A program made the position numbers and the translations under genes. 64,000 nt of DNA from Heptranchias perlo (lineage: Eukaryota). Under the pieces are notes generated by a model. The model worked only from the letters and a program-made list of their open reading frames with translations. It had not been told where the DNA came from and searched no databases. This document shows positions 1 through 64,000 of the stretch, piece by piece. Position 1 is the stretch's first letter, and every line of letters starts with the position of its first letter. The stretch lies in the NCBI RefSeq assembly GCF_035084215.1, contig NC_090340.1:36890001-36954000 (forward strand). Direction: 5' to 3'.

Positions 1-230
1 ATAGCTGCTAGGAGAGAACTGCAAGACAAACTCATTAGGGAGACTTTCAGAAATGTTTGATCATATTATAGCTGTACAACATTTGTAATAACCAGGATCC
101 TCCACATAATTTAAATGTACAATCCTTCGGAACACTCCATTCATCATTAAAAGCAGAAGACCCATAAGGATCCCAACTCCACAAACATCTTTTTCAGATG
201 AGGTAAATGGACTTTCCTTTTTGTTTGTAT

Positions 231-260
231 TATCTATCTACCTACCTACCTACCTACCTA
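231..260. repeat. Compound microsatellite (TATC)n(TACC)n
   Basis: tatctatctacctacctacctacctaccta. Confidence 0.9.
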
Positions 261-1469
261 TTATATATTACAAACCATACAGTGGTATGAGGTTCCTGCC
301 TGTAATCCTCTGGCAACAACCTTAATTTTAAGTCGAAACTTTTTAGTAACAGTAAATACTCTGCCTGAAAAGGAAAGATACAAAAGAGTTTTATATTTCT
401 TGGTCATCACTCTAAAAGCTTGCACTCTAAAGCTCACACCCTAAACAGCCAGGATAGCCTGCCTATTTTGTATTGTAGATTGTATGAAAGGAACTTTAAT
501 TTGTATTATTTGTACTCAAATGATTATAGGGTTGTTTTTATGAATGCATGCCACCAATCTTGCCCACCAGCCATGCATATTAAAATTAATAGATGGAAGT
601 TCATGGGCAGCACACTTGCTTTCTGATATACACAGCTAGTAGGCAAGGCTCCATGCTGGGCATCTGCATTTGTAAAATTGCCATTTGTATTTTCTGCCTC
701 TAACCAATGAAAAATTATAAAGGGAAGCATAAAGCAAAATATTAAAGTTAAAAGCTGTGTTTAGAAAAACTATTTGTTCAAACAGGGAGTTTAAGCCTGG
801 TTTGTGTCCTTCAGTTTATGAGATACAGGTCAAATATATAGATTTTCTTACATTTGTGACTTTTTGTCGATTTGATATTATAGCTGGTAGGAATGACTTC
901 AATTAAATCATCCCTGTAACTGAGTAAAAAGGGTTACTATCGTACCTGCTTGACTGCTGTGCCCAATTGTGTGAGAGAGAGAAGTGCTTGCTACAGTATA
1001 ACTTCCAATTTATCATGAGCAATGCCACAAGAGAGGTGCTAGCTGTTAATTATTACATAGGTTTGGTTCCCCCATCCTAGTTTTTCTCCCCTGTGCTCGT
1101 GAAGGTACTGACTCATGTAGACGAACAATTCCATGGGTGTCAACCACCATCCAACATTTTGTCATTGGCCCATTTTCCATGTACTGATGGTTGTAAATGG
1201 TTAAAAACTGATTCAAATCTCCCAGAACGGCAATATGCAAATACATTCAATTTTCCAGGTCAGTTTATTTGCATAATTATTCACAACTCCCGAGAGCAGA
1301 TTGGTAAGGGTACAGAATGGTAGCCTAGTGGTGCGACCAGAAAACTGTACATAGGTGAAACTTAAGAGATGTAGACAATTAAAGTGTAGCAGAATAGAGG
1401 GCCAAAAGTCCTTGCAGCCTTAGGAAAGGCTCAAAAGGCATTGGTGGCTTTGCTAAGGCTGAGGGGGAC

Positions 1470-1853
1470 AAGGCTAAGCAGTGACCATTACAAAATTATG
1501 AGGGACCTAGATAGAGTTGATAGGAAGGACCTATTACCCTTAGTGGAGGGGTCAATAATCAGGGGGCATAGATTTAAAGTGATTGGTAAAAGGATTAGAG
1601 CGGAAATTAGGAACATTTTTCTCACCCAGAGGGTGGTGGGGGTCTGGAACTCACTGCCTGAGAGGGTGGCATGCAGAAACCCTCAACTCATTTAAAAAAT
1701 ACCTGGATGTGCACCTGAAGAGCCGTGACCTGCAGGGCTATGGACCAAATGTGGAAAAATGGGAGTAGGCTGGGTGGCTCATTTCTCAGCCGATGCAGAC
1801 ACGATGGGCCGAATGGCCTCCTTCTGTGCCGTAAATTTTCTATGATTCTATGA
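1470..1853 (+). mobile_element. CR1 LINE 3' fragment
   Basis: ORF2 C-terminal RGHRFKV...FLTQRVVGVWNSLPERV, 3'UTR hairpin gggccgaatggcc and ttctatga tail. Confidence 0.9.
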
Positions 1854-1929
1854 CAGGTAACAATGAAAGTAAAGAAAACCCAATGTGCAGGAATGAGTCT
1901 GCAGGCAAGTGATCGAGCAGCTAGCATTC

Positions 1930-2270
1930 AAATTCCTGTTTGATCGGTGCTGAAGTAGAGATGCTGGTGTGTGAGGTGGTTGCTAAAAGGGTGGCCCAGT
2001 TTGCCACTCTATGGCACCGTTCCCATAAATCACGAAAGCAGTGTGCCTGGAAGGAGGTGAAGACAGGTTGGAGGCTGCAGTTGACCATTACAGTCACTGG
2101 ATTACCAGCTCTGCCAGCCCTTTGCTGCATGTTAGCTGCAGGTGCCCTTGCATAAGATGGCACAGCTCCACATCTGCCTGTCTGCTGACCCAGAACCTGT
2201 GAAGACAATTCTCCGTGGTCATTGCCAGATAAGTGCACCAATGTCTGAAGATATAGCCAGGCCTTCAGAT
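1930..2270. mobile_element. Internally deleted PIF/Harbinger remnant: Myb/SANT-like ORF start (+) fused to transposase N-terminus (-)
   Basis: + strand GAEVEMLVCEVVAKR...KQCAWKEV resembles the Harbinger Myb/SANT protein; - strand YLAMTTENCLHRFWVSRQADVELCHLMQGHLQ...PVTVMV resembles the HARBI1-type transposase N-terminus. Confidence 0.6.
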
Positions 2271-2740
2271 ATCTGTGCCAACAGGTGTGTGGTCATCATC
2301 TACCTTGGACTAGGAGCCTCTGCATGCACCAATACTCTGTGAAAGCAGCATGTGTGTACTTCTGTTTTTAGATACGATGTGAGGGTATTGGTGTGCAGGC
2401 ACAGAATACCTCTGATGCAATCTGAACCTGTATCATATACCTCCTTTGGCCGCCACCTTCTTCCTCCAACAGGAGGATTCCCACTGGGTGACCTGTTGGT
2501 GGCACTAATGGTAGTGATGAGAACAAAAAGAATCCTCAGAAGAATTGTCACAAAGGTTCATGAGAACCTAAGTGGTAGCAGAGAAAAAATAATGTAAAAA
2601 GAAAAATAGTGCAGAAATGGCCTCTAGGCTGTTGAATGAATTTGAATTAATCTTCTTTCTGGGCTTTTTAAACTTATTTCTGTATACAGCTCTGTGCCTG
2701 TCTGCCTATTATATATAATGGGGTAATGATGAACACAATG

Positions 2741-3465
2741 AGTTGGATTTTTCTGTGAGCGGCGACCGTTCATTAGACTTATGCTTGCCCACAGACTTTT
2801 CATGAGTTTTGCATGGCAAGTTCCTCTGATCAGGCACTCAATCCAGAGCGGCGCCCTCTACAGGGCACCAAGGACCTATGTGAACCGGGCAAGCAGCTGT
2901 GTATCCCCTTAACCAATCAGATTGAAGCCACACAGAGACTGAACCAGGAAATGTAAGTTGGAATAGTGAATTCAAAGTCAAATCAGGTACAGAAAGCGAA
3001 AAAATAGAGGGTAAGAATTATTGAATTGAGACAGAGCTAAAAGAGACAGAAAGGAAAAGTTATTAAAAATTTTAAGTGTCCAACAATAATTAATAATTGA
3101 AGGAATGAGACTCCACACTTGTAAAAGTTAATTTTCAGGGACAGAGAGGTTGTTTGGCAGTCATCAAGACTTACCATGCCATTAAGAGGGTGATTAGACT
3201 TAAAATTACTTGATGTAATTTCTGACGAGATTAGTTCGTATCCATCAGGTCAGTGCAGGAACTTCACACCGTTCCATTCATTTGAATGGAGAGCCAGCCG
3301 GTGAGATGCTGTTCTCGCTGAGCTTACGGAGAAGGGTCGCATGTGGTACAGCAACTTTAACGTTTAACTGCACATGTGCGGTCGCCAGAAGTTGCTGCAC
3401 CATTTCCACAGAAATAATGGTGAGCCCTATAAGCCTTGTCGATATTTTCACAGGAAAATCCAGCC
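2741..3465. mobile_element. Non-autonomous TIR DNA transposon (Harbinger-like MITE)
   Basis: Imperfect TIRs agttggatttttctgtg / cacaggaaaatccagcc; body clearly homologous to 11135-12111. Confidence 0.7.
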
Positions 3466-3660
3466 TGTTGTAAACTGCGCAACATCACAGTGACTTCTAA
3501 ATAATGTCACTTCTTGGTCATTTTCATATTACTCTGAAGCTCTCGTCTATTTTGGTTGGGAACTTCCATCACCCACCTTAAATTTTAACCAGAAACTCGA
3601 GTCATGTGCTAAATAGGCAGAAATTTGTTGGGACTCATCTTCACCTATTTTTACATTCCA

Positions 3661-3925
3661 ATTTTTTTTTATTCGTTCATGGGATGTGGGCGTCACTGGC
3701 AAGGCCAATCCCTAATTGCCCTTGAGAAGGTGGTGGTGAGCCGCCTTCTTGAACCGCTGCAGTCCGTGAGGTGAAGGTTCTCCCACAGAGATGTTAGGAA
3801 GGGAGTTCCAGGATTTTGACCCAGCGACGATGAAGGAACGGCGATATATTTCCAAGTCAGGATGGTGTGTGACTTGGAGGGGAACGTGCAGGTGGTGTTG
3901 TTCCCATGTGCCTGCTGCCCTTGTC
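3661..3925 (-). mobile_element. 3' end of LINE family B (CR1/L2-group)
   Basis: Reverse complement of 15610-15886, including the A-tail. Confidence 0.92.
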
Positions 3926-4119
3926 CCATGAGATCCAGTTTCCAGGGCATAATGGAGACTAAAATTGGCTTCCATGTGTCAGCCCAGATGGCGAGTGTCA
4001 TCAGACTATTTGATCATGGGGCAGCATCACAGATAAGCTCAATCCTGTTCTCACTTGAATTTATACATCTGCACTTTCCTGCAGCACTAACCGGACAGAA
4101 AGCAAAAGTGATTTTTCCC

Positions 4120-4270
4120 CCACCCTAGTCCAGAGATGTTGAGGCCAATTATAGGATCCCTACCATACTGCTGGCTAAAATCTGGAAATTCAGCACAGCA
4201 TCGCGATTGAAGCTGGGGCCTTTCGGGGTCTGTGTGCCCTAGTTTTACACTGGTCATTGCATTTCTCAAC
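4120..4270 (-). mobile_element. Decayed tRNA-derived SINE
   Basis: Reverse complement resembles the copies at 35575-35710 and 46945-47060 (cagaccaggaaggtcccaggttcaatc...ctgtgctgagttagctgatctc). Confidence 0.55.
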
Positions 4271-5599
4271 TGCACCATTCAGTGCTTTTTTATAAACAAG
4301 ATTATGATGCAAAAATATGGCTCTAAAAAACAATGCAATCTGTTGTACTGGATTTAATACACCTGTGTACATAAGATGTTAATAACATGGGTAAATGTTA
4401 TTCATCAGAGCAGATTTGCTCAAAGTTTTTGGTTCCAGGAATATTTATTTTGCTTCCTATTCATGAACAGAGTATGTAACAATCCCAAGGCACAAAACTC
4501 TAGATTGGTATTTGGCAACTTCAGCTTCACTATACGTTAACATCTTGTGTTAGTGCACACTCTAGTGGAAGTTTTTGGTGGTCTCAGCCTCTGGTACAAT
4601 TCTTCATAGTATTTACGTTTACTTCTAGTCATAGTAGGCTAACTGCAGATTTTTTTTATTCCGAGAAGAAAATCCATGCATATGTTTTGTAAAGTCAATG
4701 TCCAGTTTTGTGGCACAGTATTTATAGCAGAATACATTGGCACATCAGGGGTGGTAACACAGATGAGCACATGCTGGCCATTGTGCAGAATAGTTTGGCA
4801 ATGTTTCTGGGGTTCAGCTGGGTCAGGGAGATGTTAAGGTTGTGCCTACATAGAAGAAGGGTCTTGTAGGATTACACTAATTGGGAATTTGTAAACTACG
4901 TTTTTTTTTATGGTGTCAGTTAACAAGTCCTTTGGGGGTCATCTTTAATCTAGAGCAGCAGGTGATTGCTGGAAATCTCCAACTTCTTTCACAAATATAA
5001 TTGCCATTTGAAAATGCATATTTAAAGAATTTTATTTTTTTGTGTGACTTGTTTATAGAAGTGGTGACATTAGGGGTGTACAAACAGCAGCCGGTGTGAG
5101 GAACCAGAGTTGGCAGCAGTAACGACTACTACAGCATTTTACAACAGATGGTTACAGACAATTTTCCAGGTGTTATCTTTCTAAAGATTGGAAGGTGTAA
5201 GGACCAAGTCAGTGATCCTGCCAAAAATCCCTCTGGAATGACTATGCATGGCCTGAGATGCATACCAGGAGAGGCCGGATGCTACGAGCACAGCTCATGA
5301 ATCTAATATAAATAAGCTCCCCACAACTCTTGGGGCATGTGCTGGCTGCGTGACTAAGGGAAGGACCTCAAAATCTCATAAGCATAGAGCCCTTAAATTT
5401 AAAGATATATGGCCACTTAAAGTTAAGCTACACATGGGAACAAAAATTGTTGGAGCTTTTCAAAAGGCACAAATAATTTTAACGAGCTTTCATTCTCATG
5501 GCGGTGGGGGGAAGAAGTGTCAGGCAAGAATGAAAGGACAGAAAATTCAGCATGGAGACCCAAAACAGAGTCTGTTGGCAAGTGGTGGAGTGCTGCTGT

Positions 5600-7012
5600 C
5601 CCCAGTCCCCAGTTTGATGGCTCAAAGTGAGAAAGGATATAGGTAAGGGAAAGCAATCAGTGGAGACTCTATGGTTAGAATTGAGGAATAAGAGAGGACT
5701 TAATATTGTAATGGGAGTTGTCTACAAGACTCCTGATAGCAGTAATGTAGTGGCAGAGTGTATTTATTCAGAGAGTAGAGAGGCTTGTAGCAAAATCAGA
5801 GTTGTTTTAATGGGAGACTTTAATTTTCATATAGATTGGGAAGAGCAGAGTAGCTCAAGTCAGAAAGGTAGTGAGTTTCTCAAGTGTATTCAAGATAGTT
5901 TTCTAGAGCAATATGTTCTAGAACCAACAAGAACGCAGAACACTAGATTTAGTAATGAGTAATGAGCCAGACTTAGATAAATATTCTCTTACTGATAGAT
6001 TATTAACTAACAGTGATCATAATATGATCGAATTCAATGTTTGGTTTGAAAAGGAGAAACATAACATAGTTACTAAGATTCTAGATTTTGGTAAGGCTAA
6101 CTTTAATGGGACGAGACAGAGACTGACGACAGCAAACTGGTCAAAACTGTTATCGAGTAAAACTACAGATGAACAGTGGGCAGTGTTCAAAAAAGAATTT
6201 AGCTTAATACAGGACCAGTATATACCCATAAGGGACAAAAGCTCTACTTACCAAATAAAACATTCATGTTCGACAAAAGAGGTGGGAGATAACATAACTA
6301 AAGGAAAGAGCACACAAAAGTGCATATAGTATAGATCCAGGGGAGTGGGAGAAATATAAAGAACAGCAAAGGAAGACAAAAAGGGATTACAAAAAGTGAT
6401 TTGCAAGGGGTATCGAGATTAACACAAAAGTTTTTGCAATTATATTAGAAGAAAAAGGGTAGTCAAATGCAATGTGGGCCCTTTAAAAACAGAAGCGGGT
6501 AATATTGCAAATGAAAATAAGGAACTGGCAGGCTTGATGAATAATTACTTTGTGTCAGTCTTCACAGTAGAGGAAGAGGATAATATACCTGACATTCCAG
6601 GGAAACTAATAATGAATCAAGGACTGGTTAAGGGATGATTTGATTGAGGTTTTAAGGATTTTGAAAGGAATTGATAGGGTAGATAGAGAGAAACTTTTTC
6701 CGCTGGTGGGGGAGTCTAGGACAAGTAGACATACCTTAAAATTGGAGCCAGGCCATTCAGGAGAGAAGTTAGGAAACTCTTCTTCAAGCAAAGGGTGGTG
6801 GTAGTGTGGAACTCTGTCCCACAAAAAGCAGTAGATGCTAGCTCAATTAATAATTTTAAATCTGAGATCGATAGATTTTTTGCTAGCCAAGGTTTTTAAG
6901 GGATACAGAGCCAAGGCGGGTAAATGGAGTGAGGCTACAGATCAGCCATGATCTCATTGTATGGCGGAACAGGATCGAGGGGCTGAATGGCCTACTCCTG
7001 TTCCTATGTTCC
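5600..7012 (+). mobile_element. CR1 LINE with a large internal deletion (endonuclease region joined to 3' end)
   Basis: VETLWLEL...MGDFNFHIDW...SDHNMIEF endonuclease motifs, then a jump at ~6625 to the C-terminus/3'UTR with a gttcct tail. Confidence 0.9.
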
Positions 7013-7769
7013 TTTGGCAAGGCAGACATGATGCAGTATGTGGTGAGTATGAGGAGAGTTACCTAGTTTTGCACTCCAGGAGCATCTTCCCCAGAGGACA
7101 ACAGTACACCATTCCTGGCAAGAGGTGGCAGTCAGGCTCAATGCTGTCTACAGTACCTGGGAAGAGATGTGAGAGAAGGCAGCATACTTTAAGGAATTTG
7201 GCACGGTAAGACTACCAAGATTACCATGTCCCAGGTAGATGGCCCAAGATACCATAACACTGTTTTGAATAACACTGAATTTTCTTTGGCAATATTACAA
7301 GTCTAGTTAGTTCAACTTATTGCTGATAATCTCACAGCTGTTGCAATGATTCTTGGATCTTATACAACTTCATCATTCAGAGTCAGCATAGTAGAGTTAA
7401 TTGTCTCATCTCTTAGTGAAATGCTCATGTTGACCTCCTGAGATGTTAGAGCAGTAAACCTCCCGTCCATAGACGCGGTATCCATTCTCTCTTAGATCAC
7501 CTGTCTCTCCTGAGTAGATCTACCTGACATGTCGGTAACTATATTTGGATTAGAGCTAGTTCAAATATCATTTTCCTTATTCTCAGGGTAACCTGTCTTA
7601 TATGCACTTGACACACTTAAAACTTATCTCTAAGTTTGTGGCCTTAACAACCTAGGTCTACCAGATCAGGCTCTTTGCCTCACAGTGCTGCCTTGATTCA
7701 TGATCCATGATTCTTAGCATTAACTCTTTCTGTTTTCCCAGATTACTAAAACTCCATCTAATAGGCCCA

Positions 7770-8437
7770 CTTCCTTAAATCTGGCAGCACCAACAGCTAT
7801 GTCTACTTTCGGAAATGAAGCAGCTTAGTGAAAGAAAGACCCATGGGTGTGAGGCTCCTGTCTTGTACCTCTTGGAGTAGGGCATAGAGCTCTTCATTTG
7901 AGAAGCTAGGTGGGCTTCTTCTGCTTGCTGCCCTGGCATGGAGTTGCAGGCACAGCTGGCACCTAAGTGGAGCATGATGGTGCCAATTTGGATCAATGTT
8001 GTGGGTGAGAAATGCCATCAAGTGATTTGGTGGAAAGTGCCAGCAAAACCACTTGTCTGTAGCCTCACTCCATTTACCCGCCTTGGCTCTGTATCCCTTA
8101 AAAACCTTGGCTAGCAAAAAATCTATCGATCTCAGATTTAAAATTATTAATTGAGCTAGCATCTACTGCTTTTTGTGGGACAGAGTTCCACACTACCACC
8201 ACCCTTTGCCTACCTGGCTGTCGGACAGTGTTCTGCTGTTGCCGGGGTATGTAGAGTGCTTTTAAAGAGTTATGCCATTGTTGCACAGAAGTTTCTACAC
8301 TCAAATTACACTAAAACTGCACCACAAATGTTTAAATGAATTACCCCAGGAAACTCTCCTTGCTGGTGAATGGCATAACTTTCCAGCACGACACGGCAAT
8401 AACAATAGCGTAACTGATGTTGATGAAATTCAGGGCC
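7770..8437 (-). mobile_element. Harbinger-derived remnant (Myb/SANT-like start) carrying an inserted CR1 copy
   Basis: RRSPPSFSNEELYALLQEVQDR resembles the Myb/SANT N-terminus; TIR-like gaaattcagggcc at ~8425-8437. Confidence 0.5.
8056..8209 (-). repeat. Exact inverted duplicate of 6788-6941
   Basis: 154/154 identity by eye to the reverse complement of 6788-6941. Confidence 0.92.
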
Positions 8438-10219
8438 GTATGTGGCAATGAACCTTCGGTGCTCTGCTATGCCGAGAAGTACAAAAATAGTCTTTTACAA
8501 TAATGTTTTTTGTCAGGAAATAATGTCAGTGTAGCTTCAATCCATATACGTGTCAGGATTCAAAATATCCTTTAAGGTTACTGGATTTTGAAAGACACTA
8601 ATAAAGATCAATGTTTTGTCAGGCATCCACATTTTCGATATGTATCAGTCAATTCATGGCCCTTGGGAACGAGATGGGGAAAGGTCAATTCCACCTACAG
8701 GTTAATATGGCCAGAGAATGTAACCAGTGACATGTGAATTAGACTTGGTGCATGCCCTTTTGGGTTCAGACATTTAACTTTCGCAACCATCACATTCCAG
8801 TTCGTGACTCATTTCCTATGGTCATGAAATCCATCACCTGGAAAGCAAAGATAATTATATTTATTAAAATTGTATTAGCCTTTGCGATTGTGAGAAAACT
8901 GATGTAAAGAAATACCATGGCATACCTGCAAGTTTACATTAAGTAAATGTTCAATGTAGCATTCTTCAGTGTATGTGAAGACAATTACCCAAGCTTCTAT
9001 TTCCTTATAAAAAAGGAAAATTCTGAATTAAGCAACAAGTTCTTTCTATTTACATTTATAATTGCCCTATCCCAATACATATACTGCCATGCAATTGTCC
9101 CTTAGGTTATGTAGTTTAGCATTCTTCCCTCTTTAGCTCAATATTTTAAAAGACAGTTTCCAGTACATCACTAACTACCTTCCAGAATTTACATATTTTT
9201 CTGGTTTCACGTTTGGCTCTTTGATCTACATTCATATTGGTTGGGTCTGTTCACAATTCTTATTCATCCCTTGGTCTGAGCACACGGAATGTGCATTTAT
9301 CCTAGTTTTGAACACATCCAGGTAATCTAAGACTGGGAACTTTATTTTTTCAGATTGCAAGTTTCTGAACAGTGTGATTGCTGCCACAGGCATCTTTAGG
9401 TTTTATTTGTCGTAATATCCATTGCTGCATTTACCTGGAATCAGCATTTGCTGTCTCTCAATTGATTCAAATCAGGCAAATCCAGAGACTACAAACAGAT
9501 CCGAATTGGCTCAATGCAGATTCTGAAATGACTTTGAAGACAGGAGGCTTATTTGTTTAGAACCAGGTAACCTGTTTAGCAATGGATCAATATTTATCCC
9601 TCAAATATGATTGCAGTTTTGAGTCTTGCTAGAGACCAGTGAGTGTGACTTATGACAAAGTTTTGTCCGTTTATTGTTTGCCAGTAAGGGAGTGGAGTAG
9701 GTGTATCCCCTGCAGTGAGGAAAGGTAACTGTTTTTCCTTGTTACCCAATGGAGGATGTTGCTGGTCATTAGTACAATACTGCTTTATGCTCACCTGTTC
9801 TCCAATGGGGAAAGTGGGGAACACAAATTAACGAAATAGGGAATAAACTTTCTGCAACCTATTTCAGAAACAGTTTCACCGTCAATCCAGACAGTTTTAA
9901 AGAATTGTGGTTCATTTTTATTTTTCTTTCTGTTCATTTCTGTTGATATTTTAGAATATTTGTGTTTAAACAATGGGTGATAAATGCCATCAAAGAAACT
10001 GACTGGAAGAATTACTGTGCCTTAATTGTGTGATGGAGTTGAGCTAACATCGGTAAAGATAGTCATTATCCCAGTGTGCTTCAATGAGCTTAACAAGTCA
10101 ACTGTGCATGTTAATTCAACCCTCGCTCTGTTGGACATGTAATTGCTATTAGCCAGGTTCCGAATGACATTATCTGCACTCGCTATTCAAAAAGTACAAA
10201 AACACCTCAGATGTGCAGA

Positions 10220-10840
10220 CAGAGACCTGAAATGGTAGCTGATTTTCACTTCTAGGTGGCAGACTGACAGAGCACGCCAACCGCCCACCAGTCAAGTTGA
10301 CGAGGAGGCTCGAGCCATTTTGTGCTTGAGCCTCATTTAAATCTTGGCGGTGAACTGCATGCCCGGAATGGGCATCCCGTTGCAACTCGCCAGCTCAGGC
10401 AGCCAGAACGCAGACAGGAACGAGCCCAGGCCAGCGGCAAACTGCAGTATTTTTCTGGAGCCAAGAGGAGCAGTCCTGCTCCTCCTGTCTCCACTAAAAT
10501 ATAACACACCAACTTTTATGGGCCATTTTTGGAGCAGTCAGCAATGGTCCCTTTAAGAACTGGTAGTTAGGCCACTCAACATCAGAACACATGTGGCGGA
10601 ACAAGCGCAGCATGCTCCACCCATGTGCTGCTGAAAATTGCAATCGGGGTCCTAACTACGTCATAGGGCTCCGATTTACATATCCCAAGAGACCTACCAG
10701 CTGAAATAGCTGAACACTCCTGCCGCCCAAATGAAGGCCCCTTTAAAAATAATGGTAGCTGGAGCATTGGCATTAGCAGGGCAGTAAGTCTACTGAGCTC
10801 ATTTTGAGGCCATTACTGGCTAGGTGAAAATCGGTCCCCA
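10220..10840. mobile_element. GC-rich non-autonomous DNA transposon remnant
   Basis: TIR-like gctgattttcact (~10240) and gtgaaaatcggtcc (~10825); motifs shared with 59100-59615 and 60590-60930. Confidence 0.45.
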
Positions 10841-11134
10841 AGATGGTTCAGGTTAATGCTGTTTGTAACTGTTTAATTCTTAAATTGCAATGCAGCTTCA
10901 TCTTTAAACTCAGCACTGTGTTCTATAGTCTGGAAATAACTGTATGTTTATCACATACTAGCTGGTCTATTGAATTTTATACTGAATAATGGATAACAGA
11001 GTAGGTGTCAGGTAGTAACAAGGTTCTAATCCAGTCTTCAAATGGTTTACAGATGTTATGGGAATCTCAGAATTGGATTACAACAATAGATCTCACTTAG
11101 AAAATATTACTTCATGTAATAGCCAATAATTAAT

Positions 11135-12111
11135 GGCCCAGAATTTGCTGTAGCCGGTCAACGAACGGCGCCCGCCGTTAGTTAAACTTGCCCCTTTAAT
11201 CTCGATGATATTTTGCACCGCAAGTTGCTGGAAGTGGGAGATGGAAACGGCATGGCGCCCTCTACAGGGCATCTGGGATCTGAGTAAAAGGGGCAAGCAA
11301 CTGTGTATCTCCTTAACCAACCAGATTGAAGGATTGTTAAATGAACAGCACAGAATCTGAACCAGGAAGTGTCGGTTAGAATGGGTAAATTCAATGTCAA
11401 ATCAGATACAGAAAGAGAAATAAAGAGAAGGAAAGAAAGATTGGATTAAGAGAGAGAGAAAAAAGAGACAGAAAGAAAAAGTAAAAAAAAATGTTTTTTT
11501 TAATTTCCAACAACAATTAAAACCTGAAGGAAAGAGACTCCACATTTGTAATAGTTAATTTTCAGTGCCAGAGAGGCTGTTTGGCAGCAATTAACACTTA
11601 GCACGCCATTAAAAAGTAGTCTTGTATGTAATGTTTCTCTGTCTGAACACTATTCAACTCCTTTGATTGCCTGGATAACGGGCAGTTGGAAAGATTATCT
11701 GTAATCACCAGGCATTGTTCTCTGACTATATATGCTGTACCTTTATGGAATCCCACACTCACCTGACGAAGGAGGAAGCCTCCGAAAGCTTATGATTTTA
11801 AATAAAGCTGTTGGACTATAACCTGGTGTTGTAAGACTCCTTACATTTGTACACTGAAATGGGCAAGCTCTATTTTTTTGTGGCAAGTTTAGTTCGTATC
11901 TACCGTGCAAATAAAGGAACTCAAATACAGGAATAAAGGTGAGATGCCGTTTTCATGAAGCTAAGGGTAGAACTGCGCATCTCGGACAGCATCTTCTGGA
12001 TTTTCACATTTAACTGTGCATGTGCCCTTGTCTGAAGTTTCTGTGCATTTTGCGCATAAATAACGGTGAGTGCCGTTAGCCTCACCATTATTTTGACAGC
12101 AATTCTGGGCC
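11135..12111. mobile_element. Non-autonomous TIR DNA transposon (Harbinger-like MITE) interrupted by a Penelope fragment
   Basis: TIRs ggcccagaatttgctgt / acagcaattctgggcc; homologous to 2741-3465. Confidence 0.8.
11622..11851 (+). mobile_element. Penelope-like retroelement terminal fragment
   Basis: cctgacgaagga...ctccgaaagctt...aataaa...ggactataacctggtgttgt end motif; absent from the sister MITE at 2741; second copy at 20673-20775. Confidence 0.65.
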
Positions 12112-12440
12112 ATTATGTTTATTTCAGAGCTTTCTAGTGTGGCTACTGCAACTGGTGTATTGCTAAATGCGCTGAATGCAGTAAATAGGCTGAATGGTGC
12201 CTGTTTAAGAAAGTAATGAAAATGAAAACAACATTTTTAAGATCTGTTCATTTTAATGATTGCAAGGCAGGATGATGTCAGTGAAAGAGTATTACAACTC
12301 ATTATGATATAACCACAATGGGAGCAGATGTCCTCTCTGTAATATCTGTTACAAAATCATTAACCTATTTATAAATAATGTGTTTACAATTTCACTACAC
12401 ATAGCACACCAGGGAAATCTTTTCAATGCTGACTATTATA

Positions 12441-12557
12441 GGGCTGATTCTGCGATCAAGCGATCATGGGGAGCATAGTTCGGGAAATCGTGGACAAACA
12501 GCCCGTCATTTTCCATAGATTATGATTAATGGGATCACCTGATCGTGGAATCAGCCC
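12441..12557. mobile_element. Short palindromic MITE
   Basis: gggctgattctgcgatca...tgatcgtggaatcagccc terminal inverted repeats. Confidence 0.7.
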
Positions 12558-12854
12558 TTGAGACACCAGGAATTCAAGAGCCAACCTCTCCACATGTATC
12601 GTTTATCAAACACTGCCGTGTGTTATGTGTATCAACAATACTGCAGTATTCACACAATGTGTGAAGTAGCTTGAGACTCTAATTGTACATTTCTCAAGTA
12701 AAAAGAAACAGGATAAATAAATTTCAGATTCAACTTCCGGGGATCGACTTTGACGTTTGGGCGATTGACCAAAAGAAGCGAGCTGGCTGATCGCCAGTAC
12801 CTGAGGCAAAGAAACGGCCCGGATTTTGAAGCACCTGCCTCATTAATATTGGTC

Positions 12855-13712
12855 TTTTTTAAAAAAATATATATACTTTATTCATAAAATTTGTAGCAAA
12901 ACATACAATACAGTTGTCATATCACATTCCAAACGTACACAATACAGATTATACAATTTGCAGGTTAAATCAAGTACAGTTCAATGAACACATTGTACAT
13001 AATTACAGTTCATGCCGCTCTGGGGTGTCTCATTGCATTATACTCAATACAGATTATTGATTACAGATTCATGACAGGTGCATTACAGGTACATTACAGC
13101 AATTTGAATTTTACATTCTGCCCGGTGGGGGGTTTCCCTGATTGCAGCCCCTCTGTATACAATGGCGGGAAGGCTCTAAATGGTTGCCTTTCCCCACAGA
13201 GCCTTTGCAGCGGCCGCACCGAGCTTCAGTGCAACCCTGAGCACGTAGTCCTGGACCCTGGAATGTGCCAGTCTGCAACACTCAGTCGAGGACAGCTCCG
13301 TGCACTGGAAGACCAGCAGGTTTCGGGCAGACCAAAGGGTGTCTTTCACCGAGTTAATGGTCTTCCAGCAGCAGTTGATGTCCGACTCAGTGTGTGTCCC
13401 CAGGAACAGCCCGTAGAGCACAGAGTCGTGTGTTACGGAACTGCTCGGGACGAACCTGGACAGATACCACTGCATCTCTCTCCAGACCTTCCTTGCAAAG
13501 GCACATTCCAGAAGGAGATGGGTGACGGTCTCGTCTGCACCGCAGCCTCCTCGGGGACAGTGTGCGGTGGCGCTGAGAGCCCGGGAGTGCATGAAGGATC
13601 TGACAGGAAGGGCCCTTCTCACCACCAACCAACAGGATCCATCATCTCCTTTTCCCGCAGGGTCTCGAGGACGTTACGTGCGGACCACTTACTGATCGCC
13701 TTGTGGTCAAAA
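12855..13712 (-). mobile_element. Tx1/L1-clade LINE 3' end
   Basis: C-terminal zinc knuckle CPRGGCGADETVTHLLLEC...LWSARN on the minus strand, followed by 3'UTR, AATAAA and an A-rich tail. Confidence 0.88.
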
Positions 13713-15886
13713 GTGCTAAATGGGATAGATTCAGAACAGATCTAGCAGCTCAAAACTGGGCATCCATGAGGTGCTGTCGGCCATCAGCAGCAGCAGAATT
13801 GTATTCGAGCACAATCTGTAACCTCATGGCCTGGCATATTCCTCACTCTGCCATTACCAACAAGCCAGGGGATCAACCCTGGTTCAATGAGGAGTGTAGA
13901 AAAGCATGTCAGGAGCACCACCAGGTGTACCTAAAAATGAGGTGTCAACCTGGTGAAGCTACAACTCAAGACTACATGCATGCTAAACAGCAGAAGCAAC
14001 ATGCTATCGACAGCTAAGCGATTCCACAACCAATGGATCAGATCAAAGCTCTGCAGTCCTGCCACATCCAGTCGTGAATGGTGGTGGACAATTAAACAAC
14101 TAACGGGACGAGGAGGCTCTGTAAACATCCCCATCCTCAATGATGGCAGACTCCAGCAACTGTGTGCAAAAGACAAGGCTGAAGCGTTTGCAACCATCTT
14201 CAGCCAGAAGAGCCGAGTGGATGATCCATCTCGGCCTCCTCCCGATATCCCCACCATCACAGAAGCCAGTCTTCAGCCAGTTCGATTCACTCCACGTGAT
14301 ATCAAGAAACGGCTGAGTGCACTGGATACAACAAAGGCGATGGGCCCCGACAACATCCCAGCTGTAGTGCTGAAGACCTGTGCTCCAGAACTAGCCACGC
14401 CTCTAGCCAAACTGTTCCATTACAGCTACAACACTGGCATCTACACGACAATGTGGAAAATTGCCCAGGTATGTCCAGTCCACAAAAAGCAGGACAAATC
14501 CAATCCGGCCAATTACCGCCCCATCAGTCTACTCTCAATCATCAGCAAAGTGATGGAAGGTGTCGTCAACAGTGCTATCAAGCGGCACTTACTTACCAAT
14601 AACCTGCTCATCGAGGCTCAGCTTGGGTTCCGCCAGGACCACTCGGCTCCAGACCTCATTACAGCCTTGGTCCAAACATGGACAAAAGAGCTGAATTCCA
14701 GAGGTGAGGTGAGAGTGACTGCCCTTGACATCAAGGCAGCATTTGACCAAGTGTGGCACCAAGGAGCCATAGTAAAATTAAAGTCAATGGAAATCAGGGG
14801 GAAAACTTTCCAGTAGCTGGAGTCATACCTAGCACAAAGGAAGATGGTAGTGGTTGTTGGAGGCCAATCATCTCAGCCCCAGGACATTGCTGCAGGAGTT
14901 CCTCAGGACAGTGTCCTAGGCCCAACCATCTTCAGCAGCTTCATCAATGACCTTCCCTCCATCATAACATCAGAAATGGGAATGTTCGCTGATGATTGCA
15001 CAGTGTTCAGTTCCACTCGCAACCCCTCAGACGCTATCCATACCTGCATGCAGCAAGACCTGGACAACATCCAGGCTTGGGCTCATAAGTGGCAAGTAAC
15101 ATTCGCGCCAGACAAGTGCCAGGCAATGACCATCTCCAACAAGAGAGAGTCTTACCACCTCCCTTTGACATTCAACGGCATTACCATCGCTGAATCCCCC
15201 ACCATCAACATCCTGGGGGTCACCATTGAACAGAAACTTAACTGGACCAGCCATATAAATACTGTGGCTGCAAGAGCAGATCAGAGGCTGGGTATTCTGT
15301 GGCGAGTGACTCACCCTCCTGACTCCCCAAAGCCTTTCCACCATCTACAAGGCACAAGTCAGGAGTGTGATGGAATACTCTCCACTTGCCTGGATGAGTG
15401 CAGCTCCAACAATACTCAAGAAGCTCGACACCATCCGGGACAAAGCAGCCCGCTTGATTGGCACCCCATCCACCACCCTAAACATTCACTCCCTTCACCA
15501 CCGACGCACTGTGGCTGCAGTGTGTACCATCCACAGGTTGTACTGCAGCAACTCACCAAGGCTTCTTCGACAGCACCTCCCAAACCCACGACCTTTACCA
15601 CCTAGAAGGACAAGGGCAGCAGGCACATGGGAACAACACCACCTGCACGTTCCCCTCCAAGTCACACACCATCCTGACTTGGAAATATATCGCCGTTCCT
15701 TCATCGTCGCTGGGTCAAAATTCTGGAACTCCCTACCTAACAGCACTGTGGGAGAACCTTCACCACACGGACTGCAGTGGTTCAAGAAGGCGGCTCACCA
15801 CCACCTTCTTAAGGGCAATTAGGGATGGGCAATAAATGCTGGCCTCGCCAGTGACGCCCACATCCCATGAACGAATAAAAAAAAAA
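13713..15886 (+). mobile_element. LINE family B (CR1/L2-group), 5'-truncated, disrupted RT ORF
   Basis: NYRPISLLS, ALDIKAAFD, GVPQDSVLGP and FADD motifs; stops near 14015 and 14814, frameshift near 15315; ends gaataaaaaaaaaa. Confidence 0.95.
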
Positions 15887-16339
15887 TAATTATGAGGTCT
15901 TCCTTGCAAATGAAATCAAAGTCTAGGAATAGTCCTGCACTTAGCTGTGATATTCAAATTCTACTATTGGCAATAATAATGGTTTAAAAAAGAGACATGA
16001 TGGTATATTTTCCACACAGGAGGATTGTCCCTGCAGATGTGATTGGGGCATGCAGGCCTGCATAATCAATAAAGAGATTTACTAGAATGACTCCAGGGAT
16101 GAGGGACTTTAGTTACGTGGATAGACTAGAGAAGCTGGTCTTGTGCAGCATTCAATATTCAAGATATTGTGTGTTATTTCCTGAGTTTTATCCATGAATC
16201 CCACTGTATATTTATCCTGACCATATAAAATAGGCATTAAAGACCAGCCAATTTCTGGCTCCTCTGTCTCTGTGCTTTTTGAAGGCTAAAGAAGAGGATA
16301 AACAAAGGGATGCCAGGGAGATTCATCTGCACAAGAGAG

Positions 16340-16720
16340 GGTCTGTGCCATTTTCCACTGAGCCATGTTTACAGACCAAGGAACAGATGCCTGGGACTAT
16401 CGGAAGAGAACTGTCTTCACGGGTTAAAGTTCACGAGGAAAACAGTGACATAGTGGTTCCATCTGCTTCAATCTGACCCGCAGACAACTTTGATCAAAGG
16501 GATGGTAGTACCAATGACAATCACAGTCACAAACACCCTCAACTTAAGCCTTCCAGGTTACATCAGTCAATCAGTAATGCACAGGTGCATCAAGCAGATC
16601 ACTAATATTTTGTTCACCAGGCTAAATGCCTTCATCGGGGAAAAGCAAAAGCAGGTTGCTCCAATACTTCCATATCACAAGATTCCATACAGTTCATGGA
16701 TGGCATTAATGTGGCTGAAT
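16340..16720 (+). mobile_element. Harbinger transposase remnant
   Basis: HVYRPRNRCLGLSEENCLHGLKFTRKTV and ISQSVMHRCIKQITNILFTRLNAFI resemble the HARBI1-type N-terminal/HTH region. Confidence 0.65.
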
Positions 16721-16784
16721 GTCCACTTCCCAGGCAGCAGTCAAAATTATCTTATTTTAAAGCAGTGTCTGGGTTATTTGAAGA

Positions 16785-17000
16785 ACACAATGGTTAGAAT
16801 GTGGAATTTTGTGACAAAAACAGTTCTTGTAGCAGAGGCCATAAATTCTTTTAAAATGGAATTAGATATGTGCTTGAAAAAGAGGAATATTAAATGGTAT
16901 AGGGAGTGTGCAGGAGAGTGGGATTAGATTAGTGGCTCATATGAAGAAAAACACCTGCATAGACTCGATAGGATAAATCACTTGTTTCTGTTCCATAATA
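16785..17000 (+). mobile_element. CR1 3' fragment
   Basis: VRMWN...EAINSFKMELD...AGEWD* C-terminus. Confidence 0.75.
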
Positions 17001-17360
17001 TTGATAAGTTGCAGTCAGAATTGGTGCCCTGCTGCAATAAGAGCAGGTCTAAGTGCATTGCATGGGACAGCTATCAATGTGAAATAGCGTAGGAGAAAAC
17101 ACCTTGGAGTAGAGTTTTGAAATTTGCGCTCCTGGCTCATAGTTTCATGCAACAGGAGTGCATATTAAGAAATTGGGCATGAACAGAAAATCAACCCATT
17201 AATTTTAATGGGCAGAAAATCATGCAGGGCATACTGACAGTGCCCGAAATCCCATTATGTGAAGCTTCTCATTGGCTGCGCTAATTCATAAAATCTACCC
17301 ATTTGTGGCATTCATACTTTGCCGATCTACTTTGTATTTGGTACTGGTGGTTTGCCTTAC

Positions 17361-17575
17361 ATTGGCTATTTTTTTCATGTCCAAAAACTTCTTCGGAATT
17401 TGGTGCCAGTGTTTCTGGGCAGTGCAGACTGACACATTGTGCCATTTCCTCCCAAGGGCAGAGGGGCTTGGAATGCTGAACAGTGCAGTTCTCCTTTCCA
17501 CCACTTCTTATAGCAGCAGCTCTTTGCAGCATCAGAAAATGTGGGGCTCTGTCTTGCTGCTGCTCCTTTATAAAT
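17361..17575 (-). other. Candidate exon of an uncharacterised minus-strand gene or lncRNA
   Basis: ttttgttacctgtttgctgtctacag acceptor, gtaagg donor, open frame (FIKEQQQDRAPHF...FGHEKNSQ), phase 2-1; no recognised homology. Confidence 0.28.
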
Positions 17576-18285
17576 CTGTAGACAGCAAACAGGTAACAAA
17601 ATCTTCCCAGGGTTTGCCTGGGAAAATAGATCTACCACTTTAAATTGCCACAACTGTGTCATGTCCCTGAATGAGCTGCCTTGTAACTGGGAAGTGACTA
17701 TGTAATTAGGACTGACCCCAGAACATTCATTGGGGTCAGATGTGCGTTCTTAGTGTGTGCAAAGCCCGCAGTGTAATGTTCCTGCACCATCTGTGACCAT
17801 CACGCAAAATCTAACCCAAATTTAAACAGTAGTGAATTTTTCCATCCATAAACTGACCAGACTGCAGCCACATGGATGTGAGGGATTGAATCTCCTTACT
17901 CCAATCTGTTAATCTGGTAATGTCATCAAAGTGCTATGGCTACATTCAGTCGTTGATTTTTTTTGCACATCTGTATACCAATCTTTATTTACCCTGGTGT
18001 GAAATATTAACATTTTTCCTGGAATGTGCATTATCTCTGTTAACTACACTGTGAAGTACTTTCTGTTAACTACTGGACTTTGTTGTATGAGCTTTATATA
18101 ATTTTTCATACATGTAAAAATAATTCTCCCTGTTGCCAGCGTTCAGCACAGCATGGTGCACTTGTGTTCCAGTTGGTTACAATCACATTCCCTTTGGATC
18201 CGATGTTTTTCCTGGCAGCGTGCCGCTAAAAAGCTCTGCTGTGTGATTAGTCAGTGATTTCTGGAGATCTCTGTGGATGTCTCAC

Positions 18286-18472
18286 ATTATCCTGCTAATC
18301 AGATGAGACAGTCTGCCTAAGGATCTGTGATCCCAGTTGAATGCAGATGTCTCTCCTTTTTCATGTGTAGACATCACACCCAGAACCAACATTATAGAAT
18401 TCCATTTCACATCTTGTAATATCCTTTGCACTGTTGTAAAACTGCGCAGGCTGTTCTGGGATTCACTACATT
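18286..18472 (-). other. Candidate exon of an uncharacterised minus-strand gene or lncRNA
   Basis: ccatttattttgacag acceptor, gtgaga donor, open frame (CSESQNSLRSF...LSHLISRI), phase 1-2, matching the next candidate; no recognised homology. Confidence 0.28.
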
Positions 18473-19429
18473 CTGTCAAAATAAATGGCACACTGTAGAA
18501 GTGAATAAAGGAACAGCAACTAAAAAAAAATCCCATTTTGTCTTATTTATTTAAATTAAATGACAAAACTACAGAATGTGAACTCCATTGCCCATAGTAT
18601 TATATACCCATGGGGAATTTCAACTGAGATGATTAGACAGCAAGGACGCCAGGCACATTCCTCTTGGAGAGAAAAAAAGTTAATTGGTAGAATAATATAT
18701 TTAATAAAATTAAAAATGTAAATCAATATAAAGAATGGATGATTACATAAACCTAAACATGAAAGATACAGAGAATATTAACTGCCATATTAGAGTGAAC
18801 AGATTTTGTTAAATGCAGACTTGCCTGTCACTGGTTTCTGCAACTCAGAAGTACAGATGCAATTTGCAAGCTCTTCTAGCTAATGCCACAAGAGCTGCAC
18901 AGGTTGCCAATCTGCATCTCGCTATTAATAAAGTTGTGAATGAGGCTGTCTGTCAGACCAGCCCAGTCCAGAATTATTTGACTCGTTTAAATAAGAAGAA
19001 AATTAACAGCGCTCACAAGTTGCTCTTACAATCAATCAATGTGTTTTTCACACCATGTTAAAGTGACTCTTCCATTTCTTTGGAGAAATTCAGCAAAACT
19101 GTCCATGACCTTTTCAACCACTTCTTGGCAGAAGAAGATATTTGATAAATAGCTGTCTGTAGCATTGAACGTCATTTTGTTGCTGTGCTGCCAGGTGGTG
19201 TTTGTAATGAATGATATTAAAATCCCTTAAGCTGGTTTTGTTTTCAAATGTGTTTACAGCCCAATATGCAACTGCTGCAGGAGCTTCGAGTGAAACTGGT
19301 ACTGTGAAGAAAGTAGCCCGTCCCCGAGGATGGTCATGGCCATGGCAAAGTAAAGACAATGTCCTCAAATCCCTTGATATTCAAATGTTAGGCTGACTTA
19401 CTGCTGGTGGTAACTATTGCAAAACATTC

Positions 19430-19578
19430 GGGTTCCTGAATTCGATAGCGCCCGATAGCGGGCTCGAAATAGTTGGCGCACTGAACTCATGCGCCAGAAG
19501 AGAGAGGCCCGAGAACCGTCCTAAATTTATCCATTCTGTGCCTGTAAAAAGAGCGCAACAATGTTGAATTTGGGCCCC
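19430..19578. mobile_element. Short MITE-like element
   Basis: CpG-rich 150-bp segment with imperfect TIRs gggttcctgaattc / gaatttgggcccc. Confidence 0.5.
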
Positions 19579-20672
19579 ACTTGATCTACAGGAGAAAACA
19601 CAGATTACAAAAATAAAATTGATTGCATGAATGTGAACGTCTCAAGTACAATCACAGCAATTACTGTATAATAAACCAGCACTCTTTTAGCAAGCGGATT
19701 TATTCTGCAGGTGAATAATTGTTGTTTTCATCATCTTTGTCCTATTGGGTTCTAATGGTTACATTAGACCCTTTTTATATTCCATATATAAAGGACTAAC
19801 AGTGATCTATTTGATAAGCAGAAATCCCAAAGAACCATGGCAGAAAGGGGTTGTACAGAAAGGGGAAACAGAGAGGTGAAAATAGGTAACAAGCTGGTAG
19901 GTATAAAGGCCGATAGTGCGTCTTTGAGGGCAGACAAGTGGTACTCCCGCTGTACACTGTAATATAACAGAGACGAGCTCTACCTATAATGGAATTAGAC
20001 TTTTTGGAGGGCTGAGAGCACAAGTCGGAGGCAGGTATGTCCTTCCATGGAGAAAGCAAATTTTCCTTTAAAGGGAAAGAGCTGCACTTGGGTGCAGTGA
20101 ATCTCTGCCTGAGTGCCACATTCTTGGAATCCCGACACCACTATGATTTACTCAAACATACTGGGTACTTACACAAACATTATGCGGATTCCTTTGTCCA
20201 TTCTCTATACAAAAATTCACATTAGCATCAAGTTGAAAAGTCTGTGACAGCTCTTCTATATGTAAGCAACAAATATTCAATAAAAGCTCCTCTTTCATCA
20301 AGTTTAACAGTAAGTAAACACACAAACATATAACAAACATTTCAGTGCCCAAATTAAAAAATATAGATTAGGCCATAACTTATGCTACAGTCAGCTTTAT
20401 TTACATAGTGTGGGTGAGCTCCTGGCCCATATTGGGCCTGTTGTTGGGAGCTTGCAAAAGGGTAATGGGTAAATTCAAAGGGTTGTGATCACCTTATGCC
20501 CATATGCAGTCATGTACCTTTAAAGACGTTGGTAACAATTACAAATACTGCTAAGATTCTTGATTCTATCCTGGAGAGATTATTTCTCCTTTGCAGCCTT
20601 TCTGCTCCTTCCTTCCTCCTTCGTTCTGCTGCTTTTTCTCAGTCTTCTAGTCTCTGTGTTGATTTTTTAAAA

Positions 20673-20775
20673 TTGTAAACAATTTTACAACACCAAGTTA
20701 TAGTCCAGCAATTTTATTTTAAATTTACAAGCTTTCGGAGGCTACCTCCTTCCTCAGGTGAACGATGTGGAAAAA
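20673..20775 (-). mobile_element. Penelope-like terminal fragment
   Basis: Homologous to the reverse complement of 11755-11850; flanked on both sides by ttttttaaaa. Confidence 0.65.
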
Positions 20776-21868
20776 GTCTTTTTTAAAAGTCTGTTTTACA
20801 AAAACTATCAGAGATTAAAGAAATTTGCCAATATCAAGATGCTAGATGTCCCCTGAATGATGAAGCATTGCAAACGAAACACCCATTGTTTAGGAAATCT
20901 TCAAGACAATTTAAAACACCTTTCGACTGCCACTGGACTGACAACTCAGCATCGCACTGTCTGGAGCAATGAACTACTTTGGTCAAGCTCTGCTCAAAAA
21001 CCATTTGAAGACAGTTCATGACCGGGTCGTATTCATGAAGAAGATGGCCACAGAATCCCAAACCATGACGGTCATTAAAGCTTCACTGACAGACTGGCAA
21101 TTGGTTCCAAAATAATGCAATTTTTTGAGAGCCATTTTTGATCTGTAAGCTCAAATTTAGTGAGAACTGAGTTGTTATACTTGTTTAGTGTAGAATCATT
21201 AATAACTAGAGAAGTTTGTCCATTTAGGATTTGAACACAAGACCTAGAGGTGAAAGGACAGCATTCCAGCTCACTGCAGTTCCCAGTTCTTTGTAATTTT
21301 TCAATTTTGCCTTGGTTTAATGTATCTATATATTCAATAAATGTTAATAGCTACTAAACTATTTGATTACAAAAGTAATTGTTTGGCACAGATAGAAGTT
21401 TATTGCATACAGAGGTTATCAACAGATTTTAATTATAGCTGCAAACTAGCCATGTGTATTTTTTTAACAATGTATTAGATTATATTACAAATCTTTTCAT
21501 TCACTTGTTATAAACCATTAATGCACAATGTAAGGCTGCTGATTGAATGTCACTCATTTGATCATTAAAATGGTAAGCAATGTCCATATTTAAGAGTTGT
21601 TTTAGAAGTACAGTAGGTCAAAGATCTCTTCAAAGCATTAACTATACAATCAATCTCAGGTTTCAGCTCACCCCATTAGCACAAACTGGTTTGTGAATTG
21701 AGGGTTCACAACAGTGTAATGTTAGGTCATGCTTTATGCACTATTATACATGTTACTTTGATGAAGTAATGTATAATTCAAACAGTTTGTTACCATTGGA
21801 TTATACGTTGGACTGTTGAGTTAGAAGCTGTTAAATGAGAATAGGCCACATAACCTATTACACTCTTT

Positions 21869-22800
21869 GGGCATGATTTTGACCCCAAGCCGGGAAGGGG
21901 GCGGGGGAGGGGTAAAATTGCAGATGGGAAACCCGGAAGTACAGGTTTCCCGGATGTCCTTACGATTATGACGTAAGGACGTCTTTTATTTTTTTTTTGT
22001 CAGTTTGACGTCCGACTGAGCGGCCTGATTGACAGGCTGGTCTCAGTCGGACAGGAGACCAGCCAGGGAGAGGACGTGTTCAGGTAAGTTTGCATGGATT
22101 GGGGGGGGGCATGGGGAGCATGGGTGGGTACGGGGGTATGGATGGACATGGGTTGGAATGGGGGGCACGGAGACATGTGTGGGCATGGGTTGGCATGGGG
22201 ACACAGGGGCATGGGTTGGCACAGGGCATAGGTTGGCACGGGGTCATCAGTCATGGGGGAGGGATCAGGGGTCAGTCACGGGGGGTGTCAGAATTGAGGG
22301 TCATCCTGGGGGTCCGCGAACGTTTGGGAGGGTGATCAGGGATCGGGGTGAGGGTCCATGATCGTTGTCAGGGGTCTGTGATTGTTGTGGGGGGGATCGG
22401 GGGGGGGGGGGGGTCCGCGATCATTTGGGGGTCGCTGCAGGTAGGCTTGTTGGGCTTGGGGGAAGTACTCCTGCTCCTCCGAGCCCACAAGCTGTGCCAG
22501 AAAGGCACCTGTTACTCTCGGGCCTTCTCACCTCCTTTCATGAGGCGTGAAAGAGAATGCCCGGGAATCCCGGCCCTCCGGGGTTGAAATCAGAAGCTGT
22601 GGGAAAATGGAGGCCCAAAGCCTCCTTGAAAGGTTTCAAGGCCCAACCCGTCTCCTGTGGGAGTGGGTTGGTCACCCGCCCCTCGTCCTGCCCCGGTGAA
22701 AACCGGAAATAGGTGGGTTGGAGGCGGGTTTGAAATGGTTGCAATTTTGAATGTCTCTCCACCCCCAACCTACCCATTTTTCACTGTTAAAATCATGCCC
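21869..22800. mobile_element. Non-autonomous TIR element (Harbinger-like) with a G-rich internal low-complexity region
   Basis: Perfect 12-bp TIR gggcatgatttt / aaaatcatgccc; G-rich degenerate repeats at 22090-22420. Confidence 0.82.
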
Positions 22801-23400
22801 ATTCTCTCCACAGATCATATACAATTTGCTCTATCATGGACACTACCCAACCCACTAAAGCTCTTGAGTAAATCTGCAAGAAGAAAGAATACTGTCAAAT
22901 TGCTATCTGAGCCCAACGTTGGTTGAGCAAGACTCCAGAATATTAATCAACTCTTATCACCGACATTTACAACTCTGACATTCCAAAGGTCAGTCCTAAC
23001 TTGAACAATCGTATTCTGCAGAGTTTTGGATCATCTGTGTCTATTTTTATGCTTATAAACATCAAAACTCTTCTCAAACAAACATTTCACGGCTCAGTTT
23101 AGAGAAGTCATTAAGCACAGCTTTATATGCTTGAGGTGAGAGTCTGTTCTACATATTCACGTTCCAGGAGGGGAAGGGAAAGAATTCTTCTAATCTTGAA
23201 TTTTATTTGAAACTTGTTAATTTTGCACTAAATCCTTAAATTCTAGAGTCATGGCTTACATCCATCTTATTTTTGCCTCTCATGAAGATTAATTGCCCCT
23301 CATCATCGTCTTTTCTTCAATAAAGACATATTCAATTGTAAATCTGTCTTCATAGAAGACTAAGACCCAGAATCATCTTAGCCGCTCTTTTAATGCTCTC
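22801..23400 (-). mobile_element. Highly decayed CR1 3' remnant
   Basis: Minus strand agagcggctaagatgattctggg...gaaaagacgatgatgaggggcaattaat resembles the RATKMI...EKRRLRGDLI region. Confidence 0.5.
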
Positions 23401-23489
23401 TGATGTACTTTTGAAGATAGGATTGTATTTAGATTATTGTGTAGCCTATCAAATAATTTTCCTGGGTTAAAATAACCTCTTTTGAAATC

Positions 23490-25495
23490 ATAGTAACATA
23501 GTATGATACAGCACAGAAGGAGGCCATTCGGCCCATCATGCCTGTGCTGGATCTTTGGTAGAGCTAAGCAATTAGTCCCACTCCCCTGCTCCTTCCCCAT
23601 AGCCCTGAAAAATGTTCTCATAACACCTCGCTGCATTTAAAAAAATGTTTCCTCATGTCACCTCTGGTTCTTTCGCCGATCACCTTAAATCTATGTGCTT
23701 TGAGTCATAGAGTCATAGAGTCATACAGCACGGATAGAGGCCCTTCGGCCCATGGTGTCCGCGCCGGCCATCAGCCCTATCTACTCTAATCCCATATTCC
23801 AGCATTTGGTCCGTAGCCTTGTATGCTATGGCATTTCAAGTGCTCATCCAAATGCTTCTTGAATGTTGTGAGGGTTCCTGCCTCCACAACCCTTTCAGGC
23901 AGTGAGTTCCAGACTCCAACCACCCTCTGGGTGAAAAAGTTCTTTCTCAAATCCCCTCTAAACCTCCCGCCTTTTACCTTGAATCTATGTCCCCTTGTTA
24001 TAGAACCCTCAACGAAGGGAAAAAGCTCCTTAGTATCCATCCTATCTGTGCCCCTCATAATTTTGTACACCTCAATCATGTCCCCACTCAGCCTCCTCTG
24101 CTCCAAGGAAAACAAACCCAATCTTCCCAGTCTCTCTTCATAGCTGAAGCGCTCCAGCCCTGGTAACATCCTGGTGAATCTCCTCTGCACCCTCTCCAAA
24201 GCGATCACATCCTTCCTGTAGTGTGGCGACCAGAACTGCACACAGTACTCCAGCTGTGGCCTAACCAGTGTTTTATACAGCAGTGTTTGATACTGACCCT
24301 TCTGCCACTGGAAACAGTTTCTCCTTATTTACTCTATCAAAACCCTTCATGATTTTGAACACCTCTATCAAATCTCCTCTTAACCTTTTCTGCTCTAAGG
24401 AGAACAAACCCAGCTTCTCCAGTCTCTCCACATAACTGAAGTCCGTCATCCCTGGCACCATTCTAGTAGATCTCTTCTAAGGCCTTGACATCCTTCCTAA
24501 AGTGTGGTGCCCAGAAATGAACACAATACTCCAGCTGAGGCCTAACCAGTGTTTTATAAAGGATTAGCATAATTTCCTTGCTTTTGTACTCTATTTTCTT
24601 TTATTCATTCAAGGGATGTGGGCGTCGCTGGCAAGGCCAGCATTTATTGCCCATCCCATCTCGGCCTCTATTAATAAAGCCCAGGATCCCATATGCTTTT
24701 TTTAACAGCCTCCTCAACTTGTCCTGCCACCTTCAAAGATTTATGTACATACTCCCCCAGGTCTCTCTGTTCCTGCACCCACTTTAAAATTGTACCATTT
24801 AGTTTATATTGCCTCTCCTCATTCTTCCTACCAAAATGTATCACTTCATACTTCTCTGCATAAAATTTCATCTACTATATGTCTGCCCATTTCACAGTCA
24901 GTCTACACCTCGTGAAGTCTCTTACTATCCTTCACACTGTTTACTACATTTCCGAGTTTTGTGTCATCTGCAAACTTTGAAATTGTACACTGTATACCCA
25001 AGTCCAGGTCATTAATATATATCAAAAAAGTGCAATGGTCCTAATGCCGACCCCTGGGGAACACCACTGTAAACTTCCCTCCACTCTTAAAAACAACCGT
25101 TCACCAATACTCTCTGCTTTCTGTCCCTTAGCCAATTTTGTATCCACTCTGCCACTGTCCCTTTAATCCCATGGGTTTTAATTTTGCTTACAAGTCTATT
25201 GTGTGGTACTTTATTAAATGCCTTTTGAAAGTCGATATACATAACATCAACCGCACTTCCCTCATCAACCCTTTCCGTTACTTCATCAAAGAACTCAACA
25301 AGTTAATCAAACCCGATTTTCCTTTAACAAATCCATGCTGACTTTCATTTATTAGCCCATACTTTTTAAAATGCCAATTAATTTTGTCCCAGATTATTGC
25401 CTCTAAAAGTTACCCCACCACCAACGTTAGGCTGACAGGCCTGTAATTGTCTGATCTATCCCTCTCCCCTTTTTTGAATGGGGATGTAACATTTG
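23490..25495 (-). mobile_element. CR1 LINE hosting a second CR1 (23703-24281) and a family B 3' tip (24594-24657)
   Basis: RT and C-terminal motifs on the minus strand resume on either side of the inserts; the inner CR1 has a (tcatagag)n tail and the intact ORF 23786-24241. Confidence 0.92.
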
Positions 25496-25499
25496 CTCA

Positions 25500-25760
25500 A
25501 ATGTTTCTGAGAAACATTCTAGTACCTGATTACCACTGTTCCTAACAGTTTTACATTGACTGGACACTTTCAGAGAATGGTCATTAATTGCACTAAAGTT
25601 ATTTTCCTTTTCTACCTTTCGTAATGGTTTACCCTTTTCCATTTTTGTGTGCCAATGTTTCTTGTCGATTGCTTTTCATTTATCCAAATTGAAATCCATC
25701 TTCTGTTCATTCATTTTCCAGATCCCTCACAATGATGTCGATCTCCCTTATGCGAGTCAG
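25500..25760 (-). mobile_element. Old CR1 RT remnant
   Basis: KMDFNLDK and DHSLKVSSQC...NQVLECFS motifs. Confidence 0.6.
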
Positions 25761-26980
25761 AATGCATTAAACGTTTGTCTGTCAGTTTCCTAAAAACAGA
25801 GCAATGAATAGGCGACGTAAGTTTTCAGCAAAAGGAGCTAATGCTATGTTGATTAACTCCTTTTTAATAAACCTAGATAAGACCAGGATTGAAGGGTATA
25901 AGTACAGACTGGTAATTACTCTATGGAATAGAATGGTTCCTATTCTTTTGGGACCATGGAAGTGCCATCTATGGAATACAACTGATTAGGATTGAAGAAT
26001 GTAGGTTGTAATCATACACTGGAATTTTCCTAGATTTCCCCAGGAAGTTAAAGAGCAAATTTTACAGAGATTTATCTGCTAGGAGCTTTTATTTGTGGTT
26101 ACTCAACTCCCTCAGAAGACTAAATAAGTTACTACAATCTGGTTTGACTAGGCTGGGGATAAAGCTTTAGCTGAATTTTTTTGTTTAAGTTTTATTCTAT
26201 TTGTTGACTTTATTCATTTATTGGGTGGAGGTAGATAAATTTCACTCGAGTTTCTGACAGCACGTTGACATGCACAGACACTCATGGTAATGGATTGAGG
26301 TCGGCAGCAACAAGAGCTCTGCAATGGGATTCAGTCAACTTAAAGATATCTAAGTATGTAAAGATCATTTGTAGCTGACATCATCTGTCAAGTATTTTCT
26401 ATTTTTCTCTCTTTGCACACTCTTAATGGTGATTACAACCAATAATTAGCTATTTAAGGCGGTGATATCTGACAAATTGTCTTGAAAGATGATTTATCAG
26501 TTTAATAAACAGGAGCCTGCAATTACTAGTAAACCGTAGAAAGTAAAGATAGAAAAATTGTAAATTTATTCTGCAACAGGTGTAATGGGTACGACAGCAC
26601 AAGCTAGCCACGGTGACAATATGGCAGTGTCTTTGGCAATCCAGCAGTCCATTTAATTCCTGTAATGTTACCAAAGTACATTTCATCTCTGTTTCTACCC
26701 AGTAGTATGTATGATCTATGTGATTATATAGGAGCATAAATTTGATCTTTGTTAGAACAACTACATTTGCGACTAGAGTACTGACACGAGTACCTATGAT
26801 TAAAGCAGGAATCTCTGTGAGTTCAACAAATATCTGTTAACTACATACGTCTATTTCAATGATAGTCAATTCAGTGGTGAGCTCTCTTACAGTAATCTTC
26901 ATTCTTACTGCACTGATCCAGTGACAAAATCATTTTGGCACAAAAGTCTAAACAGAAGTTAACACCAATAAAGCAAGTCA

Positions 26981-27436
26981 GGACATCCAGGACAAAGCAG
27001 CCCACTTGATTGGGACCCCATCCACCACCTTAAACATTCACTCCCTTCACTACCAGTGCACCGTGGCTGCAGTGTGAAATAATATACAAGATGCACTACA
27101 GCATCTCGCCAAGGCTTCTTCGACAGTACCTCCCAAACCAGCGACCTCTACCACCTAGAAGGACAAGGGCAGCAAGCACATGGGAACACCACCACCTGCA
27201 CGTTCCCCTCCAAGTCACACACCATCCCGACTGGGAAATATATCGCCATTCCTTCATTGTTGCTGAGTCAAAATCCTGGAACTTCCTACCTAACAGCACT
27301 GTGGGAGAACCTTCACCACACGGACTACAGCAGTTCAAGAAGGCGGCCCACCACCACCTTCTCAAGGACAATTAGGGATGGGCAATAAATGTCGGCCATG
27401 CCAGCGACGCCTACATCCCATGAAAGAATAAAAAAA
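26981..27436 (+). mobile_element. LINE family B 3' fragment
   Basis: Homologous to 15430-15886, with A-tail. Confidence 0.93.
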
Positions 27437-27809
27437 GTGTCATCAAGAAAGTCAAACAATTAAAGAGCAATTTCTACTCTTCTGTGCTCCTGACAGACAA
27501 GGCTCTGCTCTGCAAATGCAGATGTAGAAAATGTACCTTTAAATGTTTACAATGTGCCTGTATTGCAGCATACCCAAGAATCCTCAACAAAATGATAGAG
27601 GGCCAGGCTCTGGTTAATATGTTTCAGGAGTTTGCTAAACACAGGAGGTGTAACTAAGGATAGGAGGATAGAAAATCACAAGTTATCCTGAAGTTCAAAG
27701 CAGAAATGAAAAGAACACAGAAATTAGAAAGAAGCTGATCTGACATCCACATTGGGGCTAATATTTGACAGCATTATACAGGATGCTATCAATATTTATT
27801 TACAGAGTA

Positions 27810-28338
27810 CAGGCGGCATGAGCAGCTCCAAGCACGTATTTAGCAGTAGATCATGTCTCATATTGGTATTCTTTGAGGAGGTAATTAAATGAGTGAATAA
27901 CAGTTTCCAGCGGGCATAGCTTACTTAGATTTTCAGAAAGCATTTTTAAAGTAGGTTAATGATAATAGCATTTATGGCAAATTGGGCACGTGGATTGAAA
28001 TTGGTCTTGCATTAGGAAGCAGAAAGCATGATGAAAAGAACAGGGTGGGAAAGAGTCAGGATTTTAATTCAGACGAGTATCAAAAGTGGAGGTGAGGGAA
28101 TGGTTAAGCAAGTCAACAGCTGCTGGTGTTGTGGTTAATCCATAAACTGTATATTGCTCTGGTTGGACTATATCTTCAGTTCTGTGTTCAATTCTGGTCA
28201 CAAGGGAGAGATCCAGTCTCTGAAAGCTGTTCAAAGAACCATGAGGCTGATCTCTAGTGTCAGAGAACTAGGTTATGAGGAGATACGGATAGACTGGGTT
28301 TTCAACCTGGAAAGGAGACAACAAAGATCTTAAAGAGG
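27810..28338 (+). mobile_element. Old CR1 fragment, continued at ~31690-31940
   Basis: ttctttgaggaggta, ttagattttcagaaagcattt and gttcaattctggtca motifs; the C-terminus (SRTKEHGFKL) resumes after the insert. Confidence 0.7.
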
Positions 28339-28339
28339 C

Positions 28340-31300
28340 AATAAACAGCAGAAGCAACATGCTATAGACAGAGCTAAGTGATTCCACAACCAACGGATCA
28401 GATCAAAGCTCTGCAGTCCTGCCACATCCAGTCGTGAATAGTGGTGGACAATTAAACAACTAACGGGAGGAGGCTCTGTAAACATCCCCATCCTTAACGA
28501 TGGCAGAGTCCAGCACGTGAATGCAAAAGGCAAGGCTGAAGCGTTTGCAACCATCTTCAGCCAGAAGTGCCGAGTGGATGATCAATCCCGGCCGCCTCCC
28601 GATATCCCCACCATCACAGAAGCCAGTCTTCAGCCAATTCGATTCACTCCACGTGATATCAAGAAACGGCTGAGTGCACTGCATATAGCAAAGGCTATGG
28701 GCCCCAACAACATCCTGGCTGTAGTGCTGAAGACTTGTGCTCCAGAACTAGCTGCGCCTCTAGCCAAGCTGTTCCAATACAGCTACAACACTGGCATCTA
28801 CCCGACAATGTGGAAAATTGACCAGGTATGTTCTGTCCACAAAAAGCAGGACAAATCCAATCCGGCCAATTAAAGCACCATCAGTCTACTCTCAATCATC
28901 AGCAAAGTGATGGAAGGTGTCGTCGACAGTGCTATCAAGCGGCACTTACTCACCAATAACCTGCTCACCGATGCTCAGTTTGGGTTCCGCCAGGACAACT
29001 CGGCTCCAGACCTCATTACAGCCTTGGTCCAAACATGGACAAAAGAGCTGAATTCCAGAGGTGAGGTTAGAGTGACTGCCCTTGACATCAAGGCAGCATT
29101 TGACCGAGTGTGGCACCAAGGAGCCCTAGTAAAACTGAAATCAATGGGAATCAGGGGGAAAACTCTCGTGGCTGGAGTCATACCTAGCACAAAGGAAGAT
29201 GGTGGTGGTTGTTGGAGGCCAATCATCTCAGCCCCAGGACATTGCTGCAGGAGTTCCTCAGGGCAGTGTCCTAGGCCCAACCATCTTCAGTTGCTTCATC
29301 AATGACCTTCCCTCCATCATAAGGTCAGAAATGGGGATGCTCGCTGATGATTGCACAGTGTTCAGTTCCATTCGCAACCCCTCAGATAATGAAGCAGTCC
29401 GAGCCCGAAAGCAGCAAGACCTGGACAACATCCAGGCTTGGGCTCATAAGTGGCAAGTAACATTCGCGCCAGACAAGTGCCAGGCAATGACCATCTCCAA
29501 CAAGAGAGAGTCTAATCACCTCCCCTTGACAGTCAACGGCATTACCATCGCCGAATCCCCCACCATCAATATCCTGGGGGTCACCATTGACCAGAAACTT
29601 AACTGGACCAGCCATATAAATACTGTGGCTACAAGAGCAGGTCAGAGGCTGGGTATTCTGCGGCGAGTGACTCACCTCCTGACTCCCGAAAGCCTTTCCA
29701 CCATCTACAAGGCATAAGAACATAGGAAACATAGGAACATAGGAACAGGAGTAGGCCATTCAGCCCCTCCTGCCTGCTCCGCCATTTGATAAGATCATGG
29801 CTGATCTGTGATCTAGCTCCATATACCTGCCTTTGGCTCATATCCCTTAATGCCTTTGGTTGCCAAAAAGCTATCTATCTCACATTTAAATTTAGCAATT
29901 GAGCTAGTATCAATTGATGTTTGCAGACGAGAGTTCCAAACTTCTACCACCCTTTGTGTGTAGAAATGTTTTCTAATCTCGCTCCTGAAAGGTCTGGCTC
30001 TAATTTTTAGACTGTGCCCCCTACTCCTAGAATCCCCAACCAGCGGAAATAGTTTCCCTCTATCCACCCTATCCGTTCCCCTTACTATCTTATAAACTTC
30101 GATCAGATCACCCCTTAACCTTCTAAACTCTACAGAATACAACCCCAATTTGTGTAATCTCTCCTTGTAACTTAATCCTTGAAGTCCGGGTATCATTCTA
30201 GTAAACCTACGCTGCACTCCCTCCAAGGCCAATATGTCCTTCCGAAGGTGCGGTGCCCAGAACTGCTCACAGTACTCCAGGTGCGGTCTAACCAGGGTTT
30301 TGTATAGCTGCAGCATAACTTCTGCCCCCTTGTACTCCAGTCCTCTAGATATAAAGGCCAGAATTCCATTAGCCTTATTGATTATTTTCTGCACCTGTTC
30401 ATGACACTTCAATGATCTATGTACCTGAATCCCTAAGTCCCTTTGGACATCCACTGTTTTTAACTTTTTACCATTTAGAAAGTACCCTGTTCTATCCTTT
30501 TTTGATCCAAAGTGGATGACCTCACATTTGTCTACATTGAATTCCATTTGCCACAGTTTTGCCCATTCACCCAACCTATCAATATCGCTTTGTAATTTTA
30601 TGTTTCCATCTACACTTCCTTCATCGGCAAACTTAGATGAGACTTTCTATGCCTTCATCTAAGTCGTTAATAAAGATTGTGAATAATTGAGGCCCCAAGA
30701 CAGATCCCTGCGGGACTCCACTAGTCACATCCTGTCAATGTGAATACTTACCCATTATCCCTACTCTCTGTCGCCTTTTGCTCAGCGAATTTCCTAACCA
30801 AGTCCGTACTTTTCCCTCGATTCCATGGGCTTCTAACTTAGCTAACAGTCTCTTATGTGGGACCTTATCAAATGCCTTCTGGAAGTCCATATAAATAACA
30901 TCCATTGACATTCTCCTGTCCACTACTTTAGTCACCTCTTCAAAAAATTCAATCAGGTTTGTCAGGCACGACCTACCTTTCACAAATCCATGCTGGCTCT
31001 CTCTGATTAACTGAAAATTCTCACACTGTTCAGTCACCCTATCCTTAATTATAGACACCAGCAATTTCCCCACAACAGATGTTAGGCTAACTGGTCTATA
31101 ATTCCCCGGTTTCCCTCTCTCTCCTTTCTTAAAAAGTGGAGTGACATGTGCACAAGTCAGCAGTGTGATGGAATACTCTCCACTTGTCTGGATGAGTGCA
31201 GCTCCAACAACACTCAAGAAGCTCGACACCATCCAGGACAAAGTAGCCCGCTTGATTGGCACCACATCCACCACCTAAAACAATCACTCCCTTCACCACC

Positions 31301-31688
31301 GACGCACTGTGGCTGCAGTGTGCACCATCCACAGGATGCACTGCAGCAACTCGCCAAGGCTTCTTCAACAGCACCTCCCAAACCCGCGACCTCTACCACC
31401 TAGAAGGACAAGAGCAGCAGGTACATGGGAACACCACCACCTGCACGTTGCCCTCCAAGTCACACACCATCCCGACTTGGAAATATATCGCCGTTCCTTC
31501 ATCGTCACTGGGTCAAAATCCTGGAACACCCTTCCTAACAGCACTGTGGGAGACCTTCACCACACGGACTGCAGCGGTTCAAGAAGGCGGCTCACCACCA
31601 CCTTCTCCAGGGCAATTAGGGATGGGCAATAAATGCCGGCCTCGCCAGCGACGGCCACATCTCATGAATGAATATATATAAAAAAAAT
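28340..31688 (+). mobile_element. LINE family B, 5'-truncated, split by a CR1 insertion
   Basis: RT motifs as in 13713-15886; sequence breaks at atctacaaggca (29714) and resumes at caagtcag (~31153). Confidence 0.95.
29713..31152 (-). mobile_element. CR1 LINE 3' portion nested in family B LINE
   Basis: ORFs 30735-31150 ([22 protein letters not shown]) and 29813-30574; cataggaa-type tail at 29713. Confidence 0.95.
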
Positions 31689-32069
31689 AAGATGGCAAAT
31701 CGTATGGAAAAGTTAGATTCAGAAACTTACTTCAAACTAAACTGTCAGAGTAGGACAAAAGAACACGGGTTCAAACTGACAAAGGGTAAATTTAAGACTG
31801 ATATCCAGAAGCTCTTAAAAAGTGTTCAATATATGAATGGACTTCTGGAGCAGGGCAGTGGAGGTAAACACCCTGGAATCATTTAAGAAACAAGGTGCTG
31901 AGGGGACTGTCGGGTCTTTCTGGAAGGATGAGCTAAAATTAATTATCTTCTGACAGGTCACCAGACAACTGACATCGGTGATCTCAGGATTCCTGCTGTG
32001 CTTTCTCACTGTTGCACTCGGGCACCAATCCTTGGAAGACTGACCTCTGACTGCAGCTGTGTTTCCCGC

Positions 32070-32580
32070 AATAAAGGTCTCCATGGTTACAGTGTCAATC
32101 CCTGTAACCATGGTGTCCCTGTAATATCATGACGTGCTCTTGCCGCGCACTGAGAAGCCAATTGGTCACGTCCTTTGGCGTAGTTTTAATGCGCCGGAAG
32201 TCACGCCGATGAGCCGAGCCATGGACAGTGAGTGGATTTCAGGCCTTTATCAGTGAGATGGCGCCGGGAGGCGGGGTTTTTATTAGCGGTCGGGGTGGTT
32301 GCGGTAAAGCTGCAGAACTTTAGCTGTGAAGCTAGGTTGAGCGGCAGGTTCCATGGTGTGAGAGGCTGGGGTGACGGTTGGTGCAGGTGGGGGGGGGCTG
32401 GTGATTCCCCTCTGACTGAGCACCGGGTGAAAGCCGCGGGCCCGCATCACCGAGCCCCTGGGTTGGCCATCTTCGGTCAAGTGCAGGAGGAATCGCAGGG
32501 GCCTTTCTGTCGCAATCCTTCAAACTATCAGACGGTTAATGTTTCAGGGAGGGGGCGGGAGGCACTTCAGGTGCGTTGTG
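32070..32580. promoter_or_regulatory. CpG-rich POP4 promoter/first exon, possibly bidirectional
   Basis: Local CpG enrichment in a CpG-poor window; ETS/GABP motif CCGGAAGT at 32194-32201, CCAAT at 32158, CRE/E-box-like TGACGTG (~32130) and GTCACGT (~32165), RFX X-box-like site at 32077-32090. Confidence 0.8.
32221..32227 (+). CDS. POP4: POP4 coding exon 1 (ATGGACA; in-frame upstream ATG at 32209)
   Basis: gccATGG Kozak context followed by GTGAGT donor, inside the CpG-rich segment; phase 1 fits exon 2. Confidence 0.85.
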
Positions 32581-35500
32581 GCTTTTTCTGTTCAGCGATA
32601 ATTTTTTTATAACCCAAAATACCTGCATGGGAGTCGCTTTCAGTTCACAACTTACCCAGTTGTTATATGGAAATTGTTAACAGGCCCAATTAAATCAAAT
32701 ACACAGGTCCAAAGTGAACAGAAACGTAATCTCAATTATCTCCACCTCTTCCCCATTCCCATCGTTATTTATAGGCTTCCCCTTGGTAACATCTAATGGC
32801 ACAGATTCAACTTCCAAATGCACATTACTGCTACCCAGTTTTACCAACCTCCATACCTCTGCAATTTCTGTGGCAGTTTCTATACTGGCCACCTGTCTTC
32901 TCCCAATTTCTGTTTTCCTTTGCTCTCCTACTTGGGCTCCCTTTTGCCTACATCCTGTAGAAGACTGGGATATTTTTCTTTACATGATAAGTACAACAGA
33001 AATATAATTTGGAATCTGGTTCCCCCCGCCCTCTTTGTGCTCCAACTTCCATTGGCCCAAGTCTGGGCTTACTCATGCTCTTCCAGAGTTATAAAAAGAC
33101 TAGAGGCACCATGGAAGGGTGTCAAGGCCTTGGAGAGGGTCCAGAGAAGATTTACCAGAATGGTACCAGGAATAAGGGACTTCAGCCATATAGAGAGACT
33201 AGAGAAGCTGGGATTGTTCTCCTTAGTTCAGAGAAGGTTAAGGGGCAATTATGAGGGGTTTTGATAGAGTAGCTAGGGAGAAACTTTCTCCTGGCAGGAA
33301 GTTTGGTAACCAGAGGACACAGATTTAAGGTAATTGGCAAAAAAAAACCAGGGAGGGAAATTAGATGTTTTTACTCAGCGAGTTATGATCTGGAATGCAC
33401 TACCTGAAAGGGTGGTAGAAGCAGATTTAATCGTAACTTTCAAAAGGGAATTGGATAAATACTTGAAGGGGAAGAATTTGCAAGGCTATGGGAAAAGAGC
33501 AGGGGAGTGGGACTAATTGGATAGCTCTTTCAAAGAGCTGGCCCAGGCAAAATGGGCCGAATGGCTGTGCTGTATGATTCCATGTATGATATATCTCTGT
33601 ATTCTCGCTCTATAAATATGGCACCACCCTTTTGAAACATTGATTTTGTGACTGGATCATTTTTCCAGCTATAACATACATGCCAGCTTGTTCTGTGCTG
33701 GTATAGAAACTGATCAACTCTTGGGCCCTCCATTAGAGTGAAGTGTCATGCTGTAATGTTTGTTTTATTATTAATAGGCAGATATTGACTGAGCTATGGC
33801 AGTTGAGTTTGTTCTAGAAATTAAAGCTTTCACGTCACAGCAATGTGTGCTTTCTCAGCAAATGGAAACACAAGGATTCAATAATCAAGTTACCAATGGT
33901 TAATTAAGGGGACACTGCAGGAGGAAGCAATGCAGAATTCATCTTATTTCCCTTGGAATGTGCAGGTGAAAACCAGCTCACTGGCAGTTTATAGTACATT
34001 ACCATATTGTACACTTGGAGCAAGCCTACACATTTGTTTAAGAGCATTCCTTTCTGTTACCAATAAAAGCAATGATACTTCAGCACTTACAGTGCTTTGG
34101 GAAAGATTTTGCTGATAGACTCGTGCTTCAATTATAAATAAACATTTAGAGCTGTATACCCCAAAGTTCATGGATCTGCAGTTTTGTGAGAATTTTAATT
34201 TTGGAAGGAAATTAAAGTGAGTCAGCAACCAAAGCCTGGTTCTCTTTATTTAATATGCCAGGGACGTATCTGGCAAATTAAACTAGGAGAAGTGCTCCTT
34301 CTCCTTTCCAGTGCTGGAGATATAGAACAAGCAGTTCTGTGACCTCCTCTTCCCTCCCACATCTATTCATTGTCAGAAACGTGGCCGTTGAATACAAGAG
34401 TAATAGTGTGGTTCATTTTAGCTGAGGTTTTCTTCCAAAAGAATTGTGATGATTTTGTCTAGGAGCCCATTTGTGAAGGACTATTCCTTTAATGACCTCG
34501 ATGCATATTCATTTGATGCAATGTGAATCATCCATTTGTCTTCATGACGATTATTTTTTTTAACTTTTTATACTGCTCATCTGATTTGTTCCTCCATTCT
34601 CTTTATCCCCTCCCCAAACAGATTTTCCCTGATTTTGATTTGGTTGGGATTTATGAAAACCAGTACCTAGGCCCATGCATGCATAAAGTAGATTCATTTT
34701 TTTCCCCTAGAATTCTCAAATCAAGTTGTTTGACAGACTATTTTGAAAGTGACTGGTATAAGTTACATCTGCAGTCACATAACAAATATTGTTGTTGTGC
34801 TTAGTTCTAATAAGCAAGGCACTTATTGTTTCATACTTTTTTAATTGAGCTGTTTTAGATCTGGATGGTCTAATAAAGTGTAGAGAAATACAGATTGTTC
34901 TAATAAGGCCATTGATCGATAGAGCCATAGACTGAATCTGGAATTAGTGCATAAGGACATAAGAAATAGGAGTAGGTCGCATGGCCCCTCGAGCCTGCTC
35001 CGCCATTCGTTCAGATCATGGCTGATCTTGGCATTGCTTTACACGTTTTTATTTCATGACAAACTCATTAGGCAATAAAATTAGGCTTTAAATGGATTGA
35101 TTTTTTGTTTGCTTCAGTAGTCCAGCAAATCATTAAAGGAGTTGTTTGCCGTGCTTTGTGACTCAGTTAACTTGACGTATTTTGAGAATTGTGCAATTTA
35201 AGCAAAACAAGTAAATGTTCTGCTCAGAAGATGACTGAAGTGAAAGCGTCAAAGGGACTTGTTCAAAGAACAGTCAAATGCAGGACCCACCAATTAAATC
35301 AAATATCACCTGAATTGTGTGGTTTTTTTTTAAATGCTTTAAATCCATTTTGGCAAAAGGCATATAAAAATACTCAACTACCTAATTTGCCAGAGATTTT
35401 GGCATGGGTTTAAATCTAGGCCTGTCGTTACTTTCCCCTCTTCTTCCCCTACCTCTATCCACAAAAAAAAGGTTTCAGTATGGCCTGGTGCATACAAATT

Positions 35501-38500
35501 TGTGTCTTTATTTTACTTAGCCTCAAGCACTAGAAAATGTCATGAATCTTTTTTAGAAATGCAATAAAATCTTCCTGATGACTCAGCTGGTGCATTTACT
35601 GCCCACTGTGGTACTAAGTCAAACAGATAAAGAAGATGCAGGTTCAATCCTTGATCTGTGCTGAGTTAAGCATGTTAGCTTAGCATAGCAGGACTTCGGG
35701 GATGGAGGGAATGGAAAATATTTATTGCCAACCCAACAAATTTGTTGAGAATTGTCCATGAATATCAGTCGATCAATGTGCCTCTGATCTTTATAGGAAG
35801 TTTGTTTTGTAACTTCAGTAATGTTTTATTTGTAGGTTTCCACACCGCATGCTAAATTTGCAATATATTCTGGCAGAATGTCTTTGATTAGTGCATTAAA
35901 TGTCTGACTTGCATTTTGTATGATTTATATTTCTGTTTGAAATAATTGTGTGCTTAGCATGATAAAATAGCAGTCTGTCTTGTCTTTCTTATTAGCACTG
36001 CCATCTTTTTACCCATTTTAACTGAGATTCTTTATTTCCCTGTTGAAGATATTGTTTACAGCACGATTTCTATGAAAGAGACTGTGGACATTCAGGTATG
36101 CTACTTTATGGTCACTGCTGCCCTCTGGTGTTTCTGTGTTGGCAGTCCTTGAGAACAGCATGTTTAGATTATGTAGCACTGTCTGTAAGAAAGGTTGACC
36201 ACAATGTGAATTGTACTGTTTTGATCAAAGAACATTCATAATGAATATATCATACAACAGATTTGACTATATTTGGAAGTTATGTTCTCCTTATTTCTGT
36301 TATGTTGATTGGCCAGGTGTAATGCTTAAGTTCATTTTTTTTGTTTATGGCTTTGTGCTGTCTATCTTGTAATTTTGTATATATGTGGGTACTAATTATG
36401 TAATTTTGTACCAATTTAATTGCAATTATTGATTTAAAACAGGAATAATTTTGTGTTCAGTGCAATATTAATAGCGGCTAAAGTCTAACTTAATTTGTTT
36501 CGGGAGTGCAGTTGTCAACTTTCTGAAAAGTTTCTGCAATGTTCAAATAATTTCTAAATTGTTTCTGACAGCCTCAGGGATCCAGACAGGCTGAAGCATT
36601 TGTCAAGACCTTTCTCAGACACAGTTTACCACGGTTGGGTGCTGAGCAGATTCAAACACATTTGAACAGAAAGGCTGTTATTCTCGAACATTTGTTAAAG
36701 AAGCGCAAGAAGGAGAAGAGGAGAAAAACAAAGTGTCTGTCCGCCAAGGAGAGGCGGGAATTGAGAATATTTGAGCTCAAACCAGAACAACAAAGGTAGG
36801 CTGGTCCTGTTTGTGTCGACACTTTTTATCGATGCTGGTTTTATGTATCATACAATTGCAAAATAAAAAATCCAGAGAAATGATGCACAATAAACTTGTG
36901 CTTTCTTTCCAAAATTTCTATTTTTAAAAAATCAGCAATATTGAATTATCTTGCACAAGACACATGCTGTGCAATAGACTATTGGATTCCTGTTTAGAGT
37001 CCAGTTTTGGATCCCAGCTTCAACTGTCATTCAATCTTTTGAGTTTCATAGAACTTCATCTGAGTGGCAAAATACAACACCTCAGGTTAGTGACGGATAC
37101 CGTCTCGGGATTTTTGGGGCACATAACCCACTGAACATGTCCCTGCTGTCCATTGATAATGGACTGAATTGATGAATATGGTTAAATCCACAGCCTGGCC
37201 CACTGTCCTAGCTGAAGATCATATGAGGCTGAGAAAGCAGAAAAATTGAATTTTAAAAAAAAATGGAAGTTATAAATTAAATAAACTACTTGCTTGGAGG
37301 ATGGCAGTAATAATACAAATTAGTAACTAGTATTCAAACTCGTGGTTCTGGCATTCATTTGTAACTTGGAGCTTTGAAGATTCTTATTGATGACGTATTG
37401 TATTGAGTACTTGAACAAACAGCATTTCTATTTAATTTCATCAGCACCAGGTCACAGTGGTTATCTTAAGCAAGTAATGGTCAGATATAGCCCAACCTCT
37501 GCATTAATTCTGTCCTTATCTGGAGGGCAAATACAATAGTATAACTGTTTTGAGTGACAATTCGCAATTTTTAAGTGCAACAGTTTAATAAAGTCTTTGT
37601 AATGTGGTTGTGCCCCATGTTCTACACTGAACTGATCAAATTTTCTGTATTCTTTACATTTTCTCCACTGTATAAAAGGGCATTTCAGTGAAATGCTTAT
37701 TCTCGCCTATCAGATTGACATGGTTTAGACATTTTTAACCCATATATGTTAAAATGCTAATTTGAACGATTATCTAAGTTTGAATTGATCTGATCTAATT
37801 TTTTCCAGGTATGAATTGTTTCTCCCTTTGCATGAGCTGTGGAAGCAGTACATTCGAGACTTGTGCAACGGCTTGAAACCTGACATGTAAGTACAGTACT
37901 TGTACTATAGAATGGGCACGTTTACAGTTATTGGTCACTGACTCGTTGTATTGTACACTTGTGAAGCTGGAAAGACCCCTTTACCACACACAGTGCAGAA
38001 GATATTGAGACATTTTAGGAAACCCAGTGATCACACTGTAATCTATCAGCAGTTTAATTAATTAGTGTTTAAAGCACTGATTTTTAAATTGAACTATTTC
38101 AAGGTCAAAATATAAAAAGTTAGTTCACACAACACTGCAGATTAAGAAATAGGTGCTTTTAATTTTGCCCCAGTCCTTTAACTGTTGCTTCTCACTAAGC
38201 TGCAACAGTTTACACAAAAAATATGAAATGCCAGTCATTGGGCAACAATGTGCCAATGACCCCAGGTATATTGCTCACTTTACCGACAGGAAGGAGAGAG
38301 CAAAAAGCCTCTTTGTTTTGCTCCTCGTTGCTAGCAGTGTTAGTGGGCAAGATGTCTATTTTAATTTGGGATATTCCTAGATCAGAAAGGGCACCTCTAC
38401 CTTATATTGCAGATAAAATGAAACGTCATTCATTTATTGTTTCTTTTTAAGAGGTACTGTCTTCGTTGCAGAAGTGTTTACCATAGTTAAAGAAGTTTGC

Positions 38501-41500
38501 TAAGCAGTTAATTCGCACAAGTGTTGGTTTATTATTTGTCACAGTGAAATAATATATTAGTAATGTAATGATTCATTTAGACTTCCACTTCTGCTTAGTA
38601 TCCGTTTCTCCCCATTAAGCTTCTTGGGGCATTTTCTATGTTAAAGGTGCTATGTAAGTTGTTTTTGATTTGAATCGTTGTATCATCTGTTTATAAGCAA
38701 CAACATTTTTTTTTGCCAAACGTGTTTTTTTTTATTAAGAGTACTCAATCACCCGTGGTGATTACACCCAGTTCTTTTAAGTGTAGTGTTCAGGTGAAGT
38801 GGGATTAGAGATTGAGGGATAATTGGACCAGGATGTGCTGACGTAATTCAGTCCCCACATTTTGTCCTTATTTTTATATTTCCATTATGAATTCCTATGT
38901 CTGCATTTATAATGGAAACTACCTGTGTAAGCTTGTCACATTATTACACCCTCCTGCCAGTGATGGCATTGTAGCGTCTCCACTGGATGGAGGATGTAAT
39001 GACAGCATGTCAAGTTTACATAGGCAATTTACATTGTAAATGAGGACATAGTAATTTATAATGGAGAAATTTGATAGGTGTGCACAAGATCTTTAATAAT
39101 TTACTAGTGGCATTGCACATCGGGAGTTGAGATCAAGTGTGGTCTTGAGGTGAAGCAGGGTTAGAGGACAGAGGAATACTGAAGTAATTCAATCCCCATT
39201 TTTAAAAAGTCATATATTCTGTCCTTATTTTGTATACTACATTATATTTATTTATAGTCAAATAGCAAAATGCATGGCAATTTGGGAAGCAGAGAAGTAG
39301 GGTTGGTTGTAGCATAGTTTCTCTACAGTGGAGTGTGAAGGGCTGGGAGGTGCAAAACTGAGGTGTTACAGTGACATTTACTGGCAGGAGAGTAAGAAGT
39401 TTACTGAGAAAGTTTCCATTATAAATGTGGATATTGGAATTTATAATGGAAAAAGTTGACCGGAAGTGTTTACAGACGAAAGATTTTAAATGATGCCCAT
39501 TTTAAAGAGATGGAAATTTATATTATGTTGCTACTTCATAGAATCATAGAATGGTTACTGCACAGAAGGAGGCCATTCGGCCCATCGAGCCCATGCTGGC
39601 TCTCTGCAAGAGCAATCCAGTTAGTTCCATTCCCCTGCTCTTTCCCTGTAGCCCTGCAAACTTTTTCCCTTTAAGTATTTACCACATTTCCAAATTTTGT
39701 GTCATCTGCAGATTTTGAAATTGTGCCCTGTATACCCAAGTCCAAGTCATTCATATATATTAAAATACTTGTGAGTATTTACCGCCTCCAATGTGCAAAA
39801 CTGATTTGGCAGATCTAGTCAAGCTTCATAATTGCTTTTCTTTTATCAAACACTGGGTTTATGTTCTCTGAGAATTTTTCCAAATGGATCCCTCTTAGTT
39901 TACAATAATACCATAGAAGAATTCTCTAACAATAAATATCCATTGACTGCTTCAGGCTCAGGGTTGTTGTGGCCCATCAATGGTAACAGTTTCTATACAG
40001 TAACGTTTTATAAACCATTTCAAGACTAATTAGTGCCCTCTAGACTTAGAATTGAGTGGTATCATGTTTTGAGGAAGCAGATTTATCAAATGTAATGGGG
40101 TAGAAATTGCTTGCGAAAGAACAGTGAGGTCAACAGTGCTCACCATTGTTAATGGTGAAATGGAGGAGCAAGTTCCAGCGTTCACACATGCGCAGTGAAA
40201 CGCGGAAATCCGGAACATAAAAGGGAATCCAAAAGTCTTCTACAGGCATGTAAACTGGTAATAAGAAGAGGGGTGGAGCAGGTTAGGGACCATAAAGGAG
40301 ATCTACTCATGGAGGCAGAGGAGATGGCTGAGGTGCTAAATGAGTACTTTGCATCCGTCTTTACCCAGGAAAAAGATGCTGCCAGAGTCTCAGTAAAGGA
40401 AGGTATAGTTGAGATACTGGATGGGCTAAAAATTGATAAAGAAGTGATACCTGAAAGGTTAGCTGTACTTAAAGTAGATAAGTCACCCAGTCCAAATGGG
40501 ATGCATCCTAGGTTGCTGAGGGAAGTAAGGGTGGAAATTACGGAGGTACTGGCCATAATCTTCCAAACACCCGTAGATACGGGAGTGGTGCCGGGGGGCT
40601 GGAGAATTGCAAATGTTACATCTTTGTTCAAAAAAGGGTGTAAGGATAAACCCAGCAACTATAGGCCAGTCAGTTTGACCTCAGTGGTGGGGAAACTTTT
40701 AGAAACGATAAGCCGGGACAGAATTAACAGTCACTTGGACGAGTGTGGATTGATTAGGAAAAGCCAGCACGGATTTGTTAAAGGCAAATCGTGTTTAACT
40801 AACCCGATGGAGTTTTTTGATGAGGTAACAGAGAAGGTAGATGAGGGCACTTGAAAGGAAAAAATTTGCAGGGCTACAGGGATAGGGTGGGGGAGTGCGA
40901 ACAGCTGGATTGCTCTTGCATAGAGCCGGTGGACTCGATGGACCGAATGGCCTCCTTCCGTGCTGTAACCTTTCTATGATTCTTGTATGAACTAATTTTT
41001 ATATATATTTTTTTTTTACTTATTTATACAACTTACATTTATATAACACCTTCACAGGAGCGTAATCAACCAAAAATTGACACCGAGCCAAAGAAGGAGA
41101 TATTATTAGGGGTGACTAAAAGCTTGGTCAGAGGTAGCTTTTAGGGAGAGACGTGGAGAGGTATAGGGAGGGAATTCCAGAGCTTGGGGCCTAGTTGGCT
41201 GAAAGCACGACATGGCCGCCAATGGTGGGGCAAAGGGAGTGGTAAATGCGTAAGAGGCCAGTGTTGGAGGAACACAGAATTCTCGGAGGGTTGTAGGGCT
41301 GGAGAAGGTTACAAAGATGGGATGGGGTAAGACCACGGAAAGATTTGAACACGAGGAAGGGAATTTTTAATTTGAGGTGGTGGTGGACCAGAAGCCAACA
41401 TACGTCAGCAAGCACAGGGGTGATTGATGAGTGGGACTTGGTATAGGCAACAGAGATTTGGATGAGCTCAAGTTTATGTAGGTGGAAGACGGAAGGCCAG

Positions 41501-44500
41501 CCAGGAGAGCATTGGAATAGTGGAGTTTGGAGGTAACAAAAGTATGTATGAGGGTTTCCAAGAGCAGATGGGCTGAGGCAGGGGCAGAGATATGGGGGAT
41601 GTTACAGAGGTTGAATTAGGCGGTGTTGGTGTTTGAGAGGATGTGGGTTCGGAAGCTCAGCTAAGGGTCAAATAGGATGACAAGGTGGCAAACAGTCTGG
41701 TTCAGACTGAGATGGCCAGGGAGGGTGATAGAATCGGTGGCAAAGGAATGGAGTTTGTGGCGGGGGCCAAAGGCAATGGCATCACTCTTCCTAATATTTA
41801 ATTGGAGGAAATTGTGGCTGATCTCGGACAGGATGTCGGACATAGAAACATAGAAAATAGGAGCAGGAGTAGGCTCTTCGGCCCTTCAAGCCTGCTCTGC
41901 CATGCAATATGATCCTCTATCTCAATACCATATTCCCGCTCTCTCCCCATATCCCTTGATGCCTTTTGTGTCTAGAAACCTATCTTGCTCCTTCTTAAAT
42001 ATATTCAGTGACTTGGGCTCCACAGCCTTCTGTGGTAGAGAATTCCTCAGGTTCACCACTCTCTGAGTGAAGACATTTCTCCTCATCTCAGTCCTAAATG
42101 TCCAACCCCATATTCTGAGACTGTGACCCCTCGTTCTGGACCCCCCAGCCAGGGGAAACATCCTCCCTGCATCCAGTCTGTCTAGCCCTGTCAGAATTTT
42201 ATATGTTTCAATGAGATCCCCTCTCATTCTTCTAAACTCTAATGAATACAAGCTGAGTCGACCCAATCTCTCCTCATACGACAGTCCTGCCATCCCAGGA
42301 ATCGCTGCACTCCCTCTATGGCAAGTATATCCTTTCTGAGGAAAGGAGACCAAAACTGCACACAATACTCCAGGTGTGGTCTCACCAAGGCCCTGAATAA
42401 CTGCAGTAAGACATCCTTGCTCCTGGACTCAAATCCTCTTGCAATGAAGTCCAACATACCATTTGCCTTCCTAACTGCTTGCTGCACCTGCATGTTTGCT
42501 TTCAGTGACTGGTCTACAAGGGCATCCAGGTCCCTTTGTACATCAATATTTCCCAATCTATCACCATTTAAATAATACTCTGCCTTTCTGTTTTTCCTTC
42601 CGAAGTGGATAACTTCACATTTATCCACATTATACTGCATCTGCCATGTATTTGCCCACTCACTCAACTTGTCTAAATTGCCTTGAAGCCTCTTTGCATC
42701 CTCCTCATAACTCACGATCCCACCTAGTTTTGTGTTGTCAGCAAACTTGGAAATATTACATTTGGTTCCCTCATCCAAATCATTGATATATATTGTGAAT
42801 AGCTGGGGCCCAAGCACTGATCCCTGCGGTACCCCACTAGACACTGCCTGCCACCCCGAAAAAGACCCATTTATTCCTACTCTCTGTTTCCTGTCTGTTA
42901 TCCAATTTTCAATCCATGCCAGTATATTACCACCAATCCCATGTGCTTTAATTTTGCACACTAAACTCTTATGTGGAACTTTATCAAAGGCCTTCTGAAA
43001 ATCCAAATAAACCACATCCACTACTCCTCCCTTATCTATTCTACCAGTTACATCCTCAAAAAACTCCAGTAGGTTTGTCAAACATGATTTCCCTTTCATA
43101 AATGCATGTTGACTTTATCTAATCCAGTTGATATTTTCTAAGTGTCCTGTTATCACATCCTTTATAATAGACTCTAGCATTTTCCCTATTACTGATGTTA
43201 GGCTATCCAGTCTGTAGTTCCCTGTTTTCTCTCTCCCTTTTTTTAATAGTGGGGTTACATTTTCCACCCTCCAATCAGCAGGAACTATTCCATAATCTAT
43301 AGAATTTTGGAAGATGACCACTAATGCATCCACTATTTCCATGGCTACCTCTTTTAGTACTCTGGGATGCAGATTATCAGGCCCTGGTGATTTATCGGCT
43401 TTCAGTCCCATTCATTTCTCCAGCACTTTTTTTAGTAATACTAATTTCCTTTAATTCCTCCTTCTCACTAGTCCCTTGGTTCCCTAGCATTTCTGGGAAG
43501 TTATTTGTGTCCTCTTCCATGAAGACAGAACCAAAATATTTGTTTAATTGCTCTGCCATTTCCTCGTTCCCCATTATAAATTCTCCCGTTTCTGACTGTA
43601 AGGGACCTACATTTGTCTTCACTAATCTTTTTCATTTTACATACTCGTAGAAGCTTTTACAGTAGGTACCAACAACATATGTAGGACTAAAAAAAAAGTT
43701 TCTGCTGAGAGAGTTTGAGCAGCTAGGGACTAAATTAAGAAGCAAAACCACAAAGGTAATAATCTCTGGATTATTACCTGAGCCACGAGCAAATTGGCAT
43801 TGGGTAAATAAGATCAGAGAGATGAATGCGTGGCTCAAAGATTGGTGTGGGAGAAGTGGGTTTCGATTCGTGGGGCACTGGCATCAGTACTGGGGAAAGA
43901 GAGAGCTGTTCCGTTGGGACGGACTACACCTGAACCATGCTGAGACCAGAGTTCTAGCGAATCGAATAACTAGGGAGGTTGATGGGGCTTTAAACTAAAT
44001 AAGTGGGGGGGGAGGGTCCCGGTGGAGAGAAATCTAGAATGCTAAAGAGAAAAGACAAAGAAGCAGTACAGGAAAGTGATTGGGATAAGGATAACCAGAT
44101 TGTGTCAGGAAGGGACAGAGCGTACAAACAAAAGATTGCACTAACAAATAGGGGCCAGGTAAGAAAAAATGGTAATAAAACAAATAGGGCCATAGTACAA
44201 AAAAATGTTAAGATGTCTAAAAATGTTAAAAAGACAAATCTAAAGGCACTGTATCTGAATGCATGAAGGACATTGAGGTAGTGCAGGGGTCGAGAGAGAT
44301 GGTGGGGAGGTAGAAATGGGTGTCGTCCGCTTACATGTGGAATTTCTTCGGATGATGTCGCTGAGGGACAGCATGTAGGTGAGAAATAGGAGGAGGTCAA
44401 GGATAAATCCTTGGGGAACACCAGAGGTAGTGATGCAGGGCTGGTAAGAGAAGCCATCGCAGGAAATTCTCTGGTTATAACTGGATGGGTAAGTGTCTGT

Positions 44501-47500
44501 CACAAATTTTGTCCTTCACATTTTGTTACAGAGGCAAAATAATTTTTAAAAAGCAACTCACTTAATTCTGGGTGTTTCTGACATAGTCTAAAACTAATGA
44601 GCATTTTCCAATCTGCACAGTTCTTTCACCCAACAACAGTTAAACTCTGATCTGAAGCTCTCTTTACTTAACATTTAGACTTTGTAACATTAAAGGGTCA
44701 GAGCTCCATCTTAGCAACATAATGATACATTGTACATTTCACATTTCCTGGAGTAGTGTGCTTTTCTGGAACCCTCATTACAGGAAGCATGTAGCTAAGC
44801 TGGATAAAGTGTAGAGAAAAGCTACTAGATCGATTAGGGAACTGGAGCCTAAAACATAAAGGGGCAGAAATCACTCCCGAAATAATGGAAGAGCTCAACA
44901 ACGCTCTCCGTTGTTAGTGGCAAAATAAAGTAGCAAGTTCCGGCGTTTGCACATGTGCAGTGGAACACAGAAATCGGGAACTTGCTCCTAGTGGTTCGCT
45001 AACGATAGGACAGCTTTGAATTAAAGGAACGTCGCACGCTGCAATCAGAGAAATCATTGAAAAAGTGCAAGCTTGCTTATCTGCCCAGCTGGAAAGTAAC
45101 TAATATCGCCCCCAACAAGAATGCTTAAAAATACAGGTCTAAACTAAGTTTTAACAGCGCAGTAAGTCTTGATTGCCAAACAACTAAAAATTAACTTGTA
45201 AAAATTCGGAATCTCATTACTCTGTATTTTAATAGTTTTTGGTCATTAAAAAAAATTATTTTTTTAATTAAATTTTTTTTTTCACTTTTCCCTTCTTTTA
45301 TTTAATTTAGTTAGTTCTTTGGCTTTTTATAAAATTTATTTACAATTACATACAGAATACTAACTTTCAATGAGTGAAGTCTGCTTACCTGTTTGAGCAA
45401 TGCCGAATCTCTGGGCGTGACTTCTCTGCCTGACAGATTTTTTGGACGTGTCTTCTCCTCTCAGACTTTCCCAGCCGCGGCAACTCACGCTGCTCAGAGG
45501 CTGGGGTGATAGCGCTCAAATTTTTAAAAGTTCAAATTCAAGCAATTCGAAGCCACAGAGCCTGCAGTAAGTAATTTTGTTAATGTAATTAGCAGGAGCA
45601 GCGGTGACCATTACCTCACTACTCCAAGCGATTTCTGGCCCATGAAGATAGACTTGCAGAACTGGGACTATTCTCTTTGGAGAGGAGAAAACTGGGGTTT
45701 CGATTGAGGCTTTCAAATTAATAAGGCTCAGGGATGTAGCAGATCAGTCCGGGCTATTTGATTTGGTATTAGACAGCCGAATAAGGATGTACAAGTATAA
45801 GCGAAAAAGGAGTTAAGAAAATGTTACTTCATCAAGAAGCTGGTAATTTTTTGCGACAGTTTAACAAGGGAATTTGTAGGAGCAAGTAGCTTAGATTTCC
45901 TCAAGGTCAAATTGAACAAATATCTTTAAGAGAAATACATAATCGGCTACAATAGGACAGCAGGAAAGCAAGTTAAATGGACCTATGTGGCAGTTTTCTG
46001 GCCCCCCTCCCAGGAAAATCCTGCGGCAAGGTAACAGAAGCAGAGACCTGGATATCTAGGTCTTTGCTTCTTTTACCTGATCTCTTTGTCCGGCGAACTA
46101 AGCATTCTTTGGTGGCAAGAGGCAGGAAAGTTGTGCTCTATGGTCTCTTCTGGCCTTGAGATTATTTTTATCTTCCGACTTCCCACGAGCAACACCATGG
46201 CACATCTACCACTTTTTGGCATAGCAAACAAATCTGGAGCTTTCCATCAATGCAATTTAAAAAGATTCAGTAGAATCTAGAAAAGAGAAGACCGAGGGGT
46301 GACCTGATAGAGGTCATTAAGATTATGAAAGGGATTGATAGGGTAGACCTGGAGAAGATGTTTCCACTTGCAGGGGAGACCAGAACTAGGGGCCATAAAC
46401 TTAAGATAGTCACTAATATATACAATAGGGAATTAATGAGAAACTTCTTTACCCAGAGAGTGGCTAGAATGTGGAACTCACTACCACAAAGTGTAGTTAA
46501 GGAGACTAGCATAGATGCATTTAAGGGGAAGCTAGATAAGCACATGAGGGAGAAAAATAGAAGGATATGCTGATGGGGTTAGATAAAGTAGGGAGGGAGG
46601 AAGCTCGTGTGGAGCATAAACACTGGCATGGACCTGTTGGTCCAAATGGCCTGTTTCTGTGCTGTACGTTCTATGTAATTCTATGTAGCAGCAGCTTCTG
46701 GGAAATAATCTTTTCTCACATGTTTAGGAGCCAGTATTTCTACATTTGAGTACACTCGCTGTATGTGATCCCGTGTGTCTTGTGTCTCGTTTCTTCCTAC
46801 TGGTCACACTTAATCATGTTTTTCCTGACACATTTGTTTGCACTTTTTTTGTTCTAGTGTTGAACCATTAGCAGTTGTGAACTGAAATGCTAGCATTTAA
46901 AGTTAGAGTTAGGGGCTGGCAAGCTCAAAGGATAAGTAGTGGTTTTCCCAGTGGTTCAGTAAGTTCATGCAATGAGTACTCAGCCACATGACCCAGGAAG
47001 GTCCCAGGTCCAATATCTGTTCTGTGCCGAGCTAGCTGATCTCGGCAAGGGTGGCATTTGCTTAGTGAGGAAAATCCTGCTTCTGCTCGTTATCCAGTGA
47101 CTCCTGCTGGAAGTGCAGGTGTGACCATCACATTTTAAAACTTGATTGCTACAGTTAGAGGTACGTGCATTTGAATAATTTCAACTCCTATTAGTTTTTT
47201 GATTTGCATCAGAAATAATTTATAAACCAACAATGAACCCTGGCAATATCCCCCTCGCTTTTGGAAGGAGATATTGAATATGGAAGTGGTCAGAAAGTAC
47301 TGACAGCTAGGTGAAGGAGGTTGGGTAGAACTTGGTATTCTCATCTTTGTGTTTGTTAAAATACTAAAACCCTACTGAAAATATTGGTGCACATATCAAT
47401 TTATTTTTAAAGATTTACTTGATTTTTGGCTGAGGTATATGTAGAAGTAAAATTTTTGATATTTTAAATTGCATTTATGGTTCTTGGTAAGACCCACCGA

Positions 47501-50500
47501 AATGACAACTGATTTAGAGAAATATATTGTAATTCATTGTCAACCTGCCTATTTGATTGCTGTGCTTTTTTTTACAAATTTACAGGCAGACGCAGATGAT
47601 CCAGACCAAACTGCTGAAGGCAGACTTCCATGGAGCCATTGTGACAGGTATACATATAGATAATTTGTTTTCTAATAAGCAAAGTATGCAGAATCTGTAA
47701 CAAGGAAGATAAACCCTAAGGTGTAGAACATACAGCTATTTTTATATATAGAATCATAGAATCAAATCAGAAGGTAAGATCAAGTATATAGTATTCAACC
47801 CATCTAACTTATACAAACAAAATTACACTGAAAATGCTGGAAATCTAACACAAAAAACAGAATGCTTAAAACGCACTTTCCAGTAGTACCTGAATTAAGA
47901 GCATTTTTGTTTTTTGTTTCAGTCCACTTAACTTGACATTTAGGGCACCACCCAAACCACATCCTCCTTCCAGCTGAGTTTGTGACTTTCTACTCTGTTG
48001 AGTTAGGAGTCTGAATTTTTGAAAGCCATTTCCACCTCCGTAACATTGCCTGTCTCCGCACATGCCCCAGCTAATCTGCTGCTGAAACCCTCATCCATGC
48101 CTTTGTTACCTCTAGACTTGACTATTCCAATGCTCTCCAGGCTGGCCTCCCATTTTCCACCCTCTATAAACTTGAGCTCATCCAAAACTCTGCTGCCCGA
48201 CTCCTAACTCGCACGAAGTCTCGTTCCCTCATCATCCCTGCGCTCGCTGACCTACATTGGCTCCCAGTCCGGCAACGCCTCGATTTTAACATTCTCATCC
48301 TTGTTTTCAAATCCTTCCATAGCCTCGCCCTTTCCTATCTTTGTAAGCTCCTCCAGCCCTAAACCCTCGGAGATCTCTGCACTCCTCCAATTCTTGCCTC
48401 TCGAGCATCCCCGATTTTAATCACTCCACCATTGGCAGCCGTGCTTTCAGCTGCGTAGGCCTTAACCTCTGGAATTCCCTCCCTAAGCCTCTCTACCTCT
48501 CCTCCTTTAAGACGCTCCTTAAAACCTACCTCCTCGTCTGACCTAATATCTCCTTATGTGGCTCGGTGTCGAGTTTTGTTTGAAAAGGCTCCTGTGAAGC
48601 ATCTTGGGACATTTTACTATGTTAAAGGCGCTATATAAATGCTAGTTGTTGTTGCTTCAACTGAGCCTGCATCCCTTAAGTGTGGAGGTATTATGTGTAG
48701 CTGTGGGGGGATTCTGCTGTTACAGCCCTATAATTGTTGTGTATCGTTTAAAGTTATATAAATGGTATGTGAAGTGTTAAGAGTTTGTATTTATTGTCCT
48801 AGCAGCAAATACAACTCTGTCTCCAAGGGTCTGATCTTTCAGTTTCCCTAGATAAACAATGAGATCCAGCAGGTTTCTGAAATGTAAAATTAATTTGTAT
48901 TTGAAAAGTGTATGTGTGCAAAAAATTATTCTAACCCATCAATCTATAAACACAAAAAAAACTTTAGGTGAAATGTTTTGGTGAGATCCACATTTTTATA
49001 ATTTGTTTGCATTACAGTGGTGAAGTCCAAATGTCCCTCCTATGTAGGGGTCACAGGAATTATTCTGCAGGAAATGAAACATATATTCAAGATTATCACT
49101 CTGGAAAATAAGCTTAAAGGTATTGTTACAAATTTCAGGTCTACTCTAGGGTTTAGCATCACTGGTCTCCCCCATAGGTGGATCCCAGATCCTTTACAAT
49201 CAGGAGTTTATTTTTACTGTCCAGTATCTAGTCATATGATAGCATGACTAGGGGTCATGACAATAAAGCCCTGTAGCAAAAGAACTGGATAAACTCTCAC
49301 GTTTAATTTTCCAATCTTCTAAAATAAGGCTTTTCTAGTCAATTATCTCTCTTGATTCTGACCGATTCTGAGCTTAAAATGAGAGAGCTTTTTCTTGATA
49401 GGTCAGGCTGCTTTACAAAACTAACTGGCCTCGTGTTTCTTTGTTCTCATTTCATAACTGAACAGGAAAGCAGCAGTTTGACCTCTGACCCTCTCCCTGT
49501 CTTAGGGTTGGTCAATTAAACCAGCTACCACACCCCTGGGTGGAGGTGCCTTAGTAACTATCTCCTACTATTTCCCAAATGAATAAGACAATCGCAGGGA
49601 TGTATTAACAACCTTTATTGTCACAGTTTGAAGTGGTATGTAAGTAGCAACAGCCCACAAACTGGAGCAAAGGGGATTTCAAGCGTTTCTGAGCAAAAGT
49701 TAACTCAAAAATAGCATTTTATTGTAAATCATACGATGGTCCATCTGTGGTAAAATAGATAGATCTCAAAACATGAAAAGGTTGTACATCTTGTCCCCGT
49801 GTGGCCAGTTTAATTCTTACAGTTTGTGGTCAGTTTAACACTCTGATAGAGCTAACTAAAGAATAACTCAGCTAAAATAAAGTTCTGCTTAGCCTCTCAT
49901 ATACAGTGTCATTTTTGTTCAGTGCAATGTAAACTCCACTGTGCAGGACTAAATCCCATTTCAACTTCAATTTTTTTAGCCCATACTTTGTCAAAGTCAG
50001 TTAAATGGAGGCTATACGTGGATAAGTGGTGGATTGTGAAACATAAATTATTGTTTGGTGCTGGGGTATGCCAATTCCTCAAATTAGTGGTTTGTAATCA
50101 TTCCCAGATACCAATTTTTCGCTATTTTACATACCAGTTGTAAATGTTGTTGTTAATTCTCAAAACATTGATTCTGTGGTGGTAGTGACATTACCGGCTG
50201 TGACTATAGAACATTTTTAATTATTATTAAAACATAACTTATTTTGTAAAGCATTGAAATGCTAAAGAACTGAAAAAAGTTTTAAACTTGATTTTACACA
50301 CTAGTTCTAATCGCTTTATTTTCTCCCCTCTCCCCCCCCCCCCCCCCCCCCCCCACCCCCTGCAACCCAGTTATTCCCAAGCAAAATAGTATCTTCAGCG
50401 TGGAAGTCGATGGCTTTGTTTCCTATATCTACGGCAGCAAGTTTCAGCTGAGATCAAGTGAACGCTCTGCAAAGAAATTTAAAGGGAAAGGAAGCATAGA

Positions 50501-50507
50501 CCTTTGA
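32221..50507 (+). CDS. POP4: Ribonuclease P/MRP protein subunit p29, 7 coding exons: join(32221-32227,36049-36095,36572-36795,37809-37886,47586-47647,49018-49119,50371-50507), 657 nt, 218 aa
   Basis: Manually spliced translation MDNIVYSTISMKETVDIQPQGSRQAEAFVKTFL...YELFLPLHELWKQYIRDLCNGLKPDMQTQMIQTKLLKADFHGAIVTVVKSKCPSYVGVTGIILQEMKHIFKIIT...IPKQNSIFSVEVDGFVSYIYGSKFQLRSSERSAKKFKGKGSIDL* matches vertebrate POP4 as I recall it. All introns are GT-AG and phases are consistent. Confidence 0.97.
33090..33585 (+). mobile_element. CR1 3' fragment in POP4 intron 1
   Basis: ALERVQRRFTRMVPG...WNALPERVV...AGEWD* plus 3'UTR. Confidence 0.9.
35575..35710 (+). mobile_element. Decayed tRNA-derived SINE
   Basis: A-box-like tgactcagctgg and B-box-like ggttcaatcc; related copies at 4120 and 46945. 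Confidence 0.55.
36049..36095 (+). CDS. POP4: POP4 coding exon 2
   Basis: tttatttccctgttgaag acceptor, CAG|gtatgc donor; encodes (N)IVYSTISMKETVDIQ, 47 nt. Confidence 0.88.
36116..36131 (-). promoter_or_regulatory. CTCF-like motif in POP4 intron 2
   Basis: Minus strand reads ACACCAGAGGGCAGCA, close to the CTCF core consensus, 20 nt after exon 2. Confidence 0.45.
36572..36795 (+). CDS. POP4: POP4 coding exon 3
   Basis: ctgacag acceptor, AAG|gtaggc donor; PQGSRQAEAFVKTFLRHSLP...RKAVILEHLLKKRKKEKRRKTKCLSAKERRELRIFELKPEQQ. Confidence 0.96.
37809..37886 (+). CDS. POP4: POP4 coding exon 4
   Basis: ttttccag acceptor, gtaagt donor; YELFLPLHELWKQYIRDLCNGLKPD. Confidence 0.97.
38760..39470. repeat. 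Old hairpin-rich direct/inverted repeat cluster in POP4 intron 4
   Basis: 38881-38920 matches the reverse complement of 39411-39450 at 35/40; direct similarity between 38780-38888 and 39135-39245. Confidence 0.65.
40212..40985 (+). mobile_element. CR1 fragment with internal deletion, inserted in a MITE end (40095-40210)
   Basis: ORF 40195-40854 (EMAEVLNEYFASVFT...NYRPVSLTS...QHGFVKGKSC) jumps to the 3' end at ~40850. Confidence 0.9.
41841..43662 (-). mobile_element. CR1 LINE, 5'-truncated
   Basis: RT ORFs 43115-43411 and 42239-43099; catagaaa tail at 41841. Confidence 0.95.
43662..44267 (+). mobile_element. CR1 ORF1 (SGNH esterase) C-terminus and ORF2 start, inverted relative to the adjacent copy
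   Basis: VGTNN...VIISGLLPEPRAN...DGLHLN then NLKALYLNA. Confidence 0.85.
44861..45641. mobile_element. Non-autonomous TIR element inserted in an old CR1
   Basis: TIRs ggggcagaaatcact / agcgatttctggccc; left end homologous to 40095-40210; decayed CR1 continues at 45642-45980. Confidence 0.75.
46278..46687 (+). mobile_element. CR1 3' fragment
   Basis: TRTRGHKLKI...FFTQRVARMWNSLPQ; ttctatgta tail. Confidence 0.9.
47586..47647 (+). CDS. POP4: POP4 coding exon 5
   Basis: tttacag acceptor, CAG|gtatac donor; QTQMIQTKLLKADFHGAIVT. Confidence 0.96.
48020..48655 (+). mobile_element. L2 LINE 3' fragment in POP4 intron 5
   Basis: ctcatccatgcctttgttacctctagacttgactattccaatgc motif; typical end gttaaaggcgctatataaatgc...gttgttgttg. 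Confidence 0.9.
49018..49119 (+). CDS. POP4: POP4 coding exon 6
   Basis: attacag acceptor, AAG|gtattg donor; VKSKCPSYVGVTGIILQEMKHIFKIITLENKLK. Confidence 0.97.
50371..50507 (+). CDS. POP4: POP4 coding exon 7 (terminal)
   Basis: cccag acceptor; IPKQNSIFSVEVDGFVSYIYGSKFQLRSSERSAKKFKGKGSIDL then TGA at 50505-50507. Confidence 0.97.
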
Positions 50508-50826
50508 GTCAAGGGCAGAGCAGCCGGTGCACGTTAACAACTACAATCACCGACTCCTGGACACAGCTTCACTGGAAAAGATGTGGCCCTGTCAAGTGGA
50601 GACGAATGTTCAGCTCAACCAGTGGGAATATGAATCGATTTTCTTGTCTCCTGGGATTTTTTTTAATACTTGTCGTGCAATTCCCTACCAAATTCCTGCA
50701 TTCAATTGCTAAGCGATGAAATGTTTCGTCATAACATTCAGCAACTGTGTCCTAATCTGTGTTATCTTTTCATACAGTGAATTAACACATACTGAAAATA
50801 ATTTGTTTACCAAGTGTTTGGTCTTT

Positions 50827-50864
50827 ATTAAAGTTCATTAAAATATATAAAAGCCGAAATTAAA
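50827..50864 (+). terminator. Probable POP4 polyadenylation signals (ATTAAA x3)
   Basis: ATTAAA at 50827, 50837 and 50859, about 320 nt after the stop and just before repeats resume. Confidence 0.55.
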
Positions 50865-50907
50865 TCATTGGTTATACTGACAGCACCAACAACTTGCATT
50901 TATATAG

Positions 50908-52010
50908 AGTCTACAGCACAGAAACAAGGCCATTCGGCACAACTGGTCTATGCTGACGGTTATGCTCCACACGAGCCAGCATACACTTCTATTCCTTTCT
51001 CCCTCATGCTTATCCAGCTTCCCCTTAAGTACATGTGTGTTATTCGGCTCAACTACTCCCTGTGGTAGCGAGTTCCACATTCTTACCACTCTTTGGGTAA
51101 AGAAGTTTCTTCTGAATTCCCTATTGGATTTATTGATGACTATCTTATATTTATGGCCCCTAGTTTTGGTCTACCCTACAAGTGGAAAAATCTTCTCTAT
51201 GTCCACCCTATCAAACTCTTTCATAATCTTAAAGACCTTTATCAGGTCACCCTGAGAATAGAGCCCCAACCTGTTCAGTCTTTGCTGATAAGGATATCCT
51301 CTTAGTTCTGGTATCATCCTCGTGAATCTTTTTGTACTTTCTCCACTGCCTCTATATCCTTTTTATAATATGGAGACCAGAATTATGCACAGTACTCCAA
51401 GTGTGGTCTAACCAAGGTTCGATACAAGTTTAACATAACTTCTCTGCTTTTCAATTCTACCCCTCCATAAATGAGCCCTAGTGCTTGGTTTGCTTTTGTG
51501 GCCTGCGTTGCCATTTTTAGGGATTTGTATATCTGTACCCCAGATCTATTTGCTCCTCTATTCCATTTAGATTTATTATCCAAGCACTATGTGGCCTCCA
51601 TATTCTTCCTACCAAAATGTTACACTACACACTCATCTATATTGAAAGTCATTTACCAATTACACGCCCATTCTGCAAGTTTGTTAATGTCGTCTTGTAT
51701 TTTGTTGCAGTCTTTCTCAGTATTTACTATAACTACCCTCGCCCCCCCCCCCCCCCCCGCCTGATTTGGTGTCGTCTGCAAATTTTGAAACTACTACCGA
51801 TTACCGAATCCAAATTGTTTATGCAAATTGTGAACAACAATGGTCCCAGCACCGATCCTTGTGGAACACCACTTCCTACATTTTGCCAGTCTGAGTAGTT
51901 ACCCTGAACCCCTACTCTCTCTTTTCTGTTCTTTGGCCAACTTGCTAGCCATTCTGCTACTTGTCCCCTGACTCCACATGCTCTGTCCTTAGTCATGAAT
52001 GTATTCATAT
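50908..52010 (-). mobile_element. CR1 LINE fragment
   Basis: [24 protein letters not shown] and VRMWNSLPQ motifs. Confidence 0.9.
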
Positions 52011-52510
52011 TCCTTTAACATAGAAAAATGTCCTAGTGCACATCACAGAGGCATAAGGAGAAATGGGTGCCAGGCCAACAAAGGAGATATTAGGAGGGAT
52101 GATCAAAATCTTGGTCAAACAGGTGCATTTTTAGGAGGGTCAAAAAGAGGGAAGTAGAGAGGCTTAGTGGGGGAGTGAAAGGAGGAGGGATACACAGAGG
52201 CTGGAGTCAGGAGCAGTGAATTCAGGTGGGGTTGTGGTGCTGGAGGACATTATAGAGTTGGGGAGGGGCAAGGGCAAAGAGGAAATTAAATGAGAATGAG
52301 AATTTTAAAATTGAGACATTGTGGAAGCCAATGCTTGTCAGCAAGGACGGGAGTGATGAATGAGTGAGACTTGGTGCAGGTAAGGATATGGGCAGCAGTT
52401 TTTAATGAGCTGCAGTTTACAGAGGGTGGAGAATAGGAGGCTGGCCAGGAGAGCATTGGAGCACATTTGGAGGTGACAGACATGGATGATTGTTTCAGCA
52501 GCAGATGGGC

Positions 52511-54352
52511 TCTACAAGTATGTAAAAAGAAAAAGATTAGTGAAGACAAATGTAGGTCCCTTACAGTCAAATGGGAGAATTTAAAATGGAGAACAGGGAA
52601 ATGGCAGAGCAATTAAACAAATACTTTGATTCTGTCTTCATGGAAGAGGACACAAATAACTTTCCAGAAATGCTAGAGAACCAAAGGACTAGTGAGAAGG
52701 AGGAATTAAAGGAAATTAGTATGAGTAAAAAAATAGTGCTGGAAAAATTAATGGGACTGAAAGCTGATAAATCCTCAGGGCCTGATAATCTGCATCCCAG
52801 AGTACTAAAAGAGGTAGCCATGGAAATAGTGGATGCATTAGTTGTCATCTTTCAAAATTCTAAAGATTATAGAACAGTTCCTGCAGATTGGAGGGTGGAG
52901 AATGTAACCGCACTATTTAAAAAAGGAGGGAGAGAGAAAGCAGGGAACTACAGACCGGTTAGCCTAACATCAGTAATAGGGAAAATGCTAGAGTCTATTA
53001 TAAAGGATGTGATAACAGGACACTTAGAAAATATCAACTGGATTAGATAAAGTCAACATGGATTTATGAAAGGGAAATCATGTTTGACAAACCTACTGGA
53101 GTTTTTTGAGGATGTAACTGGTAGAATAGATAAGGGAGGAGTAGTGGATGTGGTTTATTTGGATTTTCAGAAGGCCTTTGATAAAGTTCCACATAAGAGT
53201 TTAGTGTGCAAAATTAAAGCACATGGGATTGGTGGTAATATACTGGCATGGATTGAAAATTGGTTGACAGACAGGAAACAGAGAGTAGGAATAAATGGGT
53301 CTTTTTCGGGGTGGCAGGCAGTGACTAGTGGGGTACCGCAGGGATCGTGCTTGGGCCCCAGCTATTCACAATATATATCAATGATTTGGATGAGGGAACC
53401 AAATGTAATATTTCCAAGTTTGCTGACAACACAAAACTAGGTGGGATCATGAGTTGTGAGGAGGATGCAAAGAGGCTTCAAGGCAATTTAGACAAGTTGA
53501 GTGAGTGGGCAAATACATGGCAGATGGAGTAGAATGTGGATAAATGTGAAGTTATCCACTTCAGAAGAAAAAACAGAAAGGCAGAGTATTATTTAAATGG
53601 TGATAGATTGGGAAATATTGATGTACAAAGGGACCTGGATGTCCTTGTACACCAGTCACTGAAAGAAACATTCAGGTGCAGCAAGCAGTTAGGAAGGCAA
53701 ATGGTATGTTGGCCTTCATTGCAAGAGGATTGAGCACAGGAGCAAGGATGTCTTACTGCAGTTATACAGGGCCTTCATGAGACCACACCTGGAGTATTGT
53801 GTGCAGCTTTGGTCTCCTTACCTAAGAAAGGATATACTTGCCATAGAGGGAGTGCAGCGAAGGTTCACCAGACTGATTCCTGGGATGGCAGGACTGTCAT
53901 ATGACGAGAGATTAGGTCAACTCGGCCTGTATTCACTCGAGTTTAGTCGAATGAGAGGGGATCTCATTGAAATATATGAAATTCTGACAGGGCTAAACAG
54001 ACTGGATGCAGAGAGGATGTTTCCCCTGGCTGGGGGGTCCAGAATGAGGGGCACAGTCTCAGGATATGGGGTAGGACATTTAGGACTGAGATGAGGAGAA
54101 ATTTCTTTACTCAGAGGGTGGTGAACCTGTGGAATTCTCCATCATAGAAGGCTGTGGAGGCCAAGTCACTGAATATACTTAAGAAGGAGCTGGATAGATT
54201 TCTAGGCACAAAAGGCATCAAGGGGTATGGGGAGAGAGCGAGAATATGGTATTGAAATAGAGGATCAGCCATGATCATATTGAATGGCGGAGCAGGCTTG
54301 AAGGACTGAATGGCCTACTCCTGCTCCTATTTTCTATGTTTCTATGTTTCTA
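52511..54352 (+). mobile_element. CR1 LINE, 5'-truncated; near-twin of 41841-43662
   Basis: ORFs 52571-53050, 53066-53440 and 53777-54094; (tttctatg)n tail. Confidence 0.95.
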
Positions 54353-54959
54353 CGTAAAGGATGGAGGTGGGTGATGTTACAGAGATGGAAGTAGTTATAT
54401 AGTGTCTGAAGTTCGGCTCAGGGTCGAATAGGATGCTGAGGTTGTGTACAGTCTGGTTCAGCCTGAGACAGTGACCAGAGAGGGGGATGGAGTTGGATTC
54501 TGCTTCAGGAAAAGAAACCTGACCACTGTTACTGCCACTGCAGTATGTTTTGTCATTGCTGATTCAGAGGAAATAAAGGTTACTGGGTAAGAGCAATGTG
54601 TGTCTGTGTGCAGTTTGGGTAAGAACAAGATGAGGCTTGGCTGTGACGACCTCTGTGGCTGAATAAGGTGCCGGCACTCAAACCAGGCTCTTGGGTGCAA
54701 TAATGAGGGAAGTCAGCACCTGTGGTGCTCCACTGAAGAGAGGCCACAGGATGCTGCACTGGACTTTTAATTTCAATTTTGCATTTGCTTTTTGTGAATT
54801 TGAACATTTTAAATGCAAATTTAATAAAAGCAAAATTATGATAATCATCCTATTCAACTTCTTGTTGGATGTCCTAATTTTGCTTGAGTTGTCTGTTTCA
54901 AACTGCAAACTTTAAAGCAAAAAAAAAGCTCTGATTTTGCTCCCTTGGAATGGCTGGTA

Positions 54960-55580
54960 CTGAAGGAAGTTTGCATGTTAGCTTTGCTGAACACCTCCTG
55001 TCAGTCTGCAGATATGATCCTGACCTCCCTGTGACTCACTGCTTCAAATTCACCCACCCCTTCTCCCAAACTTCATCAGTCTTTAGCTTCCTACACTGCT
55101 CCAGCCAAGCTCAAATCATATTTCAGAAACAATATTCATATTCCTCCTGGGCACTTTGGTCTGAATACTGACTTTAGCCGCTCCAGACCATTGTTCTCCC
55201 CCACTTTCCTGCCATTTTCTCCCATTCACATTCCACTGAGTACTTTTCCATTTTTGTCATTTTAATGCCTTTTCACGGCCTGACTTTGAGGAAGTTTGTA
55301 GAGCACCCAGCATTTTTATCCCTTTCCTGTTTTAATTGAATCTGTTTGCAGACTATAAAACCTCAGTAGCTGCCTTTTTATAATAGCATATCTGTACTCT
55401 TGACATTGCTTATTGTTCTCCCCTCCCCTCTGTTTTAATTTAGTCTTATATAAGGGGAGTACTGACCATTTTCATTTCTGATGAACAATTTCCACCTAAA
55501 GCATTAACCTGCCTGTTTTACTCCAGCCCTGCAGTATATTTCTGACATTTTCAGTTTTTATTTCAGATTTCCACCTAGAA
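54960..55580 (+). mobile_element. Decayed Penelope-like element (GIY-YIG C-terminus and tail)
   Basis: SFAEHLLSVCRYDPDLPVTHCF resembles RFxEH...LPVAxHF; tail cattttcagtttttatttcagatttcca at ~55545. Confidence 0.6.
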
Positions 55581-55813
55581 GTCATTCATTCTTCCTCCTC
55601 CTTCCCCTCCCCGCATTGTAAAGTTCTTTATTTAAAAGGGCACAATCTTCATGATGTGTTTGGCAAACCTTTTTTTCTCATTTGTTTACAAATGCATAAT
55701 GAAATGACATAAATCATTGTTGAAATGCATCATGTCCCAAAAGGCTTGCCATACACTTTTCATGAAGACACCGCCTCTTTTAAACGTTCTGCGATCTGTA
55801 TCTGTTGCTATTT

Positions 55814-55828
55814 GCTTTCACTTTCACT
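55814..55828 (-). promoter_or_regulatory. ISRE/IRF element upstream of the IgSF leader exon
   Basis: GCTTTCACTTTCACT reads AGTGAAAGTGAAAGC on the minus strand (tandem GAAANNGAAA IRF consensus), about 110 nt upstream of ATG 55934. Confidence 0.65.
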
Positions 55829-55933
55829 GACTTCAGTTAAGAGAGGTTGTAAAAACTGGCGAATTTGGTTACAAAACATGTACATTTTTTTTTACTTTTC
55901 ACAAATTGTTTTCAAATTAAGAGGAATGGGATA

Positions 55934-55982
55934 ATGAACTGCTTTCTAGCAGAACTGATAGTTTACATTATCTCTTCAGCAG
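55934..55982 (+). CDS. Signal-peptide (leader) exon of a B7-family-like IgSF gene
   Basis: ATG...MNCFLAELIVYIISSA+G then consensus CAG|gtaagt donor; 49 nt, phase 1, joins in frame to the V exon at 61058. Confidence 0.75.
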
Positions 55983-55988
55983 GTAAGT

Positions 55989-55998
55989 GGGGATTTCC
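55989..55998 (+). promoter_or_regulatory. NF-kB site at the start of intron 1 of the IgSF gene
   Basis: GGGGATTTCC is an exact fit to GGGRNWYYCC, directly after the splice donor. Confidence 0.55.
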
Positions 55999-56260
55999 TT
56001 GTTATGACTCTGTTGCTAATAATAAGGAAGTCAATTTTTAAAAAAATCTGAGGTCAGAAAAGGAGGTGGTGTAAAGTAGCCGTATAGACCAGGGACAACC
56101 TGGAAAGTAGAGTTGATTCCGTAGGAGGTAGAAATTTGCTCCTTTTCTTTCTCAAACAGAAAACTGTTTCCCAAATCTTTTGATGAAGGCAGCGGGGGTA
56201 GAAATTGGACCTTGTGGCCTCTGTTTTACAGGCGCAACAAGGGACAGTTTTGGGAATCAA

Positions 56261-59070
56261 CATAGAAACATAGAAAATAGGAGCAAGAGTAGGCCATTCG
56301 GCTCTTCGGGCCTGCTCTGCCATTCAAAATGATCATGGCTGATCATCTAACTCAGAACCCTGTTCCCGCTTTTTACTCATATCCCTTGATCCCTTTAGCA
56401 TTAAGAAATATATCTATCTCCTTCTTGAATACATCTAATGACTTGGCCTCCACTGCCTTCTGTGGTAGAGAATTCCAAAGGTTCACCACCCTCTGAGTGA
56501 AGAAATTTCTCCCCTTCTCGGTTCTAAATGGCATACCCCGTATCCTGAGACTGTGACCCCTGGTTCCAGACTCCACAGCCATCGGGAACATCCTCCCTGC
56601 ATCTAGTCTGTCTAGTCCTGTTAGAATTTTATATGTTTCAATGAGATCACCTCTCATTCTTCTCATCTCTAGTGAATATAGGCCTAGTCGACCCAATCTC
56701 TCCTCATACGTCAGTCCTGCCATCCCAGGAATCAATCTGGTAAACCTTCCTTGCACTCCCTCCATGGCAAGGATATCCTTCCTCAGATAAGGAGACCAAA
56801 ACTGCACACAGTACTCCAGATGTGGTTTCACCAAGGCCCCGTACAACTGCAGTAAGACATCCCTGCTCCTGTACTCAAATCCTCTTGCAATGAAGGCCAA
56901 CATACCATTTGCCTTCCTAACTGCTTACTGCACCTGAATGCTCGCTTTCAGCGACTGGTGTACAAGGACATCCAGGTCTTGTTTCACCTCCCCTTTTCCC
57001 AATCTATCACCATTCAGATAATAATCTGCCTTACAACCAAAGTGGATAACCTCACATTTATCCACGTTATACTGCATCTGCCATGTTCTTGCCCACTCAC
57101 CCAACTTGTCTAAATCATATTGGAGCATCTTTGCATCCTCCTCACAGCTCACATTTCACCCCAATTTTGTGTCGTCTGCAAACTTGGAAATGTTGCATTT
57201 AGTTCCCTCATCCAAATCATTGATATATATTGTGAATAGCTGGGGCCCAAGCACTGATCCCTGAGGTACCCCACTAGTCACTGCCTGCCACCTGGAAAAA
57301 GACCTGTTTATTCCTACTCTCTGTTTCCTGTCTGCCAACCAATTCTCTATCCATGCCAGTATATTCCCCCAAATCCCATGTGCTTTAATTTTGCACACTA
57401 ACCTCTTATGTGGGACCTTATCAAAAGCCTTCTGAAAATCCAAATACACCACATCCACTGGTTCTCCCCTATCTATTCTACTAGTTACATCCTCAAAAAA
57501 CTCCAATAGATTTGGTAAGCATGATTTCCCTTTCATAAACCCATGCTGACTTTGTCCAATCCCGTTAATGCCTTCCAAGTGTTCTGTTATCACATCTTTT
57601 ATAATAGACTCTGGCATTTTCCCTACTACTGATGTTAGGCTAACTGGTCTGTAATTCCCTGTTTTTTCTCTCCCTCCTTTTTTTAAATAGTGGGGTTACA
57701 TTTGCCACCCTCCAATCTGTAGGAACTGTTCCAGAGTCTATAGAATTTTGGAAGATGACCACCAATGCGTCCACTATTTCCAGGGCCACTTCCTTTAGTA
57801 CTCTGGGATGTAGATTATCAGGCCCTGGGGATTTGTCAGCCTTTAGCCCCATTAATTTCCCTAGCACTATTTTTTTTACTAATGCTGGTTTCCTTCAATT
57901 CCTCCCTCTCATTAGACCCTTGGTTCCCTAACATTTCTGGGAGGTTATTTGTGTCGTCCTTTGTGAAGACAGAACCAAAGTATGTGTTTAATTGTTCTGC
58001 CATTTCTTTGTTCCCCATTATAATTTCCCCCATTTCTGACTGTAAGGGACCTACATTTGTCTTCACTAATCTTTTTCTCTTGACATATTTATAGAAGCTT
58101 TTACAGTCAGTTTTTATGTTCCATGCTAGTTTACTTTCATACTCTATTTTTCTCCTCTTAATCAATCTCTTTGTCCTCCTTTGCTGAATTCTGAACTGCT
58201 CCCAATCCTCAGGCTTGCCGCTTTTTCTCGCAATTTTATATGTCTCCTCTTTGGATCAAATACTATCCCTAATTTCTTTTGTAAGCCACGGTTGAGCCAC
58301 CTTTCCTGTTTTATTTTTGCACCAGAAAGGAATGAATAATTGTTGTAATTCCTGCACACATTCTTTAAATATTAGCCATTGCCTATCCACCATCATCCCT
58401 TTTAGTAAAGTTCCCCAATCTATCATAGCCAACTCGCACCTCATACTTTCGTAATTTCCTTTATTTAGATTCAGGACCCTAGTTTCGGATTCAACGACTT
58501 CACTTTCCATCTTAATGAGGAATTCTATCATGTTATGGTCGCTCTTCCCTGAGGGACCCCGCACAACAAGATTGTTAATTAATCCTTTCTCATTGCACAA
58601 TACCCAGTCTAGGATCGCCTGTTCTCTAATTGGTTCCTCAACGTATTGGTCTAGAAAACCATCACGTACACACTCCAGGAATTCCTCCCCCACAGTATTA
58701 TTGCTAATTTGGTTTGACCAATCTATATGTAGATTAAAGTTACCCATGAGTATAGTTGTACCCTTCTTGCATGCGTCTCTAATTTCCTGATTAATGCCCT
58801 CCCCTACATCTCCACTACTGTTTGGGAGCCTGTAGACAACCCCCACCAACGTTTTCTGCCCCTTGGTGTTTCTTAGCTCCACCCATACAGATTCCACATC
58901 ATGATTTTCCGAGCCAATATCCTTCCTCACTATTGCATTGAATTCCTCCTTCACTAACAACCCTACCCAACCTCCTTTCCCTTTTTGCCTGTCCTTCCTA
59001 AATATTGAATACCCCTGGATGTTCAGTTCCCATCCTTGGTCACCCTGCAGTCATGTCTCCGTAATCGCAA
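56261..59070 (-). mobile_element. CR1 LINE (endonuclease to 3' end) in intron 1 of the IgSF gene
   Basis: ORFs 58256-58960 (VESVWVEL, SDHNMIEF), 57156-57617 (FADD) and 56373-56903; catagaaa tail. Confidence 0.96.
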
Positions 59071-59646
59071 ATAATGCCTGCATCCAAATAATTCCTGAAA
59101 GACGATTGACCCGATATTGGGTCGGGCCATATTTCAGGCGTTGAGGTCGGCTGCCCACAAGCATTGGGTTCCTTGGAGATGCAACTGAGGGCCTAACACT
59201 TGTTTCAGATTGCCTGATGGAAATTCAGCCACTTGCTCAGGTTTTCCAATCATGGATGCAGAAGCAAGAGGCTACCATTAAATAGGTAGGTTATTTTTTT
59301 TTAAGTTTGTTGTGGAGCCAGGAGGAGCATGAGTGTTCTTCCCAGCTCCACAGCACTCCCAAGGACCTCTGCTGGCCCACAATCAGTCACCTCCCCCATC
59401 CCTCAGGACTTACCTTTGGGTTGCTGCTGGCTAGGCAAGCTGCTCGACATTCATCTTTATGAAATGAGCGAGCTGCCTTTAGAGGCATGACAGGCACCCA
59501 AGTAATGTTAATGAGCCCTGAGGCCACTTTCTGTGTCACCTCAGGCCTCCCGGTTGGGGCGTGCACTCTGTGTTTGGCGCCCATTTCAGGCCGAAAACAG
59601 ACTGAATTTCCGCCTCAGTGTCCCTTAAATTTTGAATAGAAATATG

Positions 59647-60363
59647 TGCCCCGATATTAACCCCACCCCCATGAAAGAGAGGGGGGGGGGCTTAAAAAGT
59701 TAAATACGGGACCGCGAGCCCAACACGCAGTGCAGGCGCCCGTCATCTTTTTTTACAGTGGTGGAGATCAGGGCGTCCAACCTCCCCCCAGCCCCTATCT
59801 CCAACCATCAGACCATAGGTCTCTTCCCCCCTCACAATCGCGGGCCTCTTCCCCCCCCTCCTGATCGCGGGCCTCTTCCCCCCTCCTGATCGGGGGCCTC
59901 TTCGCCCCACCCACCCTCCCGATCACGGGCTTCTTCACCCCTCCCGATCTCAGGCCTCTTCCCCCCCCTCCCGATTGCGGCCTCTCCCCCCTCCCAATAA
60001 CGGGCCTCTTCCCCCCCCACCCCCGATCATGGGCCTCTTCCACTCCCCCCCCCCCCGGATCATGGGCCTCTTTCCCCCCCCCCCCCACCTCCCGATCGCC
60101 ATCCTCTTCCCCTCCCCACTCCCAATTGCAGGGTACCACCCCCAAGGGTCCCTGGCTGTCTCCTCCTGCTGCTGTTGGTTCCTCCCACCCACCGGCCAGG
60201 CTGCCGATTCGGCCGGCTGCCGAGCGGGAAATGGAGCTAAAAAATGTTAATGAGGTCCTGCCATAAAGATCAGCAGGACCTCTGCCTCCCCGGCCTAACT
60301 GGGTCCTTCGACCATTTTCAGCCTCACCCACACCCTCCCCGCCTCCCCGTGTATATCGGGGCC
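59647..60363. mobile_element. Harbinger-type MITE with a 3-bp TSD
   Basis: TIR gccccgatat / atatcggggc, flanked by ATG at 59644-59646 and 60364-60366. Confidence 0.75.
59815..60120. repeat. C-rich minisatellite, unit about 25-30 bp
   Basis: Tandem degenerate gggcctcttccccccctcccgatc units. Confidence 0.88.
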
Positions 60364-61057
60364 ATGGATTTATTTCCTTTTAGGAATAGTAATCATACTT
60401 CTTCCCTTAGTTAAATATGAACAAGAGGATATACAACCAAACAAATCAGAGGCCTCTCTGTTGTTGTATTACTGCCAAGTGTGGAATCTCTCTGTACTGT
60501 TAGGGAGATGTTTGGGTTTCTCCAGATGGGAGAAGCTGTTGACATTCCCATTCAAATGCAGAAATTGCAGTTATGCAGTACTGAGTGGCTCACCTGAATT
60601 CTGGATGTGGGATGGAACTATTATTTAAGCCCTCTCGCTCCTTCTGGCTCCACAAAAATAGAACTTGCTAGAAGTTTTGTGGCCTTTTTCTGAGCGGTGC
60701 ACGCTCCACCATTTGTACCCGAATATTACATCGGCGTCCTACAAGCAGCGTAGGGCCCAGATTTGTGTAGTAAAACAGTCTGATGTCTGTTTCCGGGGGG
60801 CAGGCTGCTTGCTCATTTACAGGCCCATCTGAATATGGCATCGGGTGGGCCTTGTGCGCCAATGGGGTGGCCAAAGTGCTCCCACAACCTCAACCACCCG
60901 CCCCCAATTTTTTCAACTCCTGGCCACAAAACAGATGTCCCTGAGTTGTATTTCTCCCCCAAGATTTACCAAACAAAGAATTAATTCCACATAAATGTTT
61001 TATTCTCCGTGTTTAGAGACTATTTTCATTTTATATGTCTCTTTTTTTTAAATTCAG

Positions 61058-61399
61058 CTGCCCTCGAGGTGGTGGTCAGCCCAGCTGTGTTCAAGGCCAC
61101 AATTGGTGAAGATGTCCTGCTCGGCTGTTCATTTTTTCACACCGTTGAGCTTGATTTGAGATACATTGTGATTGAATGGAACCACAGAGTTGGAAATGAT
61201 GAAAAAGCCATTTGTTTGTTCGACTTTGGAGACTATGAAAGCTACAGACCAGGAACAAGTCTCTTTCTAAATGAAATAATCAAGGCAAATGCTTCTTTAC
61301 TCCTAAAAAATGCTACTATTCGTGACATTGGAACATACTCCTGCACAGTTGCAATATTTTCTGACAAAGCAATGGGGAGAGTTACTCTGTCAGTAACAG
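61058..61399 (+). CDS. Ig V-set domain exon of a B7-family-like protein (NCR3LG1/B7-H6-, CD276- or HHLA2-like)
   Basis: Pyrimidine-rich ttcag acceptor and CAG|gtgagt donor, phase 1-1, 342 nt. Contains IGEDVLLGC (B-strand Cys), IEW (C-strand Trp), NASLLLKN (like the B7/butyrophilin GNASL motif) and DIGTYSC (DxGxYxC). Confidence 0.9.
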
Positions 61400-61784
61400 G
61401 TGAGTGTGGGAATAATTCCTGAAGTGTAATCCTTTAAGATCTGTATTAGGAGTTTCTTTACTGTAATCACTGGAAATGTTAATGATGCAAATAAAAATTC
61501 CAGCCGATTCTGTAAACTGTAGGAATATATTGATGAGAAAAGTACAACTATTGTCAATTGGAAATCTACTGGTGCAAAGTTTGGTGTGAAATGGCAATCA
61601 GAGAAATTGGCATCACCTATTTGGGCTAAACAAAAACAATGTGTATATGAATTTTTTGAAATCCATTCTCAAAGACAGTTTTTAATATACCCATTTGTAG
61701 GAGATGATGAGAGAAAAGCAGAACGCTCTTTATGTTACCTCACTGGTGATATTTGTGGATAGAGAAATATCCACTGTGACAGTA

Positions 61785-63985
61785 TCATAATATCATAGTA
61801 TGATACAGCGTAGAAGGAGATTATTCACCCCTTCATGCCTGTGCCTGCTCTGTGGTTGGGCTATCCAATTAGTCCCACTCCCCTGCTATTCCCCATAGCC
61901 CTGTAATTTTTTTCCTTTCAAGTATTTATCCAATTCCCTTTTGAAAGTTACTATTGAATCTGCTTCAGGCAGTGCAGATCATAACAACTTGCTGTACATG
62001 ATTTTGAACATCTCTATCAAACCTCCTCTTAACCTTCTCTGTTTAAAGGGGAACAACCCCAGCTCCTCCAGTCCCTCCACATAATTGAAGTCCCTCATTT
62101 CTGGTACCATTCTAGTAAATTTCTTCTGCATCCTCTCTGAGGCCTTGACATCCTTCCTAAAGTGTGGTGTCCAGAATTGAACACAATACTCCAGCTGAGG
62201 CCAAACCAGTGTTTTATAAAGGTTTAGCATAACTTCCTTGCTATTGCACTCTATGCCTCTATTAATAAAGCCAAGGATCTCATATGCCTTTTTAACAGCC
62301 TTCTCAACTTGTCCTGCCACCTTCAAAGATTCGTGTATGTACACCCCCAGGTCTCTCTGTTCCTGCACCCCTTTTAAAATTGTACCATTTAGTTTATAAT
62401 GCCTCTTCTCATTCTTCCTACCAAACTGTATCACTTCACACTTCTCTGCATTAAATTTCATCTGCCATGTGTCTGCCCATTTCACCAGTCTGTCTATGTC
62501 CCCCTGAAGTCTGTTACTATCCTCCACATAGTTTACTACATTTCCGAGTTTCTTGTCATCTGCAAACTTTGAAATTATACCCTGTATACCCAAGTCCAGG
62601 TCATTGATATATATCAAAACGAGCAGTGGTCCTAATACTGACCCCTGGGGAACACGACTGTATACTTCCCTCCAGTCTGAAAAACAACCGTTCACCACTA
62701 CTTTCTGCTTTCTGTCCCTTAGCCAATTTTGTATCCACGCTGCCACTGTCCCTTTAATCACATGGGCTTTAATTTTGCTAACAAGTCTACGTTGTGGTAC
62801 TTTATCAAATGCCTTTTGAAAGTCCATATACACAACATCAAACCACACTACCCTCATCAACCCTCTCTGTTACTCCATCAAAGAACTCAATCAAGTTAGT
62901 CAAACAATAATTTTCTTTTAACAAATCTGTGCTGACTTTCATTTATTACCCCATACTTTTCCAAGTGCCAATTAATTTTGTCCCAGATTATTGTCTTTAA
63001 AAGTTTCCCCACCACTACGTTAGGCTGACTGGCCTGTAATTTCCAGGTTTATCCCTCTTCCCTTTTTTAAACAGGAGTGTAACATTTGCAATCCTCCAGT
63101 CCTCTGGCACCCCCATATCTAAGGAGGATTAGAAGATTGTGGCCAGAACCTTTTCAATTTCCACCAATAATTCCCTCCGTAATCTAGGATTCATCCCATC
63201 TGGACCGGGTGACTTTTCTACTTTGAGTGCTGCCAACCTTTTAATACCTCCTCTTTATCTATTTTTATCCTATCCAGTATCTCTACTACCTCCTCTTTTA
63301 CTGTGACATTCTTCTTCTTTAGTGAAGACAGATGCAAAGTACTCATTTAGTACCTCAGCCATGCCCTCTGCCTCCACAAGAAGATCTCCTTTTTGGTTCC
63401 TAATCAGCCCCACCTTTCCTTTGATTACCCTTTTACTATTTATACTTTTGTAAAAGACTTTTGGGTTCCCTTTTATGTTACTCTCCAATCTACTCTCATA
63501 CACTCTCTTTGTCGCTCTTATTTCTTTTTCATTTGTCCTCTGTGTTTTTGTATTCAGCTTGGTTCTCTATTGAATTATGAACCTGACATTTATCATAAAC
63601 CTCCTTTCTCTGTTAATTTTAATCTCTATATCTTTAGTCATCCAGGGAGCTCCAGCATTGTATGCCTTTCTTTTCCCCCTCATGGGAATTTGTCTAGTGT
63701 ATACCCGAACTATCTCCTCCTTGAAGGCCTCTCAATGCTCATTTATTGTTTGACCTGCCAATCTTTGATTCCAATCTACCTGGGCGAGATCCCTTTTCAA
63801 CTCTCTGAAATTAGCTCCCTTCCAGTTTAGTATTTTCACATTTGATTTTTCCTTGTCCTTTTCCATAACTACTCTAAACCTAATGATATTGTGATCACTG
63901 TTTCCCAAATGCTCCCCCACTGAAACATGCTTCACTTGCCCCACCTCATTCCCCAGAACTAGATCTAGCACTGCTTCTTCGTTGG
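61785..63985 (-). mobile_element. CR1 LINE in intron 2 of the IgSF gene
   Basis: ORF 61979-62860 ([25 protein letters not shown]) and SDHNIIRF endonuclease end at ~63900. Confidence 0.95.
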
Positions 63986-64000
63986 GCTAGATCTTGGGCT

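Follow-up and report, generated by a model that had tools for sequence, protein, structure and literature searches.

Structure of the gene beside POP4

The window analysed here, 64,000 nt of contig C18 of Heptranchias perlo, contains the start of a 13-exon gene lying between POP4, whose last coding exons occupy positions 49011–50474 (+), and PLEKHF1. According to the exon map, the gene runs beyond the window and encodes a product of 1317 aa. Coordinates past 64000 are continued from the window, that is, they are C18 positions minus 36890000. The sequence-only reading had recognized a 49-nt leader exon (55934–55982, +; phase 1, donor GTAAGT) spliced in phase to a 342-nt V-set exon (61058–61399, +; acceptor preceded by a T tract, donor GTGAGT), and coordinates, splice signals and translation were all as claimed. 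The leader, a predicted signal peptide, is part of the gene model and is conserved in orthologues; the V exon matches Pfam V-set with E=1e-7. The 5-kb intron between them is indeed rich in repeats (∼61%). As a gene unit, however, the two exons were incomplete: the V exon is the second of 13 and is followed by intron 2 (from 61400 to the window end at 64000, +), and 11 further coding exons lie outside the window.

These exons, all on the plus strand, were placed by the exon map together with domain searches or hydropathy. The downstream C-domain and transmembrane (TM) exons that a B7-type gene should have were located as exon 3 (Ig C1, 69028–69357) and exon 4 (predicted TM, 71707–71820). Exon 5 (72401–72841) encodes a post-membrane C1-type Ig domain, C1b, which carries an insertion and is without the second Cys. 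The CARD follows in exon 6 (76886–77323), NACHT-WH-HD2 in exon 7 (79158–80889) and the LRRs in exons 8–13 (84489–92846). The conceptual translation of the 13 GT-AG exons matches database protein P0014 exactly. From its N terminus the product thus reads leader, Ig-V, Ig-C1, hydrophobic segment, C1b, CARD, NACHT and LRRs; Pfam matched V-set, C1-set, CARD, LRR_6 and NACHT (E=5e-33), while an NCBIfam search of the protein gave nothing informative. Mapping of the CARD-NACHT-LRR exons ruled out a plain B7 ligand: what had been taken for a simple B7-like immune ligand forms the N-terminal part of an Ig-TM-Ig-CARD-NACHT-LRR protein.

Hydropathy, on which the predicted membrane topology is based, gave a leader peak in 12 of 13 proteins and a TM peak in all 13, and N-glycosylation sequons are present in the V and C1 domains. 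The predicted layout, a type I protein whose IgV is distal and IgC proximal to the membrane, is that of the B7 family. Vertebrate NLRs are regarded as cytosolic; with its predicted signal peptide and TM segment, this protein would depart from the classical soluble form. Two further hallmarks of an NLR besides NACHT, LRRs at the C terminus and a death-fold effector ahead of NACHT, are present in the Pfam matches and the structure model.

A compact IRF plus NF-κB control module had been proposed around the leader. All of its sites are present and the IRF site is rare, but the κB and ETS sites taken alone do not rise above chance. The tandem IRF element (55814–55828, minus strand) lies 106–120 bp upstream of the ATG, and its strict IRF-E at 55814–55825 (minus strand, GAAAGTGAAAGC) is the sole strict match to GAAASYGAAASY in the 627 kb scanned. 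IRF-type sites were also found 86–119 bp ahead of leader candidates in four paralogues of a five-gene cluster on contig C12; for the fifth (V1) there was no CAG/GTAA leader candidate, and blastn of the promoter against the C12 cluster returned only short chance matches. The IRF element is probably genuine. The κB consensus (55989–55998, +; position +7 of intron 1) is a weak, common motif with 58 matches in the 627 kb, or ∼3% per 300 bp, and the ETS core (56025–56031, +) is not distinctive, with 186 matches in the same scan; both were dropped as regulatory evidence, these motifs being too common.

The Ig and NLR halves are spliced into a single message

A B7-like gene and an adjacent NLR gene might have been merged by gene prediction, assembly or read-through. 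A 36.9-kb tandem duplicate (99.5% identical) indicates that the local assembly may be imperfect, and in some contigs intron 6 sequence continues into the NACHT exon. Against such an artefact, the TM exon has no following stop, every join is in frame and the identical fusion is present in 17 species. Spliced contigs from two studies also cross the joins. They were taken as RNA, a label their record does not carry, and their intron-skipping GT..AG joints show splicing. In organism A, a 1,746-nt contig of identical length and depth in two separate analyses contains V, a C1-sized gap, TM, C1b, CARD and 30 nt of NACHT, this last bridge being one nucleotide below the 31-nt rule of the tool. The other study, on a different organism, has one contig running from V through TM to C1b and another joining C1b, CARD and NACHT with at least 255 nt on either side. 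The two halves are therefore spliced into one message, and a merger artefact is largely refuted and very improbable. The leader–V junction (55982 to 61058) is the one used in database protein P0014/P0001 and is not among the 15 joints listed of ∼694; we infer that it is real because the gene model contains it, orthologues have a conserved leader and contigs extend 50–137 nt past the V exon on non-intron sequence.

The fusion architecture is common to 17 named elasmobranch species, sharks and rays, with variant gene models in which the CARD is absent (two species) or C1 and TM are absent (one). Searches limited in length and in word matching revealed no bony-vertebrate or chimaera orthologue among the 120 listed of 1,132 NACHT matches, 20 ectodomain matches and 11 V matches; the gene had been proposed to be lineage-specific, and in these searches it was found only in elasmobranchs. 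Mean identity across species is 79% for V, 76% for the CARD and 87% for the LRRs, the most conserved part (LRR and HD2, 87–88%). Conservation of V on a par with that of the CARD fits a stable partner, and that of the LRRs is also compatible with sensing of a cytosolic ligand. The gene had further been presented as a candidate for undescribed biology. It is already modelled in databases, where the protein is named NLRC3-like, NOD1-like or B7H6, the last for a nurse shark record with the fusion architecture (GenBank QTT61908.1), and these names are misleading. The fusion itself was not found described: our literature search returned no published account of this Ig–NLR fusion, though Kinlein 2021, Flajnik 2012 and Ohta & Flajnik 2015 lay outside it and may describe the gene.

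Kinship of the two halves

The assignment of the V domain to the B7 family was borne out by the Pfam match and by phylogeny, which places it in the B7H6 (NCR3LG1) lineage. In a V tree of 26 sequences and 112 columns, built without human sequences, the five C12 genes form the sister group of the fusion-gene V (UFBoot 100). By phmmer alone this V scores CD276 and VTCN1 above NCR3LG1; the C1 domain matches NCR3LG1, as does, as best match, the single C12 member tested. On its V grouping the fusion gene is a member of the B7H6/NCR3LG1 family in the wide sense. The C12 cluster has KCNJ11 at a distance of ∼77 kb and MYOD1 at 1.2 Mb; human NCR3LG1 is likewise located beside KCNJ11 and near MYOD1. PMC6514059 places the human gene at 11p15.1. 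The fusion gene does not occupy this position, and the suggestion of a relocated gene held: it sits between POP4 and PLEKHF1, whereas the B7H6 cluster stands at KCNJ11 on another chromosome. Clean orthology and synteny with a described gene was not seen, the KCNJ11 position being taken by the C12 cluster. TM exon candidates were found in all five C12 genes and post-TM C1 exons in two, the first such exon having the same insertion and lost Cys as C1b.

The residues of human B7-H6 that contact NKp30 are listed in PMC3135353. Aligned to human B7-H6, with orthologues likewise checked, the fusion-gene V keeps three of these 11 contacts (Phe82, Gly83, Lys130) and has lost Thr127/Pro128; the FG loop reads T-P-x-K in four of the five C12 genes and F-S-D-K here. 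Since the main contacts are lost, the V-domain partner is probably not canonical NKp30.

In the NLR half, the nucleotide-binding motifs of NACHT are intact: none of the 15 aligned proteins departs from Walker A GKS, Walker B DGLDE, the sensor-1 Arg or the winged-helix His. AlphaFold gave confident CARD, NACHT and LRR regions in a 1,162-aa model that is unreliable over the Ig/TM part; C1b folded alone reached a pLDDT of 88. Foldseek returned NOD2 and NLRP3 as best folds, NOD2 ranking first, and phmmer with NACHT scored NLRP3 (144 bits) above NOD2 (112 bits). In a NACHT tree (52 sequences, FastTree, midpoint root, no NOD1/NOD2 included) the fusion gene forms its own long-stem clade, with at most 39% identity to the other NLRs seen. 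NLRC3 orthology was rejected: the lungfish NLRC3 sequence (P0145) clusters with another shark locus, L090, at a support of 1.00, and the shark NLRC3 candidate is on a different contig. The CARD matches ICEBERG, BIRC2, NOD1 and RIPK2 without a clear best partner class. Its best genomic relative, a CARD-NACHT-LRR gene on C31, was unconvincing as donor, its NACHT scoring poorly (59 bits).

Proposed function and comparison with known receptors

Taken together, these features describe a conserved shark and ray protein with a B7H6-type ectodomain, a single predicted TM and a complete CARD-NACHT-LRR, and we see an even chance that it is an interferon-inducible surface receptor signalling inward when clustered. 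By origin, the gene would be a duplicate of a V-C1-TM-(C1)n gene that moved beside POP4 and had its later cytoplasmic C1 exons swapped for an NLR, the exons being joined in phase 1. Engagement of the V domain by a conserved partner would bring the tails together, relieve autoinhibition by the LRRs and permit ATP-dependent NACHT oligomerization; the gathered CARDs could then recruit a CARD partner, either RIPK2-type (NF-κB) or an inflammatory caspase. More tentatively, contact by a lymphocyte or another cell might elicit NF-κB or inflammasome-type output in the ligand-bearing cell, making this elasmobranch-wide B7-family surface protein with its own NLR engine a new jawed-vertebrate receptor class, with shark "B7H6" a relocated paralogue and the true B7H6 genes a cluster, so far unstudied, whose tails are cytoplasmic Ig domains.

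Somewhat less probable than this last proposal is a membrane-tethered sensor or guard, whose B7H6-like part would be no more than an address or bait. Its LRR/NACHT would detect a cytosolic product at the membrane or, alternatively, attack by viruses or proteases on B7H6-like proteins, in the form of shedding or lysosomal routing, with the NLR half set free or activated as a result. The high conservation of LRR and HD2, the lost NKp30 contacts and an IRF site compatible with an antiviral role suit such a guard, as do the metalloprotease shedding of human B7-H6 and its targeting by herpesvirus proteins reported in PMC6514059. A bait under viral pressure should vary fast, however, whereas V is 79% identical between species with long invariant stretches, and no cleavage motif was identified. 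An NLRC3-like damper or scaffold that sits at the membrane and is induced to restrain NF-κB/interferon signalling by negative feedback would agree with the NLRC3-like database names, with the CARD-less models of two species and with the caspase-1 inhibitor ICEBERG as the best solved match of the CARD; we consider it unlikely, as NACHT stands apart from NLRC3 and the activation motifs are all intact. Slightly more doubtful still is that the gene is simply the shark form of B7H6 and acts as a ligand of NKp30, its NLR being a lineage-specific tail. The GenBank name, the near-ungapped alignment with the human B7-H6 V and the retained FG-x-x-E-x-x-RPG stretch and Lys130 speak for it, but the syntenic B7H6 genes are those of C12, and four of those five have T-P-x-K in the FG loop, which is F-S-D-K in this gene.

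Sharks and rays are the oldest lineage with adaptive immunity. If the inward-signalling receptor is correct, B7-type cell-contact signals are tied to NLR signalling in these animals, a natural, ligand-triggerable NLR becomes available for activation studies, and the shark genes regarded as NKp30 ligands need correction to the C12 cluster.

The B7H6 family (human B7-H6, the C12 genes and the frog V-C1-TM-(C1)n proteins P0036 and P0037) has the leader-V-C1-TM layout in common, and shares V-domain kinship, a post-membrane C1 and an IRF-type site ahead of the leader with the fusion gene. Its tails carry further C1 domains; the fusion gene has CARD-NACHT-LRR instead, lies away from the KCNJ11/MYOD1 locus and has lost Thr127/Pro128. 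NOD genes carry their NACHT in a single large exon and their LRRs in exons of 84 nt, as does the fusion gene. With NOD1, NOD2 and NLRC3 it shares CARD-NACHT-LRR order and intact motifs, but it differs from them in its separate NACHT clade and in the signal peptide, Ig domains and membrane segment ahead of the CARD.

Membrane NLRs have so far been reported in anthozoans and sea cucumbers. Anthozoan transmembrane NLRs, termed an anthozoan novelty, likewise combine NACHT-LRR with a membrane anchor, but have 3–5 N-terminal TM helices, and no Ig ectodomain is described in the cited passages (PMC3879445, PMC5094078). Comparable in architecture, the only level compared here, are sea-cucumber AjNLRC4, with extracellular Ig and intracellular NACHT (PMC13133943), AjNLR-new and the echinoderm Ig-NACHT clusters, the nearest whole-protein Atlas clusters (0.92), which all unite Ig, transmembrane and NACHT as the shark protein does. 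The sea-cucumber proteins, from an invertebrate, are described without CARD or LRR and as driving phagocytosis. They are a precedent for the shark fusion; since its building blocks belong to families of jawed vertebrates (C1-set, B7H6), the resemblance probably arose by convergence.

Exon structure and transcripts

The leader exon (55934-55982, 49 nt) and the Ig V exon (61058-61399, 342 nt) lie on the plus strand where the sequence-only reading had placed them, both in phase 1 with canonical splice sites, and their translation is the peptide it proposed. Its assignment of a B7-type V domain was likewise borne out, with a Pfam V-set match and CD276, VTCN1 and NCR3LG1 as the best solved matches. 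The window corresponds to G000:C18:36890001-36954000, and the names of matching database entries assign the protein to Heptranchias perlo. A third cysteine of this domain (protein position 69, exon 61058-61399), invariant in 15/15 orthologues, could form an inter-chain bond.

Mapping of the database protein P0014 onto 200 kb downstream gave a single solution for the first copy of the gene: 13 GT-AG exons from 55934 to 92846, with introns 1-6 all in phase 1. In window coordinates continued past its end, the V exon is followed on the plus strand by a C1 exon (69028-69357), a hydrophobic segment predicted to be transmembrane (TM; 71707-71820), a second C1-type domain, C1b (exon 5, 72401-72841), a CARD (76886-77323), a NACHT (79158-80889) and six LRR exons ending at 92846. 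The C1 and TM-like exons sought downstream were thus present, but not the plain ligand expected with them, as CARD-NACHT-LRR exons come after. Membrane topology was predicted from hydropathy, with a TM-like peak after C1 in 13/13 proteins and a leader peak in 12/13. We consider the Ig-TM-Ig-CARD-NACHT-LRR architecture nearly certain.

Sequencing run X1 contains a 1746-nt contig with a match to the V exon, and a contig of equal length and depth in which TM, C1b and CARD are connected by GT..AG joints, with 30 nt of NACHT in addition; the gap between the matched parts has the size of the C1 exon. X2, from the same sample, gives an identical picture. In a second organism and study, one X5 contig covers V, TM and C1b and another CARD-NACHT, while a single X6 contig covers C1b-CARD-NACHT. 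All four runs are presumed to be RNA, introns being skipped exactly. Other contigs extend from intron 6 (L039:6766-7785) into the NACHT exon, their listed differences matching a duplicate copy; they possibly represent a retained intron or an internal start yielding a NACHT-LRR-only message.

That head-to-tail duplicate (G000:C18:36994413-37031247; window-continued 104413-141247) spans 36.9 kb at 99.5% identity, holds exons 3-13 without leader or V exon, and is the source of database models P0012/P0013. Contigs carry variants of both copies; the duplicate is either a real recent duplication or a haplotype artefact. LINE fragments, presumably CR1-type, occupy window positions 56300-59100 and 61900-64000, where intron 1 matches endonuclease and reverse transcriptase and intron 2 holds similar frames. 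A C2H2 zinc-finger-like frame (154778-155938, minus strand, window-continued) precedes PLEKHF1, and transposase-like frames that we take to be Harbinger-type (183398-184607) follow it.

The fusion in sharks and rays

Eleven longer proteins were retrieved, all from sharks or rays (1194-1346 aa); they carry V-set, C1-set, NACHT and LRR families and, in 10 of them, CARD. Four proteins were rescanned with Pfam. With cluster members and a second search added, the fusion is found in 17 named species of sharks and batoids. In-frame isoforms occur among the orthologue gene models (P0002, P0035 and P0028): the CARD exon is absent in two species, and C1 and TM are absent in one. One orthologue, from nurse shark (GenBank QTT61908.1), is named B7H6; the others are called NLRC3-like, NOD1-like, uncharacterised or even PLEKHF1. 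Because the nurse shark entry is full-length and was deposited under the name B7H6, the odds are about even that its domains have already been noted in print. A literature search that drew on PMC4067322, PMC10751288, PMC12227049, PMC12272517 and PMC6514059 but lay outside the most relevant papers found no description of this fusion; the portions consulted of a whale shark NLR study, including sections 38-39, contain no mention of Ig-NLR (PMC8455134).

Origins of the two halves

The three V relatives that rank highest in the genome, and five of the top eight, belong to a cluster of five B7H6-like genes (G000:C12:29060000-29412000) beside KCNJ11. The distance from this cluster to KCNJ11 is ∼77 kb and to MYOD1 1.2 Mb, surroundings that we take to be the human NCR3LG1 neighbourhood, and NCR3LG1 was the first match of the one member examined. 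A tree built from 26 V sequences (low-scoring frog V domains left out) places the clade of the gene under study as sister to this cluster (UFBoot 100). In the part of PMC3135353 consulted, 11 residues of B7-H6 contact NKp30, and Thr127 and Pro128 make 44% of the contacts. The gene studied here keeps 3/11, with Thr127 and Pro128 replaced, while T-P-x-K is kept in 4/5 cluster genes. Since the cluster lies by KCNJ11/MYOD1 and the gene between POP4 and PLEKHF1, the V tree and the 3/11 contacts indicate, at the level of sequence, that the gene is a relocated B7H6 paralogue, as the proposal of relocation had it. Orthology to B7H6 was ruled out by the POP4-PLEKHF1 position and the replaced Thr127/Pro128.

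Each of the five cluster genes contains V and C1 exons together with a candidate TM exon. Two carry five C1 exons each after the TM, giving at least two genes with predicted cytoplasmic Ig tails, and a third has two more distant ones; no CARD or NACHT was found within 400 kb. A long insertion and a lost second Cys are common to exon 5 (Phe405 in 15/15 orthologues) and the first post-TM C1 of the two cluster genes with five such exons. Exon 5 is predicted to fold as a C1-type Ig domain (pLDDT 88); the C domain of B7-H6 heads its VIA rows (Z 12.8, rmsd 1.8, 96 aligned), sharing that rank with MHC II and SIRP rows. Two frog proteins have a similar V-C1-TM-(C1)n plan.

Over the 627 kb scanned, a strict IRF-E is present only once, 109-120 bp upstream of the ATG. 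Hydrophobicity and splice site served to pick leader candidates, and 4/5 cluster genes have one with a CAG|GTAA donor; GAAA-NN-GAAA (background 2% per 130 bp) lies 86-119 bp upstream of three, with a one-mismatch version at the fourth. Given these sites, the IRF element looks inherited and real. Of the IRF and NF-kB module suggested earlier, this rare, recurring element is probably genuine, while kB and ETS matches are frequent and carry little weight. A two-codon upstream ORF (ATG GGA TAA, window 55926-55934) has a stop overlapping the main ATG, and a second GAAAGCGAAA IRF-like motif lies at window 2992-3001.

Among elasmobranch orthologues, NACHT identity is 75-88%; it falls to at most 35% against the other 106 of 120 matches listed (of 1132) and to at most 39% against other genomic loci (117 of 315 candidates scored); none of 112 other proteins checked combined Ig and NACHT. 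In a tree of 52 regions (40 chosen proteins and 12 genomic loci, NOD1/2 left out), it forms a long-stem clade (support 1.00), placed with weak support (0.84) next to a group with the expanded NLRP3-like shark family, NLRC3 standing apart. More than 100 NACHT exons of that family lie on small contigs of G000 (C1317, C1338, C1349, C1370, C1445 and others). Aligned orthologues show no variation in Walker A, Walker B, sensor 1 or the winged-helix His, and the predicted model is confident for CARD, NACHT and LRR, matching NOD2 and NLRP3. The best genomic match to the CARD belongs to a divergent CARD-NACHT-LRR gene (G000:C31:30704091-30714635).

Possible function and known counterparts

A type I topology would place V-C1 outside and C1b-CARD-NACHT-LRR inside. 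Judged by how NLRs are known to behave, clustering of the protein should favour nucleotide exchange, oligomerisation and CARD recruitment. The V domain (79% conservation) is as conserved as the CARD (76%), which suggests a stable partner. Outside-in signalling through a receptor-NLR has an even chance of being the correct reading. A tethered sensor or guard is a lesser but real prospect, and a damper is unlikely. A plain NKp30 ligand would fit the B7-type V domain, but CARD-NACHT-LRR exons come after it and few NKp30-touching residues are kept; we think it quite improbable. With contigs joining Ig and NLR exons in two studies, an artefact is hardly credible.

The receptor-NLR reading has counterparts outside vertebrates. 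Transmembrane NLRs are known in anthozoans, according to the parts consulted of PMC3879445 and PMC5094078, and Ig-TM-NACHT proteins in sea cucumbers, according to those of PMC13133943. Compared by architecture, the layout of the sea-cucumber proteins resembles that of the shark fusion, which was probably built independently, from vertebrate parts.
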